Below, one piece after another: positions 1 through 64,000 of a stretch of 64,000 bases of DNA. The stretch lies in assembly GCF_009914755.1 (NCBI RefSeq), contig NC_060926.1. The stretch is one strand, 5' to 3'. How positions within the stretch are numbered: the stretch's first letter is position 1; every line of letters begins with the position of its first letter. A model generated the notes under the pieces. It searched no databases, was not told the origin of the DNA, and saw only the letters and a list, made by a program, of their open reading frames with translations. Source of the DNA: the human T2T-CHM13v2.0 reference genome, Homo sapiens. The position numbers and the translations under genes are program-made.

Positions 1-210
1 GTTAAAACTCTGCCAGGTTCCCAGTCTGTGCACTCAAAAGTGTTGACCCTATGTCCCTGAGCTTAACATTCATATCCTGTCTCAGACCTCTTTGTTAAGC
101 AATGTCTGTGCTTTTGTGACAAAAGCAGAAAAAATAAAATAAAATAAAATAAAATAAAATGGAGAATTTCGAGTCCCCAAATGAACCAATTAGAACTTAA
201 TGCCTAGAAC

Positions 211-3240
<3,030 letters not shown>

Positions 3241-4958
3241 TTACTCTTAGTATCTGAATATTCATTTTCCAATTTTAGGTGTTTTACATAAAACTTGGAA
3301 TGAAAATCTTTTTGTGTCACTTTGTATGTTAAAATTTTCTCAATTAGATGAAGTATAAATGTACATTAATGCAAGAAGAAAATGTCACAATGATTATGAA
3401 TGCTATTTATGTACGAAAGAAAGTAACAATTTTCAAATAGGCAAATAATAGTGTAATAATATTGAGAGAGTTAGCTAATGAATTTAAGAATATTAAATCC
3501 TTTTTCAGATGACAATTATAAAAACTTTAATGAAAAATACAAAGCAGAATAGAAATTTTATATCATAATTTCAATTGCATTCAGTTGTCATACCAGTATT
3601 AATTATACTAAACAAAATCATTTCTAAAGACTATGTTTAATTTTTAGTTGTTTTATACCATGAAGTTTTTTTCTTCCTTTTTTTTCTGAGACTCAAAATC
3701 CATGAATCTTCTATGAGAAAATCTTATTTGGGGATTCTTCACATGTTTTTGTAGATAAATTAAAAGCAGAATGTTAACTCTACCACTTCGGAATTTTATG
3801 AGGAGGAAAACCTCCAAAAGTTCTTACAACATAATCATTTTTGCTCCAGATATTATATATGTGTATACATATTTATATACATACACGTATATATAAACAC
3901 AGACACATATAAAGACGTTAGAGGAAGAAAGTTCCTCCACCTATTTTGTATTCCACTAACTTCAGTGGAAAGTGACCCTCAATTTAGTGTCTGTATGTGC
4001 ATGACAGCAATCATAGAAACAATCTAGCAACAGGCAGCACTGAGAAAATTATCATTACTGCACTATAATGTCCTACTCTTAAAATAAGATTACTAATATT
4101 TCTGAGAATAAATTATAATAACTTCAGGGATAACATTTCATATCTTCACATATGCCAGAAGTTTACTCTATGATGATGATACCGACTTCTGCTCCAGCTT
4201 TAACAAATATTGGTTTTCACACTTGGCCATTTGGCATTCAAAAAAGGGATATTTTGTGCACTAAATGTACAGCCAAAATATGTAGGTAATTCCTATGTCA
4301 ATTCATTATTTCATTCCATTTTCATGTGCTTATATAAAATATAATTTTAAAAGAGGATCTTATATATTCCAAGGATGTAGAAAACAACTCACAGCCTCCC
4401 TTATGGGTCTAACAGAAGATATCATAAAAAACTCAACCCCACACAGAAGCACTAGTGATCTAATAACATTTTATTGTTAACTGCCAATAATCAAGAAAAA
4501 TCCATGCAAGAAAGGTGTTAGTTCTTCTGATCTCTATACATTTTCAATGAATTCCCTTCACAGGCTGAAACTTGTACACAATAGAATTGCTTTCCATAGC
4601 TAAAAACTTACAGATCTAAGTTAGCTAGACTTGACTTCATAGTCTCTTAAAATATAAAGATTATTAACATCCTTATACATTAAAATTTTAATATTTTAAG
4701 ATTTAGACAAGTGTCACGTAAGATGAATTTTTAATTAACTAAGATGAAATTGTCTGTGATTCAGTAATATCCAAAATAAAAACATTTATAAATGCCCAAA
4801 ATCCCAATCCAGCAACTGATACCAGAGTAACTATCCTTATGAAGCAAGGGAAAGATGGCTGAAACTGAATGCCACAGATAGGCTGTGGTTCTCACTCAGC
4901 TGCTTAGTCATCTTAGACAAGTTATTTGCCCTTCCAAGTCTGTTTCCTAAACTATAAA

Positions 4959-5095
4959 ATGAATATATTATTATCTTCTCTGTCTAAATGTTATAGACAT
5001 ATATATATAATATGAATATTATATATAAGTATATATAATATGAATATTATATATAAATATATATATAATGAATATATTATTATCTTCTCTGTCTA
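4959..5095. repeat. TA-rich minisatellite (atatatataatatgaatatt)n between direct repeats
   Basis: atgaatatattattatcttctctgtcta occurs at both ends. Confidence 0.75.
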
Positions 5096-6105
5096 TATGT
5101 CTAACTACCAAATGAAGTTATGGAAATTACAAACTCTGATATATGTAAAATATTGAGTATCATGAGGGTTCCAAATCTAGGATCTTTATTTTCATACCAA
5201 CTTTATGAATAGACTGTGATCGATTTTTATGTAGTTTTATGTTTACTTTTAATGTTTACTCTCTTTAGAAACTACTTGGAACTTGATTATTTATTTATTT
5301 GCCATTCAAGAATGTGAGTATGATTTATGAAAATGTATTAACAGTTATCTGAAGTAATAATGTTAAGCTAGAACTCAAATTACAAATAAAGAAAAACAAA
5401 ACAAATATAAAATCATTTACAATAGAGAAAGCTTGCTCTTTGCCAAGAGTAATAATAATCTGCTGAAATCATTATTGTTAGTCACTTAATGACTACTGTC
5501 TTGGTTGGTACACATCAGCAGCAGTCAAATACCACCTCCCAGAACCCAACCACCCAAAAAAAGATACTGGGAATAAGAATGTCCTCAGAAAGCTCAACTG
5601 TAAAACTAAAACATAAACCAGAACATAGATTAGGAAGTCAAGCACGGAGGATCAAGTAAAAGATAGGACTAAATTTAAGATACTAACATGCAATGAAAAG
5701 AAATATATCTACCAGAAATATGGAGGTGAGTAGTTTGGTCAGCAATGAAAGCAGTGAAAAAGGAAAGGTACAAAACACTATCACATAAGCATTAACCAGG
5801 AGAAAGGATATCCTATAAGGCAGATTGATGTAAGTAACTGCTTGACGAGTATATCATGGAGCTGAGATTATCACTTTATCAGAGTCGATGCCATTTAAAA
5901 CTTCTAGTCATTTATAATCAACTCCCTTGTTGTTATCTCATGATCTTGTTCAGTAGGCAACTATTGAAATTTGGTTTTCCATTCAGCATTCTACAGTGAA
6001 AGAATACATTCCCTGATGTAAATTTCTAGTCCTTATTTTACTTGAATAAACTGGCGTTCTCTTGTGATGGGGATGTATATGCTCAGATAAGAATGTGGGC
6101 TCTGG

Positions 6106-7308
6106 GGATGGAAGCTCCGGCCGCGGAGTGATGGTGGCCTCAGCGAAGATGGGCCGGGCAGGGACCATGGCAGTGGCAGCAGAGGTGGCAGGGGCGGGGC
6201 GGCTGGCGGTAGAGGAGGCTGTGGTCCTCAGGGGGCTGTAGGTGGAGGTATGGCTCGGGCCAGCAGCAGGAACGGCAGCGAGGAGGCCTGGGGGGCACTT
6301 CGGGCGCTGCAACAGCAGCTTCGAGAGCTGTGCCCAGGAGTGAACAACCAGCCCTACCTCTGTGAGAGTGGTCACTGCTGCAGGGAGACTGGCTGCTGCA
6401 CCTACTACTATGAGCTCTGGTGGTTCTGGCTGCTCTGGACTGTCCTCATCCTCTTTAGCTGCTGTTGGGCCTTCCGCCACCGACGAGCTAAACTCAGGCT
6501 GCAACAACAGCAGCGGCAGCGTGAAATCAACTTGTTGGCCTATCATGGGGCATGCCATGGGGCTGGTCCTTTCCCTACCGGTTCACTGCTTGACCTTCGC
6601 CTCCTCAGCACCTTCAAGCCCCCAGCCTACGAGGATGTGGTTCACCGCCCAGGCACCACCCCCCGCCCCCCGCCTCCGCGCCTTATACTGTCGCCCCAGG
6701 CCGCCCCTTGACTGCTTCCAGTGAACAAACCTGCTGTTCCTCCTCATCCAGCTGCCCTGCCCATTTTGAAGGAACAAATGTGGAAGGTGTTTCCTCCCAC
6801 CAGAGTGCCCTCCCTCATCAGGAGGGTGAGCCTGGGGCAGGGGTGACCCCTGCCCCCACACCCCCCTCCTGCCGCTATCGCCGTTTAACTGGCGACTCCG
6901 GTATTAAGCTCTGCCCTTGTCCTGCCTCCGGTGAGGCTGAGCCAGTCAAGGAGGTGAGGGTTAGTGCCACCCTGCCAGATCTGGAGGACTACTCCCCGTG
7001 TGCACTGCCCCCAGATTCTGTACCGCAGGTCTTTCCCATGGGGCTGTCTTCCAGTGAAGGGGACATCCCATACGTAGTTTTGAGAGGGTGGATGGGTTAC
7101 TTGCCCACCAGAAACAGCCCTAGTCCCAACTCCTTGCGTTCCTTTTGGCCCCTCCCTGCCTACCTAGAATCTGCCTGAAAGGGCTGGAGCCCTGAGGAGA
7201 GGGGCAGTATTGGGGGACTGTGCTAGCTTTACCCCCGCAAGACATACACAGGAGCCTTTGATCTCATTAAAGAGACGTGAACCAGCTAAAAAAAAAAAAA
7301 AAAAAAAA
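6106..7308 (+). pseudogene. WBP1 (WW domain binding protein 1) processed pseudogene
   Basis: MARASSRNGSEEAWG..CESGHCC.ETGCCTYYYELWWFWLLW..FKPPAYEDVV. Intronless, with a frameshift in a C-rich tract near 6660, ATTAAA, poly(A) at 7288-7308 and TSD aaga(a/g)tgtgggctctgg (6089-6105 / 7307-7323). Confidence 0.95.
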
Positions 7309-8129
7309 GAGTGTGGGCTCTGGAGTCAGGTTACTTTGAGTTCCTACTGACTTACTTTGTGATCTTGGGAAATTTACCAATCTGTTGTCTGTTTCCTCAT
7401 CTGTAGAAAGGGCGCCTAATAATAGGACCTATTTCCCAGGGTTGTTGTGAGGATTAAACAATTCATGTAAAGCACTTAAAACAGTACTTGTCACATAGCA
7501 AGTGCTAAACAAATGCTAGCCTGGTTATTATTTTTGAACATGAATTAACATTCCTGTGTCTGATCGCTCTGACACTGATCAGTTTCTAAATCTAAAAAAC
7601 TGAAGCAGGGTCACTGTGTTTCACAACTCCGGGGGCATCAATGCACAAGAGAACAGAGTTCTCCGGCCGCTCTGAACTGATGGCATGACCTGGTGAATTC
7701 AAGGTCACCCATCTGTGAGGTTCTTTTTGTTAGCCAATCTGTCCAGGTGAAAACTTAAGAGTCATAAACCTAAAATGTCTACCCTAGTGAGGCAGATCTC
7801 CTAAATAAGTGAGGCACAGCTTGAGTGGTGAGTTTGCCAAGAAACTATGAACGATAAGACTGTGGAGCGTAGAGCACAAGTCAAGCCTTAAATGCTTTCA
7901 AATACAGATATTTTAAGATATTCTGTCAGGCAAAAACAACAGTATAGGCAGATTTTAGGCCTGAAGCCCACCAGTTTGCAAACCCTGCAGCACCCTTTCA
8001 TTCAAACCTTAAAATATTTTAACTTAGGATAATGTACATCCTGTGACCTATTTTTAACCTTTATTTTTCTTTACTGCTCTGTGACTATCCCTTCTTTTCT
8101 CCTCCCTTGGTTTACAAAAACTTCTGTGC

Positions 8130-9560
8130 TCTTCTCCATACCTCTTGACACACATACCTTGAGTGGTATCATTCATTTCAACTAACATTTCAATCAGCTA
8201 AAAATTCCAGATATTTATATCCAACTCTATCAATGCTAAGAAATACCTCATGAATGGTGCCTGTCTACTTTCTCATTGCCAATGCCTTTGGTCAAGTCCT
8301 CATCTGATTTCTAGACGTTTACAATAGCTTTGGTTCATTCTATTCTCTCATTGTCCACATCCAGCCACCACTAAATCCTACTGGTTCTAACACCAATCAA
8401 ACCATATCCACAATCCAACCATTTTCACCTAAACCATCATCATCTGTTACCTAAATTACCACAGCAGTTCCTTTTACTATTCATTTACCTCATTTACCAT
8501 ACTACTCATTTACCATATACCATAGAGGATCCTGTCCCTCCTCTGTTTAATCCCCCATTAGCTCCCAGGTCACTCAAGAGTGAAATCCAAGGTCCACACA
8601 ATGGCTTACAAGGCCCTATACAATTGCCTATTACCCCTCTAATTTATTCTCTTATTATTCTCTGGCCACATCCCTTGTGTTTTCCTCAATCATACCAGGC
8701 TCATTCCTGGTCCAGGCTTTCTCTACCTCCCACTCCCTTTATATGGATGCTCTTTCCTCAAATGTCTTGGGTCTGGATTGTTGTCTTGTATCAGGGCTCT
8801 TTGCTCAAATGTTACTCTTTCATAAGTGCTTCCCTAAACACCCTCCCCACATGCACTTGACTCCCCATCTCCCTTTCTGCTTTATCACCATTGAACACAT
8901 CTGTTTTTCATGTTTATTTTCTGTCTCTCCCAAGAAAATGTAAGTTTCATTACAGCAAGTTTTTTTCTTTATTGCTGTATTCCTGATCTTAGAACAATAT
9001 GTATTAAGCTTCATGTTTAATGAAAATGACTGAAAAGCTTCCTAACTTGTCTTCCTTCTACTGATCTCCCCTTCTGTAGTCCACTTCCTCCTATCCCCCA
9101 GGTAGTATACCAAAAAATGCATCTGATCATTCTCCTGCTTAAAAGACTTTGATGGGATCCCCACATCCTTCGGGGTCTGGCCCCAAATTTAATCTGTTTC
9201 CCCATTCCCCAAAATAGTTGTACACTCTCCACATACTAACACTTTTATCATCCCTGAACCTACTTGTGCCATTTATCCATGCTTTTCGTGTATCTCTGTA
9301 TTTACTTGGCCAAAGTTTTATTCATCCTCCAGGTCTAGTTATGCCATGATGTCTCCCAGAAGCCTTCATCTGTGTACCCCCACAGCACTCAGTTCAGGCC
9401 TCCATTATAGTACTTGTGCTATACTATGTATTTACCAATCTGCTTCTGCAACTAGATTATAAGATCCCAGAGAGCAAGTTCATGATGTTGTGTCCAGAGT
9501 TCTTTTGCCAGTGCTTAACACTATACTTAGCAGAGAGGAAACACTGCAAGTCTGAAGAAT
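8130..9560 (+). mobile_element. L2/MIR remnants
   Basis: Pyrimidine-rich L2-like sequence (aaatccaaggtcc..atggcttacaaggcccta; ctagattataagatcccagagagcaag). Confidence 0.55.
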
Positions 9561-11128
9561 GAAAATGTAATGAATGAAATTTTATAATGAATGAAATAAT
9601 TTGTTTATGAGAGGTTGGGGGAAAAAAAGAGTCTTCCTAAGAGTCAGAGTGCTTTACAACATCAAACCTGAGACCTGATATGAGTTTTTACATTTGCTAA
9701 AGAAAAATTTCCTTTAGTAATTTCAACAATAGTTAAATTAGTGGATTCAGGAATCAGAAGTAAGTTAATGGCTAGTCAGGAAAGGTATTTACTCCACGGA
9801 ACATACCAATTTACACACCAGATATTGTGTGGAGCAAAAAGTGTACTCCAATCTGAGAAAAGGCATCTGCAATTTTTTTAATTAAAATTGATTTAAGTGG
9901 GAAGGAAAATTGAAAATTATCTAGTGCAACTACTTCATTTCACAAATGAAAAAAATCATGAAAAGGGGAAGAGCATTAACCCAAGTTAGAAGATCAGGAT
10001 CAGTACCAAGGTTTTATTCAAAATGAAGGGCTCTCTCTCAAATGTAACACATTACAGTTCCAAACTACTCAAGGATTAAAGCCCAGAACTTATTCCATTA
10101 CTTTGCTGTGCAAACTTAATGAAGAGTGAAGATAATATTGCAAGTAGGAAAATAATATTGCAAGACTGAAAATAATAATACCTGGGTTCTTATCTAGGTT
10201 GTATTTGTGAGATCTCAGACAATTCACTGAACCTTGTAATGCTACCTTAATTAACTACCACATGGGATTAATGTGAGAATCAAATGAAAGCCCTGTTGCA
10301 AATGAAAAGTATAATCATCTTTTCCATCCTCATCCTTTCAGGTTCTCCAGTGCAGTCTCTTAGCAAGTTTTCAATCTATATGGGGGGCCATAAACCACTT
10401 GCAATTCTGACTAGTTGGAGTTTTGTTGTTCTTGTAGTACAGGACAGAAAGCTGCGAGGGAAGGGTGGGGAGGTTGTTTATGTATTATAAACCTCCTCCC
10501 AAAGGGGAGTATTATCCATATCACCTATCAATTAAAGACTCTTTGAGACTCACAAGCTCTTAAAAGGTTCATGTTGAAAAATTATCTTTTTCCCCAGTAC
10601 ACGCCCTACAAAACCTTTTACCATTTGTATATTTCAGAAGATTCTGTAACAATTACTTGGGTTATATTTATCTTTTCCTACTCTACTACAGATGTGTCCA
10701 AAGCAGGGACTCATAGTATTTCATCTTCAGGAGCTGTGAATTGTTTTAATTGGGTCAACATCCAGTTGAAATATAAAACTAAGTGGCTGGAGTCGTGCCT
10801 GAGAGAACTGAATGAAAAAGAACTGAACGACGAGAGACCAGAATTATACCTCCCTCTGATTTCCCCCAACTCTTTCCCCTCTATGTCTATTATATATTTC
10901 TAAAGACCTTTAGAAACTAGGCTCTGGGCTTATGCAAAAGTCCTCTACTACATTCTACATAGCCACAAGTTTATTTACAAGTATTTTTATATTAATAACA
11001 TTTTATAAAATACAATGTTTTAACTCCAGGTGTGAAAATATTTAAAGGAAAGTACACTAAATGGATTTTTTTAATTATTCATCTGGCAAACAATCTTGTG
11101 CAAAATGGTCACTATATAACATGTACAA

Positions 11129-14000
<2,872 letters not shown>

Positions 14001-14306
14001 TTAATTTAAAAAACACTGCATAAAAAAGGTAAATGCTGTCATTTCAGGTGATCAGTTGATAATAAAATGTCTACAAACCCAAACTGAAATCATGCAGTAA
14101 TACATACATTAATTTTTGGATAATCATTAAAGACCATAGAAAATGTAACAGATCCTACTCTTCAAAATAATTGCTATTCAGTATTAAAATAAATAAAGTG
14201 AAAGGTGTTGGAAAGATAGAGGAATTGATAGGAATACCACAGAAGTGGAAGAATAGTATGAATATCCATAAATTAATTTATATTAGCAAGAAATAATAAT
14301 GCTTAC

Positions 14307-14381
14307 ATCATCAGATCCAGTCTCAGAAGGCCTTGCTTTTTTGGGTGCAATGACAGGGGAAAGTGATCCTTCAAAGTCAAA
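14307..14381 (-). pseudogene. Duplicated ANAPC1 exon (75 nt) FDFEGSLSPVIAPKKARPSETGSDD
   Basis: Translated by hand. ttttcag acceptor, gtaagc donor. Last ANAPC1 exon I could recognise in the window. Confidence 0.88.
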
Positions 14382-17039
14382 CTGAAAAGTAACCCCAAAA
14401 GAAAAGATAAAAATCATAAATGCATTCCTGTCAACTGATCAACTTAAAGGATTCAGAAATCAGTTCTGCCAATTATGAAAACTGAGAAAAGCCATCAAAA
14501 CTCATTTTTTGATCTGGAAAGTCATTATTTAAATATCTTTCTTCCAGGTTACTGTAAAGATGAAATGAAATCATATTAATATATGCAAACATCTAGAACA
14601 GTGCCTGGGCTCCTAAGGACTGATTTTAATGGTAGTTTCCTTCCCTCTCCTACTTCTGTAACGACATAGATTACATCACATCTTTGGTAGAAAAAGAAAC
14701 TTTAGGCATATCCACAATATACCAAGTCTCAAAGGATCAACCCAATATCAGTCAAATGTTAGAACTAAGCAAACATTTATTTACAGTCCACCTACAGTAA
14801 ACTATCTAACAATTCTATGGCAGAGACAAGTAGCTACTCTGGAAAATCTTTTTTCTCCTCTTTCTACTGAACCCACAGCCAGACTACATACATACGTCTG
14901 CCTCCTTTGAAGTTAGGTGTGACCCTTTGACAGAGTTAATTATAAATGGAAGTCACTGTCATCACTTCCAGGACCAGTCCAGTCCTACCCCTGCTCCTCC
15001 AGGCTCTTTGCCCCTTCCACCTGACTGGAATGCAGTCAACCAACGGCAAGCTTTGAACCGAAGACAAAAGATCCTCCATCAACCTGGGTTCCTGAATAAC
15101 TGTGTGGCCTGTTTATCTGCTAAGCCCTGTTATGTAAACAAGACAGACATTTTTATTGTGTTTGAGCCATTGTATCTTTTGAGGCCTTTCTATTACAATA
15201 GTGAGCCTATCTTTTAACTAGTACAACTACATCAAAGCAGTTTTCTGCAAGTTGCTCTTCTTCAATTTCCCCTGGCATAATCTTTGCTGCCCCAGCTACT
15301 TCACATGGGCATTGACCATCAACTAATAAACTGTAACTCTATAAATGGCAATGGCTATTTTCCTATGCTGAAAAACTTACATATTTATCAACTCACTCAC
15401 CTAAACAGAGTTGATTTCTATATAAAAACTAAACATAGGTAGCAATAAAGTGATTTTTAAAACCGAATGTTATTGAGAGAGAAGATTTGCTTGTGAAGCA
15501 TTCAAATAAAAAACAGCCCAACTCATATATATTATAAAAAACCTGGTAGTAACAGTGAAATCAAAGCAACAAATATAACAGTAACTATCTAACCTAAAAC
15601 TTCAACCAAAATGTAACACACACAAAGTCCCACAGTCAAAAAGAATGTCCCTGCTATAATTATCAGATTCATAAGGCCTGGAGTTATGAGAAAGTAGAAA
15701 CTGCCTGATAAGGATGGCTCTTTGTGCCATACATGGATCTGTTTAATCTTCACTCTTTCAATGTGTCTCAGGTTAGCCAACCCTGTTATATGCTCCTATG
15801 GACCCTTACCCTTCATCTATCATAACACATGTATCAAATATTATTTATTTGTTTCCCTCAAGACAGTCAATTCCAGAGGAACAATCTGTTTTGTTTGGGG
15901 TATATGTGAGAAACCTGGCATCATGCCTGGCCCACAGCAGGGATTCAATATTTATCTAATGAAAAAAAGAGCAGCCCAAAAGCCACAAAAAGTTAACCCC
16001 AAATGCAACTGTTCCTACAATGTACAGTCCAGTGCACTCATGTAACACATCAGCAAATTAAAGAAAGCACAAAGAAATGCCAAAAATTGTGTAACGAGTC
16101 ATTGGCAGAAATTCTGTACTCCACCACATTATATATGTGAAAACAAAAAGAATAAATCTGAACAAAGCAAAATGAAAACCATTTGCCAATGAGGACCATT
16201 TCATCCTAAGCTTTGACTATGAGGACAAAAGATAGCAAGGGTTTAACCACGCAGTCCTATAAATAAATGGCAAAGCAACTTGGCCTCAAGAATTGATTTC
16301 CTTATTCCTTCCTTTATAATTATCATGCAATAAGTAAGTCAAAGAGCCATGTCCTTCTTTGCAAAGGAAAAAATGGGTAGGTGCTCAGTCCTCCCCAAAA
16401 CATGGAAACGCGAGGGGGCATAGGTTCTCTGCCAGAGACTAGGACACAACAATCTGTACTCATCAACAAGTTCCAAGGACAATGATACACAAAACTACAG
16501 AAAGCTGACATGCTTTTTCATAATGTAGAAATCCAGTTTCTATGAGGCTTAATCTTTTCACATGTAATAAAGAACAGAAAAATTGGGGATAATGTCACTT
16601 GGATACAATTGTTTAAAATCAGAAAAGAAGTCCAGGAGCCATGGTTCACACCTGTAATCCTAGCACTTTGGGAGGCCAAGGTGGGAGGATCACTTGAGCT
16701 CAGGAGTTTGAAACCAGCATAGCCCACATGGCAAAACCCCGTCTCTACTAAAAATACAGAAATTAGCCAGGCGTGGAAGTGCATGCCTGTAATCCCAGCT
16801 ACTCGGGAGGCTGAGGCACAAGAATCGCTCCAACTTAGGAGGCAGAGGTTGTAGTGAGCCAGGATAGCGCCACTGCATTCCAGCCTAGATGACAGAGCAA
16901 AACCCCGTCTTAAAAAAGGAAAGAAAAGAAAAGAAAATTGTCCCTATTTTCCCATAAGATTTTTCTCAAGGAAATTGCAGACAGCAATTCCTTCATGTGC
17001 TGAAATAGACACAAACTCTTAAAAACAGTATCTCACTCA

Positions 17040-17660
17040 GATGGAAAATGGCATTCACTCAACAAATGTTCACTGAGTATCCTTCTATGCCAGGCAATAC
17101 CACAGGTCCTGGAGAGAGAGAGTAGTAAACAAAACTAAGCAAAAATCTTTGCCTTCCTAGAATTTACATTCCAGTTGGGGGAGGAGGGACACAAAACAAA
17201 ATAAGTAAAACATACAGTATATTATATTTAATTAAGTGAGAAGAAAGAAAAACAGGTAAATGGCACTAAAGGTATGGAGGCAGGTGTAATTCTATAGAGA
17301 GAGACAGGACAGGCAGCACTGAGGTGACATCTGAATAAAGACCTAAGCACGTCTTGTCGGAGGGAAAGCATTCTCCATAGAGGTAATGGCAAGTGCAAAC
17401 ACTCAGAGGCAGAAACATGCTGGCAGTGCTCAGGGAACAGAGCTGAGGCCAATGTGGCTGGGATGATGCGTGCAAAGCATTAAGAAATAAGACCAGGAAG
17501 GTGAGCAAGGGCTAGGTAACATGGCATCTTATAAGCCTATGGCCTTTACTCTGAGTGACATGGGAAGTCACTGGGGGATTCTACGCAGAGGCGTGACGAA
17601 CGCAACCTGACGTTATCAAACAGGATTACTTTGGCCACTGGTCTGAGAAGAGACTGGAAC
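17040..17660 (-). mobile_element. L2 remnant
   Basis: cattcactcaacaaatgttcactgag..ctatgccaggc, the L2 3' end, followed by a purine-rich body. Confidence 0.6.
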
Positions 17661-18334
17661 ATAGACAAAGGACATGAAATACGAATCAAAAAATAAGAAC
17701 TATAAATAACTGATGAAAATTTGAAAAAACCATTCCCATTTACTTATAGAGAAATAAGATAAAATTTCTCAGGAAGCTGGCAAAGTTTCACCACACCACA
17801 AATAAACACTGTGGTGAAATGGGCGCTTTTAAATGATGCTAGTAAGAATGGCACCGGCGAACCCCTTTCCAAACATTACTTGACCTCACAGTTTCTCTTT
17901 TAAGATTCAATTCTTGGGAAGTAACTAGAGATGTGGTTAAAGAGTCGTGAAAAAGGATGTTTATAAATTACAATAACGAAAACAACAGATTCACAAGGTA
18001 CAATTATTAGCTATTGGTTAATTATGATAAAACTACACTATGAAGAAATGATGGAGATATTTTAGAAAAAATTTTTAATGATAACGGGAAATTTTCATTG
18101 GTATTTTTATATAGAAGGTAACATCAAAAATATTTAGAGTGGTTATCTCTGAGTAGTATAATTATTTTCTTAATTCCTCCATTTTCCACATTTTCCTTTC
18201 ATAATTAAGACAAAAAACAAGTTTTAAAAATGGATTTGCTGGCCAGGCACGGTGGCTCACACCTGTAATCCCAGCACTTTGGGAGGCTGAGACGGGCAGA
18301 TCACGAGGTCAGGAGATCGAGACCATCCTGGCTA

Positions 18335-18586
<252 letters not shown>

Positions 18587-19312
18587 CTACCTGGAAAAGG
18601 GGTAATTACAGTCTAGAGTGATTTTTTTTCAGAGTGACCCAGGCAAAGTTGTCCTGGGAGTGATCTCCAAAGCTAGAAGGAGATCACCAATACTGAAGAC
18701 ACCACTCTGCTGATTTTGTAAATAATAAGGGCCTGTAAGGATGTTACTGGGGGAAGAGGGTGAGAGGTAAGGCCTTATACCATTAACAGAGTAGATGGTA
18801 TAAGTACAGAGTAGATGGTATAGTACTCGGCTAAAGTACTTTAAATCTCCCTCAAATCAAACCTTCCTCTTCACATCCCAAGGAATATGTGTGTAAAAAG
18901 ACAATCTTATCTTCAGAAAACAATGTTAAACAAGGAGTCAGAAGATGCAGTCTAGTCATAGTTTTTAAAAAATCACAGATCTGTGATTTCTTTGTGATCC
19001 AGTTTCTTCATCAATAAAACCAAGACTATCACTAATCCTAGCATAACTTGCAGTCATTTTACAAAGGTGAAATGAGAAATAGTCATATATGCTTTAACAT
19101 TCTAAAGCTCAGTAATTATAATCACTAGTAAAATGTTAATATTAAATATTAAGTGAGATTTGATTTACAACATATAGATACAATAAACCTTAATATCATT
19201 CTATTATTTTGAATATGGTACGCCTATTATGTAGTCTCAATGTTATATTACCAATTATGCAACCATTACATTAACAGAATAACTCATAAAGAAAACAATT
19301 GTATTTACTTAC

Positions 19313-19360
19313 ATTTCTAGTCCATGCTAAGCGGTCTGTGTTAAAACCCATCACGTTCAT
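19313..19360 (-). CDS. RGPD2: ANAPC1-derived alternative first coding segment of RGPD1/RGPD2 (MNVMGFNTDRLAWTRN)
   Basis: 16 codons from ATG 19360 to a phase-0 donor. I recall RGPD1 beginning MNVMGFNTDRLAWTRN before RANBP2-like sequence. RGPD2 is assigned from strand and KRCC1 proximity; the downstream exons lie outside the window. Confidence 0.65.
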
Positions 19361-19500
19361 GAGACAAGTCACAAATAAATTCCACTCTGAGTGATAACTG
19401 GGTCCTACTGGAGCACTGTGGACATTGTACCACTTGACAAGCATCTGAACTGCTATTTCTTTTGGCAGGATAAACTTAATTGTTTGCAAACATGTTTGTA
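19313..19500 (-). pseudogene. Duplicated ANAPC1 exon (188 nt) VQTCLQTIKFILPKEIAVQMLVKWYNVHSAPVGPSYHSEWNLFVTCLMNVMGFNTDRLAWTRN
   Basis: ttttaatag acceptor, gtaagt donor, open frame. Confidence 0.9.
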
Positions 19501-22096
19501 CTATTAAAAGCAAAGATTAATTTTAGTATTCTTACTCTGCATGCATTTCTTTTCCCCTTTCAATAACCAAGTTTTTTTAACTTCTACTATGTAAAGGCCA
19601 ATTATTATGAAAAGAAAACTGTCATTAAAGAGCCAATGAGATGCAAGCATTACCTAACCCATCATCTGAAACTAAAACCAACTACTGAATTCAACAGGGC
19701 TTGAAAAGGGTCTGAAGACAGCTTTTTTTTTTTTTTTTTTTGAGAGGGTGTCTCACTCTGTTGCCCAGGCTGGAGTGCTGTGGTGCGGTCTTGGCACACT
19801 GCAACTTCTGCCTCCTGAGTTCAAGCGATTCTCCTGCCTCAGCCACCAAGTAGCCGGGATTACAGGCGTCTGCCACTGCCCCAGGCTAATTTTTGTATTT
19901 TTAGTAGAGACCATGTTTCACCATGTTGGCCAGGCTGGTCTCAAACTCCTGACCTCATGATCCACCTGCCTTGGCCTCCCAAAGCACTGGGATTACAGGT
20001 GTGAGCCACTGTGCCTAGCCAAGGACAGCTTTTTGATCATTAATTTTGCATCAGAAATAAAGTAACCAAATAGCCCAGTTTGCCAGAGACAGTCCTGATT
20101 TACATCCATTGCCCAGCAATTACTAACTGCTCCCCTTCGCTCTTAAAGATGTTCTAGCTCGGGTGACAAATTAAAAGTCACTATGGGCCAGGCATGGTGA
20201 CTCACGCCTGTAATCTAAGCACTTTGCGAGGTCAAGGTGGGTGGATCACCTGAGGTCAGGAGTTCGAAACCAGCCTGACCAACATGGTGAAACCCCATTT
20301 CTACTAAAAATACAAAAATTAGTTGGGCATTGTGGCAGGCACCTGTAATCCCAGCTACTCAGGAGGCTGAGGCAGGAGAATCACCTGAACCCGGGAGGCA
20401 GAGGTTGCAGTGAGCCAAGATCACGCCATTGCACTCCAGCCTGGATGACTACAGCGAAACTGTCTCAAAAAAAAAAAAAATCACTATGAAAAACATACAA
20501 CTTCTATGTTTATACATTTATATAAAATACTGCCTACATACTTCAGTAAATATATAATATTCAATATATGCATCCACGAATAGCAATGCTTAGCTAGCAT
20601 TACATGATGTTCTAAATGACTTAACATGCCTATTAACCAAAGCTTTATAACTTTATTTCTGATGTCGTTCAGTTTCTAAAATGTTTCACATGCTCTCTGC
20701 CTTAAAAGGGTTAAGAGTTAATACCACATAATTTACACCACTCTTTTTTTGGTAAGCGGAAACAGGGTCTTCCTCTGTCCCCAGGCTGGAGTGCAGTGGT
20801 GCAATATAGCTCACTGTCACCTCCAGCTCCTGGGCTCAAGTGGTCCACCAGCTCAAGCTTCCCAAGTAGCAAGGACTACAGATGCATGCCAGCATGCCTG
20901 GCTGATTTTATTTTTCTTTCTGTAGAGACCGAGTCTCACTATGTTGTCCAAGCTGGTCTCAAACTCCTGGCCTCAAGCAATCCCCTCACCTCAGCCTTCC
21001 AAAGGGAGGGGATTACAAGCACGAGCCCACCACACCTGGCCTTATACCATTCTCAGTGGCTCCACATCAATTATAGCACTACACTGTCATACAATGATCC
21101 CCTCAGAGTGGCCAGGGCTACCACTGTGAAGAGACCCAAATCTGCTTTTAGTAGTAAATAATCCCAAACTGCAATGTTTGTGTACTCACATATCCTCTCT
21201 TCCAGGATTCTTTTTTCCCTTTCCACTGTCATGCCACTGGGCCCACCCTCATCAGCATATCCTCTATCCCGTCAGTTTGCAATATGCAAACTCACACAGC
21301 ACAGGTTGGAAGCAAATAATATTAAAATACCATATAACCAAGTATGTCATAGCTGAATCCAAAATAAGTGTAAACCCAATGCTGCATGAGTGTGTGAGAA
21401 CCCTTTGCAGGTAAAGTACATAAACTTATGTGCATAAACTATGGGGCTTCTATTTGGCTATAAAGGGGTAAGATTTTTTGTTTTTATTTATTTAATTTCT
21501 TCCATTATTATTTGTTTTTATATATTTTGCTTAGGCTTATAATACTTCTAGGTACCTGGCCTTGTGATTACGAAATACCTTTTAGAAGGCAAGGAATCTC
21601 TATAGCAACTTGGAATACCATTTACCAGCAGTGAAGATTCCTAAAATGAAAAAGTCATTCTTGTCTACAATCTGCCAATGTCCTGCTTTGGCAGTTAGAT
21701 TGGAAACCAAGATATGTCATGAACTTCCTTATATCATACAGGCATTCTTTTCTTAACCTACGTTTGTTGGCAAATCCCTTCAATTCTAACATTTTGTTTA
21801 CTATGATATGTTCAGAAATATTCTCCTCTAGCATTTTTGAAATTGCATCTCAGGAATAATTCAAGCAGAATCCAATATTTATTAAGATAATTCTGATTGT
21901 ATTTTGACAATAATATTAAGTTTTATTCAATTAAGGCAATTAGGTTACTTTCACAATTTATCTGAAAATTGAGATATTTATTTTAAAATTAAAAACATCA
22001 TTAATACATTACAGAAAAAAAAACATTAAATATGCCAAGAATTATCTTAGTCGCTTAGGCTTCCAGTTTCCCAGATGTTCTTGCAAGAGGCATGTC

Positions 22097-22107
22097 CATA
22101 TATATAC

Positions 22108-22145
<38 letters not shown>
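22097..22145. repeat. (TA)n microsatellite at an Alu tail
   Basis: Direct reading. Confidence 0.9.
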
Positions 22146-22153
<8 letters not shown>

Positions 22154-22710
22154 TTCTTTTGAGACTGAGTCTCACTCTATCACCTAGGCTGGAGTGCAGT
22201 GGCACGATCTTGGCTCACTGCAACCTCCGCATTCTGGGTTCAAGCAATTCTCCTGCCTCAGACTCTCAAGTAGCTGAGATTACAGAAGTGCACCACCACA
22301 CCCCGCTGATTTTTGTATTTTCAGTAGAGAAAGGGTTTCACCACGTTGGCCAGGCTGGTCTCGAACTACCGACCTCAAGCGATCCACCTGCCTCAGTCTC
22401 ACAAAATGTTGGGATTACAGGTGTGAGCCACCATGCCCAGCAGGCATGTCCATATATTATTATACTGCACAATATTCCCCAACAGAAGAACCTCAGGGAA
22501 CAGAACTAGCACATCCTTCACCTGTACTCCAGCCTTAGAGCACACATAGAGTGGACATCACAAAGCACTCCCTAGCTCTTTAAAGCTCCTCTACAAAGCT
22601 AAGAACTTGATCCAGTGGCTTCAAAAATGGCAAAATAATGTTTAAAACCCCAATTATTAATGTAAATCACAATTACTTCATGTCTTATAAATGAAACTTC
22701 TCAATCGTAC

Positions 22711-22771
22711 CTAACTCAGAGGTGGCAATTTCAGGAACAGTGATCCTAACCATGGAGCCATTACTCAGTTC
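22711..22771 (-). pseudogene. Duplicated ANAPC1 exon (61 nt) ELSNGSMVRITVPEIATSEL
   Basis: Translated by hand. AG/GT-bounded with a phase-1 end matching the next exon. Confidence 0.88.
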
Positions 22772-23297
22772 CTAGATGGAAACAAATGAGAAAGTAAATA
22801 AAATCTGTGCATTCTAAGTCTTTGAATGTCTTAAAAATAGCTGGTACAAGACTTTGCCCATCAAAGCAATAAAATAAATGAAAAACAATTTTCAAACAGA
22901 AATGAACACTTCCAAATTTCAGAAACTTTAAATGTAATTATTTGCAAAATGTTTTCCAAAATGCTTGTTTTAATAAAAAGTGTCTAATCTTTATACAGTG
23001 AGTCAGCATCATCAAAAGGACATTTAGTTTTAATGAGATGACAAAAAATCACATCAATATACAATTCAACTGACTCAACAAGCTTTTGTTTTCATGAAGT
23101 TTTTAATAATACAGAAACTGTAGAAAACAAGCAGAATTACTGTATAGTAAAAAGTAAAATAGTGCCAAAAAATGACACAATAGATTTTTTTAAATCATGA
23201 GAAATGTTTGTTGTCATTTTTCAGACAAAATTCTGTATTCTGTCAAATTTGAAATGCCAGCCCACTTCTTGGAAAGCTACCAAATGTTTATACTTAC

Positions 23298-23438
23298 TAG
23301 GGTGACTCTGTTATGGACAGGATCTCTGATAGAATCAATGTAAGTTCCAAGCTGTTGGAAAGTACAATCCTCATTATAGAGAGAATCATGAAGTTTTGAA
23401 GAATCCCTCAGTTCTGGAACTGGGAACAACAGAAGAAC
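23298..23438 (-). pseudogene. Duplicated ANAPC1 exon (141 nt) VLLLFPVPELRDSSKLHDSLYNEDCTFQQLGTYIDSIRDPVHNRVTL
   Basis: ttacag acceptor, gtaagt donor, in frame with the previous exon. Confidence 0.9.
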
Positions 23439-24057
23439 CTGTAAAAAGTCATAAATACAATACAAATGAATTCTTTTCTGAGAAATTAAGGACAAGGAAA
23501 TTTAACTATTTCTTTTTTGCATATGGTCTAACAAACAATAATATGTAATGATTCAAAAACATTCTGCTCCAAGCCAAGCATGGTGGTGCACACCTGTATA
23601 GTCCCAGCTACTCAGAAGACTGAGACAGGAGAATCACTTAAGCCTAGGAATTTGAGGCTGTAGTGAGCCTGTGAATAGTCACTGCCCTCCAGCCTGGATG
23701 ACACGGCAAGACCCAGGCTCTTTAAAACATTTTGTCCCAGATACAATGAAGTACCAGCAAACCAAGGTCCTCACAGGAAACAACTAGAAAAGGTAGGTAA
23801 AAGGAAAACATCTGATTGGTGGCTGTGGAAAAGCTGTGGAAGCAACCTGGACTTGAGGGACCAAGATCTAGGAGAGAAGGCAACTGCAGGGAAAGGGGCC
23901 AACGTTCTTGGAGAACCTTGCTTTTTCTGCTCTGGCCATCTGCAAATTTTGGTGGTAAGAGGAACATATGGAAAGGCTGACAATATGCAAGGAAAGTCAT
24001 AGCTAAGAGGGAGAGAAGCCAGCAGCACTGTTAGCAACCTTACAGGGCTAAAGACTA

Positions 24058-24312
<255 letters not shown>

Positions 24313-26325
24313 TTACTCCAGTCTAGATGACAGGGCAAGACTCCATCTCAAAAAAAAAAAACTAAACTGTGATTTGAGGCAGCTGAGGAACTAAGAGCCC
24401 AGGAAGAAAGGACAGTAATGAAAAAGCCAACAAATGAGACCAGTATTTAGTGGTATTTCCCCTATAGGCAATTATTTATTCAAAAATACAGGAACAGCAT
24501 TTATTTGCTTAACTGCAGATATGCAAACAAAAAATTTAAATGGTCTTAGTTACTATCTACATGCAGATGCTTCCAATCTTAATCTCTAGTCATGACCACT
24601 GATCCTTTTTTGATTCCTTTAATTCAATTTATATATCTCTAAGTGAATATCTTGTCAACACTGACAATCAAGACTAAGATGTATTTATTCTATTCCAGAT
24701 TCTACTCTAAAAGTCACCAGGAAAAATTCAGCTCCACTGGTCCTGGCTCTAAGTCTACTAGCAAAATCTTCCAGAGAAGTGGAAAAGCCATCAGCCAATG
24801 TGTCAGACTATCATTTCCATGACCTTACACCTATCAAAAAGGCACTATTACCAGGCTTATAGAATTCTAAAAAAGTTGGAAACCATTTTCCATTATAAAA
24901 GAAATTCTTCCAAATCACACAAAACACTCTGACACTTCTCCAGTTCCCCCTTTGAATGTTCTGCAAATGTGCTGGTTTGAAGGAAAAAAAATTCAATGTG
25001 GCACATGTTTAAAAATATAATGAAGACATAGACATTATCAAATACAACAGATAGCACTAACCTTCCCTTTGAACCGTCCCTAAACATCCACACTCACATG
25101 TCCTTTAAATACAAACCACTTTTCTCCAGGCTTCCTAACTTGGTAAATCCAGGTACCTTCCCAGGTCGTTCAGAGAATTCGGAGCCTCCTTCCACATCAC
25201 CTTTCCCCAGCCCAGCAGCACAAAACCAATCAGCTGACAAACTCATTTCCACCTCTCAAGGCCTCTCATATTAATCCCTCCTTTCCACACATATACTGCC
25301 CTAGCTCAGACCCTCTTCATACTTCTTAAACTGACACAGACAACCTCACTTGGAGGCTAACTGGTCTCCTTATCTTGAATCCCAAAATACACCTATTTAC
25401 AACACAGATCCAAAACCTCGTAACTCCTTTCTCAAAATCCTGTAATGCCCTGTCAATTGCATTCAGAAGAAAACCACCTTTTCATCCTTTCTCCCTTTAA
25501 GAGCACATTAGTAAGAGTGTAAATCCCAGTTCTACCACTTAGTAGGTTTATTTCATTTGTAACCTCTATCTCATTTGTAAAAAAAAGAATCATAGTACTA
25601 TCTTCTCAATAAAGCTGTTCTAAGGAAATAATTATTACTAATAAAGCACTGAGAACAATGCCTAGCACATAGAAAATGCTCAAAAAAGGTTATTATTGTT
25701 ATCCAAACCCTATCCTGCCTCACCCTACAGACTACTTGTACTTTTATAAGTATTTATTCTACAGATTTATTCAGTCCTTATGACTAGGAGATGAAGATAC
25801 AAATATCCATTAAAAAATGTTCCGCATTATCTGGCCTTCCTGCCTGTGCCTGTGGAGTTTCTCCTTGCCCTGAATGCTCCTTTCTACCTACAGATATCCT
25901 ACTCATCCCCAAGGTCCAAACGAAGACTGACATGTCTCTCAGAGATGAGGCTTTGATTTTGCCATGTCCTCCCATTGGATGTTATCTTCCCATCAGTCAA
26001 TCAACGATGGTACTCTCTTTTCCACATTACTGAGTCATGAGTCTTTCTTAAATTCTAATTTCTTATGCAGACAGTACATCAACTCCACACAATTGTGAGA
26101 TCCCTAGATGGAAAAGAATGTATCATTTCCATCTCTCCAGCACCTTCAAAAAGTATCACACACATCACAAGGGAGGTCAGTGTATGTTAACTGAATCACT
26201 TCTGTTTGAAAACATTTATTCTGCAAGTAGAAACTAAAATTAAGTTAACCATGGAAAGAACTAATGTTTAACCAAACTTCTTTAAAAAATGTTAACTTTT
26301 TGGCAGCACCTAGTCCTTTTCTTAC

Positions 26326-26460
26326 CTCGTCCAATGATCCAAGGAGTTTACTAAGAGGCTTTGGAGCACTAACGCCATCAAGTGGAGTACTGGGCTGAGG
26401 CATTGTGTTGGACATTGTCAGAGAGGGAGCTGGCAGTCCAGGAATAAAAACCTTTCCCAC
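26326..26460 (-). pseudogene. Duplicated ANAPC1 exon (135 nt) VGKVFIPGLPAPSLTMSNTMPQPSTPLDGVSAPKPLSKLLGSLDE
   Basis: AG/GT-bounded and open. Peptide recognised as internal ANAPC1 sequence. Confidence 0.9.
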
Positions 26461-28964
26461 CTTTAAGCAATAAAAAGATGTGAAAAAAAAATACTGCCTT
26501 TAATGCATCACATCCTTAAATAAAATGTTAAGGAATATAAACATATATTTCTTTTGATATTTCTAAGTTTATGCTCACCAAACACAGCAAAGAAACAATT
26601 CAAATGTCAATAATCTATCCAATTCCACTATCCAACTGCAAATATGTTGGTATAATTTCTTTTTTTTTTTTTTTTTTGAGATAAGATCTCACTCTTTCCC
26701 TGTGGCTGGAGTACAGTGGCATGATCTCAGCTCACTGCAGCCTCAACCTACCAGGCTCAAGTGATCCTCCCACTTCAGCCTCCTGAGTAGCTGGAACTAC
26801 AGGCACATGCCACTATGCCTGGTTAATTTTGTATTTTTTGGTAGAGACAGGGTTTCACCATGTTATCCAGGCTGGTCTTGAACTTCTGGGCTGAAGCCAT
26901 CTGCCCACCTAGACCTCTCATACCTTGGTATAATTTCTCTTGGTTGGATTCCTTCTCTTCATTACTGAAGACTTTTTTGGAAGGCAAGGAGAGGAATGTT
27001 AATATAGTCAGCACATTATACAAAAATCTGTACACTATGTACTCTTCTACCTTATTGGTCATAAAGACAGTAAGAACAGCGGCCGGGTGCGGTGGCCCAC
27101 GCCTGTAATCCTAACACTTTGGGAAGCCGAGGCAGGCGGATCACAAGGTCAGGAGTTCAAGAGCATCCTGCCTAACACAGTGAAACCCCATCTCTACTAA
27201 AAATTAAAAAAAAAAAAAATTAGCCGGGCATGGTGGCAGGCACCTGTAGTCCCAGCTACTCTGAGGCTGAGGCAGGAGAATGGTGTGAACCCAGCAGGCG
27301 GAACTTGCAGTGAGCCGAGATCGCGCCACTGCACTCCAGCCCGGGCAACAAGAATGAAACTCTGTCTCAAAAAAAGAATGAGTTGACAATCCGTGCTAAC
27401 CACTCCTTATTTTGGCTATCTGTAGGGTACTTAGCAAAAACAGAAATTCACATCTGTACAGGCTGAAAACTTGATAAGACTAAAAAGGAGATGCTCAGAA
27501 CTAAAATGAGATCTTAACAATGTACATATTCATGTTAACACACTACTCAACAGCTAACAAAATAACAGAAGTTGCCCCAATAAAATCCTTAGGCTTAAAA
27601 AACAAAAATAACAGTGAGAACTAATTATGCATAATTTTTTAAAAGCTATCTCAAACCCCTAATTTATGAAAAGATGGAATAAGCACATACCATGCTATTC
27701 CCTCATTAATCACCAAAAAGAAAAAAAAAACTGAATAAAATTTATAATGCAACTAACAGAAGATTCTGAAAAAGTGAAGAAAAGAAGACAAACTGGCTAG
27801 TAACCTGAGACCCAGGAATGACCTAATGATGAATTCCCTAGGTTTCTGGTTTTTTTGACTCCTTACATAACCAGGCCTCAGGCTTTCAAAGTGCCTATAA
27901 CGCAGACATGCCAACGTTCACAGACAAAACACGCCCTGAGAAAATCTTACTCTTTCCAGCCAAAGTGTTGGGAAAAGAATGACCGACCAGGACAGAAACT
28001 TTTCACTATATCTGCCCTACTCTTTACAAACACCATGAAAAAAGTCATGGCCGTCCCTTCCTCCTCATCAGGAGGCACAGTGAAAATTTTGAATGTCCCT
28101 CGTCTATTTGAGGAAGTCCCCTTCTATTTCTAGATGCTGAGGTTTTTTTTCATCACGGATATTTGATTTTATCAAATGATTTCTCTGCATCTATTTAGAT
28201 CCTTGGTCAGCAAACCATGTTCCATGACCAAATCTGGCTTGTATCCTGTTTTTGTACAGTCTGTGAGCTAAGAATAGGTTTTATGTACTTAAATGGTTAA
28301 GGAAAAAAAAAAACAGAAGACAAATATGTAATAGAGACTGCATGTGGCCCATAGAGGCTAAGTTACCTGTCTGAACTCCTACATAAAAAGTTTGCCAGGC
28401 TGGATGTGGTGGCTCATGTCTGTAATATCCCAGCACTTTGGGAGGCTGAGGTGGGAGGATCGCTTGAGTCAGGAGGTCATGGGTGCAGTGAGCTGTGATG
28501 CCACCACTGCACTCCAGCCTGAGTAACAGAACGAGATACTGTATCAAAAAAAAGAAGAGAAAAGAAATTGCCAAGGATGGAGAGGACATGAACAACATTA
28601 TCAACAAAATGGAATGAACTGACATTTACAAAATACTCAAGGGTGCTTTCTTGGTGATATAGCCCTTTAAAGCCTCTCTTTGTTCCTGGTCATTTTTTTT
28701 CCCCACTTTATAGCAACTCCAGCTATCTTTTGATTACTGTTTGCATAATATATCTTCTTTCCATCCTTTAACTTACCTATGTCATTATATTTGAAGAACA
28801 CTTCTTATAACCAACATATATAGTTGGGCTATATTTTCTAATCTCTTCTGCTAGTCTCTGTTATTTGTGTTAGACCATTGTATTTAATTAGTGGCCTAGT
28901 GGGATTTAAATCTGCCATTTAATGTTTGTTTTCTGTATGTTCCCACTTTCTTTGCTCATCCAGA

Positions 28965-29215
28965 AGAAGCAACTCTTCAAGTTTGATCATAAGATTTTGG
29001 CAATTCTGTTCAAGTTTGGCAATTCTGTTCAGGTTTAATCATAAGATCTTGGCAATTTAGTCACATCTTCAGTCTCTACTTCTAATTCTAATTCTCTTGC
29101 TATTTCCACCACATCTGCAGTGACTTCCTCCACTAAAGTTTTGAGCCCCTCAAAGTCACCCATGAGGGTTGGAATCAACTTCTTCCAAATTCCTGTTTAT
29201 GTTGATATTTTGTCC
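28965..29215. mobile_element. Tigger1 fragment with a local internal duplication
   Basis: GAAGCAACTC..GATT..GCAATT.AGTCACATCTTCAG..CATGAGGGTTGGAATCAACTTCTTCCAAA. Confidence 0.65.
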
Positions 29216-29624
29216 TGATTTCCCAGGTAGATGTCCTCAAACTTCGTGCTTAAATAAGCCCTTCAAAGTTCTATTCTAATCCCTTTGATTATTTCAGGTT
29301 GATGGACTAGAGGTTGCTGTGTGTGTATGTGTATCACTATGTTGTCACCTGACAAATGACAAGGTTCATAAGTTTAGAAAAGAGAGCTTTATTTCTCATA
29401 AAGGGTTGCAGCCTGCAGGTGGCCATTCTGACAGGTCAGGAAGCATGGACTGTAGCCAGCAGCCCTTCAAGGGAGGGGTTAAGGAAACAGCAATTTACTC
29501 TGAGTGGGTTGGCCATGTATATATATTCAACAGGTTATAAGAGGAGCTATGAATATTCATGAAAAGGAAGCACAGGCATAGTAGGCTAATGAATGCAACA
29601 TGCATCCTATGTTCAACTTTAGAT

Positions 29625-30204
29625 GTTGTATTAGTCAGGGCTTTCCAGACGGACAGAACTAATAGGATATATGTATATATGAAAGGAAGTTTATCAGGGG
29701 GAACTGGCTCACATGATCACAAGGTGAAGTCCCATGATAGGCCATCTGCAAGCTAAGGAAGAAGGAAGCCAGTAGTGGCTCAGTCCCAGTCCAAAAGCCT
29801 CAAAAGCAGGGCAGCCAACAGTGCAGTTTTCAGTCTATGGCCAAAGGCCCAAGAGCCCCCAGCAAACCACTCACGTAAGCCCAAGAGTCCAAAGGCCGAG
29901 GAACCTGGAGTCTGATGTCCAAGGGCAGGAGGAGTGGAAGGAAGCATCCAGCCTGGGAGGAAGGTGAAAGCCAGAAGGCGCAGCAAGCCAGCTTAGCCCA
30001 CTTTCTTCCACCTGCTTCCTTCTAGCCGAGATGGCAGCCGATTGAATGGTGCCCACCCACATTAAGGGTTGGTCTTCCTCTCCCAGTCCACTGTCTCAAA
30101 TGTCAATCTCCTCTGGCAACATAGACACAGTGAGAAACAAGACTTTACCAGCCATCTAGGCATCCTTCAATCCAATCAAGTTGACACCTAATATTAACTG
30201 TCAC
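29625..30204 (-). mobile_element. MLT2 (ERVL) LTR nested inside another ERV1-type LTR (about 29340-31260)
   Basis: TGTATTAGTCAGGG...CAAGTTGACACCTAATATTAACTGTCACA. The host LTR sequence resumes on both sides. Confidence 0.7.
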
Positions 30205-31789
30205 AGATGGTTAACCTAATGTATTACAATTAGGCCCTATACATCAAAAGGTGAAGCAGAGGACATGAAGGCCCTCTGTGTGCAACCTCTGTAGACTGGC
30301 CAGAACCACTCCTGTGGGCAGTGGTTTCTTATCAGGAAGGAACGTTGGTCAGTGTTGAAATTACAAAATGGAGAACCAGTCACATGGTTGGTTGAAGTTA
30401 GCAGTGGAGCACATTTTTTTTTTGGCGGGGGGGTGGGGGGCGGTACAGAGTCTCTTTTTGTTGCCCAGGCTGGAGTGCAGTGGTGCAATGACAGCTCTGC
30501 AGCCTCGGCCTCTATCTCCCCAGCTCAAGCAATCCTCCCACCTCGACGTCTCAAGTAGCTGAGACTACAGGCATGTACCATCATGACCGGCTAATTTTTT
30601 TTTGAGACGGAGTTTTGCTCTTGTTGCCCAGGCTGGAGTGCAATGGCGTGATCTTGGCTCACTGCAACCTCTGACTCCTGGGTTCTAGTGATTCTCCTGT
30701 CTCAGCCTCCTGAGTAGCTGGGATTACAGGCACATGCCACCATGCCTGGCTAATTTTTGTATTTTTAGTAGAGACGGGGTTTCCTAATATTGGTCAGGCT
30801 GGTCTCAAACTCCTGACCTCAGGTGATCCACCTGCCTCAGCCTCCCAAAGTGCTGGGATTACAGGCACGAGCCATGTGCCTCGCCTTGCCCGGCTAATTT
30901 TTTTAAATTTTTTTTGTAGAGATGGGGTCTCACTATGTTGCCCAGGCTGATTTCAAACTCCTGGACTCAAGCAATGCTTCCCTGTCTCAGCCTCTCCAAG
31001 TGCTGGGATTACAGGCATGAGCCACTGAGCCTAGCCAGAGAATCTTTTTTCTGGTTTCCGGTTTTTGTTTAACCCTTAGGGAGGAAAGCCTAGTGGCAGT
31101 TAGCGAGGTGGGGTGGGGTAGTACAATGAGGTATGTCTAAAGTCCCATCCTGTCATGGCTAGAAACTTAGTTTTTATGTTTTCTCTGGGGTCCCCTTGGC
31201 CAAGATGGGATCTGTTCAGTTGGTTGGGGGGCTTAGTAATTTACTTTTATTTCCCAGTGTTCATGTCTGTGATTGTGAATGGGAGCTGCACATCAATGTG
31301 TTTGCACACACATTGTTGCATGTTTGCATGACACACAAGTTTGCATGTCTATTTAATGTTCTACACGTTCACAACCTAATTAATACTCATGGCTCAGCAT
31401 TCACAGTGCAGAAGGAGCTTTCCTAACACTGGGGAAAGTAAAATTACAAGTTTGTTTACCCTGATAACAAAACCACTCTGAGTTTTTGTTTGAACCATGA
31501 ATAAAACTGCACCAGGGTGAAATTTTGCATGTGGCTACTCCTTCTAGTCTCTTTTCCTTAGGACCCTGCAACCTAGAGTGTTGATTCTTCAGAGGGACCT
31601 TCAGTTCTAGAATGATCCACAGTATTAATAAACCTTTGAATGGCGTGGACTAGCTTCCACTTAGGATGTTACAAAGCTCATTGGGTCAGAGCCCTCGGGC
31701 TGGCAGGCCTGGTCACCTATTGGGGAAATGACCAGTTCTGAGCTTTTCAGGTTCGAGGGCAAATCAGCCACTTGGTGGTGGGAAGTTAA

Positions 31790-33535
<1,746 letters not shown>

Positions 33536-34368
33536 ACAGGGAAAACAGAGTTTGTTTTCCTTTATGTTCTCAGAGGCTATTCCAAAAGGCAGGCAGAGCA
33601 TCTCCCTACCCCCCACCTCCTTATTCCAGCTCCAGGGTTGCTTCTCACCATTCCTGCCTTAAGGACAACCCAAGCAGAGGCATCCTGCCACCGTTTAGTC
33701 ACCTTATACCCAATGTACACAGACACTTGTATCTGTATCCTATGAATCAGGGGACCCAGGAGGTGGGTCCCGCTCTACCTGAATCAGAACTAGCAGCAAC
33801 ACTGGCCAATTCTGCTCTAGACACCTACCTGGGAGGAAGAGAACTCTGTCAGCGGGTCAGGCAGCTTGAGCCACCTGTGGGACAAGGAAGCCAGAACTCA
33901 GCCCAGACACATGCTTGCCCAGCTCCCTGGACAAGGGCAGGAGCCATCCTTCCCTCCAGACCCTCCTTTTTCCACTGTACTTTAGCCTGGGCAACAGAGC
34001 GAGACTCCATCTCAAAAAAAAAAAAAAAGAATTATTAATGTTGTTGGGTGTGGAGCCTTATGCCTGTAATCCCAGCACTTTGGGAGGCCAAGGCGGGAGG
34101 ATTGCTTGAGGCCAGGAGTTCAGCACCAGCCTGGGCAACATGGTGACACCCCCATCTTTACAAAAAATGTTTAAAAATTAGTTGGGGGTGATGGTCTGTA
34201 CCTGTAGTCCTAGCTACCTGGGAGGCTGAGGTGGGAGGATGACTTGAGGCCAGGAGCTGGAGGCAGCAGTGAACTATGATTTCAACACTGCACTCCAGCC
34301 TGGGCAACAGAGGGAGACCCTGTCTCAAACAAACAGAAAAGAATTCTTTTTTTTTTTTTTTGAGTTAG

Positions 34369-34782
<414 letters not shown>

Positions 34783-35012
34783 TAGGATTACAGGCACCCA
34801 CCACCACACTTGTCTAATTTTTTTTTTTTTTCAGTATAGACGGAGTTTCACCACGTTGGCCAGGCTGGTCTCTAACTCCCGACCTCAGGTGATCCGCCTG
34901 CCTCGGCCTTCCAAAATGTTGGGATTACAGGTGTGAGCCACCGCGCCAGGCCAAGAATTCTTAGCTGATAAAAGACGGTTAACTATCGTAAGTGGTTCAA
35001 GAGGACTATAAG

Positions 35013-35330
35013 GCAGGGGCTGACAAACTTTTTCTGTAAAGGGCCAGATAGGCAATATTTTAGGCTTTGTAGGCAAGAGGCACAATCAAAGACATTAGGC
35101 AGGTCCTCATATAACAACACAGAAGCAAATGTCCACATTTTTTTAAACATGAAATTCAAAATAAAATAATGAGTACACGTTTTGGAATAACGTCCTATTA
35201 ATGAAAAGAATGGGATCCATTTTGCTGGGATAACATTTTGCCTAGTTGAGGTTCCAATGTAAAATCTTCTCAGATCGAGGGCAGTAAAAAAGCTGGATTT
35301 GATCTGCAGGTGGTAGTGTGCCGGCCCTCC
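35013..35330. mobile_element. MER58-like hAT element (a second copy at about 28205-28397)
   Basis: CAGGGGCTGACAAACTTTTTCTGTAAAGGGCCAGATAG. Confidence 0.65.
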
Positions 35331-35949
35331 AAGCCCTATCTATGGGGTGGAGGGGTGGTGAACAAGGAACTGAGAAACTTGGAAGAGGGTCTGTCCCCTA
35401 CAACTGAGATTCAGACCTCTGCAGAGAAAACCAGGTCACACAGTCCACCAAGGACAAAGAAATTTGTTAGAGGACACAGGACACGGACACGGACGAGGAC
35501 GGATGGACACCGCCCGCCCCCCCTCAAGAAAAGGGCCAACTTAGGCAAAGTTTTTCCACCTGCCACTTCACAATGACCCTCCAGCGCCCTCTACTGGCAG
35601 AGACTAGCATCAAGCCAGCTGGCAAACCAGAGGCGTCCTTTAAGGTCCTGTTTTGCAGAGCAAAAAGACTGCTTGGAGCTCAGAGGCAAATAATTCCGTA
35701 ACTTGCACAGGGATATTCACAGTGAGGCAAATAAAATTTTCCCCAACTTGTTGCTTGTCTTTAAAAGTATTTATTAGAAAGCCGGGCGCAGTGGCTCACA
35801 CCTGTAATCCCAGCGCTCTGGGAGACCAAGTCGGGTGGATCCCGAGGTCAGGAGTTTGGGACCAGCCTGACCAACGTGGTGAAACCCCGTCTCTACTAAA
35901 AATACAAAAATTTGCCGGTCATGGTGGTGGGCACCTGTAATCCCAGCTA

Positions 35950-36103
<154 letters not shown>

Positions 36104-36585
36104 TTAGTCAACTGCAACCTGTTCCCCACCCACTCAGTTCTCTGATCCCAGAACCCACAGTTATCAGTGCATTGTGTATCTTTCAGAGCTGTTCGATGCA
36201 CACATACAATGCTTTATTTTTAAAATTTCCATTTTACAAATTTTACAACAAAATCTTCCACTTTACACAAATTTAAAATATCTCGGCAGTTACATCTATT
36301 AATTTTTCTTTGATGGTTTCTGGCTTGTGTTTTATTTAGGAAGGCCATCCATACTTCAAGATTTAAAATACTTTTCCCATATTTTCTTTGAATATTTTTA
36401 TATTTTAGTTTTTACACATATATCTGTAAACCATCTGGGTTTTAATATTTGAATAAGAGTGTGAGGTGCCGATTAGATTTTATTTTCTTCCAAGCAGGTG
36501 GCCATTTAACTGCTTCAGTGTTATCTAATCCATCCTTTCCAGTGGATTCAAATGATTTAATACTGGGGCCCCCAGTCCGCAGTCA

Positions 36586-37335
36586 TCAGTAACAACTGCC
36601 GAGGATGGCTTCATCCCACAGGTCCCTCTCCTCTGGGCCTTCCCTGCCTGACCCCTTCTTCTCTCTCCCAGACCTTCTCGCCTCTTTTGCGGCATCCCCA
36701 CCCTGGTGATTCTTCTTGCTGCGTCTGGGCCTCTCTGCACTGCCTGGCGCCCCCTCGGCCTTCCTCCTGCCCCTGTTCCCTTTGTGTGAGTCTCCCTTCG
36801 CGCGGTGCTTCCTCTTGGGCTCTGCTTGCTCCTCCCCGGCCGCTCTTCGTCCTCCCACCTCCCCGTGCCTCCTCCTCAGGCCTCGGTCCCCACGGTCCGC
36901 CTGCTGGGCGCTGCCGCGGGGCTCCCAGAAGAGGCAACAGGAACCTTCCCTGCCGTGCGCCCCGCGGACGCCTGTGTTCTCTCCCTGCCCAGATGGGCTT
37001 GGAAGCCACCGGTGTTTGAAGAAATGGTCCTGATTATTTTGACTGTGGTTTACAGATTCCAGTCTTCGTGGCGCATAAGGAATTTTAGGCCAGGGAGGTA
37101 CCCGGCTTTCCACGGTCCTCAGTCTTTCCAAGGAAGCGGGGAACACGTGGGGCCTCCAGAAGGGGAGTCCCTGCTGCTCCGGCCCCCGAGGCTCAGTGGG
37201 GCCCCTTTCTTGGCACGCGGAGTCCTCCGTCACCTTTGTAAAGCAAAGGGTTGGTTGCAATCCTCTGGCTTTCTGCTTTCTAATATAATCCTCCAGTTCA
37301 TGTTGAAAAGAGTCAGAAGTCTTAGAATTTTCCAT
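36586..37335 (-). CDS. KRCC1/ZMAT1-family paralog, intact 249-aa ORF (coding status unproven)
   Basis: Aligns by eye to KRCC1 in this window: DSFQHELEDYIRKQKARGLQPTLCFTK vs [27 protein letters not shown]; TVESRVPPW..RLESVNHSQ vs [18 protein letters not shown]; EERDLWDEAILG vs [12 protein letters not shown]. No stop or frameshift. Strong Kozak ataATGG. Acceptor ttccccccattttccctaacag ends at 37356, 20 nt before the ATG. Confidence 0.7.
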   Translation of the reverse strand: MENSKTSDSFQHELEDYIRKQKARGLQPTLCFTKVTEDSACQERGPTEPRGPEQQGLPFWRPHVFPASLERLRTVESRVPPWPKIPYAPRRLESVNHSQNNQDHFFKHRWLPSPSGQGENTGVRGAHGREGSCCLFWEPRGSAQQADRGDRGLRRRHGEVGGRRAAGEEQAEPKRKHRAKGDSHKGNRGRRKAEGAPGSAERPRRSKKNHQGGDAAKEARRSGREKKGSGREGPEERDLWDEAILGSCY

Positions 37336-38510
37336 TATATTGATTACGGATGAATCTGTTAGGGAAAATGGGGGGAAGCTTTCTGTTAAATGTATTATTT
37401 TGCTATGATTTTTTTTGTGTGTCCTAAAAAAAAGATCAGACTCCAATTTCTAGGGGAGGTTATGTTATGTAATATACTGTAAGTACTACATAGTCACTGA
37501 TGTTGAAAATATTTTTGACATAGACTGAGAATCATGAAATATAATGGACTAAGAAAATGAGCCTTAAAACACTGTGTACATTTGAGGATCTATATAAAAT
37601 AAATAAATATAACACATATAGATAGGCATATGATTTATCAGTGGTTACCCCAGGTGTAGGGGGAATTTAGATAATTTTAGTCTTACTTAATTGTTCTGGA
37701 TTTTTGCCAAAAATACTATCACTTGTGTGATAAAAAAAGAAAATTAAGTTGTTTCAAGAAAATAGACAAGCAACTAAATTAATCTAAAATCATTCATAAA
37801 TTCTACAAAAACAGAACAAGCTAGTCCTGTGCTTATTATATGCCAAGAAAGAAATAATAGAGAGATAATTAAACATATTTCCAGGTCACTCACATTCCAT
37901 CTATTTTAAATCTAATAGCTGAGGTGAAAAAACAGAGGAAGATGCTATTTATTGTGTTAAACTCCCAAACTATGATTATTCTTTCTTTCTTTTTTTTTAA
38001 CAAATGAAGAAACTGAGTCACAGAGAATTTGGGTTGCTTACTTAAGGTCACGCACAGCCAAAAAGTACAGGCAGGATTTAAACCCAGGGAGAGAGGGTTC
38101 AGAGCCTGCTTGCTCAGTCATACTCTGTAGCTCAGAATGCTTTTCATCTCTGAGATTGGTATCAACCTTATAGGTGTTGTGGGGACTAAGACAGTGACTA
38201 CAACTGAAGCACTAGAGATGCAGCAAGTGGCCAGTGACTTGTAGCTATTAATGTTCTCATTAAGATGCAGGAATGAGGACAAGTAGCATTAAATATTTTA
38301 CTAGCAGTCTTATTCTGAGAACTCGCCTCCATTTTAGTTTACTAATTTCTTTTTTCTTTCTTTTTTTTTTTTTTTGAGTCAGGGTCACTCAGGCTGGAGT
38401 GCAATGGCATGATCACGGCTCACTGAAGCCTCGAACTCCTGGGAGACACCCACTACTCGACACCTCACAGCCAGCACCATCAGCAGATCCTGCCAACTGC
38501 TCTATTTTCA

Positions 38511-38955
<445 letters not shown>

Positions 38956-39019
38956 TCAATGAGCCTATTTCCAAACCAGCTGCCAGGATAACCATTTTAA
39001 TGTGATGTCATCCTGGCTA

Positions 39020-39241
<222 letters not shown>

Positions 39242-41754
39242 TCAGAAGGCTAAGGCAGGAGAATCGCTTGAACCCAGGAGGTGGAGGCGACAGAGCGAGA
39301 CTCTGTCCCAAAACAAACAACAAAAAAAGCATTAGAGAGCTCCTCCATCCCTCCCTCAGAAGGAAGCCCAGATTCCCACGGTGCCTACAAGGCCTGACAC
39401 TGTGGGTCACTCCCTGTCCTGAGGCCTCCAGTTTCTCTCTGACTACCATCCTCTTGCTCCTCCTGTCCAGCCACACTCGTCTCCCAGCTGGAAGGCAGCA
39501 GAGAAGCACACCCTGGCCTCAGGTCCTCCCCGTCCCTAACCCTGCAAAGCTCTTTACCTCTGCACCCACACTGGAAGCCCCCTTGCCTCCCTGGTCTTAG
39601 CTGGAAATGTCACCTTCTCAGAGTTTTGACGACCCTCCCCATGGGACACCCTCTGCCCCTTCCCTGCTTGATTTTCCTCCAGGACATCACCATTCCCTAA
39701 TAGAGTGCTTTATGATACTGAGATATCTCGAGGGTTTTGAGACAGGGTCTTGCGCTGTTGCTCAGGCCGGAGTGCAGTGGCACAATCACAGCTCACTGCA
39801 GCCTTGACCTCCTGGGCTAAAGTAATCGATTACTCAATTACTCCCACCTCAGCCACCTGAGTATCTGGGACCACAGGCGCACGTGACCACGCCCGGTTCA
39901 TTTTTTGTATTTTTAGTAGAGATGGGGTTTTGCCATGTTGCCCAGGCTGGTCTGCATCTGCTGGACTCAAGCAATCCAACCATTTTGGCTTCCCAAAGTG
40001 CTGGGATTACAGGCGTGAGCCACTGCGCCCAGCAGAGCTGTTAAGATGCTGGTTCTCTTGGCTGGGTGTGGTGGCTCACGCCTGAAATCCCAGCACTCTG
40101 GGAGGCCGAGGTGGGAGGATCACTGAAGGTCGGCATTTAAGACCAGCCTGGCCAACATGGTGAAACCTCATCTCTACTAAAAATACAAAAATTAGCTGGG
40201 CATGGTAGTACGCCTGTAGTCCCAGCTACTTGGGAGGCTCAGGCAGGAGAATCACTTGAACCTGGGAGGCGGAGGTTGCAGTGACCCAAAATGGCGACAC
40301 TGCACTCCAGCCTGGGCAACAGAGGGAGACTCCGCCTCATGGGTAGAGATTCCTTGACTGCTGTTTCCTCAACATGTCAAATTGTGCTTGACGTAGATGC
40401 TTAATAAATACTTGCCGAATGAATACATGAGTGAAGAAAGGCCCTGACCTCTCCCAACATGTTTAGTTCCACTAAGAACCCCAGATCTAAGGAGTCCTAC
40501 CCACTTCAGCTGTGCGTCCCACACAGCCTCCTCTCATTTGCCCCTCAGCCGTCTTCCATAACAACTAGTCATCCAAACGCCGCCAAACGTCTGGTTCACC
40601 TCTTACCTGGAATCACTGCCATGCATTAGTTTACTGAGAGAAATTTCCACAAAACAGATGGAACCCTCACACCCTTTAGACTACAGTCGTCGGGGCCCCA
40701 CAGAGTGCAGAGGCCCACCTGGTTAGATAGAACTCAGAAGCAAATTAGGAGCCCTAGCACGGCGCGGGGAGCTTTACTCTGAGCTCCAGGAGAATTCCAG
40801 CTTCCTCGCTGCTTACCAGTCCCAGGAAGCAGGAAGCCACACCCCCTCCTTCGCCCCCGCCTCTTTGGTTTTAGGCCTTCTCTTCCCACAGCTCCATTCT
40901 CAGGAGAAACAAATTCAATTACAGACACTAAAGTGATTTAGGAACGCCCAAGTTTATCGCCTTGGAACGCAATCAGCCTATAACCTAATCAGTATTATTA
41001 AATCCTGTCTGAAGAGTTTATCTTGAAAAAAATTTAATAAAACACTAATTCTTAATTTGTGAAATATAGCATACATGCAGAAGTGTGCACGAAACGAAAA
41101 TCTACAGCACAATGGTTTATCACTAAGACAAAGTCCATCCAACCACCATTCAGGTCAGCAAACAGAACCGAGCCACATGCCAGATGTGTCTCCTTTCCCT
41201 CCTAACCTTAACTGTCCCTTTGTCCCCCACTAGCCTGTGTTTTGGGGGGAAATCTCATCGTTGCTTTTCTGGATAGTTTATTACTTACATGCAAGACTCG
41301 AAATACTATAGTTTTGCCTGTTTTTTGGAATGTACTTTATGTAAATGGAATTGTACACTGCACTTTTTTGTACAGTGTATTTCTGAATTTTACCACGTTC
41401 ATTTTCACAGCTGTATGGTATTCTATTCTTGAAAAAAAGTATATATATTTCATATATTCACACATATATGTGTGTGCATTATGTATATATGTGTGTGTAT
41501 ATAGATAGAGGGATATTAACAGATTATTGATCTGTTCAAGGGCATTGTGACTGTCCCAAGTCCAGGCCATTTTAAACAACACTGTCATGAATATTCTTGT
41601 ATATACTTCCTGATATACATAAACTTGCATTACTACAGAGTGTTTACCTAGAAGTGGGATTTCTGTGCTACACAACATGGTGTATTCAGCTTTATCAGAC
41701 ATAGTAATACCAAAGGTTTTTCAAAAGAGTTTAATACCAATTTTTTTTTTTTGA

Positions 41755-41862
<108 letters not shown>

Positions 41863-41865
41863 TAG

Positions 41866-42195
<330 letters not shown>

Positions 42196-42757
42196 TGAGC
42201 CACCGCGCCCACCCAGTTAATATCAATTTACATCCTTCCCCCAGCAGTGTTTGGGGGCTTCACATTCTTTCCAACACTTGTAATTGTCAAACCTTGAATT
42301 CCATATCTAATTGTGATTTTAATCAACATTTCCTGTTTACAATGGTACTGAGTACCTTCTTTATGTCTATTGGCCAGTGTTTTTCTCTTTTGTGCCACGG
42401 GGGTCCAGGTCTCTAGAACATTCTTGTGTTGGGTCGTTTGCATTTTTTGCTTATCTGTCTTCTAAGAATGAGCCCTCTGCTGGCTCTGTGTGTTGTGGAG
42501 ATCTCCCACTGTTTGCCTTGTATTTTCATTCCCTGGGTGGTGGTATCTTTTGATGGACACTTAATGTTGTCCAACATAGGAATCAAACTTAACAGGCATA
42601 GTGCTTTTTTTTTGTTTTGTTTTTTTTGAGATGGAGTCTCCCTCTGTCACCCAGGCTGGAGTGCAGTGGCTCTATCTCGGCTCACTGCAACCTCTGCCTC
42701 CCGAGAGGGATAGTGCTTTTTAATGTCATGTTTAAGATATATTTTCCTAATCCTAGA

Positions 42758-42945
42758 CCAGGGTTTCTCCACCTGGCACTGATGACATTTTGGGTCAGAT
42801 GATTCTTTGTTGAGAGGGGCTGTCCTGTGCATTATAGGATGTTTAGCAGCATCCGTGGCCTCTACCCACTAGATAACAGTAGCAACTCCCTTCCAACCTA
42901 GTTGTGACAACCAAAAATGTCATCAGACATTGCCAGAAGTCCCCA
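42758..42945. mobile_element. MER20 hAT DNA element
   Basis: CAGGGTTTCTCCACCTGGCACTGATGACATTTTGGG...GTGACAACCAAAAATGTC. Confidence 0.75.
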
Positions 42946-43104
42946 TGTTTCAGAAACATTGCCATAGATCATAAACATATTCTCATATGACGCCTTATAA
43001 AAGCTTCATAGTGGGCCAGTGCGGTGGCTCACGCCTGTAATCCCAGCACTTTGGGAGGCCGAGGTGGGCGGATCACTTGAGATCAGGAATTCAAGATCAG
43101 CCTA

Positions 43105-44598
<1,494 letters not shown>

Positions 44599-44662
44599 AT
44601 ACCATACTTTTCCAACACCATTTACTGAAGTTTGTCTCCCTCACTGCTCTGAAGTTCTTTGT

Positions 44663-44791
44663 TATTTTATTTTATTTTATTTTTTTCTTATGTTGGACTG
44701 GTAACAGGCAGACCTTACCAGGTTTGAGAAAGGCTCATCCCACACATGAGTGTGAAAATCCAATCATCATGCTTATGAACTGCAAACAGAT
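44663..44791 (-). pseudogene. U13 snoRNA (SNORD13) retrocopy
   Basis: Minus strand ATCTGTTTGCAGTTCATAAGCATGATGATTGGATTTTCACACTCATGTGTG..TTACCAGTCCAACA plus an A-rich tail. TSD ctttgttatt at 44657-44666 and 44796-44805. Confidence 0.85.
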
Positions 44792-45797
44792 CTGCCTTTG
44801 TTATTCAACAAATGTCCATTTGTTCATAGTTCTGCATCTGGTTTCTGTATTCTGTCATATCTTTGCACCAGTACTCCTCTGTCTTCATTACTGTAGCTTC
44901 ATGAGAAGTCTTTATATTTGCTAGAGCAAGTCATCTCCCTATTCCTGTCTTTCCGTATTCAAGTATGTGTTGATTTCTCTTGGCATTTTGTTTATATATA
45001 AACTTTAAATCTGGCTCATCAATTTCTGTAAACACTTGCAGTTTTGCTTGGGGCTACACCGAATCTGTAGGTTAATTTGAGGAGAACTGACATCTTTCCA
45101 GCGTTACAACTTTCAGTATATGAATATGGCTTACGGCTCCATTTATATAAGCATTCTTTATTCTTTTGTGTTCCCAGAAGATGGACTTTGTCCACCAAAC
45201 TTCTCCTAGAATCCTGAAAGGCCACACGTTTTAAGCCCTAGGCCCAATGTCACATATAATGCCTGTGCAATTTGTGGGTTTGCTTATTTATGTCAGATGT
45301 AATTTCGCTTTTAAATGTTTTATTTATTTTTTTGAGAAAGGGTCTCACTCTCACCCAGGCTGGAGTGCAGTAGCGCGATCACGGCTCTCTGAAGCCTTGA
45401 CTTCCCGGGCTCCACTGATCCTTCCACCTTAGCCTCCTCAGTAGCTAGGACCACAGGTGTGTGCCACAGGCATGCACACATGCACAGGTGTGTGCAGTAG
45501 AGACAGATTTTCACCATGTTGCCCAGGCTGGTCTCAGAACTCCTGAGCTCAAGTGATCCTCCTGCCTTGGCTTCCCAAAGTACTGGGATTACAGGTATGA
45601 GCCACAGCACCCAGCTAGGTGTGATTTCAAGTACTGAAGAAGCTTACAAAGATAAGGACTTTATTAAAAGAATATTTGCAGGATGGGTGTAGTGGCTCAC
45701 TCCTGTAATCCCAGCACTTTGGGAAGCCCAAGGTGGGCAGATCACCTGAGGTCAGGAGTTCGAGACCAGCCTGGAAACATGGCGAAACCCCATCTCA

Positions 45798-46049
<252 letters not shown>

Positions 46050-46052
46050 TCA

Positions 46053-46478
<426 letters not shown>

Positions 46479-46904
46479 TTATTGTGGGCTCCCTAATGTT
46501 GCGCTCTGATTATTTGATTCAAGTAACATATATGGGCATGGTACTGGCACATTTCATCTTCAAATAACCCTTGCTGAGGCAAATGGGTTTTTTTTTTTTA
46601 GTTCCATTTTAAGATGAAAAGTAAAGTTTAAAGAGGTTAAGTGACCTGCCCTTAGCCACCTATAGAAAATAGCATGTTCAAACCCATCTTCTGATTCCAA
46701 GGCCAATGCCTGCCCTCCTTCCATTCTACCTCCCCACAGTGTGTGGGATTTCTGCTCTTGCTGTTTTATAAGCTCTAGAGACTTGGAAGATATCTAATGT
46801 ACAGAAGGCAGATGCTAGTTATTATCAGACAAGCTGAAGTGAAAGCAGGAAAGGGCTCACTTCTTTTCTTTCTTTCTTTCTTTTCTTTTCTTTTCTTTTT
46901 TTGA

Positions 46905-47074
<170 letters not shown>

Positions 47075-47077
47075 TGA

Positions 47078-47173
<96 letters not shown>

Positions 47174-48181
47174 TGAGCTGGGCCAGGAGTCACTTAATGA
47201 TGGCATTGCCAAGGGCTGTAGATGCTGAAATTTATCAAAAAGGGATATTCTTGTTGCTGTGATGGACAAGGGCTGCCCCACCCAGACTCCTTAAGGCTCT
47301 TCCAGCCCTGAAATAAACCTTGGTGTGGAGCATTTATATGCTAAACAGATCACTTTCTTGCTTACTTTATCCATTATTTCCATGGCTCTCTCTTGTCCCT
47401 AAGCTGCTCCTATGTCTACGGTTTCACCCTGGAGGGCCAAAAGTTCCAATAACCAAGTAAAGCCCATGCTTGCTTAGCCCACAAAGGGGAACAAGTACTG
47501 CATACTTCCCATTTCAACATCTCTTTTGGGGGTACCAGGGTATAAAACTCCCTTGTCCTGCTTTTATTTTTTATTTATTTATTTTTGAGAAAAGGTCTGC
47601 TTCTGTCACCCAGGCTGGAGTTCAGTGGAGCTATAATGGCTCACTGCAGCTTCAACCTCCCTAGGCTCAAGTGATCCTTCTACCTCAGCCTCCCAAGTAG
47701 CTGGGACTACAGGCGTACACCACCATATCCGGCTAAGTTTTTGTATTTCTTTCTAGAGACAGGGTTTTGCCATGTTGTCCAGGCTGGTTTCGAACTCCTG
47801 GGCTCAAGTGCTCTGTCCACCTCAGCCTCCCAAAATGCTAGGATTACAGGCTTGAGCCACCATGCCTGTCCTGTCCTGGTTTATAACAGATGAGGTGAGG
47901 CTGCTATGCAACTTTTATTTTGAAAAAGAACTATGCAGTTAGATTTCCCTGACCTTTCCTCAATGAGCAACTCATTTCCCCATCTTCCTTTAATCTTGTC
48001 ATAACGTACCCAAGGATGATATAAACCCACCTCCACCAACAGTAGAAGAAAGACTCAAAAACACCACACCTTTACCAATCAATGGCTGTGTCCTCAAGCC
48101 CTTAGGAGTAAATAAGTTTTGCAAATGAAATTTTATTTTACCTATAGAAAGACTAAAGATTTGTAATCAAAAATGCAATTT

Positions 48182-48310
48182 ATTGCTTCTACCCAAGATC
48201 AAGGGTAGTATCTGTGCTTATTATGTAATATCTGACACATCCACTTCCTGAGAACAAAATAATAAGTGGGTTTTAGGAGCAGAAGAACAGTGCTCCAGGT
48301 AACTGATGAC
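48182..48310 (+). pseudogene. Second, decayed U2 snRNA copy with internal deletions
   Basis: ATTGCTTCT..AAGATCAAGGGTAGTATCTGTGCTTAT..TAATATCTGACACATCC..GAGAACAA..TGGGTTTTAGGAGCAG..CAGTGCTCCAGG follows U2 order, with part of stem I and most of stem III missing. Confidence 0.75.
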
Positions 48311-48539
48311 TCCAGTATGGCTCTATCCCTCATGCCCTCCGTTTTAATATGAAACCTGCCTTTTTCCCTTTTATTTATTTATTTATTTTTTACTTTTATT
48401 TTTTGAGGCGGAGTCTCCCTTTGTCACCCTGGCTGGAGTGCAGTGGTGGATCTCTGCTCACTGCACCCTCTGCCTCCAGGGCTTAAGTGTTTCTCCTGCC
48501 TCAGCCTCCGGTGTAACTGGGATTACAGGCCGGGTGTAA

Positions 48540-49082
<543 letters not shown>

Positions 49083-49918
49083 TAATTTCTGTATTTTTAG
49101 TAGAGACAGGGTTTCACCATGTTGGCCAGGCTAGTCTCAAACGCCTGACCTCAGGCGATCTGCCCGACTCGGCCTCCCAAAGTGCTGGGATTACAGGCGT
49201 GAGCCACCACGCCCGGCCTCCTTTTTATCTTTGTTATTTTTTGAGACAGGGTCTTGCTTTGTCATCCAGGCTGGAGTGCAGTGGCACAATCATGGCTCCT
49301 TGACCTCCTGGATTCATGCGATCCTCCCACTTCAGCTTCTTGGGTAGCTGGGACTACAGGCATGAGCCACCATGCCTAGCTAATTAAAAACATTTTTTTT
49401 TTGGTAGAGTGCCAGGTGCAGTGGCTCATACCTGTAATCCCAGCACTTTGGGGTTGGGGGTGAGGATCGCTTGATCCCAAAGCCCAAATCCCAGGAGTCT
49501 GAGACTAGTCTGGGTAACGCGGGGGAAACACCCCTCTCTACCAAACAAAAACAAAAACCATATATACATATGAAAACAAAAAAATACACACTAGCCCGTT
49601 GTTATGGCACGTGTCTGCTGAGAGGCTGATGTGGATGTTCGAACCCAGGAGTCCAAAGATGCAGTGAGTAAGCCAGGATCGCACTATCTCAAAAGACTGA
49701 GTCTCGCCATATTTGCTCAGGCTGATCTTGAACTCGTGGGCTCAAGCCATTTTCTTTCAAAAAGAGCTGGGATTGCGTGTGTCAGCCACCTCGTTTTGGA
49801 AAATTTAATCAAAGTTGTAGACCCCTGTTTCTTAAACTGCTAGCATACCTGTTTTTTCTTTTTTAGCCATATTGCTGTGAAGTTGGAAACAACCTTCTGA
49901 TGTTTCCAAAATTACAAA

Positions 49919-49932
49919 CCTGTTTTTGTCAC
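49919..49932 (-). terminator. snRNA 3'-box-like element GTGACAAAAACAGG
   Basis: Resembles GTTT-N-AAAAACAGA-type 3' boxes and lies just past the end of U2 homology. Confidence 0.45.
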
Positions 49933-49938
49933 TAATGG

Positions 49939-50093
49939 CGATGCGTAGACTAGATAGAGTAAACTCTTACTCCAACTCCCAGTTCCAAAACTGCGTTTAA
50001 TATAGCGTTCATCAAACAGGAGAACATACCAGATATTAAACTGATAAGAACACACACTACACTCAATCATTAACCAAACAGCAAAAAAGAGAT
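49939..50093 (-). ncRNA. RNU2-63P: Diverged U2 snRNA variant or pseudogene with its own snRNA promoter
   Basis: Minus strand ATCTCTTTTTTGCTGTTTGGTTAATGATTGAGTGTAGTGTGTGTTCTTATCAGTTTAATATCTGGTA...ACGCATCG aligns to U2 nt 1 to about 152. No poly(A) tail or TSD seen. The symbol is from recall of the KRCC1 neighbourhood and is tentative. Confidence 0.85.
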
Positions 50094-50134
50094 ACCAGTT
50101 ACACGGGGCCTCCCACGTCCTCCCTTCTTTCATC

Positions 50135-50153
50135 CACCTTAAGGTCACGGTGA
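50135..50153 (-). promoter_or_regulatory. snRNA proximal sequence element (PSE) TCACCGTGACCTTAAGGTG
   Basis: Starts exactly 60 nt upstream of the U2-like +1 (50093). Same spacing and similar sequence to the human U2 PSE (TCACCGCGACTTGAATGTG), including the GATGA that follows. Confidence 0.85.
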
Positions 50154-50269
50154 GAAACCTCACCTTCGGTAAACATCTCACCTGCTTTCTGATGTAAATA
50201 TTATATTGAAAACATAGGCCCTTTGAGACATTTTGTCCGCTCCTTGACTCTTAGTGACTCGAGCTTTGT

Positions 50270-51010
50270 CGCCCCTTTTCCTTGGTCGCGAGGGCCGTTC
50301 ATTTGCATGTCCCACCCGCTCTGCGCCCGGGAGGCGTGGCCACCAAGGGACCGGGCCCTGCACAGCGCCCTGGGGAAGCTGGTTTGAAAGCTCTGGAGCG
50401 ACCCCAATGCCGGGTAAAGGACAAGATTTGCCCAGACGGAAGGGAATTTGGGGTGAAGTGGCCGTAAAAGTGTGGGACGAAACTGTTTCGGGCAGAGCGG
50501 TGGGAACTCACCTGAGGAAAGCATGGGGGAGGAGTCACTAATAAGAATGAGTGGCAGGGACAGGGCGGCCTTGCAACGCCCTCGGTGTTGGAAGGGAAGA
50601 CCGTACAGCGCGATGGGGACCAGGGCGGCGGGCCGCAGCCAGGGTGTGGGTGGGCGACGGTCAAGGTGCCTTGAAGCGGATTCTGTCCTCGGGAGCTGCG
50701 GTTCTTCCTCCTCCGCCCTCACCGGCGGGCGACCTTAGGCAGGGCGTGAAATGCAACGGGAGCCCTGGAGGGAGGGTGAAGCCGCGCGTGCAGGAGGAAC
50801 CTCCTTTTGGCGAGTTCAGGCCCCGCAGCTGCGGAGGTAGGGGACCCTGTGTGGCAGCCTGCTGAGAGGCTGCGTGCTCCGCGCGGTTGGAGGGGGGAAC
50901 CTCCAGCCCACCTCCTCTTTTTCAGCCGAGAAACCGCTAGTTACCCCCTTTCTTATGCGACCAAGATTGTAATAACCCTGTCACCTTTCACGGCCCTCCG
51001 GGTCTGCGCC
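50270..51010. promoter_or_regulatory. CpG island / GC-rich promoter region
   Basis: Dense CpG and high GC in non-repeat sequence. Strong minus-strand splice donors after 50512 (cag|gtgagt) and 50182 (cag|gtgaga). Confidence 0.75.
50301..50319 (-). promoter_or_regulatory. snRNA distal sequence element: Sp1-type GT box plus octamer ATGCAAAT
   Basis: Minus strand GCGGGTGGGACATGCAAAT, with the octamer at -215 to -208 from the U2-like start. Confidence 0.8.
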
Positions 51011-51532
51011 CATCCTCCTCTGAGGATTCGCTCATCCACCCCGAGGCCTGTTTTCCTCACTTGTTGTCCCTCTGGCAGACCCTAGGCCCCTTGGAGTCCA
51101 GCCACCATCTATCTGCCCGCTGTTTCCACCCACCACACTCCCTCCCCAGTTCTATCCCAGCTCTTTAAACGGTTGGAGTTCAAACCTCAGACCATGACAG
51201 CACACGGGCCTGGACTCCGGTATGGCCCTGGACAAGTTCCTTAATCTCTCTGAGCCTCAGCTTTGTTCCGTGTGAAGCAGCGGTAACATTGTTATTAGAA
51301 GCCTCCCGGCCCCAGCACACCGACGTACATATAAGTGGATATCCATCCTGCCTGTGAGGGGTCGTCTTTTCTTTGGGTTGTTTGTTGTCCACAGAGGTCC
51401 ATACTTTATGTTCCTGGAGGCACCAGCGGAGTCACTGATGCACCCCTGCATCCAGCATGTTTAAGGAAGACAGTCTGGGGAGGGCAGGGAAGAGCCTAGA
51501 GGGTCCCCTAATGATTAGGGCTGTGATGGGGA

Positions 51533-52144
51533 TGTTACTGGAAAAGGGTCCCTATCCAGACCCCAAGAGAGGGTTCTTGGACCTCCTGCAAGAAGGAATT
51601 TGGGGCAAGTCCATAAAGTGAAAGCAAGCTTATTAAGAAAGTAAAGGAATAAAAGAATGGTTACTCCATAGGCAGAGCAGCGGCATGAGCTGCTCGACTG
51701 ACTATACTTACAGTTATTTCTTGATCATCTGCTAAACAAAGGGTGGATTATTCATGAGTTTTCCGGGAAAGCCAATTCCTGCAACTGAGGGTTCCTCCCC
51801 TTTTTAGACACTATAGGGTAACTTCCTGATGTTGCCATGGCATTTGTAGACTGTCACGGCAGTGGCAGGAGTGTCATTTAGCATGGAAATGCATTATAAT
51901 TAGCATAGAATGAGCAGTGAGGATGACCAGAGGTCACTTTCATCACCATCTTGGTTTTGGCCAGCTCCTTTACTGCATCCTGTTTTATCAGCAAGGTCTT
52001 TGTGACCTGTATCTTGTGCGGACTTTCTATCTCATCCTGACTTAGAATGCCTAAGCTAGTGGGAATGCAGCCTCGCAGCTCTCAGCCTTATTTTACCCAG
52101 CGCCTATTCAAGATGGAATCGCTCTAGTTCGATCGCCTCTGACA
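51533..52144 (-). mobile_element. MER41-family ERV1 solo LTR with a GAS motif
   Basis: Minus-strand start TGTCAGAGGCG..GAACTAGAGCGATTCCATCTTGAATAGG and end AAGAACCCTCTCTTGGGGTCTGGAT. TTCCGGGAA at 51761-51769. Confidence 0.75.
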
Positions 52145-52179
52145 GGGGCAGTGCACTTTCACATCTTGGCCTTTGCTGC

Positions 52180-53305
52180 CTTATCCTTCCAGATCTTTCA
52201 GATGCTTGCCCTCTGGCATTCTAGGATAGGAAGACTGCTTCCAAAGTGACGCAGGATTTTTCTCAATTTTCCAACTGCAGACTTCTGGCTGGTGATGCCC
52301 CTGCCCATGCCTAGCTCTGCCCCAGGCAGGAGGTGCCCTGCCCACTTGGGCTTGCACTCTGGTGGGGATCCTGCAGCCACCGAGACTGCATGCTCAGCCC
52401 CAGTAGGAGGGGGTGTGTGATCAAGTGAGTGCCTCATCTTGCCAGCCACTCCAAGTGCTGGCACAGGAGTGGGGTCCCTTTGGGGCCTGCAGCTGGATCA
52501 GGCCTGTCAGAAGCGACTCCTGGGGTGAACTCTGGCATCCAGATGAAGGGAACGTGGTGGCACCCAAACAGGAAAGCGCTCGACTCTGAAGCCCCAGAGG
52601 GGGTGTTACAGCCATGCTAACAGCTGTTTTAGTCCCACTGTCAGCAGCCTGACAAACAGGGGCATGTTAACAACAAACGGGGGGTGTGTTAACAACTCTG
52701 TCAGTCCTGTTGCCTGCTCCTGCTGGAGGCTCCCTGGCTGGCCTGGCCCTGCACTGCTGCTCATGGCAAGGGGTTGCCACTGGGCACAGACGGTGGGGGA
52801 GATGTGGAGGGCTATGGTGTTACTGCCTTTTTCATACCCTTTGCTGACAATGGAAGGGTGAAAAGGGCGGAGAAGAGTTTTATGAAGCGATGAAACAGCT
52901 CTCAGCTGAGAGGGGATGCAAGGGTGGTCCCTGATCTGAAGTCGGGTGGTCTCTCTCTCAGTGTGGCTGGGTCTGGGGCTTTTATGGGCTCAGAAGTGGG
53001 GACTGCATGCTGATTGGTTTACAAGTATGCAAAAAAGGCTAAAACAAAGGCACCATTCAAAGGTGGCATGACAGTGTAGAAAACCAATTAGGGAAGGGTA
53101 GATACATGTAAAGTAAGTGAAGGGTGGGGATCAGTCAGAGGAAAGTGCACCAACAGGAAGAGAGGTTCTCAGTTCAGTCCATGGATTTATCCAAGACTTG
53201 TAGCTTAGCTTTCCGACTTTAAACTGCCTTTGGTTTGAAAGTTGGGTTTCATTGGGGACATGCCACTATCTGCCTAGGGGTTTGTCTGCCTCCTGCCACT
53301 ATTAA
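52180..53305 (-). mobile_element. GC-rich ERV1 LTR (MER52-like)
   Basis: Sequence style recalled as MER52, with TATA-like (ttttat) and CCAAT (gattgg) motifs in LTR order on the minus strand. Subfamily uncertain. Confidence 0.5.
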
Positions 53306-55033
53306 AAGTACTAAATCAGTGCATCTAGCCCGAGGGCTGCCCCTAGTCCAGCCAGCAGAGGTTTTTGTTTTGTTTTGTTTTTCTTTTAATTAAAATTTTA
53401 ATTAAAAGGGACTAATATAGAGGGTTTTTAAAAAATTACCATATGTGTTGAGTATTTATGCTATGCCAAGCACTTCCCATATATTTTCTCATTTAATCCT
53501 CAAAATAGCAAGGGTGATTGCCTTATCTCCATCCTATAGATGAGAAAGCTGAGACTCAGAGAAATTAAGAAACTCATATGAGGTCATGTTGTAGGTAAGT
53601 TAGTTTTTGCTGCATCATAAACCACCCAACTATTTATGATTTCAAACAGGTAATACTTGTTTCTCAACAACTGGTTGGGGGCTGGATGGCCAAGGGGCCT
53701 CATATTTTAGGGACAGGAGGAGCTCATCGTCAGCTGGGTGATGGGGATGCGACTGCAAGTCTCATCCAGGAGAGCTTGAACATAGGGGTTGAGTTGCAAA
53801 AGCAGCATAAGGGCAGCAACACAAGAACTTTCCATGTCTCACTTATGTCATATTTGCTATTCTCCCATTGGCCAAAGCAGGTCACAAGGGCATGGCCAGC
53901 CGGTATGGAAGGGGACAACCAAAGGGGTGGACACAGGGAGTGAGAATTGCTGCTATTTTCCCCAACAAAGAATCTACCATCCATAGCTTCTAAGTGTACA
54001 ACTGGAAATCAAAACTAAGTTTGTCTTACTTGAAAGTTCAAAACTGTCTTACAGCTACTGCCTGGGGTCTAGGAATCCAGAACATTCCACACATTGCCTA
54101 AGTCAACAACCTGTTGCACACACACACCTGCAACTGTTTTGCAAAAGTATGTGGATCTGGTTGTCATTGATAAAATGCAAATTAATTTAGATGTATTATT
54201 CAATTCGTAGTATAATTTTGTTGTATTTTCAAATCAACAGATATTTACGTAATTTCGAAGCAGCTCTTCACAAAATATTCATCAGTTACAGAAGGAAGTC
54301 ACTTCACAGTGGAAAAATCTGGCAGGTGCCACCTTAATCAAGTAACCAAAATGAACATCATCAGTAATAGGACAAATTGCAATCGTGTGCCTCCTGATAG
54401 TCTAGCAAGAAGAACACAGCATCACTTCTATGATGCTCCTGCCAATAATATATAATTGGAATCTAATCCTAAAGCAACAAATTCAAATTAAGGAAAATTC
54501 TACAAAATAATTGGCCTGTAATAGAAGTGTTAAAGGTCATGAAAGTTAAGGAAAGACTGAAGAACTGTTCCAGACTGAAGATGAAAGAGATGTGAGAAAT
54601 AAGTGCAGTGGTGATTCTGAACTGGATCCTGACTTGGCAAAACTTGAATAGGTCTGTTGGTTGGATGGTAGAAATATAGTAATGTTGATTTCCTGATTTT
54701 TGCTAGCTATATTACAATTTTATTGGATTCAGTCCTTGTTTACAGAAGACACACAGTATGTAGGGGTTATAAGAAGTCAGCTCAGGAACTTTCAAATCAT
54801 TTAGCAAAACAAAAGTTCTTCGTACTTTAATTCCAAGACTTCTATAAATTTGAGATTATTTTTAAAATACTTAAAAAAAAACTCCTTTAAAGTCTCTCAA
54901 CATGCTGTCCTATTAATAATAGATTTCTAAATTTTTTATTTTTATCAACGTTTTGTGTGCCCATAGTTTGAAGTATTAAATTGTTTTTATTTATTAAAAC
55001 ATTTTTTAATGTCACTCCATTCAGAGGTAATGA

Positions 55034-55394
<361 letters not shown>

Positions 55395-55782
55395 TAAAGA
55401 AAAGTAGTTCCCTTATCTCCACTTTCCCCCTTTCCAGCACCTCAGAGGCAACTGCTTTCAGCTGATTACTTTGACAGGCGTGACCTTATTTCCACATAAT
55501 TGCTTATGTCATGATTTTTTTCTTTTTGAGATAGGTTCTTGCTCTGGGGCCCAGGAGGGAGCGCAGTGGCGCTCTTGTAGCTCACTACAACCTTGAACTC
55601 CTGGACTCAGATAATCCTCTGGCCTCAGTCTCCTGAGTAGCTGGGACTACAGGTACATGCTACCATGCCTGGCTAATTTATTTTCACAGAGACAAGGTCT
55701 CACTATGTTGCTTGGGCTGATCTCTAACTTCTAGGCTCAAGTGATCCTCCCGCCTCGGCCTCCCAAAGTGTTGGAATACAGG

Positions 55783-56144
55783 TATTGAAATCAAGTTTAG
55801 CCTAAAGCTGCCTCCTTATATATTTAAGTTTGGCCTAAAGGTTTGTCTGTATATCGTGACAAGTGGAGGTGTAAACAGACTACACTTGTGCCAATCACTG
55901 AGTTTTGGCCAATCAAATGTAGCCAACTGTTCAAACCACGTTCAGATAAGGCAAATGCCAAGCTGTAGCCAAGCCCAGCTGTTTCTGTACCTCACTTCCA
56001 TTTTCTGTCCGCAAACCTTCCACCGTGTGACTGCGCTGGAGTGTCCGAGCCTACTCTGGCTGGGAAGGCTGCCCAATTCTTGAACTGTTTATTGCTCAAT
56101 TAAACTCCTTTAAATTTAATTTGGCTGAAGTTTTTCTTTTATCA
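55783..56144 (+). mobile_element. MER57-like solo LTR inserted inside an old Alu
   Basis: AAGTTTAGCCTAAAGCTGCCTCCTT start. A 4-bp TSD (cagg) splits the Alu ...tacagg|tgtgaacc. Confidence 0.7.
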
Positions 56145-56409
56145 CAGGTGTGAACCATCGTACCTGGCTGTCCTAAATTTTTAAAAACTATCATGCAAGT
56201 CATAGGTGCTTCCTCAAGACTGTCATTATCACGTACTTGTAGTATGCCCTTACTCAATTTTTATGGTTTTAATTTAAAAATTGGAAAAAGAATCTGCCTG
56301 CTCCACTCAGTGTAGTTCAGTTGTGTGCTGCTAACAACTGAACCATGGCATCTATTTTGAAACCATTTGGAAGAAATCACAGTACTTTGGTATCTTACTG
56401 AATATTCTT

Positions 56410-57140
<731 letters not shown>

Positions 57141-57651
57141 TAGTTTTGAACTTCCCCCAAGCATTAGACTCAAAATAACCTGTGGAAAAGAATTTTGTCA
57201 ACTCTAAAAATGCTGATAATTCAGCTGACCTTGTTTGTAATACCTGTCAATAAAGACTATACTATCTTGGGGTTTTCAGAGAAGAAGGAATCTTTTAGGA
57301 CTGATAATTCACAGCCTGCTTGTGCTCTACTTCGGTTTTCTTTTGACCAGTAGACCAGACATGTTAAAAACAGAGGGAGTAAAATCACTGCACAAAATCT
57401 TACTCTGTCAGTGCCATGGAAGAACAGTTGATTTGGGGATCTACTCAGTCACTTGGAGACTAGTCACATAGTCAATTATAAATCTACCTAATCATATAGT
57501 TTTTTAGCCTATATTATCATTTTGTCCAAATCTTAAAAAAAAGTTATATTCCTTACCTATAGGCAAATATATCACTAAGTTTATTTCCTTATTGATAGGA
57601 TTAAGTAATCAAGGAACGGGAATAGTCTAATTTTTCTGTTCTTGGTGATTC

Positions 57652-59062
<1,411 letters not shown>

Positions 59063-59685
59063 ATGGTTAAAAAAAATCACAGATGGGAAGAGTTAAGAGT
59101 ATAGGCATGCTAATAAAAGCTTAAGTAATAATGATTGTATCCAGTGTTTATCTTTTCAGGCTAAAAGTTGTATTTTAGAATACAAAATGGGAAGGGCAGA
59201 TAACTTTTGTGTGTGAATTTCCATCTCCCTACCATGGTAAAAATAATTTTAGCAAGACAATTTTAATGTTAATATTATAATAGACATGTAAGCACAACAT
59301 TGTAGAATACAAAGAGAATTTTTTTTTCTTTTTTTAAGTGGGGCTTGGGAATTTTCATTTCACAGAGTCTTCTTGTTATCCAAGGCATTTTTAGAGGCCA
59401 GTCTTTCTAGTCATATTTGATAATGAGGAAGATGAAGTAATTGACTTCCCCAAAGTCACATAACAACTTCATGGCATAGCTGAGACTAGACTCCTGCGAT
59501 TCAGATTCTCAGGCCATCAGTCTTTCTACAACAAAATAGTGATGCTTAAATACTTGAGATGCGTATCACAAAAAAGGGGATTATTAGAATGAAAACACTG
59601 ATTAGGACAGAATAATTTAATGGCATTTTATTTCTGATAAACTCCTCTCTCTTCAGTTTTAACTATCTGAAAAAACTGTGGGCAT

Positions 59686-60301
59686 GTGAGAGGCATGTGA
59701 ACCAGAGCAACTCCATCTTGAATAGGAGCTGGGTAAAATGAGGCTGAAACCTATTGGGCTTGTAGTCCCAGATGGTTAAGGCACTGTAAGCCACAGGATG
59801 AGATAAGAGGTCAGCACAAAATACAGATCATAAAAACCTTGCCGATAAAACAGCTTGCAGAAAAGAAGCCGGACAAAACCCACCAAAACCAAGATGGCCA
59901 CCGAGAGTGACCACTGGTCTTCCTCACTGCTACACTCCCAGCATCGCCGTGATAATTTACAAATGCCATGGCCAAGTCAGGAAGTTACCCTATATGGCCT
60001 AAAAGGGGGATGCACATCATCAAGAAATAACCATAAAAATGGGCAACCAGCAGCCCTCTGGGCTGCTCTGTCTGTGGAGTAGCCATTCTTCTATTCCTTT
60101 ACTTTCCTAATAAACTTGCTTTCACTTTATTCTATGGACCTGCCCTGAATTCTTTCTTGCGTGAGATCCAAGAACCCTCTCTTGGGGTCTAGATTCGGAC
60201 CCCTTTCCTATAACATCATTCTGGCGACCAGTGAAGGGACTATAGTGAGGAAACCCCCGACCCAAAGGCTAACTTTGGGTAAGTGGTGGGGTCCTGTAAC
60301 A
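59686..60301 (+). mobile_element. MER41A-like solo LTR
   Basis: TGTGAGAGGCATGTGAACCAGAGCAACTCCATCTTGAATAGG...GGGGTCCTGTAACA. Confidence 0.75.
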
Positions 60302-60518
60302 GTCAGTCATAGATTTCTACCTTAAAAACCAGGTTCAAATGTGAGCAAGCAAGGTATGATAGATAAGGAATTTTTACAGCTTCAAAGTGTGACCTACCCA
60401 AAAGATCTTGCCTGTTAAGTATGATGAACTGCCAAGTTATTCTCTCCTCCTCCCAAGAGAAAAATCATTGTTAAATAGGAACAGACTGACACACAACAAC
60501 ATGTAGAAATTAGAATAC

Positions 60519-60524
60519 TTTATT
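60519..60524 (-). terminator. Likely KRCC1 polyadenylation signal AATAAA
   Basis: tttatt on the plus strand, followed on the minus strand by a GT-rich element (tgttgttgtgtgt). Confidence 0.65.
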
Positions 60525-61082
60525 ATAAATATTTTCAGAATATAAACTGATTTTGTATCAAGACTCTTTGAAACTTTAGAAACTTTATGTAACCTAAGAT
60601 TATAATATATTTCATTTTCCACTTTCCAGCCTAGAAAATACACTGCAAGTTAGATCTAATAAAGGAGAAAAAAATTGCTTCACAGAGAAAAACCAATGAA
60701 CATAAAATACCCAACTCAAAACTATAACAAACCCAATCAAGAAACAGATTGTGCAAAGGTCATTAATCCTCCAATTTAAAATAAATAACCTCCCAACAGA
60801 AAATATTTCCACCATCAAAGCAATTTGATGAATAAAAGCAGAGTCACTTTCATTAAAGGAAATTACACTATATGTTCAAAAAATGTAATAATGCTTTTAG
60901 AAAATGAGGAAAAGCAATTTCTGTGTTGGAGAGCAAGCATGCTAAACACTTTGTTTACTAGGCCTTTGTTAGAAGTTAAAGAACCTATTCACATAAGAAA
61001 AGTGGTATGAACACGGATATCATAAAACCAAGCTCTCACCTATTTTTTCAATTTAACTTTGGGAGAACCAACTTTGAAAGCT

Positions 61083-62048
<966 letters not shown>

Positions 62049-63168
62049 TCAAGTGATTCTCCTGCCTCAGCCTCCCGAGTAGCTGGGATTACAGGTGTGT
62101 GCCACCACGCCCAGCTAATTTTTGTATTTTTAGTAGAGATGGGGTATCACCATGTTGACCAGGCTGGTCTCAAACTCCTGGCCACAAGTGATCCATCCAC
62201 CTCAGCCTCCCAAAGTGCCAGGATTACAGGCATGAGCCACTGCACCTGGCCTCCTTTGCTCTTAAAAAGAGCTTTGAAAAACAAAGCAGCTCAAACAAAT
62301 TACAACCTATTTCAGCATAAAAGCTGAGTATCTTGACATTATATGCCAAAGGGTAGCATCAGGATGGTCAGATACCTCCCAGGTCACGTACCAGTAACTT
62401 TACCCTTCTCAGAAGTGAGACGAAGAGGGCAGAAAGGAACCGATACACATGTTGCTGTCATAGGGCTAAAATGTGAGATAAGCAGGGATGTGTGGATAGG
62501 AACCACACAACCACGGTGGGTGGCTGATATTAATGTTCAATTAATTTCTGAAGTTCTCATGAATTGGTTTCCTGTATATTAGTTTCTAAGAGAAGTAAAG
62601 GAACCACAGATACAGAATTTGATTTTTAAAATCTTCAGTTTACTCAAGATAAAATAAACGTACTCACCTGACGAGAGTACTGTAAGACTTAACAATAAAA
62701 GGATGTTTATAAAATTGATTGGGAATGCTGAAAATCAGAAATTCAGTTATAAGATGAAAACTACTTTTAGGTATCAGGTATGAGGGAAGATGAAAGCACA
62801 GAGTTCTGTATCTTCTGTGTAGGCTTGGATTTCATTCCACTACTTCTGATTGGTGAAAAAAGCATTCTAGAATGTCTTCTGGTTTGTTCTCTCTTAAAGT
62901 ACTGGTGAGAGGAATAAGGGAAGAAACAGGGGTGAAAACTGAAAAGGGATAGGACTGATTTGGAGAAGAGTTTCAGAAGAAACTTGCAGTAGATACACCA
63001 TTTTTGTTTGCTTGATTCTTTTTTGGGGGGAAGGGCAAGACTGTTCCTGATTCTTTTCCTCACCTCAAATCCTGAATAAATACAAATATAGCAGAAAATG
63101 TACTTACTATGAAATTATAATATTATATATATATAAAAAAAATATATATATATATATTTTTTTTTTGA

Positions 63169-63276
<108 letters not shown>

Positions 63277-63471
63277 TAGTTAAGACTACAGGTGCACACC
63301 ACCACGCCTGGCTAATTTTTGTATTTTTAGTAGAGATGCGGTTTCACCATGTTGGCCAGGCTGGTCTCCAACTCCTGACCTCAGGTGATCTGCCTGCCTC
63401 GGCCTCCCAAAGTGCTGGGATTACAGGTGTGAGCCACTGTGTCCCACCTGCCCTATATATTTTTGGTGATA

Positions 63472-63620
63472 CAGTTTATCTCAAAAAATTAGGAGGGCAT
63501 ATATCCCATGTAGAACTGAACATTTCTTCAGCTCTCAGAAACAAGGCTTGTTTCTGCTAAAGGGAAGAAATGTTCAGTTCAACATGGGATATACTCCCTC
63601 CTAATTTTTTGAGACTAATG
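63472..63620. repeat. Near-perfect palindrome of about 135 bp, MITE-like, in the KRCC1 intron
   Basis: tctcaaaaaattaggaggg..atatcccatgt.gaactgaacatttcttc..cagaaacaag / cttgtttctg..gaagaaatgttcagttc.acatgggatat..ccctcctaattttttgaga. Confidence 0.8.
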
Positions 63621-64000
63621 ATCAGCCAGTTTTTCAAATTTGGAAATTTGAGGTTAAAAAGAAAATCTAAATGAAGCCTAATTTGGCAAGTTAGAAAATA
63701 TAGTTCTTGTTCAACTTAAATAGTATACAAATTCTGACTAGAAAAATAATAAAAAATAATGTAACAAATACTTGCTTAAATATGGGCAAACTATTTTAAC
63801 CTATACTTCAGAAAAGAATATATGCAAATGGCCAATAAGCACATGAAAAGATGTTTAAAAGCACTGATCAGCAAGTAAATGTGAATTAAAACCACAATGA
63901 GATACCACTATGCACTTACCAGAATGATTAAAATGAAAAAGATTGACAATACCAGTGCTGATAAGGATCTGGAACTCTCAAATATTGTTGATAGGAATGT

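What the first reader, a model, noticed from the sequence alone, without database searches (positions are those of the whole stretch)
49919..50319. Diverged U2 variant with a complete Pol II snRNA promoter: a gene-like locus, not a retrocopy
Seen: PSE at exactly -60, GT box plus ATGCAAAT at about -210, a 3'-box-like motif, no A-tail or TSD, and an adjacent CpG island. Established: PSE (SNAPc) plus DSE (Oct-1/Sp1) plus 3' box (Integrator) define transcribed U1/U2-type genes, and retrocopies lack them. Inference: the locus is probably bound by SNAPc and transcribed even though the RNA body is far from canonical U2.
Basis: partly seen in the sequence, partly recalled or inferred. Interest (0 to 1): 0.8.

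Follow-up and report, generated by a model that had tools for sequence, protein, structure and literature searches.

The report
Transcribed, diverged U2 gene copy RNU2-63P
This is an old DNA-level copy of the human U2 spliceosomal RNA gene that has kept a working-looking promoter but lost the RNA's last hairpin and its end-processing signal, and its transcription and instability have already been published.

Summary
The U2-like body (49936-50093, minus strand; Rfam U2 68.2 bits) sits behind a real snRNA-type promoter. TCACC starts at -60 and the block matches the RNU2-1 PSE at 22 of 26 bases in the same register. ATGCAAAT lies at -215 behind GGGTGGG and a GGCCACGCC block, all alignable to the RNU2-1 enhancer. 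Homology to RNU2-1 is limited to these two islands and the RNA body; the spacer is at shuffle level. Thirty-six other U2 copies show only background upstream similarity. It is therefore a DNA-level paralogue, not a retrocopy. No target-site duplication or abutting A-tail is present, and a CpG island covers the promoter.

The "3'-box-like motif" does not hold up: the best match is 9 of 11, reached by 299 of 1000 shuffles. Stem-loop IV is missing entirely.

U2-63/RNU2-63P carries Pol II, H3K27ac and H3K4me3 and is expressed at 0.1-1% of U2 (Kosmyna 2020). It is the least stable U2 variant yet enters snRNPs and spliceosomes (Mabin 2021). It is repressed through NEXT (Ma 2025) and was called "gene-like" (medRxiv 2026).

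Verdict: already known, with modest added anatomy.

The parts
49936..50093 (-). U2-like RNA body (RNU2-63P): stem-loops I, IIa, IIb and III and a deviant Sm site are present; stem-loop IV is absent.
   Evidence: Rfam U2 scores 68.2 bits over model positions 1-192, with the 36 inner positions of stem-loop IV skipped. The body is 108/146 identical to RNU2-1 over model positions 1-147, and 28/33 stem pairs are standard.
50093..50093 (-). Predicted transcription start (A).
   Evidence: The PSE-to-start register is the same as in RNU2-1 (both blocks at -62). It is also the first base of the Rfam match.
50130..50153 (-). Proximal sequence element (PSE), with TCACC starting at -60.
   Evidence: Single hit in the window against 0.01 expected. 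22/26 identical to the RNU2-1 PSE block in register. The wider block -75..-36 is 30/41 identical, above all 300 shuffles.
50094..50129 (-). Core promoter interval from the PSE to the start, with no TATA box.
   Evidence: Sequence of -40..-1 printed. It shows no residual homology to RNU2-1 (0.54 against shuffle 0.54).
50301..50344 (-). Distal sequence element: GGTGGCCACGCC block (50333-50344), GGGTGGG GT box (50311-50317) and octamer ATGCAAAT (50301-50308, -215 to -208).
   Evidence: Aligns to the RNU2-1 enhancer, 36/58 identical, above all 300 shuffles. RNU2-1's octamer is at -221.
50100..50950 (.). CpG island covering the promoter and the first exons of the divergent lncRNA LOC105374852 (starts at 50185/50201 on the + strand according to the hub table).
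   Evidence: GC 0.49-0.69 and CpG observed/expected 0.6-0.9 in 200-nt windows. lncRNA coordinates come from the hub annotation supplied with the finding.
49883..49909 (-). Hairpin in the 3' flank (+185..+211), not homologous to stem-loop IV. It is a speculative substitute 3' hairpin if the RNA runs past the annotated end.
   Evidence: Inverted repeat I2. It folds in the centroid structure at -10 kcal/mol, but the z-score is only -0.6. Its loop has no similarity to RNU2-1's stem-loop IV loop.
49844..49927 (-). Two copies of a 13-nt A-rich motif (49915-49927 and 49844-49856).
   Evidence: Direct repeat D2, 92% identical. Neither copy is among the top matches to the recalled 3'-box consensus, whose best score (9/11) is at chance level.

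Best explanation
RNU2-63P is an old DNA-level paralogue of the RNU2-1 gene, not a retrocopy. It has kept the two promoter elements that recruit SNAPc (PSE at -60) and Oct-1/Sp1-type activators (octamer plus GT box at about -215).

Pol II therefore starts at 50093 and makes a U2-like RNA about 26% diverged from canonical U2. That RNA keeps stem-loops I-III but has:
- a changed branch-point recognition sequence (GUAGUA to GUAGUG);
- a deviant Sm site (AGUUUUGG where RNU2-1 has AUUUUUGG);
- no stem-loop IV;
- no recognisable 3' box downstream.

The most likely consequence is poor Integrator-dependent 3' end formation and poor snRNP assembly. Most transcripts would then be removed by nuclear surveillance, and only a small fraction would reach snRNPs and spliceosomes.

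Shown here: the anatomy and the paralogy. Shown in print: transcription, instability, NEXT dependence and low-level snRNP and spliceosome incorporation. Inferred: SNAPc, Oct-1 and Sp1 binding at this locus, and the causal link from the missing stem-loop IV and 3' box to instability.
For: - Rfam U2 at 68.2 bits, with stem-loop IV skipped.
- PSE 22/26 identical to RNU2-1 in register, and an octamer at -215.
- Homology to RNU2-1 is confined to the PSE block (30/41) and the DSE block (36/58), both above all 300 shuffles. The spacer (0.48 against 0.50), -35..-1 and far upstream are at shuffle level.
- Among the 48 best U2 hits in the genome, 36 have only background upstream similarity.
- Genome-wide, the U2-type PSE pattern at 0-2 mismatches lies next to a U2 body only at the 9 array units, chr3 (L020), chr17 (L012) and this window.
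- No TSD. CpG island present.
- No stem-loop IV-like stretch within 2 kb downstream.
- The 3' flank is not alignable to the RNU2-1 or RNU2-2 flanks, and the best 3'-box match of 9/11 is reached by 299/1000 shuffles.

Print (passages read):
- Kosmyna et al. 2020, bioRxiv 10.1101/2020.01.24.917260: U2-63 is enriched for Pol II, H3K27ac and H3K4me3, makes up 0.1-1% of U2 in most tissues, and falls on PRMT5/MEP50 knock-down.
- Mabin et al. 2021, PMC8457000: U2-63P is the least stable U2 variant but among the most abundant. It is found in snRNPs and spliceosomes and has one branch-point-sequence change. A stable 3' stem-loop determines snRNA half-life.
- PMC11027413: read-through at RNU2-63P after RBM22 or SPT5 loss.
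- Ma et al. 2025, bioRxiv 10.1101/2025.11.21.689835: the rise of U2 variants in SNRNP200/PRPF8 eCLIP after NEXT depletion is mostly due to RNU2-63P.
Against: - SNAPc, POU2F1 or Integrator occupancy at this exact locus is not stated in any text I could read.
- The Kosmyna text says stem-loop IV is highly conserved in all four transcribed U2 variants. That does not fit this sequence, and I could not see their figure.
- The true 3' end of the RNA is not known to me. If it lies beyond 49936, the "no 3' hairpin" argument weakens, since a hairpin exists at 49883-49909.
- Stem pairs are kept better than random placement of the same substitutions would give (28/33 against 23.4±2.0, P about 0.02). A 37-bp variant-depleted stretch is also reported (PMC13640761). 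Both hint at more RNA-level constraint than a mere decaying by-product would show.
Confidence: 0.85

Rival explanations
1. It is a selectively maintained, functional variant U2 snRNA gene. The RNA, with its altered branch-point recognition sequence, forms a specialised low-abundance U2 snRNP that acts on particular introns or in particular tissues.
For: - 28/33 stem pairs are kept and there are 4 double compensatory changes. Random placement of the same substitutions gives 23.4±2.0 pairs (P about 0.02) and 1.7 compensatory pairs (P about 0.06).
- Stem-loop IIa and its flank are 19/20 identical.
- Promoter elements are kept while the spacer decayed.
- In print: a 37-bp variant-depleted region and a "high-confidence gene-like" call (PMC13640761); detection in snRNPs and spliceosomes (PMC8457000); a compensatory-change argument (Kosmyna 2020).
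Against: - No stem-loop IV, so the U2A'/U2B'' site is missing. That this hairpin is the binding site is established knowledge, also stated in the Kosmyna text.
- Deviant Sm site and 5' end.
- It is the least stable U2 variant and a NEXT target.
- The covariance-model alignment leans towards pairing, so the P values are optimistic.
- No cross-species data could be examined here.
Confidence: 0.1
2. The promoter elements are kept for a reason other than the U2-like RNA. The SNAPc/Oct-1/Sp1 sites would be part of a bidirectional CpG-island promoter or enhancer serving the divergent lncRNA LOC105374852 or neighbouring genes. The U2-like transcript would be a tolerated by-product.
For: - The hub table places lncRNA starts at 50185/50201 (+), between the PSE (50130-50153) and the DSE (50301-50344).
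- The hub table also lists a RefSeq "enhancer" at 50116-50264 over the same interval.
- The CpG island runs 50100-50950.
- The RNA is unstable in print.
Against: - The conserved blocks are specifically the snRNA-type PSE and DSE, in the RNU2-1 register relative to the U2 start.
- The RNA body keeps its structure better than chance.
- No evidence seen that the lncRNA depends on these sites.
Confidence: 0.04
3. It is an inert processed pseudogene (retrocopy) that happens to sit next to promoter-like motifs.
For: It is annotated as a pseudogene (hub table). The octamer alone is at chance frequency in the window (5 against 4.8 expected).
Against: - Extended PSE and DSE homology to RNU2-1 in the correct register.
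- The PSE pattern is expected 0.01 times per window.
- No TSD or A-tail.
- Published Pol II occupancy and RNA detection.
Confidence: 0.01

Closest known systems
RNU2-1 (canonical U2 gene, tandem array on chr17; loci L001-L010)
   Same: The PSE is in the same register (22/26). The DSE has the same order of elements: GGCCACGCC block, GC/GT box, octamer. Neither has a TATA box. The start is at the same distance from the PSE. The RNA shares stem-loops I-III.
   Different: - The body is only 108/146 identical.
- The branch-point sequence ends in G, not A.
- The Sm site is changed.
- Stem-loop IV and the 11/11 3' box at +207 are absent.
- The spacer and flanks are unalignable.
- It is a single copy, not part of an array.
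RNU2-2 (formerly RNU2-2P, chr11; locus L005), a reclassified functional U2 gene
   Same: A solitary U2 gene outside the array that was long labelled a pseudogene and is transcribed by Pol II (PMC3499247 passage; PMC13640761 passage).
   Different: The pattern of conservation is the opposite. RNU2-2 has a near-canonical body (196.8 bits) and a 10/11 3' box. Its upstream region is not alignable to RNU2-1 (local score 12, PSE block 13/26). RNU2-63P keeps RNU2-1-type promoter blocks but has a diverged, truncated body.
Variant U1 genes (vU1/RNVU1 and transcribed U1 "pseudogenes")
   Same: snRNA gene copies with active promoters whose products are poorly 3' cleaved, have degenerate 3' boxes, and are degraded by the NEXT-exosome (bioRxiv 10.1101/2025.11.21.689835 passages).
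   Different: Those are U1 copies clustered on chr1. For U2, the same preprint names RNU2-63P as essentially the only variant contributing.
Processed U2 retro-pseudogenes (e.g. L011, L013-L019, L029-L056)
   Same: They carry U2-derived sequence and the pseudogene label.
   Different: In those copies homology stops at +1 (PSE block 10-14/26, upstream score 8-12). Many have higher body similarity (85-185 bits) than this locus.

Membership tests
SNAPc-dependent Pol II snRNA gene | PSE about 55-60 bp upstream of the start | tested here: met
   TCACC starts at -60. The block is 22/26 identical to the RNU2-1 PSE in register. The pattern is expected 0.01 times per window.
SNAPc-dependent Pol II snRNA gene | DSE with an octamer (plus Sp1-type box) about 200-220 bp upstream | tested here: met
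   ATGCAAAT at -215..-208, GGGTGGG directly upstream, and a GGCCACGCC block. The block aligns to the RNU2-1 DSE at 36/58, above all shuffles.
SNAPc-dependent Pol II snRNA gene | No TATA box between the PSE and the start (Pol II rather than Pol III specificity) | tested here: met
   The -40..-1 sequence printed has no TATA-like run. The rule itself is stated in the PMC3499247 introduction.
SNAPc-dependent Pol II snRNA gene | 3' box shortly downstream of the mature 3' end | tested here: not met
   The best match is 9/11 to the recalled consensus, reached by 299/1000 shuffles. RNU2-1 scores 11/11 and RNU2-2 scores 10/11. The flank is not alignable to either gene's flank.
SNAPc-dependent Pol II snRNA gene | Occupancy by SNAPc and Pol II; capped transcripts from +1 | not testable with these tools
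   Print: Pol II, H3K27ac and H3K4me3 enrichment at U2-63 (Kosmyna 2020), and a Pol II termination assay (PMC11027413). SNAPc at this locus is not named in the texts read. The Table S1 that might show it was closed.
U2 spliceosomal RNA (Rfam RF00004) | Covariance-model score above the gathering threshold | tested here: met
   68.2 bits against 46. Canonical RNU2-1 scores 197.4.
U2 spliceosomal RNA (Rfam RF00004) | Stem-loops I, IIa, IIb and III | tested here: met
   28/33 pairs are standard: SL I 6/7, IIa 6/6, IIb 5/7, III 11/13. Canonical U2 has 30/33.
U2 spliceosomal RNA (Rfam RF00004) | Branch-point recognition sequence GUAGUA | tested here: not met
   The window has GUAGUG, and the next-but-one base is also changed. 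Mabin 2021 likewise reports one BPRS change in U2-63P.
U2 spliceosomal RNA (Rfam RF00004) | Canonical Sm site | tested here: inconclusive
   AGUUUUGG where RNU2-1 has AUUUUUGG. Print reports dependence on Sm-assembly factors and presence in snRNPs, so some Sm loading seems to occur.
U2 spliceosomal RNA (Rfam RF00004) | 3' terminal stem-loop IV (U2A'/U2B'' site) | tested here: not met
   The model's 36 inner positions are skipped. No similar stretch lies within 2 kb downstream: score 15 against shuffled-query mean 16.2, with 148/200 shuffles at least as good.
Processed snRNA retro-pseudogene | Homology to the parent gene confined to the RNA; target-site duplication; often an A-rich 3' end | tested here: not met
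   There is promoter-block homology upstream of +1. None of the 5 direct-repeat families brackets the body. No abutting A-run.

The most novel reading that the evidence does not exclude
RNU2-63P is a selectively maintained U2 gene lacking stem-loop IV. Its real transcript would run to about +215 and end in a non-homologous replacement hairpin (49883-49909). The resulting particle would carry an altered branch-point recognition sequence and no U2A'/U2B''. That would explain both the better-than-random stem preservation and the published 37-bp variant-depleted stretch.
Probability: 0.08. Interest if true: 0.6.

Novelty: already known. Interest (0 to 1): 0.25.

Why it matters
The RNU2-2 reclassification showed that snRNA "pseudogenes" can be real disease genes, so which U2 copies are live matters for variant interpretation. 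For this locus the main question, whether it is transcribed and gene-like, has been answered in print since 2020-2021 and was reinforced in 2024-2026.

This check adds a sequence-level reason for both halves of its behaviour:
- It is active because it carries RNU2-1-type PSE and DSE islands inherited at the DNA level.
- It is unstable because it has no stem-loop IV and no recognisable 3' box.

I did not meet that anatomy in the passages I read. My searches were not designed to exclude it, and supplements were closed.

Tried and rejected
- Retrocopy reading: rejected on flank homology and on the absence of a TSD.
- A real 3' box: rejected as unsupported.
- A displaced stem-loop IV further downstream: none within 2 kb. 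The 3' flank cannot be aligned to the RNU2-1 or RNU2-2 flanks: scores 15 and 17, against shuffle means 15.9 and 18.1.
- A substitute 3' hairpin at 49883-49909: it folds, but no better than shuffles (z -0.6). Kept only as speculation.
- A local snRNA gene cluster: rejected. The U13 copy at 44691-44791 has an A-rich tail and no PSE. The weak U2 hit at 48182-48331 keeps canonical U2 states, not this locus's derived ones.
- Sibling loci sharing the PSE: the chr14 and chr15 pattern hits have no snRNA body. Three-mismatch hits are at control level: 26 hits in all, against 37 for the reversed pattern.
- No close paralogue of the diverged body exists in the genome; the best non-self body hits are 72-80% identical and canonical-like.
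- The bacterial-type promoter and terminator scan is irrelevant to a human locus and was ignored.
- Earlier findings of this scan were not open.
- No other vertebrate genome is held, so age and orthology could not be tested.

Full report
**What is there.** On the minus strand, 49936-50093 matches Rfam U2 (RF00004) at 68.2 bits, with a gathering score of 46 and E = 6e-12. The match covers model positions 1-192, but the 36 inner positions of stem-loop IV are skipped. Canonical RNU2-1 units in the same genome score 197.4 bits. This is therefore a strongly diverged, 3'-shortened U2 homologue. The hub table names it RNU2-63P.

**The promoter observation.**
- I aligned -330..+330 of the locus with an RNU2-1 array unit (L001), RNU2-2 (L005) and two other U2 copies.
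- TCACC starts at -60 from the A at 50093. The 26-nt block is 22/26 identical to the RNU2-1 PSE in exactly the same -62 register.
- ATGCAAAT lies at 50301-50308 (-215 to -208; RNU2-1 has it at -221). It is preceded by GGGTGGG, where RNU2-1 has GGGCGGG, and further upstream by a shared GGCCACGCC block.
- A block-wise test shows that homology to RNU2-1 is confined to two islands. The PSE block -75..-36 is 30/41 identical (300 shuffles: 0.48±0.04, maximum 0.60). The DSE block is 36/58 identical (0.49±0.03, maximum 0.60).
- The 130-nt spacer (0.48 against 0.50), -35..-1 (0.54 against 0.54) and the far upstream region (0.53 against 0.50) are at shuffle level.
- No TATA-like run lies between the PSE and the start.
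- The octamer by itself is not surprising: 5 in the window against 4.8 expected. The PSE pattern is: 1 hit against 0.01 expected.

**Control with other U2 copies.** The genome search scored 48 of its 155,380 first-look candidates. The window's own locus, at 68 bits, was not among those 48. I fetched flanks for all 48 and scored them.
- Nine RNU2-1 array units have 26/26 at the PSE and an octamer at -221.
- Two DNA-level copies (L012 on chr17, L020 on chr3) have 24/26 but no intact octamer.
- RNU2-2 has 13/26.
- The remaining 36 have 10-14/26 and upstream local-alignment scores of 8-12. The window scores 21.

Genome-wide, the PSE pattern was written from the window and RNU2-1, so their zero mismatches are by construction. 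At 0-2 mismatches it hits the window, the nine array units, L020, L012 and two loci with no snRNA body. Three-mismatch hits are no more frequent than for the reversed control pattern.

**Not a retrocopy.** Homology to the parent gene continues upstream of +1. None of the 5 direct-repeat families found brackets the body. No A-run abuts the 3' end. The promoter lies in a CpG island: about 50100-50950, GC 0.49-0.69, CpG observed/expected 0.6-0.9.

- The 3' flank cannot be aligned to the RNU2-1 or RNU2-2 flanks. Local scores are 15 and 17, against shuffle means of 15.9 and 18.1.
- Against the 3'-box consensus (recalled, not taken from a call), the best match in +131..+330 is 9/11. A score of 9 or more occurs in 299 of 1000 shuffles. 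RNU2-1 scores 11/11 at +207 and RNU2-2 scores 10/11 at +214.
- The A-rich motif next to the annotated end (49915-49927) recurs at 49844-49856 but is not among the best matches.
- No stem-loop IV-like stretch exists within 2 kb downstream. The score is 15, and 148 of 200 shuffled queries do as well.
- A perfect 9-bp hairpin lies at 49883-49909, but it folds no better than shuffles (z -0.6). It has no homology to stem-loop IV.

**The RNA body.** Over Rfam positions 1-147 the locus is 108/146 identical to RNU2-1, with 25 transitions and 13 transversions, 12 of them C to U.
- Stem-loop IIa is 19/20 identical.
- The branch-point recognition sequence reads GUAGUG instead of GUAGUA.
- The Sm site reads AGUUUUGG instead of AUUUUUGG.
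- Of 33 stem pairs in stem-loops I-III, 28 are standard pairs, against 30 in RNU2-1. Four pairs changed on both sides and still pair.
- Placing the same substitutions at random gives 23.4±2.0 standard pairs (P for 28 or more = 0.02) and 1.7 double changes (P for 4 or more = 0.06).
- The alignment came from a covariance model, which leans towards pairing, so this is modest evidence for past RNA-level constraint.

**What is already in print (passages read, not whole papers; supplements were closed).**
- Kosmyna, Gupta and Query 2020 (bioRxiv 10.1101/2020.01.24.917260). U2-63 is one of four U2 genes enriched for Pol II, H3K27ac and H3K4me3. It has 42 differences from U2-1, mostly conservative or compensatory. 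It is detected at about 0.1-1% of U2 in most tissues, drops on PRMT5/MEP50 knock-down, and responds to MYC.
- Mabin et al. 2021 (PMC8457000). U2-63P is the least stable U2 variant yet among the most abundant. It is detected in snRNPs and spliceosomes and has one change in the branch-point sequence. [quoted passage not shown]
- PMC11027413 (2024). RNU2-63P is used as an example gene for Pol II read-through after RBM22 or SPT5 loss.
- Ma et al. 2025 (bioRxiv 10.1101/2025.11.21.689835). The rise of U2 variants in SNRNP200/PRPF8 eCLIP after NEXT depletion is mostly due to RNU2-63P. Transcribed snRNA pseudogenes in general show defective 3' boxes and poor 3' cleavage.
- PMC13640761 (medRxiv 2026). 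[quoted passage not shown]
- James Faresse et al. 2012 (PMC3499247). A "U2-like" locus appears among the SNAPc/Pol II-occupied genes. I could not see the table to tell whether it is this one.

**One discrepancy.** The Kosmyna text says stem-loop IV is highly conserved in all four variants. The window sequence has no stem-loop IV. I could not see their figure.

**Most likely mechanism.** An old DNA-level duplicate of a U2 gene kept its PSE and DSE, and the rest of the upstream region decayed.
- SNAPc and octamer/Sp1-type activators (inferred from the motifs) drive Pol II from 50093. Pol II occupancy and the RNA itself are shown in print.
- The RNA keeps the 5' two-thirds of the U2 fold.
- It lacks the 3' terminal hairpin, and the gene lacks a recognisable 3' box.
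- 3' end formation and snRNP maturation are therefore inefficient (inferred).
- Transcripts are short-lived and NEXT-sensitive, with a small fraction reaching spliceosomes (print).

**Rivals.**
- A truly functional specialised U2 variant. Stem preservation and the published variant depletion speak for it. The missing stem-loop IV, deviant Sm site and instability speak against it.
- A promoter kept for the divergent lncRNA or for enhancer activity. In the hub table the lncRNA starts at 50185/50201 and a RefSeq enhancer at 50116-50264 lie between the PSE and the DSE.
- An inert retrocopy, which is rejected.

**Verdict.** The finding is already known. The added value here is the paralogy-island anatomy of the promoter and the explicit absence of stem-loop IV and a 3' box.

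Noticed in passing
window 50346-52104 and beyond; loci L022-L025 (chr9): A segmental duplication starts at window 50346, two bases upstream of the conserved GGTGGCCACGCC block of the U2 enhancer (-253). Four pericentromeric chr9 copies match 50346 to at least 52104 at about 94% identity. They then continue into an interspersed repeat instead of the U2 promoter. The copies therefore carry the distal CpG island but none of the snRNA gene. The far end of the duplication was not mapped.
   Followed up: partly
window 48182-48331 (+): A second, much weaker U2-derived element (Rfam U2 37.4 bits, below the gathering score) lies 1.6 kb away in convergent orientation. It keeps canonical U2 states where RNU2-63P has derived ones, has part of stem-loop I missing, and has no PSE in register. 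It looks like an unrelated old U2 pseudogene.
   Followed up: partly
window 44691-44791 (-): The annotated U13 snoRNA copy (Rfam snoU13 63.8 bits) is followed directly by an A-rich tail with AAAAT repeats and has no PSE-like upstream sequence, so it looks like a retrocopy. The genome search returned 50 scored U13-like hits, all with higher scores.
   Followed up: partly
L020 (chr3:73152507) and L012 (chr17:44237191): Two further U2 copies carry long RNU2-1-type upstream flanks (upstream scores 226 and 125, PSE 24/26). Both have lost the intact octamer: L020 reads ATGCAAAC, and L012's homology ends before the enhancer. The much more diverged RNU2-63P keeps both elements.
   Followed up: partly
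L005 (chr11, RNU2-2): RNU2-2 shows the reverse pattern to RNU2-63P. Its body is near-canonical (196.8 bits) and its 3' box is good (10/11). Its upstream region is not alignable to RNU2-1 (score 12, PSE block 13/26).
   Followed up: no
window 50116-50264 and 50185-50413 (+): According to the hub table, a RefSeq "enhancer" and the first exons of the lncRNA LOC105374852 start inside the snRNA promoter, between the PSE and the DSE. The promoter may therefore be bidirectional. This was not tested here.
   Followed up: no
bioRxiv 10.1101/2020.01.24.917260, section 8: The text states that stem-loop IV is highly conserved in all four transcribed U2 variants, including U2-63. The window sequence has no stem-loop IV. 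The same preprint mentions another highly divergent transcribed U2 (U2-R30/U2-RFAM30), whose location I did not find.
   Followed up: partly

What the first reader, a model, noticed from the sequence alone, without database searches (positions are those of the whole stretch)
49939..50093. U2 variant keeps its stems by compensatory changes but alters functional motifs and lacks stem-loop IV
Seen against recalled U2: stem IIb GTCC/GGAC becomes GTTC/GAAC and inner stem III GGAG/CTCC becomes AGAG/CTCT (both compensatory). Stem IIa is retained with a U-G wobble and its loop TTTAATAT is invariant. However, the branch-point recognition sequence GTAGTA becomes GTAGTG, the Sm site ATTTTTG becomes AGTTTTG, and homology stops at about nt 152, removing stem-loop IV (the U2A'/U2B'' site), with a 3'-box-like motif right there. 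Inference: a shortened structured RNA of about 145-150 nt that could have altered branch-site specificity or a non-spliceosomal role. Two compensatory transitions are suggestive only and could arise by chance.
Basis: partly seen in the sequence, partly recalled or inferred. Interest (0 to 1): 0.7.

Follow-up and report, generated by a model that had tools for sequence, protein, structure and literature searches.

The report
Known U2 variant gene, truncated allele
This is the already described human U2-like gene RNU2-63P, and its missing last hairpin is a roughly 39-base deletion carried by this particular genome assembly rather than a property of the gene.

Summary
Window 49939-50093 (-) is the T2T-CHM13 copy of RNU2-63P ("U2-63"). 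It is not a retro-pseudogene. It keeps an RNU2-1-like proximal element (20 of 24 bases, at -61) and an exact octamer at -215, and it is single-copy.

Its substitutions spare base pairs more than chance predicts, but only modestly. Of 30 pairs, 28 are kept, with 3 double compensations; P is 0.005-0.14 depending on the null.

Almost all of this is in print: Pol II occupancy, compensatory changes, the altered branch-point and Sm sequences, a short half-life, TUT4/7 and NEXT sensitivity, and low-level entry into spliceosomes.

The loss of stem-loop IV is allele-specific. In GRCh38 the gene spans 194 nt, and gnomAD reference alleles spell a near-canonical stem-loop IV. The window has 155 nt and no trace of that loop.

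The missing stretch (n.156-194) coincides with the 37-nt "variant-depleted" region n.153-189 reported in 2026.

Verdict: a known transcribed variant snRNA gene, here as a further crippled deletion allele. The idea of a dedicated short RNA is not supported.

The parts
50301..50308 (-). Octamer (ATGCAAAT) of the distal sequence element, at -215 from the U2-like start, preceded by a GGGTGGG box
   Evidence: RNU2-1 has the same octamer at -221. Of the 49 U2 loci examined, only the 9 chr17 array copies and this locus have an exact octamer near -220. The function of the octamer in snRNA genes is recalled knowledge.
50131..50154 (-). Proximal sequence element (PSE) of an snRNA-type Pol II promoter, -61 to -38
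   Evidence: It matches the RNU2-1 PSE at 20 of 24 bases at exactly the same distance. Flanking stretches compared without gaps match at only 15/37, 9/39 and 15/40. A RefSeq 'enhancer' 50116-50264 overlaps it (hub table).
49939..50093 (-). U2-like body, n.1-155: stem-loops I, IIa, IIb and III, the altered branch-point sequence, the altered Sm site, and the 5' strand of the basal helix of stem-loop IV
   Evidence: It is collinear with GRCh38 88016393-88016547: 14 of 16 checked sites carry the reference allele and 2 carry the alternative allele.
49938..49939 (.). Deletion junction: about 39 bp present in GRCh38 (n.156-194, the rest of stem-loop IV and the 3' end) are absent here
   Evidence: The gene spans 194 nt in GRCh38 against 155 nt annotated here. 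The reference alleles of three gnomAD deletions show the missing sequence. The stem-loop IV loop motif has 0 matches in the 64-kb window at up to 2 mismatches.
49896..49919 (-). Degenerate 3'-box-like element. GTTT lies 19 nt after the junction, the same spacing as GTTT after the RNU2-1 3' end
   Evidence: It does not fit the recalled consensus GTTT N0-3 AAA R NN AGA exactly. The only exact match in the window is unrelated, at 16611.
49883..49909 (-). Perfect 9-bp inverted repeat (arms 49901-49909 and 49883-49891) overlapping the 3'-box-like element; role unknown
   Evidence: The fold of the 81-nt stretch is not better than shuffles (z -0.73).
50185..50413 (+). First exon(s) of the divergent lncRNA LOC105374852, starting between the PSE and the octamer and running away from the snRNA gene into a GC-rich stretch
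   Evidence: Hub gene table. GC is 58-69% over 50200-50900. That this is a by-product of an active bidirectional promoter is inference.

Best explanation
The locus is RNU2-63P (U2-63), an old, single-copy, DNA-level duplicate of a U2 snRNA gene. It kept its own snRNA-type Pol II promoter (octamer at -215, PSE at -61) and a degenerate 3' box.

Published work shows that it is transcribed. It makes a U2 variant at roughly 0.1-1% of total U2, and that variant is the least stable U2 variant measured. It is removed by snRNA quality control: TUT4/7, which fits its deviant Sm site, and the NEXT-exosome. A small fraction reaches snRNPs and spliceosomes.

The copy in this assembly (CHM13) additionally lacks about 39 bp (n.156-194). 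That is stem-loop IV, the U2A'/U2B'' binding hairpin, which is present in GRCh38. The 3' box survives, now 19 nt past the junction.

I infer that this allele still fires. It would be cut near the box to give a precursor of about 160-170 nt with stem-loop III as its last hairpin. It would be even less able to form a stable U2 snRNP than the full-length variant, which makes it effectively a hypomorphic or null allele.

Shown here: identity, promoter homology, single-copy status, substitution pattern and the deletion. Shown in print: transcription, instability and quality control. Inferred: the fate of the truncated RNA.
For: - Identity and truncation.
- Promoter: of 49 U2 loci in this genome, an RNU2-1-like PSE at -61 occurs only in the 9 array copies, in L012, in L020 and here. 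The exact octamer is at -215.
- Single copy: the only full-length match among 40 scored places is the locus itself.
- Deletion: GRCh38 coordinates 88016354-88016547 come from two independent supplements. The reference alleles spell stem-loop IV. Collinearity was verified at 16 sites. The stem-loop IV loop is absent from the window.
- 3' flank: it aligns with the RNU2-1 3' flank, with GTTT at equal spacing.
- Kosmyna 2020 bioRxiv (sections and passages read): Pol II, H3K27ac and H3K4me3 at U2-63; 42 differences, mostly conservative or compensatory; 0.1-1% of U2; falls on PRMT5 or MEP50 knock-down.
- Ma 2025/2026 (passages and two sections): rises on TUT4/7 depletion; carries an Sm-site variation; is the main U2 variant bound to SNRNP200 and PRPF8 after NEXT depletion.
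- PMC11027413 (passages): read-through at this gene after RBM22 or SPT5 loss.
- Mutation asymmetry on the RNA-like strand: C>T 13 of 33 versus G>A 5 of 34, P=0.03. This fits long-term transcription.
Against: - No RNA data exist for the truncated allele, so its instability is inference. From memory, old Xenopus oocyte work found the U2-specific protein-binding 3' hairpins partly dispensable for splicing, so a form without stem-loop IV need not be inert.
- Structure-sparing substitutions (P 0.005-0.03 in three of my tests) and the published variant depletion over stem-loop IV hint that the full-length RNA is under selection. That would make 'mostly waste' too dismissive.
- I could not see GRCh38 sequence below 88016354, so the exact left edge of the deletion is unknown.
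- None of the three deletions listed is identical to the CHM13 junction.
- The frequency of the allele is unknown.
Confidence: 0.8

Rival explanations
1. Full-length U2-63 is a selected, functional variant snRNA, for example a U2 with a shifted branch-site preference or a tissue-specific role. On this view the CHM13 allele is a natural loss-of-function deletion of its most constrained part.
For: - 8 of 10 touched pairs in stems I-III stay paired, against 42% in 36 promoter-less pseudogenes.
- Adding stem-loop IV, read by eye, gives 10 of 12 pairs with 4 double compensations (Fisher P=0.005).
- A 23-nt run without change covers stem IIa (P=0.045).
- The PSE matches at 20/24 while the neighbouring flank matches at 9/39 and 15/37.
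- The medRxiv 2026 preprint calls the gene 'gene-like' (combined probability 0.955) and reports a 37-nt depleted region, n.153-189.
- My count gives 30 SNVs in those 37 positions against 58 in the next 37.
Against: - Substitution density is the same in paired bases (13 of 60) and unpaired bases (23 of 94).
- One null gives P=0.14.
- A 23% one-lineage decay leaves an 8-mer intact about 12% of the time, so promoter retention alone proves little.
- The RNA is the least stable U2 variant and a quality-control substrate.
- Common alternative alleles sit in the body at n.74 and n.113.
- All tests are post hoc and no orthologues could be examined.
Confidence: 0.3
2. One reading: the gene encodes a dedicated short structured RNA of about 145-150 nt, lacking stem-loop IV by design, with new branch-site specificity or a non-spliceosomal role.
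For: In this window the U2 homology does end at nt 153-154 with a 3'-box-like element 19 nt beyond. The Sm site followed by a single hairpin resembles the minimal layout of other Sm-class snRNAs (recalled).
Against: - The reference human allele has stem-loop IV. By eye it differs from canonical U2 at 4 positions within the hairpin proper (6 of the 39 nt compared), and both touched pairs are kept.
- Kosmyna 2020 describes stem-loop IV as maintained.
- The fold of the 155-nt RNA is no better than shuffles (z -0.64; 43 of 200 shuffles fold at least as well).
Confidence: 0.04
3. The deletion is not a germline human allele but an assembly error or a change that arose in the CHM13 cell line.
For: Hairpin-forming sequence is prone to deletion. 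gnomAD lists three different rare 37-39-bp deletions of the same hairpin, with allele counts of 3, 27 and 131. This shows the site is fragile and perhaps hard to call.
Against: The assembly is a finished telomere-to-telomere one (hub note). The junction is clean, and the flanks are collinear with GRCh38 at 16 of 16 mapped sites. The same haplotype carries the two commonest alternative alleles, as a real non-reference haplotype would.
Confidence: 0.08
4. The locus is a dead pseudogene decaying neutrally. On this view the promoter boxes survive by chance, or because they serve the divergent lncRNA or enhancer.
For: The body is 23% diverged, and the Sm site, branch-point sequence and 3' box are all off consensus. 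The thermodynamic fold is unremarkable.
Against: Published Pol II, nascent-RNA and RT-qPCR data show transcription and a detectable RNA. gnomAD hypermutability is typical of active snRNA genes. The pairing statistics lean against neutrality.
Confidence: 0.1

Closest known systems
RNU2-63P / U2-63 as described for GRCh38 (Kosmyna 2020 bioRxiv; Mabin 2021 RNA; Ma 2026 Genes Dev; medRxiv 2026 PMC13640761)
   Same: It is the same locus. Coordinates map base for base from n.1 to n.155. The branch-point and Sm changes and the compensatory pairs in stems IIb and III are the same.
   Different: This assembly lacks n.156-194 (stem-loop IV). It carries the alternative alleles at n.74 and n.113. I found no mention of the deletion allele in the passages and supplements I read. 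The only search aimed at it was 'RNU2-63P' (8 papers hold the term, 6 were listed, and I opened 3 of those).
RNU2-1 (chr17 array) canonical U2 snRNA gene
   Same: The gene layout is the same: octamer near -220, PSE at -61, U2 body, and GTTT about 19 nt after the end. Stems I-III are conserved.
   Different: The body is 76.6% identical. The locus is single-copy rather than a tandem array. The Sm site, branch-point sequence and 3' box are altered. Stem-loop IV is missing here. The flanks outside the PSE are diverged to near-random identity.
RNU2-2 (chr11), a former 'pseudogene' now recognised as a functional U2 gene
   Same: It is a solitary U2 gene away from the array with its own promoter. Like this locus, it was once labelled a pseudogene.
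   Different: RNU2-2 differs from U2-1 at 4 of 154 positions here and is abundant. Its PSE is unlike that of RNU2-1 (13 of 24). RNU2-63P is far more diverged and unstable.
Variant U1 genes (RNVU1-x) and other transcribed snRNA 'pseudogenes' culled by NEXT-exosome and TUT4/7
   Same: These are transcribed from intact snRNA promoters, have deviant 3' boxes and protein-binding sites, are degraded rapidly, and enter spliceosomes when quality control is lifted.
   Different: They belong to a different snRNA class. The variant U1 genes are clustered and numerous, whereas this is the one U2 variant that dominates its class in those assays.
3'-truncated U2 pseudogenes and expressed truncated U2 variants (U2-13P, -16P, -41P, -42P in Mabin 2021)
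   Same: They share U2 5' domains and lack the 3' hairpins.
   Different: Those diverge after stem-loop IIa. This allele keeps stems IIb and III plus the Sm site, has U2 promoter homology upstream, and its truncation is a polymorphic deletion of a full-length gene.

Membership tests
U2 spliceosomal RNA (Rfam RF00004) | Covariance-model score above the curated gathering score | tested here: met
   68.2 bits against 46, E 3e-12. Canonical copies in the same genome score 193-197 bits.
U2 spliceosomal RNA (Rfam RF00004) | Stem-loops I, IIa, IIb and III | tested here: met
   28 of the 30 standard pairs of canonical U2 are kept. There are 2 broken pairs and 1 bulge in stem IIb.
U2 spliceosomal RNA (Rfam RF00004) | Invariant branch-point recognition hexamer GUAGUA | tested here: not met
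   The last base is G (38 A>G). The same holds in GRCh38 (reference allele) and is noted in Mabin 2021.
U2 spliceosomal RNA (Rfam RF00004) | Canonical Sm site (A U-run G) | tested here: not met
   G replaces the first U (100 T>G). Ma et al. list this gene among variants with Sm-site variation that rise on TUT4/7 depletion.
U2 spliceosomal RNA (Rfam RF00004) | Stem-loop IV with the U2A'/U2B'' binding loop | tested here: not met
   It is absent in this window. It is present in the GRCh38 allele, read by eye from the reference alleles.
Functional Pol II snRNA gene | PSE near -55 and an octamer-containing distal element near -220 | tested here: met
   20 of 24 identity to the RNU2-1 PSE at -61, and an exact octamer at -215. 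The roles of these boxes are recalled knowledge.
Functional Pol II snRNA gene | 3' box 9-19 nt downstream of the RNA end | tested here: inconclusive
   GTTT is at the right spacing and aligns with the RNU2-1 box, but the rest deviates. There is no exact match to the recalled consensus.
Functional Pol II snRNA gene | Stable, TMG-capped, Sm-bound RNA that acts in splicing | not testable with these tools
   The literature shows low abundance, a short half-life, and low-level presence in snRNPs and spliceosomes. There are no data for the truncated allele.
RNA-mediated (retro) U2 pseudogene | No homology to the U2 gene upstream of +1; A-rich tail and target-site repeats | tested here: not met
   Promoter homology is present. 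In contrast, 36 other U2 copies reach at most 13 of 24 in the PSE test. Target-site repeats were not sought.

The most novel reading that the evidence does not exclude
The deletion that removes stem-loop IV is a segregating human allele of a U2 variant gene whose stem-loop IV is the second-largest 'variant-depleted' stretch reported among snRNA genes. Two readings follow.

(a) The depletion reflects real constraint. CHM13 is then a natural knockout of a functional variant U2, relevant to the recessive candidates now being reported.

(b) The deletion haplotype is frequent enough to create the depletion signal as an artefact.

A bolder version: the short RNA, with an Sm site followed by a single terminal hairpin, is stable and acts as a U2 5'-domain decoy.
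Probability: 0.12. Interest if true: 0.55.

Novelty: already known. Interest (0 to 1): 0.25.

Why it matters
The gene, its transcription, its compensatory changes, its altered motifs and its instability are all published, so the finding as stated adds little.

What may be useful is the allele. The telomere-to-telomere reference carries a form of RNU2-63P without stem-loop IV, and it is annotated there as a 155-nt gene.

The deleted stretch is also the one a 2026 rare-disease study singled out as strongly variant-depleted. The frequency and carriers of the deletion therefore bear directly on whether that signal means constraint.

Tried and rejected
- **Bacterial promoter/terminator scan.** It does not apply to a human Pol II snRNA gene, and I ignored its 0 promoter-like and 3 terminator-like hits.
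- **Thermodynamic folding.** The 155-nt RNA (z -0.64), the 214-nt stretch (z -1.40) and the 81-nt 3' region (z -0.73) are no better than shuffles, so folding energy gives no support either way.
- **Hidden or diverged stem-loop IV downstream.** In the MAFFT alignment I counted by eye only about 11 of 29 identities there. The loop motif has 0 matches in the window. I rejected this idea in favour of a deletion.
- **Segmental-duplication paralogue.** None was found; the only full-length match is the locus itself.
- **Retro-pseudogene origin.** Rejected because of the promoter homology.
- **The second U2 hit at 48182-48331.** It is closer to canonical U2 (111 of 147) than to RNU2-63P (91 of 141), so it is an independent decayed copy and not part of this gene.
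It could not be run because no vertebrate genomes other than the window's own are held.
- **A phrase search of the supplement for the depleted-region row.** It found nothing, so I read the table itself.

Full report
**What is in the sequence**

Read on the minus strand, window 50093 to 49939 is a U2-like sequence. Rfam's U2 model matches 49936-50093 at 68.2 bits (gathering score 46, E 3e-12). The 36 model positions of stem-loop IV are skipped with nothing inserted.

For a reference I used U2 genes from the window's own genome, not a remembered sequence. A whole-genome search returned 48 U2 matches, including the chr17 array (L001-L004 and L006-L010 among the loci) and the chr11 gene (L005).

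Against L001 the window copy has 36 substitutions in 154 aligned positions (76.6% identity; 25 transitions, 11 transversions) and three inserted bases.
- 38 A>G in the branch-point hexamer;
- 100 T>G in the Sm site;
- 64 A>G, making a U-G wobble in stem IIa, with positions 41-63 untouched;
- 70/82 C-G to U-A in stem IIb;
- 124/135 G-C to A-U in stem III.

**Is the pairing pattern more than chance?**

It is, but only modestly.

I simulated the same substitution types at random positions. This keeps a mean of 24.3 of 30 pairs, against 28 observed (P=0.028). If the 13 stem substitutions are only reshuffled within stems, P=0.14. Three or more double compensations occur with P=0.095 or 0.043 under the two nulls.

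As an empirical null I used 36 U2 copies from the same genome that lack the promoter. I excluded the 9 array copies plus L005, L012 and L020. In those 36 copies, 98 of 266 touched pairs stay paired when gaps count as breaks (Fisher P=0.008 against 8 of 10 here). With gap cells set aside the figure is 98 of 232 (P=0.021).

Two results count against selection. Substitution density is the same in paired bases (13 of 60) and unpaired bases (23 of 94). Folding energy is unremarkable (z -0.64).

All these tests are post hoc, because the locus was flagged for this very pattern.

**It is a gene copy with a promoter, not a retro-copy**

Upstream, a 24-nt box at -61 matches the RNU2-1 proximal element at 20 of 24 bases at the identical distance. 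An exact octamer sits at -215, against -221 in RNU2-1.

Of the 49 loci examined, such a box occurs only in the 9 array copies, in L012 (22/24), in L020 (22/24) and here. The other 37 reach at most 13/24.

Flanking stretches compared without gaps are near random: 15/37, 9/39 and 15/40. The duplication is therefore old.

The locus is single-copy.

After the end of U2 homology, the flank aligns with the RNU2-1 3' flank, and GTTT begins 19 nt on in both. The rest of the box is degenerate.

The roles of the PSE, the octamer and the 3' box are established knowledge that I recall. I did not test them here.

**What is already published**

The name RNU2-63P occurs in 8 papers of the library, of which 6 were listed.

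- **Kosmyna et al., 2020 bioRxiv** (sections 8 and passages read). They report Pol II, H3K27ac and H3K4me3 at "U2-63" and 42 differences from U2-1 that "maintain secondary structure". The level is 0.1-1% of total U2, and it falls on PRMT5 or MEP50 knock-down. They state that stem-loop IV is maintained.
- **Mabin et al., 2021** (passages). They find U2-63P to be the least stable yet one of the most abundant U2 variants. It is present in snRNPs and spliceosomes and has a single branch-point-sequence change.
- **Ma et al., bioRxiv 2025 / Genes Dev 2026** (two sections and passages). It rises on TUT4/7 depletion and has an Sm-site variation. It is the main U2 variant on SNRNP200 and PRPF8 after NEXT depletion.
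- **PMC11027413** (passages). It uses the gene as an example of Pol II read-through after RBM22 or SPT5 loss.
- **A 2026 medRxiv preprint** (passages and supplement). It calls the gene "gene-like" (combined probability 0.955) and reports a 37-nt variant-depleted region.

**The missing hairpin is an allele**

Two supplements place the gene at GRCh38 chr2:88016354-88016547, which is 194 nt. The window's annotation is 155 nt.

The gnomAD variant list in the first supplement includes three 37-39-bp deletions, with allele counts of 3, 27 and 131. Their reference alleles, read on the RNA strand, continue from the exact point where the window breaks off into a stem-loop IV.

By eye against L001, that stretch differs from canonical U2 at 6 of 39 positions. 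One further compensated pair (C-G to U-A) and one wobble occur in the upper stem, and there is a single change at the last loop position.

With an offset of 87,966,454, 16 of 16 checked sites map. Fourteen carry the reference allele. Two carry the alternative allele, and those are the two commonest (n.74 and n.113).

The canonical loop motif, which the GRCh38 allele contains unchanged, has no match at up to 2 mismatches anywhere in the 64-kb window.

Hence CHM13 lacks about 39 bp (n.156-194). I cannot fix the left edge, because GRCh38 sequence below 88016354 was not available. None of the three listed deletions gives exactly the CHM13 junction. A deletion anchored one base below the gene start would not appear in that table.

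**A coincidence worth noting**

The preprint's depleted region is n.153-189, essentially the deleted stretch.

My count gives 30 distinct SNVs in those 37 positions against 58 in the next 37.

There are three possible explanations: constraint on stem-loop IV, a fall-off of transcription-linked mutation near gene ends (the authors note such a fall-off themselves), or an effect of deletion carriers. This cannot be settled without the allele's frequency.

**Mechanism**

Shown: the promoter boxes and a published record of transcription and of quality control.

Inferred for this allele, in order:
1. Transcription starts at 50093.
2. Cleavage occurs near the degenerate box at 49896-49919.
3. This gives a precursor of about 160-170 nt ending after stem-loop III.
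4. There is no U2A'/U2B'' site and the Sm site is weak, so decay should be at least as fast as for the full-length variant.

**Verdict**

This is a known transcribed variant snRNA gene, seen here as a deletion allele. The idea of a purpose-built short RNA is not supported.

Noticed in passing
window 48182-48331 (+): A second, decayed U2 pseudogene lies 1.6 kb away on the other strand. Rfam U2 scores 37.4 bits, below the gathering score of 46. Stem-loops I and III are largely deleted. It is 111/147 identical to canonical U2 but only 91/141 identical to RNU2-63P, so it is an independent copy. It is not in the hub's gene table.
   Followed up: partly
window 44691-44791 (-): The annotated U13 snoRNA copy (Rfam snoU13, 63.8 bits) is followed directly by an A-rich (AAAATAAAAT...) tail. 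I saw no PSE-like box in the 300 nt upstream. It looks like a retro-copy rather than a gene.
   Followed up: partly
window 50185-50900 (+): The lncRNA LOC105374852 starts between the PSE and the octamer of the snRNA promoter and runs the other way into a stretch of 58-69% GC. This is the layout of a divergent transcript from an active bidirectional promoter.
   Followed up: no
window 49939-50093 (-): Substitutions relative to canonical U2 are strand-asymmetric on the RNA-like strand: C>T 13 of 33 against G>A 5 of 34 (P=0.03), and A>G 6 of 38 against T>C 1 of 49 (P=0.04). Transcription-coupled mutation over a long time would produce this pattern.
   Followed up: partly
window 49981 and 50020: This assembly carries the alternative alleles of the two commonest gnomAD SNVs of the gene: n.113 (allele count 137,881) and n.74 (108,660). 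At n.74 the window's C matches canonical U2 and restores a C-G pair where GRCh38 has a U-G wobble.
   Followed up: partly
window 49883-49909 (-): A perfect 9-bp inverted repeat with a 9-nt loop overlaps the 3'-box-like element just downstream of the gene. Its role is unknown.
   Followed up: partly
L020 (G000:C3:73152507-73152697): A chr3 U2 copy, 92% identical in its body, keeps the RNU2-1-type PSE (22/24) and about 90% identical upstream flank, but has no exact octamer within 350 bp. It is a younger DNA-level duplicate of the array unit.
   Followed up: no
GRCh38 chr2:88016354-88016394 (supplement of PMC13640761): Three different rare 37-39-bp deletions of the same hairpin are listed in gnomAD (allele counts 3, 27 and 131), besides the CHM13 junction. 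Either stem-loop IV is a recurrent deletion hotspot, or one deletion is being called in several ways.
   Followed up: no
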